Part shown: positions 1-40,454 of the stretch, piece after piece
Position numbering within the stretch: the stretch's first letter is position 1
Layout of the letters: every line of letters starts with the position of its first letter
Source of the DNA: a virus
Taxonomy: Duplodnaviria; Caudoviricetes
Direction: 5' to 3' (one strand)
Virus record (IMG/VR): IMGVR_UViG_3300044805_000038
Coordinates: 1-40,454 of that record
Length of the DNA stretch: 40,454 nt
Notes under the pieces: generated by a model
Databases searched by the model: none
The model's input: the letters and a program-made list of their open reading frames with translations, nothing else
Told to the model about the DNA's origin: nothing
Translations under genes and position numbers: made by a program

Positions 1-127
1 GCAATAGCCGCTGGCAAATCATTGCGTAGCCAATACGCAAACTCGTCTGCGGTTCGGTCGCCCTTGAGCAGGTTGATTGATTTATGGCACCAAACCAAAT
101 TGTCTGGATGGTAGACATTGCTTGGAC
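1..127. repeat. Terminal direct repeat (copy 1), probably the assembly overlap of a circular contig
   Basis: 1-127 is identical to 40328-40454; 127 is a common assembler k-mer; an ORF reads through the junction. Confidence 0.93.
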
Positions 128-488
128 CAAACACTGTCGCGCGAGACACGGGGATCATGTGATCTAGTCCAGCAGTTGCACCGATTTCAATTTGCAGCCC
201 TGTGTAGTGGCATTTGCCAGTCCATTTAGAAACAATTTGATCGATCCAGGATCGGCGCACTGAAGGCGCAAATTGCTCTACATAGCATGTGCCCCGGGCT
301 TTAGTTGCACCGTTCCGATTGCGTTTACGGTCAAACTTAAAGTTTTCACGAATGACGCTATGCATTTGGCATTGCGCGCATTGCACGCGGCCAATCAAGG
401 CGGGCACTTGCCAGCACTTAGAACAAATGCCCGATGCCTTGAGATCGGCTCGGCGCTTTCTGCGCCATTCAGCTTGCGAAAAACTCAC
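1..488 (-). CDS. HNH endonuclease with N-terminal Cys-rich zinc-finger-like region, 167 aa, spanning the contig junction (stop at 40312-40314)
   Basis: Manual translation from GTG at 488 (GTGA overlap with the terS stop): MSFSQAEWRRKRRADLKASGICSKC..CAQC..KCHYTG..LDHMIPVSR..HPDNLVWCHKSINLLKGDRT..AAANP*. The DH..N..N pattern is the HNH core. The ORF track missed it because of the junction. Confidence 0.85.
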   Translation of the reverse strand, partial: MSFSQAEWRRKRRADLKASGICSKCWQVPALIGRVQCAQCQMHSVIRENFKFDRKRNRNGATKARGTCYVEQFAPSVRRSWIDQIVSKWTGKCHYTGLQIEIGATAGLDHMIPVSRATVFGPSNVYHPDNLVWCHKSINLLKGDRTADEFAYWLRNDLPAAI

Positions 489-808
489 GACATCTCAAAC
501 CGAAGGAGTTTGGCTTGTGTCTCTAGTGCTTTGACAGCTAAGCCGAGGTTGCCTTTAGTGCGTGCCTCACGTTCGTAATCTTGAAGGCGAGCAACGGCAG
601 AGGCTAACCATTCAGGGCGTTCTAGGGCAGCGTCTAACTTTTGTAATTCTCTAGCGCGAGCGATGTAATGTTCAGTTTGACGTTCACCAAGTTCCCAATT
701 TTCCGCAGCGTAACGAATAATTTGTGTTCTACTATTTGCACGCAAGAGTAGATCATAGATCGCATTAACGCGATCCTCAGATTCACTCTTGGTGCATTTC
801 TTGCCCAT
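485..808 (-). CDS. Putative terminase small subunit (HTH protein)
   Basis: 107 aa, helical/HTH-like N-terminus; first gene of the packaging cluster upstream of terL on the circular map. Confidence 0.6.
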   Translation of the reverse strand: MGKKCTKSESEDRVNAIYDLLLRANSRTQIIRYAAENWELGERQTEHYIARARELQKLDAALERPEWLASAVARLQDYEREARTKGNLGLAVKALETQAKLLRFEMS

Positions 809-856
809 TGGGGACTGGTTTAGGTTTTTTGGATATGGTATTTGATGTTAGCAGAT

Positions 857-1042
857 TTATTGTAGAGGGGTTGATTGGCGGAGTTGGTTGATTTTAGGTT
901 CAACGAGGTGGTGCGAGGAAACGGTGCCACAGGTGTCACCAATGCAGACGCGGACACTGCCGTCATCGAGCGTATGGCAGATCGGCTGGACGGAAGTAGC
1001 GGCTGATTCCACCAGTGAGTTCAGACGGTCTCTGGGGGTCAT
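857..1042 (-). CDS. Hypothetical protein (61 aa, MTPRDRL...)
   Basis: Open frame co-oriented with its neighbours; start chosen at the internal ATG. Confidence 0.55.
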   Translation of the reverse strand: MTPRDRLNSLVESAATSVQPICHTLDDGSVRVCIGDTCGTVSSHHLVEPKINQLRQSTPLQ

Positions 1043-1116
1043 TGGTCTGGTGGTAGAGGGCTGTGAGGTAGTCGTCCCAGAGTTTGAGCCAGTGCGCAAC
1101 GTCTTGGTTGGTGGGG

Positions 1117-1419
1117 TTACGGCTTGACTTCATTTTGAAGCGAACAGAGGACAGCGGCTGCAATGCATTCGAGGACTGGGCGCGGTGCACTGCCTCTAGC
1201 AGCCCTACAAGCGGCTGTAACAGCGTTCTGATAGGCGTGCAGGGAGAAGGGCGCGGCAAGGGCTACAGAGGCGCCAGAGGCCACTGTGGGGTCTCCTAGC
1301 GCACGCAGGCGGATGAGCTGCCCGCGTTCGATGTTCAGTTCCTTGGCTTGGCGTAGCAGGTGGTCGTTCTCGTCTTGGGTGAGATAAACCTTGACGGGCA
1401 GGCGCTTTTCGGTGGTCAT
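1117..1419 (-). CDS. Ribbon-helix-helix (MobC/CopG-like) DNA-binding protein
   Basis: RLPVKVYLTQDENDHLLRQAKELNIERGQLIR is a strand-helix-helix pattern; ATG at 1419 follows the upstream stop. Confidence 0.55.
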   Translation of the reverse strand: MTTEKRLPVKVYLTQDENDHLLRQAKELNIERGQLIRLRALGDPTVASGASVALAAPFSLHAYQNAVTAACRAARGSAPRPVLECIAAAVLCSLQNEVKP

Positions 1420-1420
1420 G

Positions 1421-1651
1421 TCAGTAGGGCAGGGCGTTTTCTTCAGCGGGTACAAAGTCGCGTGGGTTGACCACTTCGACCTTGGGGTCAGCGTCATCGA
1501 CGGGATCGCGTAGCAGGTTGCGGTACATGCCTGGGTTGATGTGACCGGGCGGTGGTGCGTCAAAGTCCTCTAGCACGCACCGCTTGGCATCGATGAGGCG
1601 CTGCAGGAGCTTGCGGGCACCGACAGCGGTGGAGATTGGTTTGAGTGCCAT
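1421..1651 (-). CDS. Hypothetical protein (76 aa)
   Basis: Start overlaps the upstream stop (TGATG coupling). Confidence 0.65.
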   Translation of the reverse strand: MALKPISTAVGARKLLQRLIDAKRCVLEDFDAPPPGHINPGMYRNLLRDPVDDADPKVEVVNPRDFVPAEENALPY

Positions 1652-1947
1652 CAGGAGAATGCCTCCTCGCGCTTGCGCTCCTCATCGGCAAACGGATGCA
1701 GGACAAATCTGCCAGGGCTGACGCCTTCGATGGCAGGCTTGTGGGTCATGTACCGACCGAACTCGTCGTAGCGCCCCACGCAATACGGGTAAGCGTTACG
1801 CAGTTGGAACTTATCGAGCTTGCGCTGCGCTTCATCAAAGTCGTCAGCATCAACGGTGCGGAACGCTGGTGCGGTGCCTTCCTTGGCAGCTTTGGGCAGG
1901 ACGGCAAAAACAAATTGGTTACGGCTTTCTGGGCTGAACAGTTTCAT
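1651..1947 (-). CDS. Hypothetical protein (98 aa) downstream of the initiator
   Basis: ATGA overlap with the rep stop; occupies the helicase-loader slot but has no recognisable motif. Confidence 0.65.
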   Translation of the reverse strand: MKLFSPESRNQFVFAVLPKAAKEGTAPAFRTVDADDFDEAQRKLDKFQLRNAYPYCVGRYDEFGRYMTHKPAIEGVSPGRFVLHPFADEERKREEAFS

Positions 1948-2717
1948 CGGATCACATCGGGGATGTAGTTAGTGGTGTTGAGGGGTCGGTCGTTGACCGT
2001 GAGGTAACGCTCGTCGCGTAGCCAGCGGAAGCAATCAGGCAAGGGGCTGACGAACGTGCCCGCTGCGAGGTGCTGATGGCTGATCTCAGTTTCCAATGCT
2101 TCGAGCAAGCTGGCAACGGTTTCGGTCCGGAGAGTTTTCTGCCACTGCCCAAGGGCTTTGGGCTTGGACTGACTGGCAGCGCGTACAGGGGCTGAGAGGT
2201 ACGTTTTCCAGAACTGCTCAAAGGCTGGATCGCCTTTGGTTCTACGCCTTGGCACGGGTTGGTCAGACGCTGCTGGAAACTCGTTTTCCAGCTTTACATG
2301 GGTTCTTGTTATGGGTTCTTGTTCATGGGTTCTTGTTTGTAGGTCGTTTTCGACCTGGGTACCTAGGTCGTTTTCGACCTGACCCCTAGGTCGTTTTTGA
2401 CCTGGGTCGTTTTTGACCTTAGGTCGTTTTCGACCTGGGTGGTCTAGGACGACGTGGTACACGGCACTGGTGCCAGGGCGGCGTTCAACCTCCAGCCAGC
2501 CGGTTTCTACAAGTGTGCTCAACGACCGCTGAACAACCTTCCGTGAGATACCAGAACGATCTGAGATTGTTTGCAGTGATGCGTAGCAGCCTTTCGGGGA
2601 GTTCCAGCCGAACCTGTGCAACCAGAGATAAACAACAATGGCTTTTGAATCGATGCCGGCGTCCATGAGTTTGTATGGGACGGCAGCAAAAGCCGTGGAC
2701 TTAACCGCAGCGGTCAT
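1944..2717 (-). CDS. Replication initiator (lambda O-like, N-terminal winged HTH)
   Basis: HTH region (CYASLQTISDRSGISRKVVQRSLSTLVETGWLEV), repeat-encoded linker, and a C-terminal FEQFWKTY..KPKA..W..RWLRDERY domain typical of phage replisome organisers. Confidence 0.8.
   Translation of the reverse strand: MTAAVKSTAFAAVPYKLMDAGIDSKAIVVYLWLHRFGWNSPKGCYASLQTISDRSGISRKVVQRSLSTLVETGWLEVERRPGTSAVYHVVLDHPGRKRPKVKNDPGQKRPRGQVENDLGTQVENDLQTRTHEQEPITRTHVKLENEFPAASDQPVPRRRTKGDPAFEQFWKTYLSAPVRAASQSKPKALGQWQKTLRTETVASLLEALETEISHQHLAAGTFVSPLPDCFRWLRDERYLTVNDRPLNTTNYIPDVIR
2298..2436. repeat. Replication origin: five palindromic iterons plus three 13-mers
   Basis: RGGTCGTTTTYGACCT at 2341, 2365, 2388, 2404 and 2421; ATGGGTTCTTGTT at 2298, 2311 and 2325. 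All lie inside the initiator gene, as with lambda ori in O. Confidence 0.85.
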
Positions 2718-2741
2718 GTAAGATTTGCCCGTGATTTGTCT

Positions 2742-2779
2742 ACGCCTTGCAGGGTCCTTCACCCCTGCGGGGCGTTTTT
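2742..2779 (+). terminator. Intrinsic terminator antisense to the rep leader
   Basis: ACGCCTTGCAGGG-8 nt loop-CCCTGCGGGGCGT followed by TTTT; the two G-U pairs form only on the + strand. Confidence 0.6.
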
Positions 2780-2952
2780 CATTGTGGCAGGGAATCTTGG
2801 GTCATGGGCACCTCCAGCTCGATCCGTTGCAGCGCCTGATCTAGGAGCTGATTGACGAAAGATTTCTGTGATTGATAGGTAGGCATGACAGCCTTAGCGC
2901 GGCTGAGGATGGCGTCGTCGATGGCGACGTTGGTGGCTTTGCCGATGGGCAT
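2779..2952 (-). CDS. Small ribbon-helix-helix-like regulator
   Basis: ATNVAIDDAILSRAKAVMPTYQSQKSFVNQLLDQAL; first gene of the leftward early unit at the divergence point. Confidence 0.55.
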   Translation of the reverse strand: MPIGKATNVAIDDAILSRAKAVMPTYQSQKSFVNQLLDQALQRIELEVPMTQDSLPQ

Positions 2953-3011
2953 AGAGGTTGCGTTATGCGGGTATCCGGCGTAGATTACCCCGAAATCGAC
3001 CATTGCGCAAC

Positions 3012-3623
3012 ATGCTCGCCCCGGTCCAGGACCTTGAGTTCAACGAGGATTTGCACCGCTATCGGTACAAGGGGCGCTGGCTGCCGTTCAGCGTGTCAAA
3101 GGTTGCGAACCGCACCACGCCGGAACAGGAGGCGCAGTTTGAGCGGACCAAGCACATTTGGGCGCCACGCGGCACGACCATCCATTCCTTCTGTGAAGCA
3201 ATGCTGCTAGGCGAGGAGCTGCAGGAGACTGATTACACGGCATGGACCGATGAGTTGCAGGAGTGCTGGCTGCTGCGTGACTCTGACGCACTGGCTGTTG
3301 AGTACAGGCTGTGCGATGCCCGCAAGGGCGTTGGCGGCAGCTTTGACTTCCTGCTGCGGACATCGAACGGCAAGGTCGTGCTCGGTGACCTGAAGACGGT
3401 TGGCAGCAACTCAGGCGTATCGCAACGCAAGCCCGCCACAGCTCAGCTTGGGGGCTACCTTGCCATGCTGATCGACCATCACCCGATGGTGACGGTGGAC
3501 TGGTGCTACACGGTGGTGGTCGGTCCTGGGCGCTGCAGGGTAATTCAGAGTGAGCCTGACGAGTGCTTAGGTGCCTGGGTGGATGCTTGGGATGTGTTCA
3601 AGCAAGAGGTCTGCCCGTTCTGA
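3012..3623 (+). CDS. PD-(D/E)XK (Cas4/RecB-like) exonuclease
   Basis: F.E..HRY, RGTTIH, VE, GGSFD, GDLKT and QLGGY motifs. Confidence 0.8.
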   Translation: MLAPVQDLEFNEDLHRYRYKGRWLPFSVSKVANRTTPEQEAQFERTKHIWAPRGTTIHSFCEAMLLGEELQETDYTAWTDELQECWLLRDSDALAVEYRLCDARKGVGGSFDFLLRTSNGKVVLGDLKTVGSNSGVSQRKPATAQLGGYLAMLIDHHPMVTVDWCYTVVVGPGRCRVIQSEPDECLGAWVDAWDVFKQEVCPF

Positions 3624-3635
3624 GTCGCCGTACCG

Positions 3636-3720
3636 CGTGACAGTTTTTATGGTGTCACGGGTTGAAATAGGTTGCATCTCCACCTGATCCATGGCATCCT
3701 TTGTTTGTCGGGGATGCCCG
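3636..3720 (+). promoter_or_regulatory. Sigma70-type early promoter with upstream palindrome
   Basis: CGTGACA-N10-TGTCACG (3636-3659), TTGCAT (3672)-N17-CATCCT (3695) with TGn extension, then hairpin CGGG-GATG-CCCG. Confidence 0.5.
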
Positions 3721-3748
3721 GCTACCACCAACCACCTGCACAACCCCA

Positions 3749-3877
3749 ATGATCAACCGCATTAACAATGCAATTTGCCTTGTGGTGGTTGCAGCAGTCG
3801 TTGCCATGATCGGCATCGAGGCTGCTAACCAGCCCGGCATGACCCACAGCGGCACTCAGTTAGAAATTCGCCGCTGA
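3749..3877 (+). CDS. Small membrane protein (42 aa)
   Basis: Manual translation MINRINNAICLVVVAAVVAMIGIEAANQPGMTHSGTQLEIRR; one hydrophobic helix; stop overlaps the next ATG. Confidence 0.65.
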   Translation: MINRINNAICLVVVAAVVAMIGIEAANQPGMTHSGTQLEIRR

Positions 3878-4182
3878 TGTCTGACAGAATCGCCCGCAAC
3901 TTCGCGCAGTTTGACCGCGAGAACCCAAGCGTCTATGACGGGCTGCGTCGTTTGGCGCTGCAGGTTCGCCGCACAGGGCGGCAACACTACGGCATCAAAG
4001 CCTTGTTCGAGGTTCTCCGATATGAATATGCTTTGACCACATTCTCTGATGATGGCCTAAAGCTCAACAACAACTACACCGCTCTTTACGCCCGCAAGTT
4101 AATGGAGTGTGAACCAGAGCTGCAAGGCTTCTTTCACCTGCGCGAACGTGCGCCGCGTTTCAGAGCAGACCAGATCGTTTGA
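3877..4182 (+). CDS. Conserved-looking phage hypothetical protein (101 aa)
   Basis: F..FDRENP.VY..YGIKALFEVLR..KLNNNYTALYARKLM pattern, recalled from phage proteins; translationally coupled. Confidence 0.7.
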   Translation: MSDRIARNFAQFDRENPSVYDGLRRLALQVRRTGRQHYGIKALFEVLRYEYALTTFSDDGLKLNNNYTALYARKLMECEPELQGFFHLRERAPRFRADQIV

Positions 4183-4205
4183 CCCCGTTTTTACAGCACC
4201 GATTC

Positions 4206-4457
4206 ATGACTGCCGACGAAAAACTGTCAAGCCTCCTCAAGGAGATTGAGCAAGACCTAGCAAGCTACCGTTACCCGGTAACTGAACAGAAAGATCTGTT
4301 CACATCGCTAGAACTTGACCTGCTTTACGAATTGACTCGTGATGCCCGCAACGCATTGCACGATCCAGAGGATGAGGTACAAGCGGGCAGTTGGGCTGAT
4401 GCCATTATCAAGCTCGACAACAAACTGACCAAGCTCTTTCGCCAACGCCGCCAATGA
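4206..4457 (+). CDS. Hypothetical protein
   Basis: Helical ORF in the early operon. Confidence 0.6.
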   Translation: MTADEKLSSLLKEIEQDLASYRYPVTEQKDLFTSLELDLLYELTRDARNALHDPEDEVQAGSWADAIIKLDNKLTKLFRQRRQ

Positions 4458-4585
4458 ACCCCTACAGCCTGACGTGGCAAACAAGACTATTGTTTTGGTT
4501 GCTTTCTATGCGACCAGATGTCAGTGCAATCCGTTTGCGCTCTGAAGTAGATCACCTCCAACACTGCCTTGTGAAATCACGATGA
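4454..4585 (+). CDS. Hypothetical protein (43 aa)
   Basis: Manual: MNPYSLTWQTRLLFWLLSMRPDVSAIRLRSEVDHLQHCLVKSR; ATGA overlaps at both ends. Confidence 0.55.
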   Translation: MNPYSLTWQTRLLFWLLSMRPDVSAIRLRSEVDHLQHCLVKSR

Positions 4586-4767
4586 AACGACCACTCGTTC
4601 GCTCCGTGCCGATGGAATTGATTCTCACGGGCTTCCATTGGGAAACCGTTCGGGAGGAATATTTCCTCAAGTACGGGCAATTTGCAAAAGCCCAAGACTG
4701 CAAACACCTACGCGCTTTGTACAAACAACGTCTTTGGGAGGAGTGCGGCATTGAAGTGACGCTGTAG
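4582..4767 (+). CDS. Hypothetical protein (61 aa)
   Basis: ATGA-coupled ORF. Confidence 0.6.
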   Translation: MKRPLVRSVPMELILTGFHWETVREEYFLKYGQFAKAQDCKHLRALYKQRLWEECGIEVTL

Positions 4768-4777
4768 GCAGCCGGCA

Positions 4778-4978
4778 ATGATTAAAATCCTCAAACGCTG
4801 TTTCTTCCGATTGATGTCCCGCTACGAGTATTTGCCACCTGATGATTGCTTGCCGCGATTCCGTGGCAAGTCCCTCAAGGACTTGGAGCCCGAATGGCAG
4901 GTGGCTTACTTGGAATACGTCTTCCTGCTGGATTGCTCTAAGCACTACCAGCTCAAGCCTGGTAAATCGCCAGACTGA
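4778..4978 (+). CDS. Hypothetical protein (66 aa)
   Basis: Co-oriented ORF filling the gap. Confidence 0.55.
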   Translation: MIKILKRCFFRLMSRYEYLPPDDCLPRFRGKSLKDLEPEWQVAYLEYVFLLDCSKHYQLKPGKSPD

Positions 4979-4987
4979 TAACGAGGC

Positions 4988-5175
4988 ATTGGGTGACTGG
5001 TGCAAACTTCGGTCGCTATGGTTGCTGCCTGCGTAGGGGATGCCACTGGTCGGGCTAACTGGTGGAACAACATCCCAAGCGCAAGAAGCCAAGGTTCCCG
5101 TCGTGGACGCGGTGTAGTGCCAGCGGTGCGTGACCGTACATTGGCGCCGCGCAAGCAACCTGCCCATGTAAGTCC
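4988..5175 (+). ncRNA. Candidate structured non-coding RNA
   Basis: Nested stems: 5020-5026/5154-5160, 5037-5042/5071-5076, 5043-5050/5058-5065, 5108-5114/5145-5151, 5124-5127/5133-5136, 4993-4999/5010-5016. Confidence 0.45.
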
Positions 5176-5199
5176 TCAACCTTTCCAATGGAAAAGGGG

Positions 5200-5251
5200 T
5201 TGCTTTTCGGGCGGTTTTGCCCCATAATACGGAGACGCGGGACAGCCCCGC
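5200..5251 (+). promoter_or_regulatory. Sigma70-type early promoter with 5' hairpin
   Basis: TTGCTT (5200)-N17-CATAAT (5223), then GCGGG-ACAGC-CCCGC (5237-5251) before the ATG at 5274. Confidence 0.6.
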
Positions 5252-5273
5252 AGCCCAACGCGCAACTCAACCC

Positions 5274-5504
5274 ATGCTTCCCTTCCAGCCCACCGACTGC
5301 CCTGAGCTGACCGCCGAGCAAGAAACGGCAATGGCTCATGACCTTGCAGATCAGTTCAATGCCTACGTCTGCGAGGAGCTTGTTGGCGTCCTAGCTCACC
5401 TGGCGCAAGACGTTCTTAAAGACAACTACATCGACCCTGATTCCATGCTGGGTCATGACCTGATCCACGACCTGATCAACCGCATCGTGGTAACCGCCAA
5501 ATGA
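5274..5504 (+). CDS. Hypothetical acidic protein
   Basis: First ATG downstream of the promoter; coupled to the next gene. Confidence 0.6.
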   Translation: MLPFQPTDCPELTAEQETAMAHDLADQFNAYVCEELVGVLAHLAQDVLKDNYIDPDSMLGHDLIHDLINRIVVTAK

Positions 5505-5701
5505 AGCACACCGTCCGCCTCCAGCGTGGGCTCTACGTGCTTGTGGATTCCTACGCCAGACCCACCTTTGCTTCACGCATCCGCCAGCACTTCCCCATTG
5601 CCCTTTGCCTGACCAGCATCCTCGTTGCAGGAATCACGCTCCAAGTCATTGAGCAACGCACCATCACTGCTTGCCAAACCACCCATCGCGCATCCTTCTA
5701 A
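5501..5701 (+). CDS. Small membrane protein (66 aa)
   Basis: ATGA overlap; hydrophobic segment FPIALCLTSILVAGITLQVI. Confidence 0.6.
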   Translation: MKHTVRLQRGLYVLVDSYARPTFASRIRQHFPIALCLTSILVAGITLQVIEQRTITACQTTHRASF

Positions 5702-5703
5702 CC

Positions 5704-6015
5704 ATGTCAACCGCACAAGACCTTATTGATCAACTTGTCACCCTGCGTGCAGACAAAGAGGATCTAGAAGCCCGTGAGGCATTCCTGCGTGAGCAGCTTG
5801 AAGGTGCCATTGCCCTAGGCGAACTTGATCCCTACCAAATCGATGACAGCACCTACGAGTTCGTGAACGCCAAGTACGTCCGCTGTGAACGCAACAGTTA
5901 CAAACTCAGCAAGGAAGCCGAACGGGCAATTAGGTCTATTAAAGAACAGGACATCGACGCTGGACTTGCCCAGCGGAACGTGACAATCTACTATCAGCTC
6001 CGCATGAACCCTTGA
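5704..6015 (+). CDS. Hypothetical coiled-coil protein of the recombination module
   Basis: N-terminal coiled coil and C-terminal beta region; directly precedes RusA. Confidence 0.65.
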   Translation: MSTAQDLIDQLVTLRADKEDLEAREAFLREQLEGAIALGELDPYQIDDSTYEFVNAKYVRCERNSYKLSKEAERAIRSIKEQDIDAGLAQRNVTIYYQLRMNP

Positions 6016-6455
6016 ACACCAGCATCACCTTCGCTGTCCATGGGCTGCCAGCACCTCAAGGTTCAAAACGGCATATGGGCAACGGGATCATGGTGGAGTC
6101 AAGCAAAAAGGTCAAACCATGGCGGCAGGATACAAAATACGCCGCACTGGAAGCCAAGCCAGCCGACTGGGATGCATCTGGTCCCATGTCTTTGTCCGTT
6201 GTCTTTCGGTTCCAAAGACCAGCCGCTCATTACCTGAAAAATGGTCTACGCCCGACCGCCCCCTGCTACGTCACCTCAGCCCGCAATGGGGACCTTGACA
6301 AGCTCCTGCGGTCTACCTGCGATGCCATGACTGGCATCCTCTTCGATGATGACCGCCAAGTCGTCAGCATCAACGCCATTAAGCGTTACTGCAACACCAA
6401 CGAACAACCTGGCGCCATCATCACGCTCACTGCGCTAAACCTCACAGACCAATGA
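6012..6455 (+). CDS. rusA: RusA-like Holliday junction resolvase
   Basis: PAPQGSKR, DLDKLLRSTCDAMTG..DDRQVV motifs. Confidence 0.88.
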   Translation: MNTSITFAVHGLPAPQGSKRHMGNGIMVESSKKVKPWRQDTKYAALEAKPADWDASGPMSLSVVFRFQRPAAHYLKNGLRPTAPCYVTSARNGDLDKLLRSTCDAMTGILFDDDRQVVSINAIKRYCNTNEQPGAIITLTALNLTDQ

Positions 6456-7153
6456 CCTTTCCAAATCTTGCGGGCGTCATCACCAAAGATGATGTATTCC
6501 GCAAAGGCACAGGATCCTACGCCGCAGATTACGTTTCTTGGGCACGGATCGCTAATCACCTGCATACCAGCGCCCCCGGCTGGATCATGCAAATCAGAAC
6601 AGCACCGCATGGTGAAAACCATGTCTGGCGCAGTCCTGATGGCTCTGGTTATTTGACCGTCTACTTCCTGCATACAGACGGCACAGAGACACCAGATTTT
6701 GTTTATGCCATCACCGACAATCGCAATGTTCCGATTGCGTGGGACAAGATCAATAGCCGCATGATTTGCGATAGCCATCGCCGTGCGCTTTGTGCTGCTG
6801 CTGCATTTTTCTTTAGCCTTGGCTACGAGCTATGGGCACGAGAGGAGATTGAAGAGGCAAAGGCTGACAGCCCGTTACCAACTGTTGAGCAGCCCGCTGC
6901 TGCCAAAGCAAAGCCCGTTGCCGCAGCTACAAAGAAGGAAGAGCCTCCTGAGTTGTCGTCAGAGGAACTCCCGATCACTGACGGTGATCTAAAAACGATC
7001 CGTGACTTGCTGGCAGCAGAACCTGTTGTCAAAAGGAACAAAATCATTAAGGAGTTCAACAAGGAATTTGCCGTGCCTGAGGGTGATCTCATGACTGCCC
7101 ACATCACGCTTCCTAAACACCTGCGCTACATCCAGGAACGGCTATCCACCTAA
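6452..7153 (+). CDS. Sak-like single-strand annealing protein (DUF1071-like)
   Basis: YVSWA..., AITDNRN, RRALCAAAA..LGYELWARE motifs; upstream of ssb. Confidence 0.65.
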   Translation: MTFPNLAGVITKDDVFRKGTGSYAADYVSWARIANHLHTSAPGWIMQIRTAPHGENHVWRSPDGSGYLTVYFLHTDGTETPDFVYAITDNRNVPIAWDKINSRMICDSHRRALCAAAAFFFSLGYELWAREEIEEAKADSPLPTVEQPAAAKAKPVAAATKKEEPPELSSEELPITDGDLKTIRDLLAAEPVVKRNKIIKEFNKEFAVPEGDLMTAHITLPKHLRYIQERLST

Positions 7154-7165
7154 CAAGGATCAGCC

Positions 7166-7435
7166 ATGACCGATGAGATGATGCACGCCCAAATGGCGGC
7201 AGCATATGCCGCTCAACGTGCAGAGCTGGTTAAACAGCAGGACAATCATCTCCAACAGCTTCTTCCGCCTGATTTGGTATCTTTCCTGCAGCATTACATG
7301 CAGTCCAGGGAATATTCAGCAAGACAGGCGTTGTCCGTTATCCTTTACCAATTTTTCGGATCATGCTCCAGATCACAGCAGTTGGCAACCTTGCCGCCGA
7401 CCCTGAACTCAAAACCATTGGCGACCGTGAAGTAG
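7166..7435 (+). CDS. Hypothetical protein
   Basis: ORF between the annealase and ssb; its 3' end overlaps ssb by 73 nt. Confidence 0.45.
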   Translation: MTDEMMHAQMAAAYAAQRAELVKQQDNHLQQLLPPDLVSFLQHYMQSREYSARQALSVILYQFFGSCSRSQQLATLPPTLNSKPLATVK

Positions 7436-7695
7436 CCAACTTCACCTTGATGGTCAACAAAAAGGTCAAAGGCGAAGACCATACGACAGTGCTGCGCTGT
7501 GCCGTATGGGGTCCACGCGCCAAGGTGGTAGGCGACTACCTGACCAAAGGTGCTCAAGTCACCGTTACTGGGCAGGCATACGTTGAGACCTTTGCACGGA
7601 AGGACGGCAGCCCTGGCGCTTCCTTGGATGTAGCGGTCAATGATTTTTCACTGCCTGCCAAGACAAAGGTTGCAGTAGACGACATGCCGTTCTAG
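7363..7695 (+). CDS. ssb: Single-stranded DNA-binding protein
   Basis: GNLAADPEL, YLTKGAQVTVTG and the acidic DDMPF tail. Confidence 0.93.
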   Translation: MLQITAVGNLAADPELKTIGDREVANFTLMVNKKVKGEDHTTVLRCAVWGPRAKVVGDYLTKGAQVTVTGQAYVETFARKDGSPGASLDVAVNDFSLPAKTKVAVDDMPF

Positions 7696-7701
7696 GGTCT
7701 C

Positions 7702-7723
7702 GGGGGCTCTGCCCCCTTTTTTT
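7702..7723 (+). terminator. Intrinsic terminator after ssb
   Basis: GGGGGC-TCT-GCCCCC followed by a T run. Confidence 0.8.
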
Positions 7724-7731
7724 ATGATCGG

Positions 7732-8658
7732 ATGTCGGACCCTCTGCGCGATTACCTAAACCAGATCGGCAAAATCCCGCTGCTAACCGCTGCCGAGGAG
7801 ATTGAGCTGGGTCATGCCGTGCAGCGGATGGTGGCACTCAGATCAAAGCAGGAACACAGCAGAGAGGAGCTGCGGCACATCAAAGCAGGCATCCGGGCAA
7901 AAAAACGGATGATCCAAGGGAACCTGCGGCTGGTGATTGGCATCGCGTCAAAGTACAAGCACCTTGCAAACCGCGTCACTCTGCACGACCTAGTGCAGGA
8001 AGGCAATATTGGTTTGATCCGTGCGGTTGAGCTGTTTGATCCAGAGCGCGGCTACAAGTTTTCGACGTATGCGTACTGGTGGATCCGTCAGGGCATCATG
8101 CGTTCAATTCAAGTACAGGACCGGATCATTAAGTTGCCGTCAGGCGCTAGCGACATCCTGCGCAAGGTCAAAACTTACATGGTTGAGCATCAGGACCTTT
8201 ACGGTGAGCCGCCTTCCATTGAGCAATGCGCTGCACATGCTGGCGTTGCACCTAATACCCTACGGGATTACATGCATAGCGCACAGGATGCTGTGAGCCT
8301 TGACGCAAAAGCAAGAACGCAAAATGAGGATGGCAGCTCAATCCTTGATTTAATAGCTGCCGAAAATGAAAAGCCTGAGGATGATTTAATTTTGACAACC
8401 AAGGTGCAAGCCGTTCAACAAGCACTTTCGTATATGTGCGAAAACAGCAAAATGATTCTGAGTATGCGTTATGGGCTAGACGGTGAGGAACCTTGCTCCA
8501 AGCGTGAGATTGCCCGAAGGATAGGTATCGCGCAGGACACTACCGCTAGGTTGCTTGTTAACGCAGAGCGGCAACTAAGGCTGATCCTAAAAGAGGGACC
8601 GCCGGGAAAGTATCAACCACAGAAACACAGCTCCAGCTTGATCTGGGGTTGGGGGTAA
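7732..8658 (+). CDS. RpoD-family (cyanobacterial group-2-like) RNA polymerase sigma factor
   Basis: YLNQIGKIPLLTAAEEIEL, NLRLV, DLVQEGNIGLIRAVELFDPERGYKFSTYAYWWIRQ; no region 1.1. Confidence 0.93.
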   Translation: MSDPLRDYLNQIGKIPLLTAAEEIELGHAVQRMVALRSKQEHSREELRHIKAGIRAKKRMIQGNLRLVIGIASKYKHLANRVTLHDLVQEGNIGLIRAVELFDPERGYKFSTYAYWWIRQGIMRSIQVQDRIIKLPSGASDILRKVKTYMVEHQDLYGEPPSIEQCAAHAGVAPNTLRDYMHSAQDAVSLDAKARTQNEDGSSILDLIAAENEKPEDDLILTTKVQAVQQALSYMCENSKMILSMRYGLDGEEPCSKREIARRIGIAQDTTARLLVNAERQLRLILKEGPPGKYQPQKHSSSLIWGWG

Positions 8659-8661
8659 GCC

Positions 8662-8910
8662 ATGTCAGTTAACAGAATGGGGCCGCCGTGTCCTGCTTGC
8701 GGTTCTTTGACTACTGATGTCATGCGCACTTGCCGCAGTGAAACAGGAGATTTTCATCGCCGCCGTGAATGCCCATGCTGTAATCATCGGTTCAATACAA
8801 TTCAGATGAGAGAACTTTTGGCACCACCAACGAGCGCCAAATGGAAAGATCGCAAGGTCACAATCAACTGGCGTCGTGTCAGCAAACAACTGCTTAGCCT
8901 GTTGCAATGA
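8662..8910 (+). CDS. Zinc-ribbon protein (NrdR N-terminal-like)
   Basis: CPACGS..T.V..RRRECPCCNHRFNT; lacks the ATP-cone. Confidence 0.75.
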   Translation: MSVNRMGPPCPACGSLTTDVMRTCRSETGDFHRRRECPCCNHRFNTIQMRELLAPPTSAKWKDRKVTINWRRVSKQLLSLLQ

Positions 8911-9242
8911 AACGCGAGACACTGCACCTGCCGGGTGGGATGTCGGTTGAAACCGGCAAGGATTGGAACGGGCGGTATTTTATCTGTTACGCCAAGACTG
9001 CCAGCGTCATCGTCAGGACAGACAAGGAGATTAAACGCTTCCTGCAGTTGCCCATCAAGACGCCGAGTCGCGATTCTCTCGATTCTTGGTTGGCATCACT
9101 CGCCGCAGCAGACCAAAGCAAAACTCACCAAGCTCCATCACTATCCCAAGAATTATCAGCAGAACATTTACAAACGGGTTTTGGACCCGAGTGTCATCTT
9201 GATCAATCTGACCCGAATCATCAGACTCGGACGATAATTTAA
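8907..9242 (+). CDS. Hypothetical protein
   Basis: ATGA-coupled; its 3' part overlaps a convergent ORF. Confidence 0.55.
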   Translation: MKRETLHLPGGMSVETGKDWNGRYFICYAKTASVIVRTDKEIKRFLQLPIKTPSRDSLDSWLASLAAADQSKTHQAPSLSQELSAEHLQTGFGPECHLDQSDPNHQTRTII

Positions 9243-9459
9243 CATTATCGCCAAAGGTCATAATCATCTCAAGTTCAGCAATGTGCCCTGTGGCTTGCCT
9301 GACCAACTTGGTGTAGTAAGCATTTTGCTTGACGAGGGATGAGCAAAGATGCGCTAACTGCTCAATGTCTTCGCAGCGATACGCTGATCTGCATTGATTC
9401 TCCAAACGCAGTTCTTCCTCTACGGAGAACTCAACGACCATCCACTGCCCCCAAGTCAT
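9055..9459 (-). CDS. Hypothetical protein with coiled coil and C-terminal hydrophobic segment
   Basis: MTWGQWMVVEFSVEEELRLE...; last gene of the leftward late unit. Confidence 0.55.
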   Translation of the reverse strand: MTWGQWMVVEFSVEEELRLENQCRSAYRCEDIEQLAHLCSSLVKQNAYYTKLVRQATGHIAELEMIMTFGDNVKLSSESDDSGQIDQDDTRVQNPFVNVLLIILGIVMELGEFCFGLLRRVMPTKNRENRDSAS

Positions 9460-9522
9460 TGGTTTTAGGCATATCAATCACGGTAGCGAGGGAAGCTAAC
9501 CTTGGCTTGTCGCGCAGTTTTT

Positions 9523-10749
9523 ATGGCTTCCATCTCCAAGGCTGGTCTCTCGCTAATTAAAGAGTTTGAGGGGTGCAGACTGACCTCTTATACCTGCGCT
9601 GCTGGAGTGCTGACCATTGGCTATGGCAGCACTGGTCCGCACGTTACGCCAGGCAAAACCATTACCCAAGCCGAAGCTGATGCGCTGCTGCTAAAAGATG
9701 TGGCGCGGTTTGAAAAGGGCGTGGATGACCTGATTACTGTGCCGCTGAAGCAGTGCCAGTTTGATGCACTGGTCAGCTTTGCCTTCAACTGCGGCAATGG
9801 CGCACTGGAGGAATCAACACTCCGCAAGCGGCTAAACGCAGGCGAGGACCCGAACACCGTCGCCAAAGAGGAGCTGCCGCGTTGGACAAATAAGGGCTTG
9901 GCAGGTTTGGTGCGTCGCCGGACGGCTGAGGTCAATATGTTCTGCTCCGGTGGCGGTGCGGCAACAGCAGCAAAGACCACGGACCTGACCGCTACCAATA
10001 ACACCCTGCTAAAAAAGGAGCCGGTGCCTAGCTCTGAGCTGGAAGACAACGAAAAATCGGAGATCGACAAGGGCAAGGCGTTTAAGGGTGCCAAGGTCCT
10101 AGCTACCCAAGACAACCACACCCAAGTTGAACTGCCTTACGGGCTTGGGACTTGGTGGCTCTTTGATGGGCACTGGGCTGAGCTGGATGGCAAAGAGGAC
10201 AAGCCCGAGCCTGCCGGTGATGGCAGCGTCAACCTTGCCGTGCCGTACTTCAACCAAGTTGACAACTACACGCAAGCCCAGCGGACCTGCAATAGTTCAA
10301 GCTGTGCCATGTGCTTGGCGTTCCTAATGCCAGGCAAAATCAAGGGCGATGATGATTACTTGCGCAAGCTGCTAACAGGCGGCTATGGCGACACCACCGA
10401 CCACGGCGCTCAAGGCAGACTGCTGGCGTCGTATGGCTTGAAGTCAACTTGGCACACCAACCTCGGCTTTGATGACCTAGAGAAGGAAATCAAGGCAGGT
10501 CGCCCGGTGGTGATTGGCATCCTGCATCGCGGCAGCCTTGCCGCACCGACAGGCGGTCACATGCTGGTAGTACGTGGCATTACTGCCAAGGGTGACTTCA
10601 TCGTCAATGACCCCTACGGCAGCGTCAACGATGGCTACAGCGGTCCTGTAACCAACGGCAATCAGGCTGTTTATAGCCGCGCCATGCTGCAAAAGCGGTG
10701 GCTGCCTGAGGGTGCCAAATCGGGCTGGGGCAGGAAGTTCCAGCCCTAG
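9523..10749 (+). CDS. Endolysin: GH24 lysozyme plus C39-like peptidase domain
   Basis: LIKEFEGCRLTSY..LTIGYGST, QFDALVSFAFN.G, GLVRRRTAE; C-terminal VPYFNQ..CNSSSCAM..GHMLVV.G..VNDPYG. Confidence 0.88.
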   Translation: MASISKAGLSLIKEFEGCRLTSYTCAAGVLTIGYGSTGPHVTPGKTITQAEADALLLKDVARFEKGVDDLITVPLKQCQFDALVSFAFNCGNGALEESTLRKRLNAGEDPNTVAKEELPRWTNKGLAGLVRRRTAEVNMFCSGGGAATAAKTTDLTATNNTLLKKEPVPSSELEDNEKSEIDKGKAFKGAKVLATQDNHTQVELPYGLGTWWLFDGHWAELDGKEDKPEPAGDGSVNLAVPYFNQVDNYTQAQRTCNSSSCAMCLAFLMPGKIKGDDDYLRKLLTGGYGDTTDHGAQGRLLASYGLKSTWHTNLGFDDLEKEIKAGRPVVIGILHRGSLAAPTGGHMLVVRGITAKGDFIVNDPYGSVNDGYSGPVTNGNQAVYSRAMLQKRWLPEGAKSGWGRKFQP

Positions 10750-10910
10750 CCAGTGCGCTTGCCTGACTGGCTCCACACCTTGAACCAACTGTTCTTGCGG
10801 GTAAAGAGACTGTCGGGCAGACGCTCCTCTAGCTCGGCAATAGCGGCTCGATGATACGGGTCGCTTCTGTCGAAGTTCTCAAAGAACTTAATAAGCTGCA
10901 GCTCCTTCAC
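10746..10910 (-). CDS. Small lysis-region protein (54 aa)
   Basis: Manual: MKELQLIKFFENFDRSDPYHRAAIAELEERLPDSLFTRKNSWFKVWSQSGKRTG; GTGA overlap with the upstream gene. Confidence 0.6.
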   Translation of the reverse strand: MKELQLIKFFENFDRSDPYHRAAIAELEERLPDSLFTRKNSWFKVWSQSGKRTG

Positions 10911-11047
10911 CGACGCTTGGGCAGCGTCAACTTGAGCACCTGCAGGATCAACTGCACCCAGCTGTTGGACTTCAGCGGGGACATGCCGATGATTTCCGAA
11001 CCAGCGGCAACGACAACCCCAGCGATGGCAAGCTGTTCAGCGGTCAT
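10907..11047 (-). CDS. Putative holin-like membrane protein (46 aa)
   Basis: Manual: MTAEQLAIAGVVVAAGSEIIGMSPLKSNSWVQLILQVLKLTLPKRR; hydrophobic with a basic tail, close to the lysin. Confidence 0.55.
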   Translation of the reverse strand: MTAEQLAIAGVVVAAGSEIIGMSPLKSNSWVQLILQVLKLTLPKRR

Positions 11048-11070
11048 ACAAATAAAGCAGACACCTCAGA

Positions 11071-11313
11071 CTAAGGCTTGACCTCAAGTTTGGCGATCCG
11101 CTGCTCGATCTGGTTTAACCGACCGAAAACTTCTACGCGATCAGTACGGAAGTCGTCGTGCAGTTGCTGGATCTTTTCAGCAACGCTTTCTACTGCCATC
11201 GTCAGCCTGAGCACAGAGTCCCGGCTTTCGCCGCTGCGGCGTGAAACACCTGTGAAAGCCATTGCCGCTACAGAGATGCTGGCTCCTGTAACAGCAGCAA
11301 GAATCTCAACCAC
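11071..11313 (-). CDS. Membrane-anchored coiled-coil protein (lysis region)
   Basis: N-terminal hydrophobic helix followed by a heptad region ending RLNQIEQRIAKLE. Confidence 0.65.
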   Translation of the reverse strand: MVEILAAVTGASISVAAMAFTGVSRRSGESRDSVLRLTMAVESVAEKIQQLHDDFRTDRVEVFGRLNQIEQRIAKLEVKP

Positions 11314-11340
11314 GTTCAGGGCTCTAGCTACGCTCTCATT

Positions 11341-11589
11341 ATGGCAACACCTCGGCGCCGGTCCCCTAATAACACTCGGATTGCCGAGCTGGTCCGGCTG
11401 TCGGTGCTGACATGGACCGCAACCTTATTGACTGCCAGCTATGCCGGTTTGCTGCCTAAAATGGACCCTACCTTTATTGCCAGCATCTTTACAGGCTCGT
11501 TGGCTTGGTACGGCATTAGCAAGATGGAACGCGATGAAACATCGGCTCCTACAGTGAAACCATCGCGTCCACCTGCAAAAAAGCCATGA
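11341..11589 (+). CDS. Two-helix membrane protein
   Basis: VRLSVLTWTATLLTASY and DPTFIASIFTGSLAWYGI. Confidence 0.7.
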   Translation: MATPRRRSPNNTRIAELVRLSVLTWTATLLTASYAGLLPKMDPTFIASIFTGSLAWYGISKMERDETSAPTVKPSRPPAKKP

Positions 11590-11942
11590 AATGGCGCCTT
11601 CTGCTGCTGGTCTTGGTGTTTCCCGTTCCGGCAATGGCTCAGTCGGTCACGCCCAACTTCACCCAGGGCAGCATGACCAGCACGACCACCACAACGCAGA
11701 CCATCAACGAAACGATCCAGACGCAGGTCTTTGGTGGCGCTTATCGCAGTGTGTCAGCCACCAACGTGACGCCAAGCGGGGACATCAACGCCGCTGGTAC
11801 TACCTTCAGCGTTACAACCCCTGGCAATACCTACAGCTTGGAAGTGGTAACCCGTGCCGCTGGCATCGTCGAACAGACAGACATCACCCGCACCATTACA
11901 ACCAACGCCACCACCAACTCGCTGTCTGTCTTCTCGCAGTAG
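11586..11942 (+). CDS. Secreted Thr-rich beta protein
   Basis: Sec-type signal MKWRLLLLVLVFPVPAMA; PNFTQGSMTSTT; C-terminal SLSVFSQ. Confidence 0.75.
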   Translation: MKWRLLLLVLVFPVPAMAQSVTPNFTQGSMTSTTTTTQTINETIQTQVFGGAYRSVSATNVTPSGDINAAGTTFSVTTPGNTYSLEVVTRAAGIVEQTDITRTITTNATTNSLSVFSQ

Positions 11943-12448
11943 TCCTAGCCTTGCCAGCCAAGGCACAAGAAAGCGGCGGCACCACGGCAATCGCTAATCC
12001 TGTGGCGACCTCAACCGGCAGCGTGAGTAATCAAGCTGTCCAGATCAATCAAGGTAGTTACAGCCAACAAGGCTTTGGTGGCGGGCACATTTGCAATAGC
12101 GCCACCATGGTGTTCACGCCCTTTTACTTGGGCAACGATATATATCAATTAGAAGCGCCTTACACGCGCAACGCTAACTTCGGCGCACAGGTCAGCCTCA
12201 GTGTGCCGTTGGACTTTGAGATGGTCAACCTGTGTAAGCAGCTAGCTAAACGCAAGCTAGAGAAGGAGCGGCTGGACTACGAACTGGTGCGTCTGATCAA
12301 ATGCACCGAGGTCATGAAGAGTGGTTTTACTTTTGCGCCGGGATCGCCGTTTGCAACGATCTGCGGTGACGTTGTGCCAATCGCTGCCGCGCCCAAGACT
12401 TCACCGGCTTCCCCCGCATCTTCTGCAACCGCTTCACCGCAACGCTAA
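11900..12448 (+). CDS. Secreted/outer-membrane-associated protein; start unresolved
   Basis: C-terminal part of ORF 11591-12448: signal-like LAVCLLAVVLALPAKA, ANPVATSTGSVSNQAVQIN, NFGAQVSLSVPLD, Cys pairs. The start coordinate is approximate. Confidence 0.6.
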   Translation, partial: NQRHHQLAVCLLAVVLALPAKAQESGGTTAIANPVATSTGSVSNQAVQINQGSYSQQGFGGGHICNSATMVFTPFYLGNDIYQLEAPYTRNANFGAQVSLSVPLDFEMVNLCKQLAKRKLEKERLDYELVRLIKCTEVMKSGFTFAPGSPFATICGDVVPIAAAPKTSPASPASSATASPQR

Positions 12449-12917
12449 TCACCGGCTTGAAGAGCGACACCAACCGCTTGAACAATGCTGTCGCACCAAG
12501 CGTGGCGGCAACACTGATCACACTGGTGGTTGCTGCGGCGCTCAAAATCTCCGCCTTTGGCACAGGGATTTGTATTGCGGTGCCCGGTAATGTGATTGTG
12601 GTTGTCTCTGCGCTAGTTGGTTGTGCAGGAGCCTCAATCGTTTTGGCTGGTTCTTTTTCGGGCGACGGCTCCCACGCTGGCGGGGGTTGGATTGCTATTG
12701 GCGGTATTGATGCCGGTGTTATGGCTAATGTCGCAGCAGGTTTCTCAGGAGGTTGCTCCTGGCTCGCGGGTGGTATGCCTACGTCGTTGACCGGGGCGTA
12801 GGGATACACCATCGGCGTATAAGAAGGCACCACCGCCCGAGGTAATTCCAGCCATGGCGCTGGGATCTCAGGCGGATTAGCAAGTGGCAGTGCCGGCAGC
12901 AGGACCGGCGGTTGCAT
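12327..12917 (-). CDS. Pro-rich membrane-anchored protein
   Basis: Pro-rich N-terminus, IQIPVPKAEILSAAATTSVISVAATL hydrophobic helix, basic C-terminus. Confidence 0.65.
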   Translation of the reverse strand: MQPPVLLPALPLANPPEIPAPWLELPRAVVPSYTPMVYPYAPVNDVGIPPASQEQPPEKPAATLAITPASIPPIAIQPPPAWEPSPEKEPAKTIEAPAQPTSAETTTITLPGTAIQIPVPKAEILSAAATTSVISVAATLGATALFKRLVSLFKPVISVAVKRLQKMRGKPVKSWARQRLAQRHRRSLQTAIPAQK

Positions 12918-13054
12918 TAACCCTTACCTTGGCCGCGCATCTTTTTCCTGCCGTGATTAGGCAAGCTGTGTTGACCTTGGCCTTGCCGAGATTTTTTCGG
13001 CTTGCCTGGTACGTGCTCGATGCGAGCGGTGCCGGTCTTCGACTTCACTGCCAT
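12917..13054 (-). CDS. Small basic protein (45 aa)
   Basis: Manual: MAVKSKTGTARIEHVPGKPKKSRQGQGQHSLPNHGRKKMRGQGKG; TAATG coupling to the next gene. Confidence 0.65.
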   Translation of the reverse strand: MAVKSKTGTARIEHVPGKPKKSRQGQGQHSLPNHGRKKMRGQGKG

Positions 13055-13365
13055 GGCACACCAGCAGCCTGCGTCGGATGCCGCTGTTCATCGAGCTGGT
13101 GCTGCAGGGCGCCCTCGATCTCGGTCACCTTCTCAGCGCCGAAGTTGTCCTTCACCCAGCCGATCACCATCTCCTCGGTGAGATCCGCAAAAGGGATCAG
13201 CTTGTCGGGGCGCTCGAAGCCGACAGATCCATAGGCCGAGCTGGCATAGGTGCCATCTTCAGCCGAGAGCGTCCAGTGTGCCGTCAGAACGAATCCATCG
13301 GCGGTCTCCCGCTCAAGATTCGCGATCCGCCAGGTGAAGGTGGTGCTAGGGGTAGCGTTGGGCAT
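13045..13365 (-). CDS. Conserved phage protein usually found next to tail fibres (possible fibre assembly factor)
   Basis: FTWRIANLERETADGFV..AHW..IPFADLTEEMVIGWVK..GVPW pattern. Confidence 0.65.
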   Translation of the reverse strand: MPNATPSTTFTWRIANLERETADGFVLTAHWTLSAEDGTYASSAYGSVGFERPDKLIPFADLTEEMVIGWVKDNFGAEKVTEIEGALQHQLDEQRHPTQAAGVPWQ

Positions 13366-13392
13366 GGTAATGCGAGCCGTGGCGTCAATCTA

Positions 13393-14247
13393 TCAAATCT
13401 CCGGCAGTTCGTACTCCTTTGTGGTATTGCAATAATGCTTAAAAATTACCTCGCTGGTGTTGCCAGCCCAAGCCGCCACCTGAGGCACAGGGATGCCAGC
13501 CTCGATCCAATGGCTGATCGCAGTGTGTCTGCAGTCATACGGACGGTAGTGGTGTGAGATGAGGCCGACCTGATGCAGTGGTTGCAGCTTCTTGCGGAAG
13601 TAACTCTGAAATGCCAGCCGATCCCAAGGGAACAGATATTCGGACTCTTGTGGCAATGCGTCGAGGATGGCCTGGCACTTGCCGTTCAATGGCACCCATC
13701 GCTTTTTGTTGGTCTTGGTGCTGTCCTTCAAGCCATGGGTAAGCGTCCAGTTCTGATGCACCAAGATCTTGTTGTCTTTAATATCAACCCATCGAAGTGC
13801 GCGGACCTCTCCGGTTCGCATGGCTGTCTGCAACATGAACTCGGTATAGGCCGACCAGTTGACGGTGCGATAGGTCAGCTTTGCCTCTAGGGCAGCCAGC
13901 ACCAAGCCGATCTCGTTGCGCGGGATGACGATGATCTCCTCGTCGCGTTGAGGTGCCTTGGGCATCTTGAAGCTGGCAAGTGGATTCCGCTCCAAATAGC
14001 CAACGTCTTCTTGTGCCGCCCACTTGTACATGGTCTTCGTGTACATCGCAACGCGACGTGAAGACAGCACAGGCTTCTGCCCCAATACCCAGATCATGAC
14101 CTGGCGTGCCTGTTGCAGGTCTTGCACTGGGCAGCGGCCTAGCCACTTGGTTACTTGGCGGTAATCAGATGTGAGACTGGTTGGGCAAAGCGAGATAGAA
14201 CGCTCCGTGAGGAAGGCGTTCCATAACTCGCTGACCGTTAATGCCAC
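13393..14247 (-). CDS. Tyrosine recombinase (284 aa; core-binding plus catalytic domains, no arm-binding domain)
   Basis: TAMRTGEVRALRW (Arg), STKT (Lys), YDCRHT (HxxR variant), WAGNT, KHY (Tyr). Confidence 0.9.
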   Translation of the reverse strand: MALTVSELWNAFLTERSISLCPTSLTSDYRQVTKWLGRCPVQDLQQARQVMIWVLGQKPVLSSRRVAMYTKTMYKWAAQEDVGYLERNPLASFKMPKAPQRDEEIIVIPRNEIGLVLAALEAKLTYRTVNWSAYTEFMLQTAMRTGEVRALRWVDIKDNKILVHQNWTLTHGLKDSTKTNKKRWVPLNGKCQAILDALPQESEYLFPWDRLAFQSYFRKKLQPLHQVGLISHHYRPYDCRHTAISHWIEAGIPVPQVAAWAGNTSEVIFKHYCNTTKEYELPEI

Positions 14248-14366
14248 TAGGTAACTATTTGGGGTGGCAAGTCAAGGCACTGCCGGATCTCCGCCTTGCG
14301 CTGTTCGATGCGCTCCCGGCGCTCTGGGGCAAAATCTTTGGTGAGTTCCGAGAAGGAGCGCGTCAT
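14247..14366 (-). CDS. 39-aa ORF resembling the N-terminus of HigA-type antitoxins, without the HTH
   Basis: Manual: MTRSFSELTKDFAPERRERIEQRKAEIRQCLDLPPQIVT; stop overlaps the recombinase GTG. Confidence 0.5.
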   Translation of the reverse strand: MTRSFSELTKDFAPERRERIEQRKAEIRQCLDLPPQIVT

Positions 14367-14369
14367 GGG

Positions 14370-16843
14370 TAGGGAAGGTGAATACTGGGCTTTGCTAGGT
14401 CATGCAATACCCGGATTCGCACCCATCTTGTTCTTCTATCCATTCTGCGAACAGTCCTAGCTGATGAGGAATGGCAACATCAATCGGCTTGCAGCGGCCA
14501 CTGATAAAAACATGGTCCTTGCCGATGGCTTCGCGCTTGGCATTGAGGGTCCGCTCCAGCCTCACCACTTGCTCAAACAACTCGGGCTTCTCGCGCCTAA
14601 GGGTGATCCATTGATCGGTGGTCTTGTACGGGCAAAACCAACAGGATGACTTTGGCGGCTGGGGCAAACCAGCTTCGCGCACGACTTGCAAGCAATCGCT
14701 ACGGCTTAGCCCCAGTTCGATCAACGGATACGCGGACGCATACCCATCGGATTCCCTTGATGGCGTAGCTCGGTGTGGCTCATCCGTGCTGATGCCTTTA
14801 CCCAAGACACAGCCTGGCGCATTGGCCTTGATCCATTTAGCAATAGGCTTGATCTTGAACTCAACAGTGCAGTTTCTGTTGCCAGGTGCGCCGTTGCTCA
14901 TGCGAACGGGAATGTCGATAGAGCGGACTGGACGGTGCAGTTCTTCGTACAAATCCACGACGGTTCCGTCGCGGCGTTTGCGCTGAACATCAACCCAACT
15001 AATCCCGTGAGCATCCGCAAAGGGCTTGAGGACATCAGCCACGTATTGAATAGTGTCTGGCGATTCGGATCGCTCGCCGACGTTGGCAAAAACAAAAGTG
15101 CGGTAGGGGATGGTCCCACTGGCGGCCAGCACAAGGCAAGCCGTTGATTGAACACCACCACCGCAAGAAAAGACGAAGTTATCCACAGTAGGGAGTAGGG
15201 CTAAGAGGTCTAGGCGATACCAGCATCAGCGAGACGCTGTTCGAGAACCTCAATCCGCTCCATGGCTTCCTGCAGCGCCTTGACTGCCTTCATGTAGAGG
15301 ATGGACTGGTTAATGCCTTTGGTGACTTCGCCAGTTTCGTTGCCGTCTTTATCACGGTCCGGCGTATCAAAAACAAGACCGGGGCAAACCTGTTCCAGCT
15401 CCTGGGCAATGGGACCAATTTGACGATGAGTTTCGTGACCAGTCTCCGCCCTGAAATTCCAGTTGCGAATCTGAATTGCTTTTAGATCATCCCACTGCGA
15501 ACTTGCATCGACAATATTCTCTTTCAGCTTTTGGTCGGAAAGAGTTGTGTAACTGCCGTTAGTATTCTGGACGTTTCCATTTGTGTAGACAATAAATACA
15601 TCGGTGCCATCAGTTGTTGTCGTTGCGCTTCTACGACCTACAAAAAGTGCGTCTGATGTACCTGCGCCTGTGGATGATGCCGACGTCAGTCCATTTCCTG
15701 CAGCATAGAAAAACGCACGGCCTGCATTATTAATTCGCTGCGCCTCAGTAGGTGATGCCGACCCGTCGCGTGTAACGGAGAACACTAGGCGGCCCGGCAT
15801 GTCGTTAGTGCCGGGGGTGCCGTCTACGGCTGCGTTGATACTCGCTGCGCGTACAAATTTAGTTCCGTCTGCGCCATTAAATGTTACAGAACCGATTGTG
15901 CTGCCATTTATAAGCGCGGCATAGTCGGACGAATGGCCCTGTCGGCAAAGCGCAATATCGGCAACTCTCTCGTTAACTGTGTTAGAAGAACTGATTACAG
16001 CCAGGCCACCGTATGCTCCGTTGTTATCGGTAACTTTAATCTGTTGTCCTTGTGACCAGTTACTGCCAAATCTGTTGTCAGGAATGTTGTACCAACTAGA
16101 CGTGCCAACTAAGAGGCGTCCCGAGCTGTCGATGCGGGCGCGTTCGTTTGCGAGCCCGTTTGTTGCAAACGCAAGGTACTCACCACCTCCAACCGCCAAA
16201 AGTGTGCCGCTACCGCTGGCGTAACCGGGGGCGACGTAGAAGTTTGACAGCGTGCCATCTGTTACTTGAAGGCGTTGCGTGGGGCTCGTAGTGCCAATCC
16301 CTACGTTGCCTGCCGAGGTGACAACCAGCTTGTCGGAGTAGCTGCTTCCAGGCGTCTGAATTGAAAACACGCCATTTGTATTACCGATAAACGTTTGGCT
16401 GGACGAGTCTTTTAGCGCGACAAAGACGCCGGTTGTACCTGTGCGCTCAAATACTGTTGGTGTGCTAGCCGTTCCAGACACGTGAAGTGTATTACTAGGG
16501 CTACTAGTCCCCAGACCTAAGCGGCCACTGGAGTCCAGGCGCATGCGCTCGCTTTCTGACCCTGCATTTGTAGTAATAAACCTCAACGCACCAGAATTAT
16601 CTGCTCCAGCACGTTCGGCACCTATATAAGCAATGCGGTTTGTGGCTTGCCAAAACGCCAATCTGCCTACATCGCTGGTAGTTGTTCTATTGCCTTCAAT
16701 GTTTACTGCACCAATTAAGGCACCTTTGAAAGTGCCTTGCGTGACGTTTGCATCGGACCATTTGTCAGGAGAGGAGCTTCCAACTCCAACGTTTCCACTC
16801 GCATCAACAAACAACCGCCCAGTGCCATTAGTTGAGATGGCTA
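14370..16843. repeat. Series of TAG-N9-CTA inverted-repeat sites (candidate recombinase core sites)
   Basis: Perfect sites at 15189-15203, 16097-16111, 16289-16303, 16505-16519 and 16829-16843; one-mismatch sites at 14370-14384 and 15773-15787. Confidence 0.65.
14395..15186 (-). CDS. PAPS-reductase-like adenine nucleotide alpha-hydrolase (Cys-rich)
   Basis: PP-loop-like SCGGGVQS, RNCTVEFKIKPI, YPLIE, PPKSSCWFCPY, C-terminal CESGYC. Confidence 0.8.
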   Translation of the reverse strand: MDNFVFSCGGGVQSTACLVLAASGTIPYRTFVFANVGERSESPDTIQYVADVLKPFADAHGISWVDVQRKRRDGTVVDLYEELHRPVRSIDIPVRMSNGAPGNRNCTVEFKIKPIAKWIKANAPGCVLGKGISTDEPHRATPSRESDGYASAYPLIELGLSRSDCLQVVREAGLPQPPKSSCWFCPYKTTDQWITLRREKPELFEQVVRLERTLNAKREAIGKDHVFISGRCKPIDVAIPHQLGLFAEWIEEQDGCESGYCMT

Positions 16844-17408
16844 CTTGGTCTGCACCGGGAGAATAAATACCAGTATTTGCATCGCCGGTGAAGGTCAGTG
16901 TGGGCGCTGCAGCAGATCCAAGGGGATAGCTAAAACGCTCAGAGCTGGTCCACGCATCGGTGGAATCAACCCAGTTGATGGTTTTATCGGTCGTACCTTT
17001 CAGTGTGATGCCGCCACCGTCTGCGGTTACATCGGTAGGGGTAGTTACATCGCCAAGGATAATATTTTTGTCTTCAATAACAAGGTTGGTGGTGTTGATA
17101 TTGGTGGTCGTACCGTTAACAGTCAGGTCGCCTGCAATCGTTACCGCGCCAGCAGAATCAATCAGCAGACGCTGCGTGCCGCCGGTGGTCACCGCAACCT
17201 GATCGGCGCCGGGGGAATAGATGCCGGTATTGGGGTCACCGTCGAACGCGATGCCGGGCAGGGCAGCCGTGCCGAGGCTGGCGTTCTTCATCACGTTGGC
17301 GATGCTGACCTTCTTGGTCACGTCGCTGGTGACATCAACAATCGGCAGCACATCCGTGTTGACCGGATCTGTGTAAGCCGTCAGGTCAGTGATCTTGGTG
17401 GTGGCCAT
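15210..17408 (-). CDS. Long modular tail fibre with C-terminal intramolecular chaperone (peptidase S74-like)
   Basis: Repeats NTGIYSPGADQVA and R(L/I)DSSGRL/GNVGIGT; SDQKLKENI..GPIAQELEQVCPGLV..coiled coil. Confidence 0.88.
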   Translation of the reverse strand: MATTKITDLTAYTDPVNTDVLPIVDVTSDVTKKVSIANVMKNASLGTAALPGIAFDGDPNTGIYSPGADQVAVTTGGTQRLLIDSAGAVTIAGDLTVNGTTTNINTTNLVIEDKNIILGDVTTPTDVTADGGGITLKGTTDKTINWVDSTDAWTSSERFSYPLGSAAAPTLTFTGDANTGIYSPGADQVAISTNGTGRLFVDASGNVGVGSSSPDKWSDANVTQGTFKGALIGAVNIEGNRTTTSDVGRLAFWQATNRIAYIGAERAGADNSGALRFITTNAGSESERMRLDSSGRLGLGTSSPSNTLHVSGTASTPTVFERTGTTGVFVALKDSSSQTFIGNTNGVFSIQTPGSSYSDKLVVTSAGNVGIGTTSPTQRLQVTDGTLSNFYVAPGYASGSGTLLAVGGGEYLAFATNGLANERARIDSSGRLLVGTSSWYNIPDNRFGSNWSQGQQIKVTDNNGAYGGLAVISSSNTVNERVADIALCRQGHSSDYAALINGSTIGSVTFNGADGTKFVRAASINAAVDGTPGTNDMPGRLVFSVTRDGSASPTEAQRINNAGRAFFYAAGNGLTSASSTGAGTSDALFVGRRSATTTTDGTDVFIVYTNGNVQNTNGSYTTLSDQKLKENIVDASSQWDDLKAIQIRNWNFRAETGHETHRQIGPIAQELEQVCPGLVFDTPDRDKDGNETGEVTKGINQSILYMKAVKALQEAMERIEVLEQRLADAGIA

Positions 17409-17443
17409 CGTTGATGCTCCGGTAGGTTGAGTTTAGGCGCGGC

Positions 17444-18514
17444 TCAAGTCTTAATACAAGCCAGCAGCGCGATGTTTCTGGGTCGTGCCTCGGTGTCACC
17501 GCTGTTGTTGACCGTGATGCCGGTGGTTACGGTCGTCGTTGCCCGAGGTGATGTGCCTTGGTTGGCGGCCACGGCGGTGTTGCCAGAAGTGCCAGTGTTC
17601 CAAGCGCCGTTGTTGTACTCAACGGTGTGCGCGTGACCCGGATCGGTAATGCCGTGCGTGTGAGCCAAGTTGGCGCTGGCTTGCGCGGAGCCGAACGTTC
17701 GACCCGTGTCAATGCCGCGTCCGTCGTCCCAGCCACGGGCAAACTCACCACGCAGATCTGGCACGTTGAAGGTGGTGGAGCCATCACCCGAGCCAAATGT
17801 AGTGCCAATGGCGCTAAACAATGTGGCGTAAGTTGTGCGGCTGATTGCTGCACCGTTGGCCTTCAAGTAGCCGGTTGGTGCGGTATTGCGTGCGCTCCAG
17901 ATGATGGTGCCAGCAGGAGTCATGTCCTGTGGCGTGATGGATGCAACCTGCGTATCGACATAGCCCTTGTTGGCGGCCATGTTTGTCGTGCTGGGGTTGC
18001 CCACCAGCGTCAGGTTGCCGGTCATCGTCCCACCAGCTTTGGCTAGGTAGGTGCTGGCTGCAGTGGTGATCTGTAGGTAACGGGCGTCCGCAAAGGTTTG
18101 GTCAATGCCGTCAGGGTCAACGCGCACCCAGTTGGTGCCGTCCCACATCTTCAGTTCGTCTGGCGTCTGCGCTGTGTCTTGCCACAACTGACCCAGTGCC
18201 GGACTGCTAGGTGCCGTGCCTGATGGGCTGGTGATGATCGACGCGCCGGGCTGGAACGAGACGATGGTGAACGTGGCGCCATTCCAAACCTTGAGCAACG
18301 GCGGGTTGCTGCTGGTATCGACCCAAAGTTGACCGTTGGCAGGGGTGGAAGGCTGCGTCGGTCCAACGCTTGTGCCAAGCAAACCCAGTGCCAGTGCAAG
18401 GTTGTTGGCTGTGATGCGTCGAGTCTGGGAGCCGCTGACGCTGGAAAATGGCAGGAGATCCGCGCTGGCAATCGCTGTTGCGGCGGGTAACTGGGAGATC
18501 CGTAAGCCAGCCAT
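17444..18514 (-). CDS. Tail fibre with tail-collar domain
   Basis: GQLWVDTS repeats; PAGTII..APTGYLKANGAAISRTTYATLFSAIGTTFGSGDGSTTFNVPDLRGEFARG; EARPRNIALLACIK. Confidence 0.88.
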   Translation of the reverse strand: MAGLRISQLPAATAIASADLLPFSSVSGSQTRRITANNLALALGLLGTSVGPTQPSTPANGQLWVDTSSNPPLLKVWNGATFTIVSFQPGASIITSPSGTAPSSPALGQLWQDTAQTPDELKMWDGTNWVRVDPDGIDQTFADARYLQITTAASTYLAKAGGTMTGNLTLVGNPSTTNMAANKGYVDTQVASITPQDMTPAGTIIWSARNTAPTGYLKANGAAISRTTYATLFSAIGTTFGSGDGSTTFNVPDLRGEFARGWDDGRGIDTGRTFGSAQASANLAHTHGITDPGHAHTVEYNNGAWNTGTSGNTAVAANQGTSPRATTTVTTGITVNNSGDTEARPRNIALLACIKT

Positions 18515-18515
18515 C

Positions 18516-21500
18516 TCAGTACCCCACCACAGTGATGTCGATCAGTCCAGCCACTGCTGTACCAGAGCTATTGACGCACTTCACTGTAACGCTGCTGGTG
18601 GTCTTAGACAGAACAATGGCGTTGATGGCGCCGGTTCCGGTGTCCTGCAGCGTGACTTGAACGGACTTGACGGCGCGGAATGGTTTGGTCAGCGGGATGG
18701 CAGTTCCAGCTCCACTGCTGCTAATGGCCACATCATTCTGAGATTCGATCACATCGGGGTAATCCAGCTCAAAGCAGATGCCCGTGATAGCGCCAGGTGA
18801 TTCCCCATCCTTGCTGCGAATCAATGTTTGGACTTGGTACACATCTTCGATCAGGCGCTCATAGGGCGCGTAGGGGTGCAAAACGCCAGACGATTCACCA
18901 GACAGAACACCGGCGGCATAGGTGCGTTGTTCGGCAAAAATCTGATCGTCGTTTTCTTGGAAAATGTCATCGTCGTTTTCTTGGAACAGCACAGTGTCTG
19001 CACCAGCCAAGGCGCCAATGCTGTGTTGATAGGTGGCCTCAGCAGTGGTGGTGATCAGGATGGCGCTTTCAAGGAAATTGTTATCGAAGTTCCAGCGGTA
19101 GTAACCATCCACGGCGGGGTCGGTTTGCTGAACGCTGTAGACGCCGGTATCGCCCGTGATGTAGGCGCCGCTTTGGGTGGTTAGGTAGGTGCCGCTTTGC
19201 GTGATGAGCCAGTAGTTGTCGGTGACTTGAGCGTTGACGTAGCTGCCCGGCCAAGTGGTGTCATCAATGCACTCGTCGTAGACGGCGTTGCTGATCGGCG
19301 GGGCGCCAACATTCAGGAGGATGGTGGCCGGAGTGTCGCTGCGCCATTGGGTAGCGTCTACCGATTTGACCATTACGGTCCATTCATCGGTATCGAACAG
19401 GCTGGTCTCAAACCATTGCTGTGCGGCGGTCACACCACCGGAATACAACTCAATCCCCTGTTCCCATGTAGTTGCGGGATTGCTGTCGATCAGGCCGCCT
19501 TGCTTGTAGCGGACTTCATACGACACCACATCGGACACCACGCCTTGGTCCCAGCTTCCGTAGAGGCTGCGGGGTAGTTGCCAGCTAAAGCGTTTCTGGC
19601 CGCTGTTCGTGTTTTCAACGACGGTAAACAGATTGGGCGTTGGCGGCACGATCTCTTCGCGCTCCACCGTGTCGTATAGGTAATCGGTTGGGTTTTCACC
19701 GAAGATGGCGCTGGTGAAGGCAACGCGAATCTCCCAGTCGCCGGGGGCGTGGAACGCGATTGTGTAGTAGCCGGTGAGCGGAATGTCGCTGAGGAAGTAC
19801 CAGCCATCGGCGGCGGGTTCTTTGACGCCCGGAATGACAGTTGGAACGTTGGTTGGAAATGCCCAGCAGCGGTAACCCGTGACGCGCTCGGGAATTGGGC
19901 AAGTGCCAGCGTCAACGATCAGAAGCTGAGTGCCATCAGGTTGGTTCTGGTGGCGGATGACGCCGTTGAAGGCCGGATCGGAGAGGTCTGGGATTGCGGG
20001 ATAGCCAACCACGCCAGCGGTGGCAAAGTCGGATTGCTTGCCGAGGCGGTCAATCGTGGCAACGCGAAACTCGTAGGTGTCACCGAAGACGTGGTTATCA
20101 ATCGGCTGCCAAATGTTGGTGGATGACACCTGCGTAATGTCTGACCATTCGGTGTCACCGATCTGGCGCCACTGATAGCGGTAGCCGCGCACAAGCAGGT
20201 CGTTGGCGTCGTTGGTTTGGGGTGGTGTCCAGTAGGCGCTGATTTGGTTCTGACCGTTGCGATAAACCAGCTCGGCGTAGACACCAGTGGGCGGTTTGGC
20301 GCCAGACAGCGTGAAGCGATCTTTGGGGACTGCAACGGGCAGGTTGTTATCGACGTAGCCGTATTTGCTGGCGTTGTACTGGACGGCTTCAACTTGGAAG
20401 ACCAGCGGATCAACTTCGCTGATGGCGATGATCTTGTAGAGCGCGGCCTCAAGGCTCTGCCACTCCAGCACCCACAACGCGCCAACCTGAGTATCGACAA
20501 TGCCGTTGCAACGGATGACCGTGTAGGCGTCATCGTCTTGCACGACATAACCCACCAGTTCATCGCCACTTTGCGTGATCAGAAGGTCAAGGTTCTGGGC
20601 GCCGATGTTGTTGAGTTGGCTGGCACCAGCAAGGTTGGAGTAATCAACAACGTTGAGAACCTGCAGCTTCGGTTGGGTGGTTACCGTGCCGTCGGGGTTG
20701 GTGGTCTTCTGCCCGTCGGGGATAACCAGCGTCAACGTGTAGGTGTTGGCAGGGTTGAGGTTGAGAACAGCGTCAAGCGTGATGCGGTTGTTTTCGGCGT
20801 CGATTGCACGAACGCGACCGCCAAGGCGTTGACCTTGTTTCAGCGGGTCGGCAATCTGGATGACTTCACCGACGCTGGCGGCCAGACCTTCGGCGCCAAT
20901 GCGGAAGCTAACTTTTTCGGTCTCGTAGCGGTTGCTGAATAGCGTGTGTTTTGCTGCCCGCAGTGCTTGGCCGCGTGAGGTGACGCCCAGCAGGCGCAGG
21001 TCAATCGGGTTGTAGCCAAAACGCTCCAGCAGGGTGTCATCCTGCAGATACTCGGTGACGCTGGAATAGGACTGATTAGGGTCGTCCCAGTTGGCTAGAA
21101 CAACGGATTTACGAGCGGTTTTGGCGGTGCCGTTGTAGGTGAAGCAGGGCGATGTAACGACGCCGTTGTCGTCAACTTCCTGAATAACGTTGGCTTCGCT
21201 GAATTGTTGAACAGGGATCTGGGCGCGATCCTGCGTCAGGTAGAGCTTGCCTTGGCTGTAGTAGACCAAGCCACGAAAGCAAGACGCCAGTGCGTTAAGG
21301 ACTTCGTAAACGCTGCCGGGGTTCTGGAGGTAGACGTTGCAGGTGAAGCGTGGTTCGTATCCGCCTTCACCGTTGGGAACTTGCTCGTCGCAGTATTGGC
21401 TGACGGTGTACAGATACCAAGGGTCGATTGCGATAGTCGGCATGTACCGAGCGCACCCGAAGCGGGGGTTCAGAACAATGTCGCGGAAGATCCACGCAGG

Positions 21501-22400
21501 GTTGTCAGTCCACGCCGTGGTGAAGGTGCCGTCCCAGATGCCGCTGTAGGTGCGGGCTACAGGGTCGTAGTTGGTAGGTATTTGTACCCGCTTGCCACGG
21601 ACGCGGACGGACAGATCGGGGATGCTGTTGAACTGGCGGGCGTCAACTTTCAGCGCCACCAGTGCGGTGTTGGGGTAGGCAAATTTTTCGTCGATGATCT
21701 CGGCAAAGCTCTGCCACGCGATCCCGTTCTGCAGATAGGCACTGCTGCTATCGGGTGTAATGCGGGTGACGCGAACACTCCACGGTCCGGTGCCGCTCAG
21801 GTCAAACTCGTAGGCACGCTGAAACTGGCTGCTGGATTTACCGCTGACTTCTGGTTCGGTGATGGTGGTGTACGGTCCACCGTTGGCTGAAACCGCAATT
21901 CGGTATTTGACGCTGGTAGCGCGAATGTCGCCGTTATCGACGTTGGTGGATTGCAGCGCCGTGTGCGTGATGATGACGCGGCAACGCTCAGTATCAAGGT
22001 CGGTGATCGTGCGGGTGATCGGACCAGATGCAACCGTTACTGCTGTGTTGACGCCGACGGTATTTTCAACAGTGCTGAACCCCAGCATCGGGGTTTGTGT
22101 TTCGTCCGTGCCAGTGCGGCTATCTATTGTGTATCCCGAAAAATTCTTGCTGCCGTCAGGGTTCTGAATTGGCGTGGAATCAAGAAAAATATCCTCTTCC
22201 GCGCTATTCGGGAAGCCTTCAATTTCACCCTCGCTGACTGCATAAACAGTCTTGGCAAAGGCAACCGAAAACAGATTGTTGGCTTCCTCAACAGGCTGCC
22301 GCGTGGGTGCAACAATCGTTTGCTGAACGACTGTGGGTTGAGGTGAAGACGCGCCACCGCCAGCACCGCTGATCTCAGGCAGCTTGTTGAGGTCTTCCAT
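18516..22400 (-). CDS. Central tail tip / host specificity protein (lambda J-like)
   Basis: SEGEIEG, WDGTFTTAWTDNPAW, YCDEQVPNGEGGYEPRFTCN, GVTSRGQA.R, FN3-like domains. Confidence 0.92.
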   Translation of the reverse strand: MEDLNKLPEISGAGGGASSPQPTVVQQTIVAPTRQPVEEANNLFSVAFAKTVYAVSEGEIEGFPNSAEEDIFLDSTPIQNPDGSKNFSGYTIDSRTGTDETQTPMLGFSTVENTVGVNTAVTVASGPITRTITDLDTERCRVIITHTALQSTNVDNGDIRATSVKYRIAVSANGGPYTTITEPEVSGKSSSQFQRAYEFDLSGTGPWSVRVTRITPDSSSAYLQNGIAWQSFAEIIDEKFAYPNTALVALKVDARQFNSIPDLSVRVRGKRVQIPTNYDPVARTYSGIWDGTFTTAWTDNPAWIFRDIVLNPRFGCARYMPTIAIDPWYLYTVSQYCDEQVPNGEGGYEPRFTCNVYLQNPGSVYEVLNALASCFRGLVYYSQGKLYLTQDRAQIPVQQFSEANVIQEVDDNGVVTSPCFTYNGTAKTARKSVVLANWDDPNQSYSSVTEYLQDDTLLERFGYNPIDLRLLGVTSRGQALRAAKHTLFSNRYETEKVSFRIGAEGLAASVGEVIQIADPLKQGQRLGGRVRAIDAENNRITLDAVLNLNPANTYTLTLVIPDGQKTTNPDGTVTTQPKLQVLNVVDYSNLAGASQLNNIGAQNLDLLITQSGDELVGYVVQDDDAYTVIRCNGIVDTQVGALWVLEWQSLEAALYKIIAISEVDPLVFQVEAVQYNASKYGYVDNNLPVAVPKDRFTLSGAKPPTGVYAELVYRNGQNQISAYWTPPQTNDANDLLVRGYRYQWRQIGDTEWSDITQVSSTNIWQPIDNHVFGDTYEFRVATIDRLGKQSDFATAGVVGYPAIPDLSDPAFNGVIRHQNQPDGTQLLIVDAGTCPIPERVTGYRCWAFPTNVPTVIPGVKEPAADGWYFLSDIPLTGYYTIAFHAPGDWEIRVAFTSAIFGENPTDYLYDTVEREEIVPPTPNLFTVVENTNSGQKRFSWQLPRSLYGSWDQGVVSDVVSYEVRYKQGGLIDSNPATTWEQGIELYSGGVTAAQQWFETSLFDTDEWTVMVKSVDATQWRSDTPATILLNVGAPPISNAVYDECIDDTTWPGSYVNAQVTDNYWLITQSGTYLTTQSGAYITGDTGVYSVQQTDPAVDGYYRWNFDNNFLESAILITTTAEATYQHSIGALAGADTVLFQENDDDIFQENDDQIFAEQRTYAAGVLSGESSGVLHPYAPYERLIEDVYQVQTLIRSKDGESPGAITGICFELDYPDVIESQNDVAISSSGAGTAIPLTKPFRAVKSVQVTLQDTGTGAINAIVLSKTTSSVTVKCVNSSGTAVAGLIDITVVGY

Positions 22401-23047
22401 CAGAGGTAGTTCTGCAGCTCAAGGCCGAACGACAGCACCGGCAAACTTCCGATGATGCGCTCACCGTAAAGGACAGGAACAACCTCGCCTTGCTTGGTAT
22501 TGGCGTTGGATTTATCGAACGTAAAAGACTTCAGTTGGTCTGATTCGCTGCGGCCTGTTGTTGATGCGCCACCGACGTTATCCACGGTCGGCATTTTGGG
22601 CGTTGGTGTTAGCAACTGTGCTACGCCACCAAACAACATCGAAACACCGATAGAGCCAACCGCCAGAGACAAGGCGCTGAATTTGGTTCCAAAAATTGTT
22701 GCCGCTACGCCACCACCAAGACCCGGAACAAGAATTGCAAAGGCAACAAGAGCCACGCCGGCAATTACAGCGCCAACACCGCCGTTGCCACCGCGACCCG
22801 TCGGTATGGGAGCCAGCACGAGTCGTTTGCTCATTGGCCACAACAACTGTTCTTCTGTCAGCCCTTCGGCGTGATCGGTCACCACGCGCCACGCAATGCC
22901 GTTGTCGCCACTTTCAATCAGGTACTGGCGCAGCTCTGGCATCTGTACACACAACGCCCGCACGGCCTCGGCAGGAGTCTTGACCGCAAGTTGGAAGCGG
23001 CGTCCGAATTTGCGCCCAAGCTCACCCAGCAACCTGATCGTGACCAT
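22400..23047 (-). CDS. Tail assembly protein (lambda I-like)
   Basis: IRLLGELGRKFGR..AEAVRAL..GGVAQLLTP..QGEVVPVLYGE; start set at MVTIRLL (TGATG coupling). Confidence 0.88.
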   Translation of the reverse strand: MVTIRLLGELGRKFGRRFQLAVKTPAEAVRALCVQMPELRQYLIESGDNGIAWRVVTDHAEGLTEEQLLWPMSKRLVLAPIPTGRGGNGGVGAVIAGVALVAFAILVPGLGGGVAATIFGTKFSALSLAVGSIGVSMLFGGVAQLLTPTPKMPTVDNVGGASTTGRSESDQLKSFTFDKSNANTKQGEVVPVLYGERIIGSLPVLSFGLELQNYL

Positions 23048-23772
23048 CAGCCCAGCCTCCGCACCACCATGTAAGTATTCTCGCGGAAGTATCCGCTGTA
23101 CGCCGTTACTCCAGACAACCTGCCAACAAGATGCTGGTACAACAGGTTGGCGCTGGGATCTTCCACAACAGCGACGTGATTGCAGCAATTCTGATTCCTG
23201 ATGCGGAACAGGATCACATCGCCGCGCTCCAGTGGCACCGTGACCGGCAGGCGCACAAAGCCTTCAGCAGCAAAGTTCTCCTCAAAGTGCGTGAAGCCAC
23301 GGGTTGACCATTCGCCTTCGTACTGGCGCTCGTAATCGCCCATTGCCACGCCCATCTGCTGCCAGTACCAATCCCGCACGGCGGAATAACAGTCGTAGAC
23401 GCCGTAGTTCCAAGGGCGTTCCAGTAGACCGGCGGATTGTTGGGGGTCAAGCCAAAACGCCTCGCTGCCGCCGCAATTCCACACTGCATACGGCAGGTTG
23501 AGTTGTTTGCAGGCTTTACGATCAGCCTCGCTGAACCCGTTGTAATTGATGTGGCTATGCCAGCAGGCAGTCGCGTCGTCGTAATACAGAGCCGTATCCT
23601 CGGCGCTGATCGTGAACGTGTCGGATTCGTTGCTGGTGTTGGCGCACTCCACCACAGAGCCGTCTTGCAGGATGAAGCCACAGGTTTCGCGTGGGTGGGC
23701 GGCCTCGGCGTACTGGCGCATGGCAAGCCGTTGGGCAGCAGTCAGCGGATTTGACCAAGTAGTCAGTTCCAT
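23047..23772 (-). CDS. Tail assembly protein (lambda K-like; JAB plus NlpC/P60)
   Basis: PRETCG, WHSH..SEAD, GVYDCYSAVRDWY, NHVAV. Confidence 0.9.
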   Translation of the reverse strand: MELTTWSNPLTAAQRLAMRQYAEAAHPRETCGFILQDGSVVECANTSNESDTFTISAEDTALYYDDATACWHSHINYNGFSEADRKACKQLNLPYAVWNCGGSEAFWLDPQQSAGLLERPWNYGVYDCYSAVRDWYWQQMGVAMGDYERQYEGEWSTRGFTHFEENFAAEGFVRLPVTVPLERGDVILFRIRNQNCCNHVAVVEDPSANLLYQHLVGRLSGVTAYSGYFRENTYMVVRRLG

Positions 23773-24479
23773 CAGCCTTGCGAGTCCACCAAGCCGGGAA
23801 AGCCACCGAACGGTAGGCGGCTACCGGAGCCGAAACGTAATTTGCAACTCTCCAGTCGTTTGCCGCACGCATCCTGCGCCAAGGCGCCGACCACGTTGTC
23901 ATTCGCGTCCCAGTAGCTTGCGCCGTTGTAGTGGCAGCCGATGTTGTCGCGGTAAATCCACTGGCATTGTTCGCGCAACAAACGGCGACCGGGAAGACTA
24001 CGGCCTTCAAGATCGAACGGGACAGAAAGCTGGAACGTGACCGACAATTTTGTTTCGTTGGTCTTCTGTTCCACAACCCATTGATCTGGTCCCCAGTAGG
24101 CATCCGGATCGGCTGCAGGTTGACCGTCAAGGTAGGTGGTCAGTGTGCGGATGCGCTGCACCGTGGCGCCAACCAAGTCGTCGTAGGTGTTTGTTAGTCC
24201 GGTGATAGCGAGGCCGACATTGGCAAAGGTGATGCTGGGGCGTTCCAGTTGACCGCTGGTGTTCAGCTCAAAGCCACTTGCTTGTAGTGGCAACGCAACG
24301 TATGTATTGCCGTCATAGATAACATCGGCGCCGTTAACTTGCGACCAATTACAGAAACGATAAATCGACTGGTCAACAGAGCCAGCCGGAAGCAATACGG
24401 CAATATCCAGCGTAAAAAGATCAACAACCTCGGGAAGTTGCGTCTTAAATGTTTGAGCGTTAGGAGGAGTTTGTGTCAT
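23772..24479 (-). CDS. Minor tail protein (lambda L-like)
   Basis: DDLVGATVQRIRT..YLD; C-terminal Cys cluster CQW.Y..C.Y..D.CGKRLESCKLRF..PFGGFPG. Confidence 0.92.
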   Translation of the reverse strand: MTQTPPNAQTFKTQLPEVVDLFTLDIAVLLPAGSVDQSIYRFCNWSQVNGADVIYDGNTYVALPLQASGFELNTSGQLERPSITFANVGLAITGLTNTYDDLVGATVQRIRTLTTYLDGQPAADPDAYWGPDQWVVEQKTNETKLSVTFQLSVPFDLEGRSLPGRRLLREQCQWIYRDNIGCHYNGASYWDANDNVVGALAQDACGKRLESCKLRFGSGSRLPFGGFPGLVDSQG

Positions 24480-24997
24480 ACGTAAATTCGCACCAGCTCA
24501 AAGCTCACTTTCATGTATGCAGAACTTACTGGCGTCATCTCCCAGCCACTTGCCAAAATGTAGTTTCTGGCTGCCAGCGTCAAGGTTATATCAACCACGG
24601 TGCCGTTGCTGATTGTGACTGAAGTTAAAAGGCCGGTTGCAAGGTTGGCTGTGTAATTTGTCGGTCGCGTATAACCGGCAAGTGTCAAAGAAGAAATATT
24701 GTCGTAGCCAAGATTCAGCACACCAGAAGCAAACGGGCGCTGAAAATTCTTAGTGGCAAGTGGCGGGGTCCAACTAATTTGCTGCCCTTTTTTACTAAGC
24801 AAAAAACTTTCAATCGAATACGCGCTGGAATACGGAAGTGGCGGCGTCTCACATTGCCAACGCTCCTGATCAATGTTTAAGCCATCGGTAAGAATTTGGC
24901 TATAACCATCCCCAAAATTGATTAATTGGCGGCGCTGTGTACGACGAACCGGTGTGGCCATCACCAGCGGAATGTCATCAAAGTTGATGTAGGCCAT
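24476..24997 (-). CDS. Distal tail protein (lambda M-like)
   Basis: FGDGYSQ..DGLN, FL..WTPP motifs; directly after the tape measure gene. Confidence 0.82.
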   Translation of the reverse strand: MAYINFDDIPLVMATPVRRTQRRQLINFGDGYSQILTDGLNIDQERWQCETPPLPYSSAYSIESFLLSKKGQQISWTPPLATKNFQRPFASGVLNLGYDNISSLTLAGYTRPTNYTANLATGLLTSVTISNGTVVDITLTLAARNYILASGWEMTPVSSAYMKVSFELVRIYV

Positions 24998-27090
24998 TAC
25001 AGGATGCCTCCGCTGCGCTTCTGATTGACCAGTGTTGCCATCACGATACCTTGAACTTGGCTGGCAATCTGTTTCTGTGCAGCAGGGCTGAGGTTTTCAC
25101 CAGTGTTCTGCACGGTGATGTTGACTGCACCAACCTGAACGCCGCCGCCAAAGCCGCCCGCAGGAGCAATGCCACCACTGCGACCCGGCATAAACAGCTC
25201 AGGGCCACGTTCGCCCACCAAATAGGGCTGACCAGCCATGACAGAGCCGCCATTCGCCCGTTGTCGAATGCCGTAATTCGGTCCAAGCGTTCCATAATTA
25301 CCAACACGACCACCGCCAGCGCCAATAGGGGTGGTGGAACTAAATGGCGTAAGGAATGCTCGGATTGAATTAATTGCCTGCTCAATCACGAAAATGCGTA
25401 GCAGTTGATTAGCAATGTCAACCAAAACGCCAGAAGCAATTTGTTGGAGACTTTGCTGCCAACTTTGCGATCCCTGAATGAGCAAATCAAATGTATTTGT
25501 CAATCCCTGACCGAGGGCGCCGGCAATTCCATCCGCTAGTGCCTTTTGTTGTTGAACTGCTGTGTTGAGTTGATATTGCTGCTCAATATGCTTTTTCAAT
25601 GCGTCCATATGGTCCTGATCTTGCTGGCGCTGGATTTCCGCCATACTGCGTTGCGTTTCGCGCTGATTCGCAATTAATGCTGTATTGCCTTCAAAAATAA
25701 TGGCTTCTTGAGCGCGTAAATCTTTTTCAGCAGCAAGTTGCTGTGCATATTTGTATTGCAAATCAACTTCGCGTTGCATACCCTGCAGACGCGCCGCAAG
25801 CATCGGGTCGCGTGCGGCTTGTGCTGCGGCAATTTTGTCTTGCAGGTCTGAATTAATACGCAGGATGCCGCCTTCTGCGATTCGATCACGCACAACTTCC
25901 GCGACGCGCTGCCTCTCCTCGGCTGCTGCTTTAGCGGCACGCTTCGCATCATTTGCAGCCTTGGACGAGCTGCGCCCACCTCCAGTTTCACCAAGCAAGG
26001 CCGGTGGAGCACCTGTAGCGGGACCATTAACGGGTAAAAGGGTTGACCTGCCTTGCGGAGCAACAAGGCCAAGTGTTTTATCTAAATCTTTCTGCAGGCT
26101 GCCACGAAGTTTTCTTAATTCAACCAATTTTGCCTGTATTTGTTTTTCGGCAACGCTGCCCGGACGAATTTTGTTTAACTGGCTTTGATTTGCCGTAATA
26201 AATCTGTTAATGCCCGCAATTTGGCCTTGCAATTCATCCGAAGTTTTACCGCGCAGACCTGCCAAAAATGCTCTGTATTGAGCCTGCATATATTGCAAGC
26301 CCTGAACAAATCCATTAACAAAAGCGGTCAGATCATCCAGCGCAATTTTTAACGCTGGCGCAAGAGTATTACCAATCTCTCTGGCCAAGGCATCAACACC
26401 ATCTTGCAAAGTGCTGAATTTACCTTGGAGGGTTGTTGATTGAGCGATGGCGCCATTGGCATATTTACCACCCGCATTTGTCAAATTTTGAATAGCCTGT
26501 TCAACAGCTTTGGCGCTAAACCTTCCCTTCTCTAGTGCTTTCCTAAATTCCTCACCACTCATCCCATACATGCGCTGCAGTTCTTTTTGCAGTGCGATGC
26601 CACGCTCTTGGAATTGCAGCAGTTCCTCACCCTGCAAGCGCCCCTTGGCCTGCACCTGACCGTAGGCAGTGACCAATCCCTGTAGCTCGGCGCCGGTCGC
26701 ACCCGAAACGTCAGCCAAGCGGCGAGTTGTTTCTACAACTGCATTGGCCTCAATACCAAATGCCTGTAATCGTTTAGCTGCATCAATTAACTCGGTGCTC
26801 GTAAACGGTGTTACCGCGCCAAGCCGCTGAAGCTCGCTGATAATCTGTTTTGATTTTTGGGCGCTACCAGTTAAAACCTCAAGGGACTTGGCTTGACTTT
26901 CAATTTCCGCCGTTTTGGCAAAAACAAATTTGGCCGCTTGAATTGCCGAAAAGCCAGCCGCTAATTTTCCAATGCTGGCGGTTAAACCACCAATACCAGC
27001 CTGTGCCTGTTTTGAAGCATTGTTGATATTGCGGAGCTGATCAACCGCGCCACGACTATTTACCTGTACGTCAACGACAGCTACGGCCAC
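24997..27090 (-). CDS. Tape measure protein
   Basis: 697 aa helical; TPF, YGQVQAKGRLQGEELLQFQERGI tape-measure domain; RANGGSV..YLVGERGPELF. Confidence 0.92.
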   Translation of the reverse strand: MAVAVVDVQVNSRGAVDQLRNINNASKQAQAGIGGLTASIGKLAAGFSAIQAAKFVFAKTAEIESQAKSLEVLTGSAQKSKQIISELQRLGAVTPFTSTELIDAAKRLQAFGIEANAVVETTRRLADVSGATGAELQGLVTAYGQVQAKGRLQGEELLQFQERGIALQKELQRMYGMSGEEFRKALEKGRFSAKAVEQAIQNLTNAGGKYANGAIAQSTTLQGKFSTLQDGVDALAREIGNTLAPALKIALDDLTAFVNGFVQGLQYMQAQYRAFLAGLRGKTSDELQGQIAGINRFITANQSQLNKIRPGSVAEKQIQAKLVELRKLRGSLQKDLDKTLGLVAPQGRSTLLPVNGPATGAPPALLGETGGGRSSSKAANDAKRAAKAAAEERQRVAEVVRDRIAEGGILRINSDLQDKIAAAQAARDPMLAARLQGMQREVDLQYKYAQQLAAEKDLRAQEAIIFEGNTALIANQRETQRSMAEIQRQQDQDHMDALKKHIEQQYQLNTAVQQQKALADGIAGALGQGLTNTFDLLIQGSQSWQQSLQQIASGVLVDIANQLLRIFVIEQAINSIRAFLTPFSSTTPIGAGGGRVGNYGTLGPNYGIRQRANGGSVMAGQPYLVGERGPELFMPGRSGGIAPAGGFGGGVQVGAVNITVQNTGENLSPAAQKQIASQVQGIVMATLVNQKRSGGIL

Positions 27091-27118
27091 AGCAACGCAC
27101 TAACCCTGTCTTTGCAGT

Positions 27119-27303
27119 CTATCGCCGTGCTCTGGCGTTGGCCTTATCCATCTCGTCTTTTTCGCGCTTCGCCTTGACCTCGTGGTAGGCAGCAAACATT
27201 ACGAATTCGGCTTCCGTCAACTGAGCGCGTAATTCGCTGACGGTTTTACCTAGTTCCGTCGCCAGGAAGAACTCAAAGAACAGCCAAGAGTCTTCCTCTA
27301 GTC
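27119..27303 (-). CDS. Tail chaperone GT extension (-1 frame)
   Basis: Startless frame RLEEDSWLFFEFFLATELGKTVSELRAQLTEAEFVMFAAYHEVKAKREKDEMDKANARARR* after the slippery run GCA AAA AAA GAC TAG. Confidence 0.82.
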
Positions 27304-27657
27304 TTTTTTTGCTTCGTCCAGCAGCGGCGGAGCGCCCAAGCCAAACAGGAACAGCTCCAGCTCGTTCAGCACCGATTCGGGCAGCTCACGCTGCAGCTTG
27401 GCAGCATCAGCAGAGGCAAACGCTTTGGTGCCATCCTCAAGCTCAGCCATTTGACACAGCATTTGCGTGCTGATGTCCAATGCTTCCTCAGAACCAGCCA
27501 GGGTGCCAGCACGCTTACGGTCGGCTCGGGTAATTGGCTTGAAATATAGATCCAGCACCGCTTGCCCAGCATCATTGGTGACGCTGAATTTACGGCGCTG
27601 GTTCAGATCAAAAGCGCCAGTGAGCAGGTCAACGGCGCGGGGTGTAGCAGCAGGCAT
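27298..27657 (-). CDS. Tail assembly chaperone (G-like)
   Basis: Between tube and tape measure genes; ends EAKKD at an A7 run (27304-27310). Confidence 0.82.
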   Translation of the reverse strand: MPAATPRAVDLLTGAFDLNQRRKFSVTNDAGQAVLDLYFKPITRADRKRAGTLAGSEEALDISTQMLCQMAELEDGTKAFASADAAKLQRELPESVLNELELFLFGLGAPPLLDEAKKD

Positions 27658-28076
27658 CAGATACTAAGGGTGAGAGCACCAGATGTGACGAAGTTAACCG
27701 TCACAATTTCGATCTCGCCAACCGTAGCACTGTATTCAGAGCCTGTCACCACAAGCGTGCCGGTAATCTTCTTACCGCCAGTCTCGTCCAAGTACAGCTC
27801 AAAAGCTGCATCAGCTTCGTCGGTGGCTTGGTTAACGTCCTTGATCAGGTCTAGCTTGTCGCCAGAGCCAGGGGCGTCATACAGCAGTTCAATGGTGCCC
27901 GAACCGCTGATCAGACCACCCACGTTGGCACGATAAGTGTCGCCGTGGTCGGTCACATCCAGCGATTCCTTTTCGACGGTCATAGACCATGACCGCACTG
28001 CTGCGATCTCGGACAGACCGCCGCTACCGGCTTTGTCAAAGAAAACAGTGCCTTGTTGACCGCGATAAAAAGCCAT
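27657..28076 (-). CDS. Tail tube protein, paralog 2
   Basis: Acidic beta protein; RSWSMTVEKESLDVT..GGLISGSG. Confidence 0.8.
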   Translation of the reverse strand: MAFYRGQQGTVFFDKAGSGGLSEIAAVRSWSMTVEKESLDVTDHGDTYRANVGGLISGSGTIELLYDAPGSGDKLDLIKDVNQATDEADAAFELYLDETGGKKITGTLVVTGSEYSATVGEIEIVTVNFVTSGALTLSI

Positions 28077-28078
28077 GA

Positions 28079-28495
28079 TCAGATGCCCAGAGTGATGTCG
28101 CCGTTGGTCACGAAGTTCAGGGTAATGACTTCGATCTCACCGACAGTGGCAGAGTATTCAGCCGAGGTGATGACACCATCAAAACTGATTTTTTTGGTGC
28201 CAGTGGTGTCAAGGAATAGCTCAAACAGAGCCAAGCCCTCATCGTTTGCCGTATTGACGTGTTCAATGAAGACGTTGGTTTCGTCCGCGCTAGAAGCGGT
28301 GTAAAGGATTTCGCAGGTGCCAGAACCGCTAATCAAACCGCCTACGTTGGCACGATAGGTAGCGCCCAAGGCGGTGGTGTCCAGCGATTCCTTTTCAACG
28401 GTCAAAGACCAAGAGCGGGTGCTGGTGATAGCTGCGGCAGAAGAGCCAGCATCGTCAAACTTGACGCTGCCTTGCTGTCCCCGGTAGAAGGCCAT
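28079..28495 (-). CDS. Tail tube protein, paralog 1
   Basis: MAFYRGQQG..RSWSLTVEKESLDTT..GGLISGSGT; collinear with paralog 2. Confidence 0.8.
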   Translation of the reverse strand: MAFYRGQQGSVKFDDAGSSAAAITSTRSWSLTVEKESLDTTALGATYRANVGGLISGSGTCEILYTASSADETNVFIEHVNTANDEGLALFELFLDTTGTKKISFDGVITSAEYSATVGEIEVITLNFVTNGDITLGI

Positions 28496-28497
28496 GG

Positions 28498-28923
28498 TTA
28501 GAGATCCTCGAAGGTTTCAAAGGTCAATCTGACCTGTGTTTGGAAGTAACCCTCTGGAGCTGGCGATGCCACCACCTCGGGTCCAGTAGGCGGATCAAAA
28601 TGAACGCCACTGACTACTTGCCTATTGTAAAGGTCACGGATTCGCTTACCTATTGTCAGATTTGCGCCAGGTCCAACACCCTTTGGCGTAAAGACATTCA
28701 TCACGATGACACCGATGACGCTGTTACTGCTGCCAGTGGTGCCACCCATCGTCAGGAAGTTATTGCTGCCAAAGCTGACAAGGCATTGGACAAAGGAGCT
28801 GTTAGGCGTTGGGGTTGAGGGTTGGTTGTGAAACACAACCGGGATCACTGGGGACAATGCCAGCTCAGTAGCAAGCCTGCCCTCGATGGTTGAACGGATG
28901 GTGTTGAGGTTGACGGCTGCCAT
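28498..28923 (-). CDS. Tail terminator protein
   Basis: Position before the tube genes; GVIVMNVFTPKGVG motif. Confidence 0.7.
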   Translation of the reverse strand: MAAVNLNTIRSTIEGRLATELALSPVIPVVFHNQPSTPTPNSSFVQCLVSFGSNNFLTMGGTTGSSNSVIGVIVMNVFTPKGVGPGANLTIGKRIRDLYNRQVVSGVHFDPPTGPEVVASPAPEGYFQTQVRLTFETFEDL

Positions 28924-29327
28924 CAGTCTTCCCTCCCAATGCGATCAGCTTGCTGTTGCACATATGCTTGCATCTCGCGGGCGATGCGATCTGGCCAACC
29001 CGCAGGCGCTTGTTTTGACCAGTTTTCGTAAGCAAGTCTGTAAGCATATGGCAGGCTGTTGTGGATGTGATAGACCGACCCAAGACGTTCAACCTGATAA
29101 TCCAATTTGCGTGGTGGGGTGATGCCGGTAGGACTAGTTTGCGGTCCAGCATCGTATCCTGGTGTACCCTGTTCGCTAATTGCCCAACTCAAACGAAAAC
29201 GCCCAGTATCAACAGGGCTTTCTTGCTTCAATCTGCTATCAGTTTCAAGTACAACTGCTCGCAGCAGTTTCTCCATTTTTTCCTCGGCGTAGCCTCCGAT
29301 CTGCGATAGGTTGATGCGTCGTGCCAC
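28923..29327 (-). CDS. Tail completion / neck protein (HK97 gp10-like)
   Basis: SPVDTGRFRLSW, NSLPYA.RL, SKQAPAGW. Confidence 0.8.
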   Translation of the reverse strand: MARRINLSQIGGYAEEKMEKLLRAVVLETDSRLKQESPVDTGRFRLSWAISEQGTPGYDAGPQTSPTGITPPRKLDYQVERLGSVYHIHNSLPYAYRLAYENWSKQAPAGWPDRIAREMQAYVQQQADRIGRED

Positions 29328-29683
29328 TATGCCCTCAGGATTAGCTCGTGCGTAATAGCCGTGTTGTCCTGTTCAATCGTAGTGACCCTAATAATCTGAT
29401 GGCTCACGCTGCTGATCACTACACGGTCAGCCGTGCTAGGTGCTGCTGCAAGGTCTGCCGCAGCTACCGTCAGTTTCTTGTCGCTTGCTTGAATCAGCTC
29501 GTTCACCTCACGAGCGTTCACATCCTCAAGCACGCCACGCACTGCAGTGTCAGCAGTGGTTTCTGTGATGGCGCCAGTGGTTGTGTTGTAAGCCCCTGGA
29601 GTCACTACACGAATTGTTACTTCACCACCAAACTTTGCCATCAACTTGCTGGCAACCTTGCGTAGCGGTACAGCTAATGCCAT
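29327..29683 (-). CDS. Head closure protein
   Basis: KFG..V..GAYNTTTG..I...D; synteny. Confidence 0.7.
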   Translation of the reverse strand: MALAVPLRKVASKLMAKFGGEVTIRVVTPGAYNTTTGAITETTADTAVRGVLEDVNAREVNELIQASDKKLTVAAADLAAAPSTADRVVISSVSHQIIRVTTIEQDNTAITHELILRA

Positions 29684-29937
29684 CAGAGTTTATATGCTAC
29701 GCAATGACCGTTTTGTAGTTTTATGCTTGTGAACACGCCATAAATCGTCGTTGCAGAGCTAAATGTTTGACCAGAAATAGTATTGCCGTCATAGTTTTGG
29801 GCAATAATTTCATTAACCTGCGTATTGCTTGTAAAGTGAATAGCGCCCCATCGTCCAGTGCGTGTAGCTGTATCGCTGATGTAAGTAGCGCCAACTGAGT
29901 AATCAATAGCCAGGTAGTTGGTGTCACTCATGATCAA
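29683..29937 (-). CDS. Small virion-associated beta protein, paralog B
   Basis: YISDTATRTGRWGAI..GVFTSIKLQNGHCVAYKL. Confidence 0.65.
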   Translation of the reverse strand: MIMSDTNYLAIDYSVGATYISDTATRTGRWGAIHFTSNTQVNEIIAQNYDGNTISGQTFSSATTIYGVFTSIKLQNGHCVAYKL

Positions 29938-30161
29938 AGCCTGTATGCAACAACAGTGCCACTGGTCAGAGTGATGCTGGTAAAGACGCCTTCAATTTCA
30001 GTGCTTGCCTTAAAGGGAATGGCGCTCAACGTGTTGCCGGTCCAGTCCATAGCGGTCAGGCTAGCAATCACCGAATCCTCAAGCGCCACAATCTTCCCAA
30101 AGCGCCCGGCATGTGCTGCGGTGTCATCAATAAACTCAGCACTGGGATACGGGTAACCCAT
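29934..30161 (-). CDS. Small virion-associated beta protein, paralog A
   Basis: FIDDTAAHAGRFGKI..GVFTSITLTSGTVVAYRL. Confidence 0.65.
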   Translation of the reverse strand: MGYPYPSAEFIDDTAAHAGRFGKIVALEDSVIASLTAMDWTGNTLSAIPFKASTEIEGVFTSITLTSGTVVAYRL

Positions 30162-30163
30162 GA

Positions 30164-30727
30164 TCAGCTCCGGCGAATCGAAAAGTTGCCTGGTCCACTA
30201 ATTCTAAGCCCCGTCAAATACCGCTCCATGATTGGCGGCACTTTGTCAGCGCCCACCGCTCCATAACCCAAATTCGGCGTCACGTCAATGCTGCCAATTT
30301 TGACGTTCTTATAATCTTCCAAGCCGCTTAAGCCAATGCCATCTGGGTTGTTATTCAGGTAGACCGCCAATACAACCTGCGCCCTTTTGATCTGATCCGG
30401 GATTTCAGTGTCGGTAAAATAATCCGTAGAGATCCGAAACGGGAAGCCGACTGTGTAGGTGTTGATATAGGTGTCTGGCTTGCGCACACCAGTACGCGGC
30501 CATTGCAGCGCCTGCGTATCAGTAGCACGGGCTCCTAAATATCGCTCACGGTCTAACCGTTGTGTTGCGGTATAAAGGGCACGATTTTTTTGATCAGTGG
30601 TAGCTGATGCCCATGCGGTTACATCAGCATCCTCTACAAGACCATCAATGATCGTCTGGGCGTCCGCCAGAGTCAGATAAGAGTTGGCGCTTGCCGACCC
30701 GACGGTTGCGACGATTACTACTGCCAT
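30164..30727 (-). CDS. Head-tail adaptor
   Basis: ANSYLTLADA, AL..AT..LD, QALQWPR, IP.QIKRAQ. Confidence 0.8.
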   Translation of the reverse strand: MAVVIVATVGSASANSYLTLADAQTIIDGLVEDADVTAWASATTDQKNRALYTATQRLDRERYLGARATDTQALQWPRTGVRKPDTYINTYTVGFPFRISTDYFTDTEIPDQIKRAQVVLAVYLNNNPDGIGLSGLEDYKNVKIGSIDVTPNLGYGAVGADKVPPIMERYLTGLRISGPGNFSIRRS

Positions 30728-30842
30728 CGTTGGGTGGCTCCTTTGGTTCTAGTGTAGGCGCAGGCTCTGCAATAGAAAGAGAGGCTGCTTCCGTAGAAGC
30801 AACCTCACGATCACGCAGTCGCCGGAAAGCGAACAGCCCCAT
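30645..30842 (-). CDS. Hypothetical protein after the capsid cluster
   Basis: MGLFAFRRLR start coupled (TGATG) to the upstream stop. Confidence 0.5.
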   Translation of the reverse strand: MGLFAFRRLRDREVASTEAASLSIAEPAPTLEPKEPPNDGSSNRRNRRVGKRQLLSDSGGRPDDH

Positions 30843-31213
30843 CAGGCGTTAGCGCCCTTGATTACAGCAAAGCTAAGCACAATGGCTTGGCTAAGCGAAC
30901 CGCCAGACACGTTACGCACCGTGATCGCAAAGGATCCCGCTGCAATAGCGTTGGCTTCGACGGTATAGGCACCGGCAGTGCCCGCCGATGAGTGGTTAAC
31001 GATCACAACGTCATTGGCAGCAACAGTGCTGTTGGTAACAGTGAAGCTGACGTTGGTGGCATCAGCCAGTGCTGCGCCGTTCATGGTGATCGCCCCACAA
31101 ACTTTGTTGAGGGTGACACCAGTGGACTTGCTGGTGGCTTGGGTAACCGCACCACCAGTGCCGCTGACGTAGCCAATGGCACTGCCAGCAGTTACTTCAA
31201 AGAGGGAAGCCAT
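30842..31213 (-). CDS. Capsid decoration / head fibre-like protein
   Basis: Ala/Gly/Thr-rich beta protein right after the MCP (VTQATSKSTGVTLN). Confidence 0.6.
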   Translation of the reverse strand: MASLFEVTAGSAIGYVSGTGGAVTQATSKSTGVTLNKVCGAITMNGAALADATNVSFTVTNSTVAANDVVIVNHSSAGTAGAYTVEANAIAAGSFAITVRNVSGGSLSQAIVLSFAVIKGANA

Positions 31214-31224
31214 AATTAGTTACC

Positions 31225-32250
31225 TCAATCGAAGTTGGAAGTGTTGGTTGCACGCACGACACCAATATTCTTGGTTTCGTACACCTTCGACCAGTTGCCG
31301 ATGGTCTCCAGTTGAGCACGGGTCGGGTTGACAGTGCTCACGCCCCACTTGGCACCAACAGGGTGGTACACGTAGTGGAGGTCGATCGACATGGCATCGC
31401 TCTTGGCGAGGATGTCACGGTCAGTTTCCGTCTGAAGAGCCAGCTGCTCACCGCTGGCGACAGCGCCGTTGGTGAAGAAGTAAGTGGCATATTCAGTGGA
31501 ACCGCCACTGCCTGCGGTCTGCACATCGTCAGAGACGATGACACGCAAGCCCATGTACGTTGGCACGCTGGCGTCACCGCCGTAAGCGCCAACAAGGGAG
31601 CCACCGGATTGAGTGGTGGTAGTGCCACGAGCTTCAAGGGTGGACACGTAGTCGATCGCCTTGCGCTCAACGAGGTCGTAATAGACCTTGCTGTGCATAC
31701 AAATGGCGGTCAGCTTGTCACCTTGATCGCCCAGCAGGCTGCGGGCTTCAGCAACGTGCCGAGGGGACAGCACGGTTGGGGTGTCAGCGGTCAGACCATC
31801 AATCGTCAGATCGACGAAGGATGCGCTGTCGTTGCTGCCCAGGCTGCCAAACACACCAGCCAAGCAGGACAGGAGGTCCTTCTGGCGCTGGTTAGCAATG
31901 TAGTCAGCAATCTTGGCGCCGATAGCAGCCATGGGGTCGGAACCTGCGGCAAGTGCAGCGAGGTCACGGCTTTCGAAGGCACGCCCACGGTGCAGGATCA
32001 CGCCAACTTGCTTGTCAGCAGTGATTTTGCCAGGGGTCAGCGAGGTGCTGTCAGACAGCACTTCGAAGTCACCAGTCAGGTTTGCCTTAAAGAAAGGCAC
32101 GTTAATGAAGTCACCACCCTCGGTTGCGTTCAGCTCAGCCATCGGCTGCACCACACCGGATGCCAGGAAGGCATCACGCTGGGTGGTCTGCTCAATGACG
32201 TAAGGCGTAAAAATCTCGGGGATGATGATGTCAGAGCGAAGAGTCGCCAT
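31225..32250 (-). CDS. Major capsid protein
   Basis: 341 aa after the scaffold; DIIIPEIFTPYV, AGSDPMAAI, MHSKVY, GLRVIVSDD, ETDRDIL; strong codon bias. Confidence 0.9.
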   Translation of the reverse strand: MATLRSDIIIPEIFTPYVIEQTTQRDAFLASGVVQPMAELNATEGGDFINVPFFKANLTGDFEVLSDSTSLTPGKITADKQVGVILHRGRAFESRDLAALAAGSDPMAAIGAKIADYIANQRQKDLLSCLAGVFGSLGSNDSASFVDLTIDGLTADTPTVLSPRHVAEARSLLGDQGDKLTAICMHSKVYYDLVERKAIDYVSTLEARGTTTTQSGGSLVGAYGGDASVPTYMGLRVIVSDDVQTAGSGGSTEYATYFFTNGAVASGEQLALQTETDRDILAKSDAMSIDLHYVYHPVGAKWGVSTVNPTRAQLETIGNWSKVYETKNIGVVRATNTSNFD

Positions 32251-32322
32251 GAAGAATCACCAGGGTTGAGTTGGAAGGATGGGCACAGCCCTACATCACC
32301 AGCACAGCCGGTTTGTAACAGC

Positions 32323-32997
32323 TTAGCGGTTAGCTTGAGCCTTCATCCGATCATACAGATCACGATCTGTTCGATACAGTCGTGCCTGTTCGGTCAGATT
32401 AAAGCTGTCGCGGCTAAACGGGTTGACCATCCCAGCAGGGACGGCACCGCCAACATTGCCGCCCGATGGCGCACCACTGCCCTGCGGCTTGGGTTGCTTC
32501 TGCATCCATGCTGGCAAAGTCTTTGCCCACTCGGCAACAGGCACACGTTTGTACCCATCAACCACAACCACGCTGCCGTCAGCCTCGCGTTCGATAGCTT
32601 CAGGCTTCAGCTTAGTCTTGAGCACCATGTCTGGGTCATGGACAATTTCAGCTAGTGCCGTGACAGCAGGCGTCACCAGCTCCAGTTCTCGCACTCGGGC
32701 TTCAAGCTGGCTGATGCGCTGGTCCTTTTCTGCCGTCGCCTCACGGAACTGCTGCTCCAGAGCTTGTCTTGCTTCTGAATACTTGCCTTGTGATTCAAGT
32801 TGCTGTTGCTCGTAGTTGCGTTTGAATTCCAGCAGCTCGTCAACATTGACTCCATCCGGCACAGCCTTTGCTTGGGCGATGGCTTTTTTGTACTCGTCCA
32901 ACAACTCTGAGTTCTTGCGCCGCATGGCGTCAAGTTCAGCTTGCATGTTGGCTACTTCGGCATTTTGCTCCACAGGAGCTTGTGCTTCATCAGACAT
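32323..32997 (-). CDS. Capsid scaffolding protein
   Basis: Coiled coil, GSGAP linker, C-terminal NPF..FNLTEQARL. Confidence 0.85.
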   Translation of the reverse strand: MSDEAQAPVEQNAEVANMQAELDAMRRKNSELLDEYKKAIAQAKAVPDGVNVDELLEFKRNYEQQQLESQGKYSEARQALEQQFREATAEKDQRISQLEARVRELELVTPAVTALAEIVHDPDMVLKTKLKPEAIEREADGSVVVVDGYKRVPVAEWAKTLPAWMQKQPKPQGSGAPSGGNVGGAVPAGMVNPFSRDSFNLTEQARLYRTDRDLYDRMKAQANR

Positions 32998-33049
32998 GGA
33001 CTAGCCACAGGCTTAGTTACGCTGCGATCGTACAGCTTCTGACACAAAA

Positions 33050-33286
33050 GTGTCAAAACGAGAATTCAATACGCCAATCCGGGAACCCTGGAACCCGTTA
33101 ATCAAACAGATGCTTGATGCTATCGATCGGCATGAGGACCTGTTGCGACGGACGGGTTGTGGGTGGCACGCTGCCAAAGCCCAAGACTTACGTCGCTACG
33201 TCGCAGAACTTAAAGATTGGATCCACTGCGAGGAGGCTACCACTTTGTCTTGTCAGCCCAATACGCAGCAGACATCTTGCCTTTAG
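33050..33286 (+). CDS. Hypothetical protein, antisense to the head operon
   Basis: REFNTPIREPWNPLI..AIDRH..WH..A..LRRYV.ELKDWI, ordered and protein-like; fills the gap. Confidence 0.6.
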   Translation: MSKREFNTPIREPWNPLIKQMLDAIDRHEDLLRRTGCGWHAAKAQDLRRYVAELKDWIHCEEATTLSCQPNTQQTSCL

Positions 33287-33509
33287 CAATGTTGGCAGCA
33301 TGACGTGCCTTAAAGCTGGCACGCCTTGCTGTTGCTGCTTTTGATTCACCTTGTCGCGGCGGGCTGCCACTAACGCCCTGCTGCCCAAACCGTATCAACT
33401 TGACCGTCTCGCCGTCTTTTGCAAGTACGGCATGGGACTTGGTTGGGTGGCTTGGCGTGCGCTTCGGCTTGTTGTAGCCGTCAAACTGCTCGCCGCGATA
33501 GGTGATCAT
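33237..33509 (-). CDS. Small basic phage protein (90 aa)
   Basis: KLIRFGQQG..RRASFKARH..SAAYWA.K.KW motif. Confidence 0.7.
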   Translation of the reverse strand: MITYRGEQFDGYNKPKRTPSHPTKSHAVLAKDGETVKLIRFGQQGVSGSPPRQGESKAATARRASFKARHAANIAKGKMSAAYWADKTKW

Positions 33510-33727
33510 CGACGGGGTGCTGCCTTCAGCTCCGAACGTTTTTTGATGACTGCGTTGCCAGTTGATTCAGATTTGATCCGAACGATTGGATCGTCCTGAC
33601 TGCCAACACGAGTAACACTGCCACCAGTGCGTGTAGCAATAGTGGCGCGTTCGCCGCCAATGCTGGTAATTACGCCAAAGGTGCGGGTGCCTTGGTACAT
33701 CCAACTCACCCTGTCACCGCGCTTCAC
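33506..33727 (-). CDS. Tudor/SH3-like protein (Hva1/DUF2945-like)
   Basis: KRGDRVSW..G.I..TR.GS.DDP..IKS..G..V.K..SEL. Confidence 0.65.
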   Translation of the reverse strand: MKRGDRVSWMYQGTRTFGVITSIGGERATIATRTGGSVTRVGSQDDPIVRIKSESTGNAVIKKRSELKAAPRR

Positions 33728-33822
33728 TTTTTCTTGCCTCCCTTTTTCTTTGTGCCCTTAGCCATCATGGGTTTGGCTTTGCCGCCACCCTTAGCTTTCA
33801 TGTCGCCGTAATGCCCAGGCAT
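33724..33822 (-). CDS. Tiny Lys-rich peptide (32 aa)
   Basis: Manual: MPGHYGDMKAKGGGKAKPMMAKGTKKKGGKKK; GTGA overlap with the next gene. Confidence 0.55.
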   Translation of the reverse strand: MPGHYGDMKAKGGGKAKPMMAKGTKKKGGKKK

Positions 33823-33848
33823 TGACTTAAAGCAATGACCCTTTCATG

Positions 33849-33995
33849 CTACTTAGCTTTCGGCTTGCGCTTCCGGCTTTTTCCTGCTTTTGCTAGGGCG
33901 ATTGCTACCGCTTGCTTTTGCGACTTGCCTGCCTTGATCTCCCGGCTGATGTTTTGGGAGATTACTGCCTGACTCTTGCCTCGCTTCAGGGGCAT
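33849..33995 (-). CDS. Small basic protein (48 aa)
   Basis: Manual: [48 protein letters not shown], a recognisable phage head-region family. Confidence 0.72.
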
Positions 33996-34143
33996 TGCTA
34001 GCAACCATCACGCCGGTTCTATCGTACCAACCGCCTGTGCCATCAGGTTGCTGGACGTACCGGATCTCAGCACCATTGCGCAGTTCAAACTCCGATGCCT
34101 TGCGCCCATCGGCGTAAGTGTATTTAAGAACGGGTTGGTCCAT
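33853..34143 (-). CDS. Hypothetical protein (N-terminal ~50 aa ordered; C-terminus overlaps the 48-aa gene)
   Basis: ORF track; the N-terminal half fills otherwise empty sequence. Confidence 0.45.
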
Positions 34144-35320
34144 AACGAGCCCGGAGCTGGTCCAAGGTTAGCTCTGTGCCATCTTTGCTAACCAGCTTTG
34201 CGATTGCAGCTTCTGGTCCATATTTGTTGGATAGTTTGTTGAAGTAAGCAACTTTGCTAGCGCCTAAGGCTTTTGCCTTGGTTGCAAGATCCTGCTCAGA
34301 TAACCACTTGCCGTAGCTGGTGTTAGCTGGCACCTGACCGCCTTGTGCAGCACGGCGTCCTGGCGGTGGTGGATCAAAGCCAAGCTCCTTGTAGTCAATC
34401 ACCGGCACAGTTGTACTGCGGCAGTTGAAGTGCTGCGGTGGGGTCGGTCCTTTGCCATACTCAAACACCTTGCCGTCTAACGCCCGGCAGATGGCACTTG
34501 TCCTGGTGTCAAGCGTGGCAACGTAGCGGTACTTTTTCGTGATGTCTTGGTTCGCCTCATACACCTGCTGGCTAGCGGCATTTGCTACCTGATTGATGCT
34601 GGTGCGGACTAGCGCGACGATTTGATTGTCGGCTATAGCTGTTGCCTGACCGCCTGCTGCTGCAATTTCCCTGACGGTCTTGGCACGTTCGCCAAACTGC
34701 AAACTGCCGATCAACCGTTTGGCAATGGCTGGCGTCGGTTCACCTGTCAGCAAGCCTTGCCGAACAACTTGGCTAAACCGCTCAGCCTGGTCCACCGCAA
34801 TGCCACGAAATGCCTTGCTAACGACCTCGCCGTTGGGCAGCGTGATGGTGGCACCTTGAGCAGCCGTGAGGCTGAATGTCTGTGGTGCGCCCTGTACTGC
34901 GGCAAAGAGATCATCGCTAAGTGCCACCACATTGAGCTGCGTGGGGTCTGTCGTCACAACACTCTGCGCAAACTGCGGGCTGATTTCTACCGTGTTGACA
35001 ATGTTGCGTGCGCCTGCGGGTAACGCCTTACGCAGCTCTTCCGATACAAACTCCGATTGCAACTGGGCTATACCCTGCAGCTCTAGCGCCGTCAGCTCTG
35101 TCGAATCTCCAGCCCAAGTGCCCAGACTATCCTTCAGTTGCGCCAAAATGCCACGCAGCCTTGCAGCCTTGACAGGTGCAGCAAGCTCATCAATCGTTCG
35201 TAACTGATTGACTGCATCAATAATGATGTCGTTATAAGCATTGATCACACGCCGAGCAACACTATTGCTAAAGCGATTCAGGTCAATCGCATTACGAAAC
35301 AGCGCCTCAGGTGTGCTCAT
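34124..35320 (-). CDS. Minor head morphogenesis protein (Mu F / SPP1 gp7-like)
   Basis: RT, YVATLDTRTSAICRALDG, PPQHFNCRSTTVP. Confidence 0.9.
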   Translation of the reverse strand: MSTPEALFRNAIDLNRFSNSVARRVINAYNDIIIDAVNQLRTIDELAAPVKAARLRGILAQLKDSLGTWAGDSTELTALELQGIAQLQSEFVSEELRKALPAGARNIVNTVEISPQFAQSVVTTDPTQLNVVALSDDLFAAVQGAPQTFSLTAAQGATITLPNGEVVSKAFRGIAVDQAERFSQVVRQGLLTGEPTPAIAKRLIGSLQFGERAKTVREIAAAGGQATAIADNQIVALVRTSINQVANAASQQVYEANQDITKKYRYVATLDTRTSAICRALDGKVFEYGKGPTPPQHFNCRSTTVPVIDYKELGFDPPPPGRRAAQGGQVPANTSYGKWLSEQDLATKAKALGASKVAYFNKLSNKYGPEAAIAKLVSKDGTELTLDQLRARYGPTRS

Positions 35321-35655
35321 GGCTCAATGCCAAGCTGACTGGGCTTATACTGCGACCGGATACTAACGTTTGCGCCACGCGTCAAGGCGCCGGTAACTGT
35401 AGAAGCAAAGGCGTTGTAACCATCTTGCCCATCTTCCAAAATCACCATTTCATCTACTTCAGCAGGTTTGCCGTCTTTGTAATACGTCATCCGTACAACT
35501 GCCAAAATCTCTTCCGGCAGTTTGCCCATCGTGTAATCAAGCTCCTGCTTCCTCGGCGGTATCTGCATCTTCTGGGTCTTCGCTTCCAGCATTATCGCCC
35601 AGTCCACCAACCAATCGATCAGCCTGTTCAGCAGATTGTAAATCCAGCCCGCCAT
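35317..35655 (-). CDS. Hypothetical protein; start uncertain
   Basis: ATGA-coupled to the minor head gene; the 5' part overlaps the acidic tail of portal. Confidence 0.55.
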   Translation of the reverse strand: MAGWIYNLLNRLIDWLVDWAIMLEAKTQKMQIPPRKQELDYTMGKLPEEILAVVRMTYYKDGKPAEVDEMVILEDGQDGYNAFASTVTGALTRGANVSIRSQYKPSQLGIEP

Positions 35656-37000
35656 TAGAAGTTGCCTCCAGTTCCTCGTCCACATCAAAATTATCGCCAA
35701 GGACATCGCCCTCGGCTAGCTCACGCAGGAGGGTTTCTTGGCTGATGGTGCCAGCGGTGTAAAGCGATAGCAGAGCTTGGATGTCCTGCGGTTCAAGGCG
35801 TGCGCCAAGGAAGTCACGGTTAACGTAGGAGCTGCCGGCAGCGGTGGCATTGCCGATGAACTGCGCATGAAACTGCAGGCAGTTATCAATGAGGTCCTGC
35901 ACGTTCTGTGCAATCACCATCATGGTGCTGTCACCCTGGCTACGGTCAAGCCGCTTCGCTTCTGCAGTTTCGGCGCTGAGCTTCTGCCCCAAGACTGCTG
36001 ACAGCCCTAGTTCGTTGATCTGCCCTGCCAGTTGCTCTAAGCGGCGGAACTGCGCCTCAAAGCTCTTGCCCTGCGGTTCGATGTACTCCGCACGACCATC
36101 AGCAGGAAATGCAATCGCCTCACCAGGACCGGCGCTTACTTCCTCTGCAGCAGACGGGAAGCCATAAAACGCCAGCATCGGCACGGCGCTGATGTGCAGT
36201 TGGTTGTCTAGGTCTGACTGGATCTGGTAGGTCTTGAGGTTTAGCTCGGCAATGTCCTCAAGCGGTGGGCGCGATTCCAGGAACCCATGCCGCTGGGCGT
36301 AAGCAACGCTGAACGGGATCTGGGACAAGCTGGTCCGTCCTTCGTCTACCACGCTGAAATCGCCGGTAGCATTCTGCCGATGCAACTGGTACTCACCAGG
36401 CGTTAGCACCCGCACCTGCTGCACTTCTTTCTCGCCGTAGATGCCGTCAGGAATCGTCACAATCTCTGACAACCTGAGCTGCGTCAGGACTTGTTTGCCT
36501 TCCTGTTGTTCAGTGCGCCAGCCAAGGATCTGCCGTGGCGTGTACGTCACCCAGTAAGGTCTACCCCCATCAGACGGTGCATCCACCAAGACACCAACGT
36601 GCCCATAACGGACCATCTTGCGGGCTGTTTCATAAGTCCAGACGTTGAGGTCATTGCCTTGCAGGTCAACGTCAAACAACTGCTCACGGATGATGTCGGC
36701 AGTGTCGTCAAGCCGCACGGGCTTACGGGTTAGCATCCCAGCCATCATGCGCTCAAGGCGCTGATAAAAGGGCGGCACCACGCTACGAGCTAGGCGGTTG
36801 TCATAGGACTCGTCCAGCTCGCGTGGTTCCTGCGGCAGGTAACGGCGATGCTTTTTGCGCATCCCGTAAGTGCCCTGCAGTAGATCCTCTATCAATATCC
36901 AGTGAGGTTCCTGCGCGAACCATGCCGTGTTCGGATCGGTGACTTGCGTGACAGTCCGCTGAGCTAGCGGGCGGTCGTAAAAGTTGTATCCGCTATACAC
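35537..37000 (-). CDS. Portal protein (DUF4055-like)
   Basis: YLPQEPRE..Y..RL.R, DVDLQGNDL, YGHVGVLVD, PPLEDIAELN; follows terL. Confidence 0.88.
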   Translation of the reverse strand: MYSGYNFYDRPLAQRTVTQVTDPNTAWFAQEPHWILIEDLLQGTYGMRKKHRRYLPQEPRELDESYDNRLARSVVPPFYQRLERMMAGMLTRKPVRLDDTADIIREQLFDVDLQGNDLNVWTYETARKMVRYGHVGVLVDAPSDGGRPYWVTYTPRQILGWRTEQQEGKQVLTQLRLSEIVTIPDGIYGEKEVQQVRVLTPGEYQLHRQNATGDFSVVDEGRTSLSQIPFSVAYAQRHGFLESRPPLEDIAELNLKTYQIQSDLDNQLHISAVPMLAFYGFPSAAEEVSAGPGEAIAFPADGRAEYIEPQGKSFEAQFRRLEQLAGQINELGLSAVLGQKLSAETAEAKRLDRSQGDSTMMVIAQNVQDLIDNCLQFHAQFIGNATAAGSSYVNRDFLGARLEPQDIQALLSLYTAGTISQETLLRELAEGDVLGDNFDVDEELEATSNGGLDLQSAEQADRLVGGLGDNAGSEDPEDADTAEEAGA

Positions 37001-37029
37001 AGCTTGATACGCGCAGGCTTTGGCTCAGT

Positions 37030-37347
37030 TTAAGCAGCAGTAAGCGTTACGGACTTGCGACCAATTTTGATCTCAAATTCGTCGCCGGGCTTAAAACCCA
37101 TCTCCTGCACGTAACCCTCACCGATGGAGAGCTTACCGTTGAACTGCACCTTGGTCTTATAGGTCAGGCTACGACCGCGCTTGCCAGGCACGTTCATCTG
37201 CAGCCCCTTGGCTTCAAGGAGCGCCTCATAAAACTGAGTGAAGCATACCTTGTCATTTTTAACGTAACCACATTCACGAACGAGGTCTGATTTATTCAGA
37301 TCGCTCAGCTCTTTTACTTTGTTGATGAGATCTTGACCGACGAGCAT
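37030..37347 (-). CDS. Cyanobacterial AbrB-like (cyAbrB) transcription regulator
   Basis: L.G..L..KVKEL..KSDLVRECGY..FYEALLEAKG..GR..Y..KVQFNG.L.IG..Y..M..KPGDEFEIKIGRK, collinear with cyAbrB proteins. Confidence 0.88.
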   Translation of the reverse strand: MLVGQDLINKVKELSDLNKSDLVRECGYVKNDKVCFTQFYEALLEAKGLQMNVPGKRGRSLTYKTKVQFNGKLSIGEGYVQEMGFKPGDEFEIKIGRKSVTLTAA

Positions 37348-37411
37348 GAGTAGGCTCAAAGGTGGGCATTTGCGACCATAGCTTAAAAAGCCAGTATCTG
37401 CAACCCAGCCG

Positions 37412-38761
37412 TCAGTAAAGTCTGATGCCCGTGCTGCGTCCTGCACCAGCGTGCAGCGGGTTGAACTCACGCCAGACCAAGTACCCCAAGGCGTCGTTCA
37501 TGTGGTCAAAGCCTGCATCCTTGTCAGGCTCTCCCTTGTCTGTGTAGCACTGCAGCTCCAAGCACTCAGTCAGTCTCTTGCATTGAGGCGCGACCTGTAG
37601 TCGGACTTGCCCTTTGCCGTTTTCCAGCAGAGCCTGAACAGCAGCCACCCGATCACGAACAAGAGGATTAGCCCTGGGTGATTGGTTGGACATGCCATAG
37701 GACTCAAGGATTGCAATGTCGGTCTGCGTTGCATTGGTGCTGCGATTAGCGCCGCTGGCGTCTGGGTAGATGTAAATACGGCGATCCGCGTATCGACGAC
37801 GGATCTCGGCAGCCAGCGCGTCGGTGTCATGGGCGCCGGAGATCTCGTCGATGATCAGCAGGCCATTGCCAATGCGAACGCCGATCACTGCACTCATGTT
37901 GCCGACGTTGAAGTCAATGCCAATGCGGATTGGTTCGCGGTCAGTATCAGGCAGGTCAGGTTGTACGTGCTTGGTGCGGTCGAAGCGGTCATAAACCTGC
38001 CCGGTGGTGAGGTTGACGAACTCACCGTCTAAATATGCACGCAGCAAGCTGGGGTCGTAGTTGGCTTCAAGACGCTCAATAAAGTCGGGCGGCAGGTGGG
38101 GATTATCAGCGGTGCGCATCTTGATCAGATGCCGATCAGGTCTTGCCCTTGCGTCATCACTGCCAAAGGTATTCCACATCCAGCGGAAGCCTTCAGGTGT
38201 TGACGCTGCGCCAAACTGCCTGACGTTGCCAGAACGCAAGCGACCAAGGATTTTAGGAAATGCCTTGTTGGCAATGCTTGGTGTGACAGTATCGATTTCG
38301 TCAGCCAAGACCCATGCAAGGTTCAAGCCGATGATGCGTGACCAGTTCTCAAATGATCGGCACAGGATTTTGGTATCACCGCCTGGCAGGTGCAGCATGT
38401 ACTCAGGCAACGGAGACGCCCTGAAGGTGTAAGGGATCTCGTATGACTCAAGGAATTGCTCGAAGTCGTTCTGCCAAATGTCACGGATCAATGGTCCGGT
38501 TGGTTCCATGACCAGACCGATGAAGCCTTGATTAGCAGCGGCAAGGGTTACAGCCTTGGCACATAGCGCACGGGTCTTGCCAGCACCGTAACCAGCAGAG
38601 ATGCCAAGGATCTGAGTGCTGCTGTCGTCTACGAAGGCAAGCTGCCCTGGGTGCAGGTCGTTACGGATGCGCGCAAGAAGCTCTGTGGTGTCCTGCTGCG
38701 TAGCTACATCCATGAAGCCCAGCAGTTTGCCGGGCTCACAGATGCCAGTAATCAGGCTCAC
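37412..38761 (-). CDS. terL: Terminase large subunit
   Basis: Walker A GYGAGKT, Walker B WVLADE, ASTPEG, nuclease GIDFN, DHMNDALGY. Confidence 0.95.
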   Translation of the reverse strand: MSLITGICEPGKLLGFMDVATQQDTTELLARIRNDLHPGQLAFVDDSSTQILGISAGYGAGKTRALCAKAVTLAAANQGFIGLVMEPTGPLIRDIWQNDFEQFLESYEIPYTFRASPLPEYMLHLPGGDTKILCRSFENWSRIIGLNLAWVLADEIDTVTPSIANKAFPKILGRLRSGNVRQFGAASTPEGFRWMWNTFGSDDARARPDRHLIKMRTADNPHLPPDFIERLEANYDPSLLRAYLDGEFVNLTTGQVYDRFDRTKHVQPDLPDTDREPIRIGIDFNVGNMSAVIGVRIGNGLLIIDEISGAHDTDALAAEIRRRYADRRIYIYPDASGANRSTNATQTDIAILESYGMSNQSPRANPLVRDRVAAVQALLENGKGQVRLQVAPQCKRLTECLELQCYTDKGEPDKDAGFDHMNDALGYLVWREFNPLHAGAGRSTGIRLY

Positions 38762-38886
38762 ACTGGGCGGTTGATGACGGTTTTTACCGTGCCATCAGCA
38801 TTGACCGCGATAACCTTGTGAATGCGTGGTTCGTTGCCCTTGGGCTTGAGCATACGACCCACAGCAGTGACCTCAGGCTTCGTCAT
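38758..38886 (-). CDS. Small protein (42 aa) coupled to terL
   Basis: Manual: MTKPEVTAVGRMLKPKGNEPRIHKVIAVNADGTVKTVINRPV; GTGA overlap with terL. Confidence 0.55.
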   Translation of the reverse strand: MTKPEVTAVGRMLKPKGNEPRIHKVIAVNADGTVKTVINRPV

Positions 38887-39022
38887 CGTCCTCGTCCTCG
38901 TTTAGGAGCATATCAAGAGCCAAACGCTGTTGAGTGAATTGAAGGACACCGAGCAAGTCGATGACCGTCAGGTCGCTGTGTTCTTCAATGAGAGAGTCTA
39001 GACCTAGCAGGAAGGCTTCCAT
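38873..39022 (-). CDS. Small highly acidic protein (49 aa)
   Basis: Manual: MEAFLLGLDSLIEEHSDLTVIDLLGVLQFTQQRLALDMLLNEDEDDDEA. Confidence 0.6.
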   Translation of the reverse strand: MEAFLLGLDSLIEEHSDLTVIDLLGVLQFTQQRLALDMLLNEDEDDDEA

Positions 39023-39047
39023 GGCTAAGGGTATGGTCGGCGTGAGT

Positions 39048-40229
39048 CTACCTCATGCCGCGTGGTTTGCGGAATCCTTTAGTTGATAAGCCTCTGTTGC
39101 CTCTGTCACGCAGCACAGACTGAGCTGCTGCTTTTGGATTTTGATAGAACGACAGTGCCCTTGAACCCATTTTTTTACTGCGTTGTTGCTTTTTGGGATT
39201 TCCTATGCGCCTACCAAATTGATCACGGATTGGTTTTTGAGCTAACGCTAGTGCCTTGCCTTGACGACGAGCTGCTCTAGAGGGAGCGGCAAGCCTTGAG
39301 GCTGGCGCCCTAAAAGCCGTAGATGTTCGGCTTTGCCCAAAACGACCAACAGTGCTATCTGATATTTCTGGGCGACGTGCGCCTTGATATGTAGCCATTG
39401 CCTTTGCCCTTACCTGAGTCGTCCGCCGCGCTTTTTTGTCATCTCCTGGTCTTGACAATGCGCCAGCTCGATTAACTTTGCGCTTGAATGCCTCTCTTCT
39501 GTTAACAACGTTGCGAATATCTTTATTTTGACTAATTGTGCCTGATGGTTTTGAACCAACAGCCCTGCGTGCTCTGTCTTTGGTTTGCACCGGGAATTGA
39601 GCGCGAATTCCCCTGCGCTGCATTAACATTGTTTGTGTTAAATTGCTTGCCTTGTCAAGTTCTTTGCCTATTGCTTGTCTTGTTTGCAGGGACTTATTAC
39701 CCTTAAACAAAGAACTTCTAATTCTGTTTTCGCGTTCGTATGCTTGTTCGAATTTCCTTGTTGCCGCCCTAACAGCTTTCTTGGCGGGATTAAGACGTGA
39801 GCCCAGTCTTGAGGCAGTTGCGGCAGGCTTGGGTGCTGCTGGTTTGTTCGCCCGGAGCTGCGTTCTAGCTGCGTTATAAGCCTCACGTTGCCCGGGCTTA
39901 CCAGGACGTGTCAAGCCCATATTCAGCCTTGCCTTGCTGGTTTTGCCAATAGTGCTTTTCAGCGGTGCGCCAGTCAGGCGACCCTGTGACACCATTCCAG
40001 CCTTGCTGGTCACCGTTGCCCGCAGGTTGCCTGCTGCAGTTCTGATACGTCCGCCCCTTGCAGTAGCACCACTGCCGCCAACGCTCGTGATGCGTCCAGC
40101 ATTGTCACGAGTCAGGCGGTTAACGCCACGTTGCACCTGACGAGGAGCTGGGCGGCTTTTGCCACCCCCACCACCACCACCGCTACCTGAGAAGCGGCCA
40201 CGGCTATCGCGTTTGTAGGTGCGTGCCAT
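39048..40229 (-). CDS. Very basic, low-complexity Arg/Lys/Ala/Gly-rich protein (393 aa)
   Basis: Roughly a quarter R+K, about 17 D/E, no Cys or Trp; RDxxGR motif three times. Confidence 0.75.
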   Translation of the reverse strand: MARTYKRDSRGRFSGSGGGGGGGKSRPAPRQVQRGVNRLTRDNAGRITSVGGSGATARGGRIRTAAGNLRATVTSKAGMVSQGRLTGAPLKSTIGKTSKARLNMGLTRPGKPGQREAYNAARTQLRANKPAAPKPAATASRLGSRLNPAKKAVRAATRKFEQAYERENRIRSSLFKGNKSLQTRQAIGKELDKASNLTQTMLMQRRGIRAQFPVQTKDRARRAVGSKPSGTISQNKDIRNVVNRREAFKRKVNRAGALSRPGDDKKARRTTQVRAKAMATYQGARRPEISDSTVGRFGQSRTSTAFRAPASRLAAPSRAARRQGKALALAQKPIRDQFGRRIGNPKKQQRSKKMGSRALSFYQNPKAAAQSVLRDRGNRGLSTKGFRKPRGMR

Positions 40230-40265
40230 TACGCAGTTGATGCACTATGCCGGCAGTGTAACGAC

Positions 40266-40299
40266 TCAGGACATTTCAAACCGAAGGAGTTTGGCTTGT
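40266..40299 (-). pseudogene. Orphan duplicate of the terS 3' end (QAKLLRFEMS*)
   Basis: 32/34 identical to 485-518; both differences are synonymous. Confidence 0.8.
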
Positions 40300-40327
40300 C
40301 TGCGATGAGGCTCATGGATTTGCGGCT

Positions 40328-40454
40328 GCAATAGCCGCTGGCAAATCATTGCGTAGCCAATACGCAAACTCGTCTGCGGTTCGGTCGCCCTTGAGCAGGT
40401 TGATTGATTTATGGCACCAAACCAAATTGTCTGGATGGTAGACATTGCTTGGAC
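40328..40454. repeat. Terminal direct repeat (copy 2)
   Basis: Identical to 1-127. Confidence 0.93.

Follow-up and report, generated by a model that had tools for sequence, protein, structure and literature searches.

Why should a phage tail-fibre gene be punctuated, in a single codon phase, by copies of a short dyad, with a tyrosine recombinase gene close by? The locus lies in the viral record IMGVR_UViG_3300044805_000038 (Caudoviricetes), the whole 40,454 nt of which form the window analysed here. The original prediction, made from the letters of this sequence, held that the recombinase exchanges fibre modules in frame at TAG-N9-CTA sites. The sites and their role as swap points stand, but the confinement to the fibre does not, as cargo genes also occupy slots.

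Sites and modules of the fibre locus

Seven co-oriented sites of the form TAG(T)-N7-(A)CTA are found in the window, five of them in frame inside the fibre gene and two flanking a cargo gene (Table 1). All of the coordinates given originally proved correct on re-reading and the six sites listed then are retained, but a seventh (S8) had been overlooked. The motif TAG-N9-CTA occurs nine times in the window against 2.71 expected, a number reached in 0 of 100 shuffles, and five of these copies fall in 15189-16843. The four perfect in-gene copies do share one codon phase, and the GTA, TTA and CTA codons that they use are indeed uncommon in the structural genes (33 of 369 Val codons for GTA, 60 of 448 Leu codons for TTA and CTA). 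When the proposed codon-aware enrichment check was run, synonymous-codon shuffles of the fibre gene gave a mean of 0.26-0.31 copies and reached four or more in 2-4 of 50,000 cases. The equivalent protein repeats QVAVTTG and NVGVGSS are motif-free, as claimed, and among the 15 cultured-phage records compared, out of 85 with a fibre match, S-H34, RN05-S, S-SRM01, S-SBP1 and HTVC120P encode the same peptides with the sites absent; these phages and the synonymous shuffles rule out a protein constraint that forces the sites. The degenerate copy S5 is a genuine member of the set, its position being the commonest perfect site among relatives.

Table 1. Genes and sites of the fibre locus, in window coordinates.
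Feature	Position	Strand	Remarks
Modular fibre gene, 732 aa	15210..17408	(-)	ORF; constant N-terminus, five site-bounded modules
Site S1, in frame	16829..16843	(-)	Spacer CATCTCA
Site S2, in frame	16505..16519	(-)	Spacer TCTGGGG
Site S3, in frame	16289..16303	(-)	Spacer GATTGGC
Site S4, in frame	16097..16111	(-)	Spacer TGGCACG
Site S5, in frame	15773..15787	(-)	Spacer GTTCTCC; right arm degenerate in window
Site S6, non-coding, 6 nt past fibre stop	15189..15203	(-)	Spacer CCTACTC
Cargo gene, PAPS-reductase-like, 263 aa, S6-S8 slot	14395..15186	(-)	phrog_424, E 5e-35
Site S8, non-coding, far side of PAPS-reductase-like gene	14370..14384	(-)	Spacer CACCTTC; one left-arm mismatch
39-aa ORF between S8 and recombinase	14247..14366	(-)	
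Tyrosine recombinase, 284 aa	13393..14247	(-)	PF00589 above cut-off; phrog_1 match
DUF7936 gene	13045..13365	(-)	PF25590; normally borders fibre-type arrays on the right, whether or not the recombinase is present

The fibre protein matches PHROG tail fibre families, resembles the Bdellovibrio fibre chains 8ond and 8oml in sequence and ends in an S74 intramolecular chaperone (PF13884 at residues 624-679 in a profile search). The stretch containing the 39-aa ORF precedes DUF7936 in recombinase-less relatives (e.g. L086, L087 and L093), and no functional lead was obtained for DUF7936. The cargo gene had no tblastn match in any of 80 recombinase loci. Within 13300-17500 there are no σ70 promoter-like sites and four terminator-like sites, none of them at a junction; a promoter/terminator cassette reading was dropped, as neither element was found at any site. 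A structured-RNA reading was ruled out, Rfam giving no match, and attC-like hairpins were rejected, since only two of the seven sites fold better than shuffled sequence.

Conservation of the spacers and position of the crossovers

In hundreds of cyanophage contigs every site position has a characteristic 7-bp spacer, while the intervening modules are hypervariable (35 alleles among 35 distinct S3-S4 modules). The set is common to many unrelated Synechococcus viruses in a fixed order, preserved in 682 of 736 distinct adjacent pairs, and in one orientation (1008 forward versus 22 reverse site calls at 293 loci); in-gene module lengths are all multiples of 3. Identical spacers occur in the cultured podoviruses WH11-B, S-CBP3, S-CBP4 and DSL-LC07 and in the cultured siphoviruses S-LBS1, S-H1 and KBS-S-2A, the S-LBS1 fibre having S2d, S3, S4, S5 and S6b. 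The claim that silent inverted cassettes are lacking holds for the window but not for one related lineage (L286, L057), in which an inverted headless tip is seen; a search for further inverted arrangements gave only the L057 contig among nine matches.

Near-identical tracts end at sites in 91 of 234 cases against a background of 9.4%, in line with the expectation that breakpoints would fall there. In a crossover map that left the spacer unconstrained, and in which locus pairs are not independent events, 90 same-upstream pairs mismatch at 0% in the left arm, 0.3% in the spacer, 10% in the right arm and 30% in the right flank; for 65 same-downstream pairs the values are 51% (left flank), 9.2% (left arm), 0.9% (spacer), 5.8% (right arm) and 2.9% (right flank). 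Position 11 differs in nine of the 65, so the right edge of the crossover is not clean. Past the spacer, runs of identity are no longer than those that unrelated pairs show (quantile 0.45 and 0.47). In 188 intergenic matches the edges are sharp, with mismatches of 19.3% in the arms and 1.9% in the 7-bp spacer. The arms vary roughly ten times as much as the spacer, and in most cases they move together with the module to which they belong. Only the 15 bp of the site, with its symmetric arms, are conserved: in the protein-defined motifs at S4 the top codon accounts for 81-99% inside the site, against 32-67% for five residues immediately upstream that are conserved to the same degree, and the S5 Leu codon is CTA in 25 and TTA in 25 of 54 cases, the base before the site being free and those inside fixed. 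Among promiscuous 11-mers only 23 of the top 45 lie inside a dyad, and flanking codons are partly shared too.

Individual joints were read from loci and from sequencing runs compared as contigs, with the identical tables of runs X5 and X6 counted once and joints marked 'between: not known' with short sides excluded. An S1-S2 module that is 99-100% identical in L109/L110 ends at 16519, a contig from run X14 aligns over 16123-16303, as far as the S3 edge, contigs with cargo from runs X9 and X12 align as far as 15203-15204 (the S6 edge), and locus L001 is 99.3% identical to the window over 13205-14381 and unrelated beyond (S8). Loose ends lie at 16095-16097 (S4) and 14386 (S8). As suggested originally, the spacer acts like an address, in that 44 of the 50 modules seen to have moved retain the same address pair. 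Seven of the 50 are common to phages with and without the enzyme. The alternative of an enzyme that tolerates mismatched spacers is disfavoured by the spacer mismatch of 0.3-0.9% in recombinant pairs. Fixed order, position-specific spacers, crossovers in the spacer and a kept reading frame are thus features established by comparison of genomes, and the same comparison indicates that exchange is limited to like spacers on shared arms.

The recombinase and the arrays beside its relatives

The enzyme carries R144, K178/K181, Y237 (replacing His), R240, N263 and Y272; among 16 divergent members R144, K178, R240 and Y272 are invariant, as are the Tyr at His-II and the Asn at His/Trp-III. The predicted fold of its relative P0121 (alignment A2, pLDDT 83) matches the arm-less constructs Tn1549 Int(82-397), with a Foldseek E of 1e-11, and lambda Int(75-356); the model of the window enzyme itself, from the shallow alignment A1, had a pLDDT of 52 and was unused. 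Residues, profile and fold place the protein in the tyrosine recombinase superfamily, with catalytic activity on DNA predicted. It had been said to lack an arm-binding domain, and the 284-aa enzyme does align from residue ∼80-100 of its nearest 350-400 aa relatives, without the N-terminal domain that marks lambda-type integrases. XerC/XerD profiles score 24-26 bits against cut-offs above 329. No IntI family match was found in NCBIfam, and the IntI structure 2a3v ranks 32nd in the fold comparison. Loci L288-L290 are unrelated (23-24% identity) and were dropped from the family. The gene occurs in one of 301 host-family genomes, many of them incomplete assemblies, on a short phage-like contig, and in only four phage-like MAG contigs of genome_contigs. 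S-LBS1 A12, 81% identical, directly follows the fibre gene. Apart from the proposed site exchange, no job is visible for this protein.

About 80% of site-bearing phages are without the recombinase. Loci picked by their fibre have it in 0 of 80 cases and a called site in 73 of 80, while 12 of 64 informative loci picked by S5 carry it; PF00589 was absent from all ten whole records searched, three of them at least 90% complete, in a search in which the window's own genome was positive. The sites thus occur without the gene in cis. Sites common in phages lacking the enzyme had been named as an observation against the proposal; to the letter that observation has been made, and the reading survives only with an enzyme acting in trans. 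In run X12 haplotypes with and without the gene are both present, and the joint at which it was lost (13368/14265) is not a site. A host reservoir of sites was rejected, as S4 was found in one of the 301 host-family genomes.

Recombinases 60-67% identical to that of the window adjoin unrelated genes bearing the same arms with new spacers (L306/L307, L311-L318, L329-L342 and L366). In a scan of 256 arms at seven spacings over 64 recombinase loci without fibre or DUF7936 homology, in which distinct spacers were counted, TAGT-N7 ranked first with 20 against 2.96 expected, and none was found in 388 kb of control DNA. At least three dyads at spacing 7 occur in 36 of 50 dereplicated recombinase loci, against 1-4 loci at spacings 5, 6, 8 and 9, and in 11 of 22 non-fibre loci, against 1-2 at other spacings; in these counts only the spacing controls are matched, not the permuted-arm decoys, of which TGAT and TTGA likewise have high raw counts, being commoner words. 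Ten distinct empty slots retain two addresses that overlap with a 13-bp period. Tract ends in the non-fibre arrays lie at sites in 23 of 262 cases versus 2.8%, an enrichment of no more than threefold. The most divergent clade with context (L287, L305 and L308; 55%) is free of dyads over 6 kb in both directions. For the P0121 clade alone, where most sites carry a single mismatch in the arms and shared cassettes had been masked, TAGT-N7 was not top of a 4-mer dyad scan (one observed, 0.31 expected). The arms are only 3-4 bp; those of Cre and Xer are much longer.

Proposed exchange, rival readings and known systems

The pattern of spacers and crossovers leads us to propose that the sites are probably ordered DNA addresses, used in a natural recombinase-mediated cassette exchange with heterospecific sites and an enzyme supplied in trans. 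Comparative genomics points to the adjacent recombinase as the likely cutting enzyme. It would bind the shared TAG(T)/(A)CTA arms and exchange strands across the 7-bp spacer, on any co-infecting site-bearing phage. As identical spacers appear to be needed, each site would recombine mainly with its namesake in another genome, a single crossover swapping all downstream parts and a double crossover replacing one slot; spacers that differ within one genome would prevent deletion between direct repeats. Exchange would require two genomes per cell, so the enzyme from one would suffice, which would explain sites in the ∼80% of phages without the gene. Against this proposal stand the very short arms, the lack of dyads in the most divergent clade, the frequent absence of the gene from site-bearing phages, the modest enrichment in non-fibre arrays, the unclean right edge of the crossover, the partly shared flanking codons and the joint of gene loss away from a site. 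The likely benefit would be combinatorial variation of a putative host-recognition fibre. On balance we also lean, a little beyond even chances, towards a broader formulation: phages of picocyanobacteria, across different families, may follow one address-coded standard of exchange. Its recombinase, a public good that a minority of them encode, would swap fibre domains, in frame, and cargo cassettes one slot at a time when two genomes co-infect a cell; the 15-bp site would offer 30 or more 7-bp addresses, each orthogonal to the others, and the system could be re-wired for inversion.

Homologous or chance recombination is the usual account of phage mosaicism in fibre genes and in islands of small genes. 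If the proposal is true, siphoviruses and podoviruses alike would draw on a mechanism dedicated to the purpose, acting at defined sites throughout the population, and the targeting of module boundaries could be tested with one enzyme, 15-bp substrates and the cultured S-LBS1, S-CBP3 and S-CBP4. A gene taken as a cyanophage lysogeny marker would not be one. A recombinase acting on 15-bp sites that can lie within reading frames, and for which nature supplies dozens of orthogonal spacers, would be a useful tool for shuffling domains in frame and for multiplex exchange of cassettes.

Could the 15-mers instead be frozen homology linkers, swapped by homology-based or illegitimate events (a Sak-like SSAP or template switching), as has been suggested for T-even fibres and PeSL cassettes, with the recombinase a passenger in a variable patch? 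We regard this as unlikely, while noting that most site-bearing phages lack the recombinase, that the window encodes a weak Sak-like protein (6452-7153; profile and PHROG matches), that in-gene sites lie within conserved peptides with further shared codons nearby and that TAG is a stop codon at many intergenic sites. Such linkers predict no dyad, yet more than 30 different spacers have the same arms in coding and non-coding settings and in unrelated arrays. The strictly conserved core measures 7 bp, between tolerant arms, much less than the 23-27 bp cited as the minimal segment for Red-beta (PMC3945230). Crossovers do not extend into the homology beside the sites, an empty slot in which two addresses overlap is not a stop linker or a peptide loop, and no site has a σ70 promoter or terminator.

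The site-level evidence fits any enzyme with a 7-bp overlap, and the sites persist without the recombinase gene; true site-specific sites might then be served by a tyrosine recombinase of the host or by a phage factor that has escaped recognition, for instance DUF7936, which borders most fibre-type arrays, with the recombinase linked historically. The accessible text on pdif modules offers a precedent in host XerC/D acting on mobile sites (PMC9455709). This we consider improbable: divergent members of one recombinase family adjoin independent arrays with the same arms, non-fibre arrays are without DUF7936 (the loci were chosen that way), and the dyad is rare in a Synechococcus assembly (two matches versus 37 for a reversed control). 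Very improbable is a lysogeny integrase, with the dyads as regulator operators or unrelated marks. The PF00589 and phrog_1 matches would suit it, and in its accessible text the S-LBS1 report publishes A12 as a lysogeny marker, mentions no array sites and states that integration was not observed (PMC6157547). The lack of an arm-binding domain, unlike the nearest relatives, and the scarcity of the gene in host-family genomes and MAG contigs also argue against it, and operators would need no invariant spacers, nor would they match crossovers.

Returning to address-coded exchange, a literature search found no description of such a system, most subscription papers and all supplements being outside its coverage. 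T-even fibres reportedly undergo homology-driven swaps at conserved motifs and likewise have conserved short stretches that bound hypervariable adhesin segments and act as swap points; crossovers that spread through homology without a specific dyad are not what is found here. PeSL cassettes, in the accessible account, share conserved short swap points around small genes and are homology-driven, with promoters and stem-loops (PMC2839356). In contrast to both, the present sites have a strict 7-bp core in a shared dyad and a linked recombinase family; a σ70 promoter and stem-loop terminator at each junction, as in PeSLs, are not found, and five sites lie inside a reading frame.

The 28-bp dif-like sites used by host XerC/D differ from the sites here, of which 15 bp with symmetric arms are conserved. 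The pdif modules of Acinetobacter plasmids are similar, as far as the available text describes them, in that site-bounded modules move between replicons through cointegrate formation and resolution by a tyrosine recombinase that the modules do not encode, and differ in using host XerC/D and dif-like sites to move whole genes only (PMC9455709). In the present case the enzyme would come from a phage, the sites have symmetric arms and span 15 bp, their order is fixed, and the modules include parts of a protein joined in frame. The Rin shufflon of Bifidobacterium prophages, in the accessible text, also combines an arm-less phage tyrosine recombinase by a receptor-binding gene with an in-frame crossover site and variable C-terminal parts, and inverts silent cassettes within one genome at one repeated asymmetric 11-bp site (PMC6109161). 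The present locus, in contrast, has slot-specific spacers, direct sites, no silent reservoir in the window and putative exchange between genomes; identical inverted sites around silent cassettes, the hallmark of invertase shufflons (Rin, Rci and Gin/Cin/Min), are not found in the window. Integrons and phage CALINs, again from the part of the source available, share a cassette array with a tyrosine recombinase at one end and, for CALINs, functional site arrays without an adjacent integrase (PMC9892861). The window sites lack the long imperfect hairpins and GTTRRRY boxes of attC, and there is no attI and no free reordering, while spacers must apparently match.

Engineered recombinase-mediated cassette exchange uses heterospecific lox or FRT sites, with the same arms and incompatible spacers, for slot-wise double exchange. 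The arrays described here would be a natural counterpart, with much shorter arms and at least ten addresses in a row.

The fibre–recombinase locus and its addressed sites

The 40,454-bp record is complete, with terminal repeats, and represents a lambda-like siphovirus that carries a sigma-70 gene. By recombinase its closest cultured relative is Synechococcus phage S-LBS1 (81%). The minus strand encodes, in order, a fibre (732 aa, with an S74 chaperone), a PAPS-reductase-like cargo gene, a 39-aa ORF, a tyrosine recombinase (284 aa) and DUF7936 (see table).

The TAG-N9-CTA sites that the original prediction placed at fibre module junctions are all present, with its coordinates correct; it overlooked a seventh, which closes the cargo gene. 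The window holds nine matches against 2.71 expected, five of them within 1.65 kb, and four in-gene copies share one codon phase, a number that synonymous shuffles reach in 2–4 of 50,000. As the motif was picked post hoc, the weight rests on relatives. In the best 80 of 105 IMG/VR loci selected by recombinase, the motif occurs 0.8–2.1 times per kb over the 2.5 kb upstream of the recombinase gene and no more than 0.25 times per kb downstream. Every position has its own 7-bp spacer, or address, S1–S5 in frame and S6–S10 non-coding. Of 736 distinct adjacent pairs, 682 keep the site order; another 23 join sites of equal rank, and the 31 that descend come mostly from fibre units that are repeated. 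Intervening modules are hypervariable (19 alleles among 19 distinct sequences for S2–S3, 35 among 35 for S3–S4 and 35 among 36 for S4–S5), and the lengths of all three are multiples of three. With the sites located by their peptide motifs, codon choice is frozen within the 15-mer, and neighbouring residues that are just as conserved have mostly free codon choice; a few codons beyond S5, outside the 15-mer, are biased as well. When 11-mers that recur in unlike flanks were ranked blind to the motif, ten of the 12 highest and 23 of the 45 highest lay in dyads (inverted arms around a spacer), against a background of 2.7%; the remainder of the 45 were mostly flanks of sites.

Coordinates of features in the window and in related loci
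Sequence	Coordinates	Strand	Feature
Window	7732–8658		Phage-borne sigma-70 factor
Window	9502–10749		Lysozyme with a fused C39-like peptidase domain
Window	13045–13365	−	DUF7936; borders most fibre-type arrays, recombinase present or absent, on siphovirus and other backbones
Window	13368–14265		Recombinase gene gain/loss segment; 31 letters in its place in one haplotype of public run X12
Window	13393–14247	−	Tyrosine recombinase
Window	14370–14384		Seventh site
Window	15210–17408	−	Fibre; repeat units like Bdellovibrio MAT fibre proteins 8ond and 8oml
Window	16924–17275		Constant N-terminal fibre region; tract edges at recurrent fixed points, none of them dyads
L286	240–1800		Inverted headless fibre tip (S3 to S6b), lying between active fibre's end and recombinase
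L057	1–170		As L286
L366	8850–14700		Twelve dyads in 6 kb: fibre (S1, S3, S4, S5), DUF7936, second address series, convergent recombinase
L368	10621–11592		Photosystem II D1 gene (phrog_182) between recombinase and dyad array

Position of the crossovers

Near-identical tracts end at sites in 91 of 234 cases, against 9.4%, and one pair of related loci (L033 and L035) differs solely in the S3–S4 module. Past the spacer, identity in recombinant pairs is no longer than in unrelated pairs. In a mismatch map made with the spacer unconstrained, pairs with the same upstream side (n = 90) show left-arm, spacer and right-arm mismatch of 0, 0.3 and 10%, respectively; for pairs with the same downstream side (n = 65) the values are 9.2, 0.9 and 5.8%, nine of the right-arm mismatches lying at the first base past the spacer. 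At intergenic sites the edges are sharp, with 19.3% mismatch in the arms versus 1.9% in the spacer. A strict core of 7 bp flanked by inverted arms that tolerate mismatch characterizes the tyrosine recombinase overlap, as in lambda Int, and by analogy these sites look like one. The core is far below the 23–27 bp minimal segment given for Red-beta in the accessible text of PMC3945230.

Among near-identical modules in new surroundings (n = 50), 44 retain both addresses and six have slipped to a related address. Ten distinct tandem site pairs overlap at a 13-bp period, about half of common descent; such a pair is an empty slot retaining both addresses. Contigs from public sequencing runs stop or become foreign at S1–S6 and S8. 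Ordinary mosaicism is also at work, in the constant N-terminal fibre region.

The recombinase family and phages that lack it

Proteins of the family, ~284 aa long, group tightly (profile scores 293–482 bits) and stand apart from integrases of 350–400 aa, which score no more than 137 bits; 255 members with context fall into 18 clusters at 75%. Members 60–67% identical to that of the window occupy other backbones, where the adjoining genes have no fibre homology and are interspersed with sites that combine the same arms and new spacers. One such array (L306) lies on the opposite strand and has its last site directly before the recombinase start, as in relatives of the window; another locus (L366) has eight dyads between recombinase and DUF7936 and, beyond these, a fibre carrying S1, S3, S4 and S5. 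A scan blind to arm sequence placed TAGT-N7 first, with 20 distinct spacers versus 2.96 expected; 388 kb of control phage DNA contained none. At least three dyads occur at spacing 7 in 36 of 50 dereplicated loci and at other spacings in 1–4. The tree built from 50 representatives shows at least four alternations between arrays of the fibre type and others; tract ends at sites are enriched just threefold in the non-fibre arrays. The most divergent recombinase clade with context (L287, L305, L308; 55%) has no dyads; its members are surrounded by replication genes, with a serine recombinase nearby. In L229 an address typical of non-fibre arrays follows S8 by 21 bp, which suggests that the two address pools are connected.

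The predicted link between sites and enzyme holds in that the arms are tied to the enzyme family; the sites nevertheless persist without an adjacent gene. Loci selected by fibre carry the recombinase in none of 80 cases and a called site in 73. PF00589 was absent from ten whole records searched (three at least 90% complete), five of which also gave no match to the family profile. A scan with S5 (~660 stretches estimated, 123 returned) found the recombinase in 12 of 64 informative stretches. Among 15 cultured phage records, spacers are present in the podoviruses WH11-B, S-CBP3, S-CBP4 and DSL-LC07 and the siphoviruses S-LBS1, S-H1 and KBS-S-2A, degenerate in S-RIP1 and S-EIV1, and missing from five; S-CBP1 retains S6 alone, and only S-LBS1 has the recombinase. 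In the S-CBP1 fibre the in-frame sites are 3–5 mismatches off with peptides unchanged, S6 alone being perfect, and this lineage seems to be out of the in-frame exchange pool. Seven moved modules are common to phages with and without the gene, and haplotypes of both kinds are present in run X12; the joint of gene gain or loss is not at a site. Since intergenomic exchange needs co-infection, a single enzyme carrier would be enough. Phages carrying functional attC arrays without an integrase are described in the accessible part of PMC9892861.

Candidate mechanism, related systems and variant arrangements

The comparison establishes the order and the addresses of the sites, where crossovers fall, that the reading frame is conserved, that different phage families share the sites, and the linkage of arms to an enzyme family. 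From sequence, the best reading, and a likely one, is recombinase-mediated exchange at addressed sites with the enzyme supplied in trans: the recombinase would bind the shared arms, cleave at the spacer edges and act on co-infecting genomes, and exchange may affect host range. Persistence of sites without an adjacent gene is what sites serving as homology linkers would also show, yet a linker that homology keeps frozen would not be expected to combine constant ends with a changing middle across unrelated arrays, and we consider this account unlikely. Constant ends around a changing middle instead fit a binding protein, for which this recombinase is the recurrent candidate; that another catalyst is responsible appears improbable. 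A plain integrase is very hard to credit: the enzyme has no arm-binding domain, the family is nearly missing from host-family genomes (1 of 301) and, in the accessible text on S-LBS1, integration was not seen (PMC6157547).

The system of addressed sites is real and widespread and probably represents a new kind of site-specific diversification. Heterospecific cassette exchange, an engineered system, works likewise. Integrons, Rin (PMC6109161) and pdif modules (PMC9455709), the latter two as far as the accessible texts describe them, resemble it, but a defining feature of each is absent here. PeSLs are, in the available portion of PMC2839356, promoter stem-loops, which these sites are not. For flexible phage modules, the part of PMC7468147 at hand gives no site-specific mechanism; the cyanophage inversion described in bioRxiv 10.64898/2026.02.14.705889 uses 400–700 nt repeats. 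A literature search, with subscription papers and supplements outside its reach, found no account of this exchange system. Bdellovibrio MAT fibre proteins are likewise mosaic S74-type fibres, according to the accessible text of PMC10769870.

The two loci with an inverted fibre tip (L286, L057) share the recombinase side and an inverted S3 site next to the enzyme, and their different tips diverge at the S3 spacer edge, possibly an invertible variant. Elsewhere (L232, L179/L180, L097, L168, L073) fibre paralogues stand in tandem, each with its own S-series, so that identical addresses form direct repeats in one genome, where deletion or intragenomic exchange is possible. Single long fibre regions with the address series repeated (S2–S5 twice; L164/L165, L195/L196, L219, L110) are what unequal exchange or re-insertion would produce.

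What the first reader, a model, noticed from the sequence alone, without database searches (positions are those of the whole stretch)
14247..15212. Integron-like cassette array between the tail fibre and the recombinase
Seen (coding strand): fibre stop, then TTAGCCCTACTCCCTAC-T-GTG (PAPS-reductase-like gene), its stop, then GTATTCACCTTCCCTAC-CC-ATG (39-aa ORF), then ATAGTTACCTAGTG at the recombinase start. Both intergenic sites keep the 15-bp geometry of the fibre sites and share a TCCCTAC right end. Each passenger start codon lies 2-3 nt after the site, leaving no room for its own promoter. Neither passenger is a virion gene. Inference: these are promoterless cassettes inserted at recombinase sites and expressed from the fibre transcript, functionally like an integron but without attC hairpins. 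Only two cassettes are present, so support from this genome alone is limited.
Basis: partly seen in the sequence, partly recalled or inferred. Interest (0 to 1): 0.8.

Follow-up and report, generated by a model that had tools for sequence, protein, structure and literature searches.

The report
Recombinase site ladder in cyanophage fibres
This lake phage's tail-fibre gene and the small genes behind it are divided by an ordered row of short inverted-repeat DNA sites, each with its own central code, at which related phages have swapped pieces; the neighbouring recombinase likely drives these swaps between co-infecting phages, which would make phage mosaicism a programmed process rather than an accident.

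Summary
Partly confirmed, and larger than reported. The fibre-end site and the site before the 39-aa ORF are real; the motif quoted at the recombinase start is not one. They are rungs of a ladder of seven co-oriented 13-7-13 dyad sites in the window, five in frame inside the tail fibre. In relatives each 7-bp spacer occurs once per ladder (1 of 80 repeats one), in fixed order. Of 67 homology boundaries, 37 fall in sites (4.5 expected), and flank co-segregation puts the crossover in the spacer. Slot content varies widely, and the same spacers occur in cultured sipho- and T7-like Synechococcus phages. This is not an integron: no hairpin signal, no stacking, no circle seen. It fits slot-wise exchange between genomes at matching spacers, like Acinetobacter pdif modules. 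The arm-less tyrosine recombinase is the likely enzyme: 41 of 45 relatives at 58% identity or more flank such a ladder, in three gene settings. But most sampled ladders lack it (21 of 29), so it would act in trans; a host enzyme or homologous recombination is not excluded. The scan met this on other DNA: most notes called the enzyme a passenger, one agrees. No paper describing it was found.

The parts
15210..17408 (-). Tail fibre with S74 chaperone (732 aa), built of modules between in-frame sites F1-F5
   Evidence: Pfam PF13884; PHROG tail fibre; repeat matches trimeric fibre 8ond, E 7e-14
16820..16852 (-). Site F1, spacer CATCTCA, in frame (VAISTN)
16496..16528 (-). Site F2, spacer TCTGGGG, in frame (LGLGTS)
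16280..16312 (-). Site F3, spacer GATTGGC, in frame (VGIGTT)
16088..16120 (-). Site F4, spacer TGGCACG, in frame (LVGTSS)
15764..15796 (-). Site F5, spacer GTTCTCC, in frame (LVFSVT), right arm degenerate
15180..15212 (-).
   Evidence: cassette joined to other fibre ends here in runs X9 and X14
14395..15186 (-). Passenger: PAPS-reductase-like protein (263 aa) filling slot A to C (site B absent)
   Evidence: phrog_424; weak PDB hit PptA 21fy, E 8e-4; 0 of 75 relatives lie beside this fibre
14361..14393 (-).
   Evidence: TAG form and another upstream passenger seen in runs; window and L001 are alike from here on and unrelated upstream
14247..14366 (-). Passenger: 39-aa ORF; its first 27 or so residues are shared with 38- to 100-aa ORFs of relatives, mostly right after site C
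   Evidence: no family hit
14256..14270 (-). Degenerate site-like junction (TTGC CACCCCA AATA) where recombinase-bearing and recombinase-free forms part
   Evidence: L198 and loose ends at 14260-14263 in runs X9, X10, X14
13393..14247 (-). Tyrosine recombinase, core-binding plus catalytic domains, no arm-binding domain (284 aa)
   Evidence: PF00589; R144, K178, Y237, R240, H241, N263, Y272 invariant in 44 sequences; model pLDDT 89 matches lambda Int 75-356; median pN/pS 0.11 over 40 relatives
13045..13365 (-). DUF7936 gene, the usual right-hand neighbour of the ladder with or without the recombinase
   Evidence: PF25590

Best explanation
The interval is the tail end of an ordered ladder of 33-bp dyad sites with different 7-bp spacers, at which fibre modules and passenger genes have been exchanged between phage genomes, and the adjacent arm-less tyrosine recombinase likely catalyses these exchanges between co-infecting phages. 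Shown: 13-bp inverted arms (consensus CAGGCCNNGTAGT / ACTACNNGGCCTG), one copy of each spacer per ladder, fixed order, in-frame placement in the fibre, exchange points inside the spacer, sharing across phage families. Inferred from general tyrosine-recombinase chemistry: strands are exchanged across the 7-bp spacer, so only identical spacers recombine well. Rungs of one genome would therefore not delete each other, while the same rung on two genomes would cross over; one crossover swaps a whole side, two swap one slot. Inferred: the recombinase gene is itself optional at the ladder's end and serves recombinase-free phages in trans; the pay-off is reassortment of fibre modules (host range, untested); new passengers such as the PAPS-like gene enter rarely from the ordinary phage gene pool by a route not established here.
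For: Spacing spectrum: TAG-N9-CTA 152 against 4-43 for other spacings in the 2.5 kb upstream of the recombinase, flat in three control zones. Outer arms, not used for detection, give the same dyad consensus on the left and right of fibre and passenger sites, and cross-profiles score positive on average only at offset 0. Motifs found by amino acids alone carry both TAG and CTA in 118 of 174 cases, against codon shares of 0.20-0.34 and 0 of 13 in Pelagibacter and Roseobacter phage fibres. Order: 1060 of 1081 site pairs follow one order; exact spacer twice in 1 of 80 ladders. Boundaries: 37 of 67 in sites, 4.5 expected. In 31 pairs with identical left flank, core mismatches lie at positions 10-14 only; in 82 pairs with identical right flank they lie at 1-4 (34) and 11 (2). 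Shared slot alleles have a different neighbour in 40 of 116 comparisons. Enzyme link: ladder on one side in 21 of 21 recombinase loci at 78% identity or more and 20 of 24 at 58-78%, background 6 sites in 592 kb. The family also flanks ladders with the same arms but other spacers in two other virion-gene arrays, and a sister clade sits between mirror-image fibre-like genes. It lacks the arm-binding domain of its closest longer relatives; no conserved non-coding flank other than the ladder site was found.
Against: No activity was measured. 21 of 29 ladder loci with enough downstream DNA lack the recombinase beside the ladder. Five such records, three complete, have no tyrosine recombinase at all (positive control), and 4 of 5 cultured ladder phages likewise. 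4 of 24 recombinase loci at 58-78% and 3 of 3 below 58% with long flanks show no ladder. Ordinary passenger families also occur in more than one ladder setting, so residence at a ladder end does not prove catalysis. 30 of 67 boundaries lie outside sites. Pairs are not independent events, sites were called with at most one spacer mismatch, and the order was read from the same data. Co-infection and any effect of the modules on host range were not tested.
Confidence: 0.68

Rival explanations
1. The ladder is a real site-specific system, but the enzyme is another tyrosine recombinase, for instance a host XerC-like protein; the phage gene is cargo.
For: Most sampled ladders lack the gene. Ladders are kept in marine and estuarine phages, while the S-LBS1 paper reports this integrase type as rare in marine viromes (PMC6157547, passages). 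The closest known system, pdif, runs on the host's XerCD.
Against: An arm-less, intact, conserved recombinase family sits at ladder ends in three gene settings and two orientations, with setting clustered on its tree (5 changes against 28 shuffled; quick tree only). An ordinary passenger shows the opposite pattern (0 of 75 PAPS-like relatives beside this fibre). Host genomes could not be searched for the arms.
Confidence: 0.13
2. The motifs are conserved junctions (stop-codon linkers and frozen codons of structural loops) used by ordinary or relaxed homologous recombination, as for T-even gp38 motifs and PeSLs; no site-specific enzyme is involved.
For: The fibre motifs are also protein repeats. 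In 44 of 63 passenger segments the last ORF stops at the TAG of the next site. Ladders persist without the gene. Most earlier scan notes read it so.
Against: Same 13-bp dyad in coding and non-coding contexts across some 15 unrelated spacers. TAG is out of frame in the fibre and is not the stop codon at the window's two passenger sites. Bases directly beside the spacer travel with their own flank. Fibres with the same protein motifs in other phages lack the spelling.
Confidence: 0.12
3. One reading: promoterless cassettes excise as circles and insert at recombinase sites, integron-like.
For: Variable cargo bounded by sites, starts close behind the site, empty forms in relatives. Near-identical spacers (CATTCCC, CATTACC, CATTCAC, CATTCCT) sometimes lie in tandem, so occasional mismatched events may add or remove a slot.
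Against: Flanking spacers differ; exact repeats in 1 of 80 ladders; cargo confined to slots; own arms no more complementary than re-dealt arms, 5.89 against 5.93 pairs; no IntI model hit; no circle or deletion joint in 8 runs (contigs cannot prove absence).
Confidence: 0.05
4. The recombinase is a lysogeny integrase that happens to lie here, as proposed for S-LBS1.
For: Annotated so in S-LBS1 (81% identical); derived from arm-bearing integrases. Arm-less integrases of temperate phages exist (mentioned in PMC6109161).
Against: The S-LBS1 authors found no evidence of integration. Their proposed att motif is in 0 of 475 loci. No conserved attP-like flank. The genome scan gave 4 loci, none in a record titled as a cyanobacterium (finds close relatives only).
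Confidence: 0.02

Closest known systems
Acinetobacter pdif/xrs modules (PMC11705084, abstract and passages read)
   Same: Several tyrosine-recombinase sites with different central regions flank variable genes; modules are not excised; sites with matching central regions recombine between molecules.
   Different: There the enzyme is host XerCD, the carriers are plasmids and flanking sites are often inverted. Here the sites are co-oriented in fixed order in phages, have a 7-bp spacer, five lie in frame inside a fibre gene, and a candidate enzyme of their own lies beside them.
Rin shufflon of Bifidobacterium prophages (PMC6109161, passages) and R64 Rci/sfx shufflon (PMC11852207, passages)
   Same: Tyrosine recombinase beside an adhesin gene, with crossover sites inside the coding sequence; Rin lacks the arm-binding domain; sfx has a 7-bp core between 12-bp arms.
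   Different: Shufflons invert stored alternative tips between sites of one kind in one molecule. Here there are no inverted stored tips in the window, every site has another core, arms are symmetric, and alternatives lie in other genomes.
Integrons (IntI, attI, attC; features recalled)
   Same: Tyrosine recombinase beside an array of unrelated small ORFs, many starting right behind a site.
   Different: No IntI hit, no hairpin signal, fixed slots instead of stacking at one site, recombinase optional and co-directional here.
PeSL cassettes (PMC2839356, abstract) and gp38 glycine-rich motifs (PMC3157838, passages) of T4-type phages
   Same: Short conserved elements at which phage modules and adhesin segments are shuffled.
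   Different: Those are repeats or protein motifs with no dedicated site-specific enzyme in the parts read; here the elements are dyads with distinct spacers, and the crossover maps to the spacer.
Integrase A12 of Synechococcus phage S-LBS1 (PMC6157547, passages)
   Same: 81% identical, directly behind a fibre that carries a six-site ladder.
   Different: Published as a sign of lysogeny; the ladder is not mentioned in the passages read, and no integration was found.

Membership tests
Integron | IntI-type integrase | tested here: not met
   NCBIfam gives only weak XerC/XerD matches, no integron-integrase model; best folds are Tn1549 and lambda Int
Integron | attC-like single-strand hairpin sites | tested here: not met
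   Sites are 33 bp; own arms pair no better than re-dealt arms, 809 of 1000 shuffles as high
Integron | Cassettes stack at one attI site in free order | tested here: not met
   Fixed order 1060 of 1081; slot confinement 150 of 160
Integron | Excised circular cassettes | tested here: inconclusive
   No such joint in 8 runs, all assembled contigs
Integron | Variable small ORFs bounded by sites beside a tyrosine recombinase | tested here: met
Shufflon (Rci, Rin) | Tyrosine recombinase beside an adhesin gene with sites inside it | tested here: met
Shufflon (Rci, Rin) | Repeated same-core sites in inverted orientation with stored alternative tips | tested here: not met
   Spacers read in one direction, each once per ladder; no alternative tips in the window
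pdif/xrs modules | Multiple sites with different central regions flanking variable genes | tested here: met
pdif/xrs modules | Exchange between molecules at matching central regions | tested here: inconclusive
   Breakpoints and co-segregation fit; no reaction observed
pdif/xrs modules | dif-like XerC and XerD arms, host enzyme | not testable with these tools
   No cyanobacterial genome handle was obtainable; by recall the arms do not resemble enteric dif
Lysogeny integrase | N-terminal arm-binding domain | tested here: not met
   Absent; present in the closest longer relatives P0138, P0139
Lysogeny integrase | Conserved attP beside the gene and prophages in hosts | tested here: inconclusive
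   None found; the genome scan reaches close relatives only
Tyrosine recombinase superfamily | Fold and catalytic residues | tested here: met
   PF00589 above cut-off; invariant R, K, R, Y with Tyr and Asn at the two usual His positions; fold

The most novel reading that the evidence does not exclude
Synechococcus phages of different families share a natural multi-slot cassette-exchange network: a phage-encoded recombinase, carried by a minority and working in trans, reassorts tail-fibre domains and accessory genes between co-infecting genomes through an ordered code of orthogonal 7-bp spacers, and the same arms organise ladders in at least three virion-gene arrays.
Probability: 0.55. Interest if true: 0.92.

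Novelty: new variant of a known kind. Interest (0 to 1): 0.8.

Why it matters
Phage mosaicism and tail-fibre module swapping are usually put down to homologous or illegitimate recombination (recalled; see also PMC3157838). A dedicated enzyme with an ordered set of orthogonal sites would be a programmed mechanism for it, shared across sipho- and T7-like phages of an abundant primary producer. It can be tested directly: cultured phages carry the ladder (S-LBS1, S-CBP3, S-CBP4, S-H1, 7B11-B, in part S-RIP1). It would reinterpret the S-LBS1-type 'integrase', now read as a lysogeny marker. It would also offer a compact recombinase with some 15 or more natural spacer variants for cassette exchange.

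Tried and rejected
Integron reading: rejected. Third site as quoted: rejected. Hairpin covariation between arms: none. Circle or empty-site joints: none in 8 runs, contigs only, so no proof of absence. Sequence search of the PDB with the recombinase found nothing; DUF7936 gave no meaningful PDB hit. Rfam found nothing in three relatives, including the conserved leader. No tRNA gene in the window and no sigma-70 promoter match in 12900-17600. Host genomes could not be searched through 'relatives'. The 7 TAG-N9-CTA matches in pelagiphage HTVC168P show no ladder arms on inspection and were set aside. The first site-anchored test was too coarse and was replaced. A core-only consensus for the second ladder gave a weak outer-arm signal, probably diluted by chance matches, so its arms rest on profile scores. 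The careful tree did not finish; only the quick tree is cited. Of 76 passenger ORFs, 56 were scanned: 11 hit phrog_32006 (unknown), 1 an HNH nuclease, 1 a DNA methyltransferase, 1 another unknown family, 42 nothing. Supplements of the cited papers were not read; those of PMC6157547 may bear on the att claim.
Full report
Setting. The window is a complete 40,454-base virus record with direct terminal repeats. It encodes terminase, portal, capsid, tape measure, lysozyme and a sigma-70 factor. Its closest cultured match at this locus is Synechococcus phage S-LBS1, so a siphovirus-like cyanophage is inferred. On the minus strand lie a collar fibre, the S74 fibre (15210-17408), a 263-aa PAPS-reductase-like ORF, a 39-aa ORF, a tyrosine recombinase (13393-14247) and DUF7936.

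The observation. Site A (core 15189-15203) is TAG-N9-CTA. The second site (14370-14384) is TAT-N9-CTA in the window, and contigs in all four runs laid show the base that restores TAG. The string quoted at the recombinase start is TAG-N4-CTA and is not a site. The real junction there is a degenerate site at 14256-14270: L198 and contigs in runs X9, X10 and X14 leave the window's sequence at about this point, and in L198 and X14 the sequence runs straight into the DUF7936 leader with no recombinase gene. The fibre holds four exact and one degenerate site. Four exact sites were never reached in 20000 synonymous shuffles (mean 0.26).

Relatives reveal a ladder. A scan with the recombinase gave 105 relatives, of which the best 80 were kept. 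In the 2.5 kb upstream of the gene, TAG-N9-CTA occurs 152 times against 4-43 for other spacings; three control zones are flat. The sites fall into types by their 7-bp spacer: F1 CATCTCA, F2 TCTGGGG, F3 GATTGGC, F4 TGGCACG, F5 GTTCTCC inside the fibre, A CCTACTC at its end, B CATTCCC and C CACCTTC between passengers, with alternatives (H, G, E, D and others) in other lineages. Over 103 non-redundant chains, pooled from these loci, a pattern scan for site B and cultured phages, 1060 of 1081 site pairs follow one order. The order was read from the data, and a few two-site chains in that set are chance. One of 80 ladders with three or more sites repeats an exact spacer. The window has F1-F5, A and C.

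The sites are dyads. Pooled over types the consensus is CAGGCCNNGTAGT, 7 nt, ACTACNNGGCCTG. The outer nine bases, not used for detection, give nearly the same consensus on the left and, reverse-complemented, on the right, separately for fibre and passenger sites; cross-profiles are positive on average only at offset 0 (site C alone scores negative on its right arm). Fibre motifs found by amino acids alone have both TAG and CTA in 118 of 174 cases, where the codon shares in the same genes are 0.20-0.34; 0 of 13 in Pelagibacter and Roseobacter phage fibres; 14 of 42 in eight cultured Synechococcus phages without the gene beside the fibre. A site's own arms pair no better than re-dealt arms, which argues for protein recognition of double-stranded arms rather than a hairpin.

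Exchange happens at the sites. Slots are highly variable: 50 alleles in 53 F3-F4 segments, 45 in 54 F4-F5, 24 in 37 A-B, 29 in 49 B-C. Similar 5' ends follow the same site type in 150 of 160 pairs, and shared alleles have a different neighbour in 40 of 116 comparisons. Of 67 true homology boundaries inside ladders, 37 lie within a 33-bp site, 4.5 expected; 30 do not. Where the left flank is identical (31 pairs) core mismatches occur only at positions 10-14; where the right flank is identical (82 pairs) they occur at 1-4 (34) and at 11 (2). The spacer is positions 4-10, so the crossover maps to it (pairs are not independent, and at most one spacer mismatch was allowed). For the window itself: L001 is alike from site C onward and unrelated upstream; runs X4, X8 and X9 show the L001-type passenger joined at C; and in X9 and X14 the PAPS-like cassette continues into other sequence from site A. 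No circle or A-to-C deletion joint appeared in these 8 runs of contigs.

Cargo. The PAPS-like gene is common in viral contigs, but 0 of 75 relatives lie beside this fibre and none is flanked by the sites; it was captured from the ordinary gene pool (inference). Passenger segments hold 0 to 6 ORFs. In 35 of 63 the first start is within 12 nt of the core, and in 44 of 63 the last ORF ends at the next site's TAG. One slot holds a tRNA-Arg gene. A conserved promoter-like leader occurs in 15 A- or H-slot contexts but not in the window.

Spread. The same spacers occur in S-LBS1 and S-H1, in the T7-like S-CBP3, S-CBP4 and 7B11-B, in part in S-RIP1, and as one degenerate site in the 206-kb RN05-S; S-SBP1 shows no ladder.

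Which enzyme? The recombinase has only core-binding and catalytic domains (model pLDDT 89; matches lambda Int 75-356 and Tn1549 Int 82-397). Its closest longer relatives carry an arm-binding domain. The catalytic residues are invariant in 44 sequences and median pN/pS is 0.11. Among relatives with 3 kb on both sides, a ladder lies on one side in 21 of 21 at 78% identity or more, 20 of 24 at 58-78% and 0 of 3 below; the background is 6 sites in 592 kb. The settings differ: the S74 fibre upstream; a second large virion-like gene with its own spacers, ending convergently at the recombinase stop; and arrays of paralogous virion-like genes. A sister clade at 44-47% sits between mirror-image fibre-like genes and chaperones, with no match to these arms. 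Against this: 21 of 29 ladder loci from the site-B scan lack the gene beside the ladder; five records, three complete, lack any tyrosine recombinase; so do four of five cultured ladder phages. The gene is therefore optional and would have to act in trans. A host enzyme could not be tested.

Mechanism. Most likely (0.68): the recombinase exchanges strands across the 7-bp spacer, so matching rungs on two co-infecting genomes recombine while rungs within one genome do not. Site anatomy and exchange points are shown; the enzyme's role, the spacer rule, co-infection and the benefit are inferred. Rivals: another, perhaps host, enzyme (0.13); homologous recombination at conserved junctions (0.12); integron-like circles (0.05); lysogeny integrase (0.02).

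Comparison. It works most like Acinetobacter pdif/xrs modules, which are not excised but recombine between plasmids at matching central regions (PMC11705084, abstract and passages; review passages PMC9771954). It shares enzyme type and in-gene sites with the Rin and Rci shufflons (PMC6109161, PMC11852207, passages), which invert stored tips instead. It fails the integron tests. The S-LBS1 paper treats the enzyme as a lysogeny integrase and reports no integration (PMC6157547, passages). Six searches of the held library for such a phage system (listings only) showed no description of it; subscription journals are largely outside that library. Earlier scan notes on other genomes saw parts of this. 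Most called the enzyme a passenger; one unreviewed note reached the same reading and supplied the Rin lead. My reading was recorded before seeing them; their objections prompted the symmetry and setting tests.

Verdict. The ladder and site-precise exchange are well supported; the enzyme is likely but unproven. New variant of a known kind; interest 0.8.

Noticed in passing
L281:1-5055; also L334, L335, L336, L338: A sister clade of the arm-less recombinase (44-47% identical) sits between mirror-image arrays of paralogous fibre-like genes and tail assembly chaperones in 40% GC contigs; looks like an inversion locus with another junction motif.
   Followed up: partly
L458, L423, L401, L430, L373, L441 (downstream of the recombinase, opposite strand): A second ladder with the same arms and other spacers inside an 800-1050 aa virion-like gene and its passengers, ending at the recombinase stop.
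   Followed up: partly
L360, L345, L354 (upstream of the recombinase): A third setting: arrays of paralogous 260-290 aa virion-like genes with ladder-type sites at or near gene boundaries.
   Followed up: partly
L010:7290-7420 and 14 similar contexts: Conserved leader of about 60 nt with a promoter-like stretch and an apparent hairpin ahead of small ORFs in slot A or H; no Rfam match.
   Followed up: partly
L003:7897-7970; L231:3920-3993: A tRNA-Arg(ACG) gene is the cargo of slot A, closed by site C in one phage and site B in the other.
   Followed up: partly
window 14395-15186: The PAPS-reductase-like passenger has a weak PDB hit to PptA (21fy, E 8e-4). In several relatives it precedes an ORF of the same start as the DNA-methyltransferase-like cargo in slot A of L023. 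A DNA-modification role is a lead only.
   Followed up: no
window 15210-17408: The fibre repeat around sites F2 and F3 matches solved trimeric fibres named bd2133 and 'cell wall surface anchor family protein' (8ond, 8oml, 8ojn); that these are Bdellovibrio adhesin fibres is recalled.
   Followed up: no
L369, L374, L282: More distant recombinase relatives (47-55%) lie near a polymerase-like gene, in two cases beside an ORF that reads like a serine recombinase, with no ladder (labels from reading the sequence, not from a family scan).
   Followed up: no
L260, L261, L262: Close relatives of the recombinase (79-93%) lie on short contigs of genome bins titled Hyphomonadaceae, Methylacidiphilales and Ignavibacteria; probably misbinned phage contigs.
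   Followed up: no
window 7732-8658: Phage-encoded sigma-70 factor.
   Followed up: no
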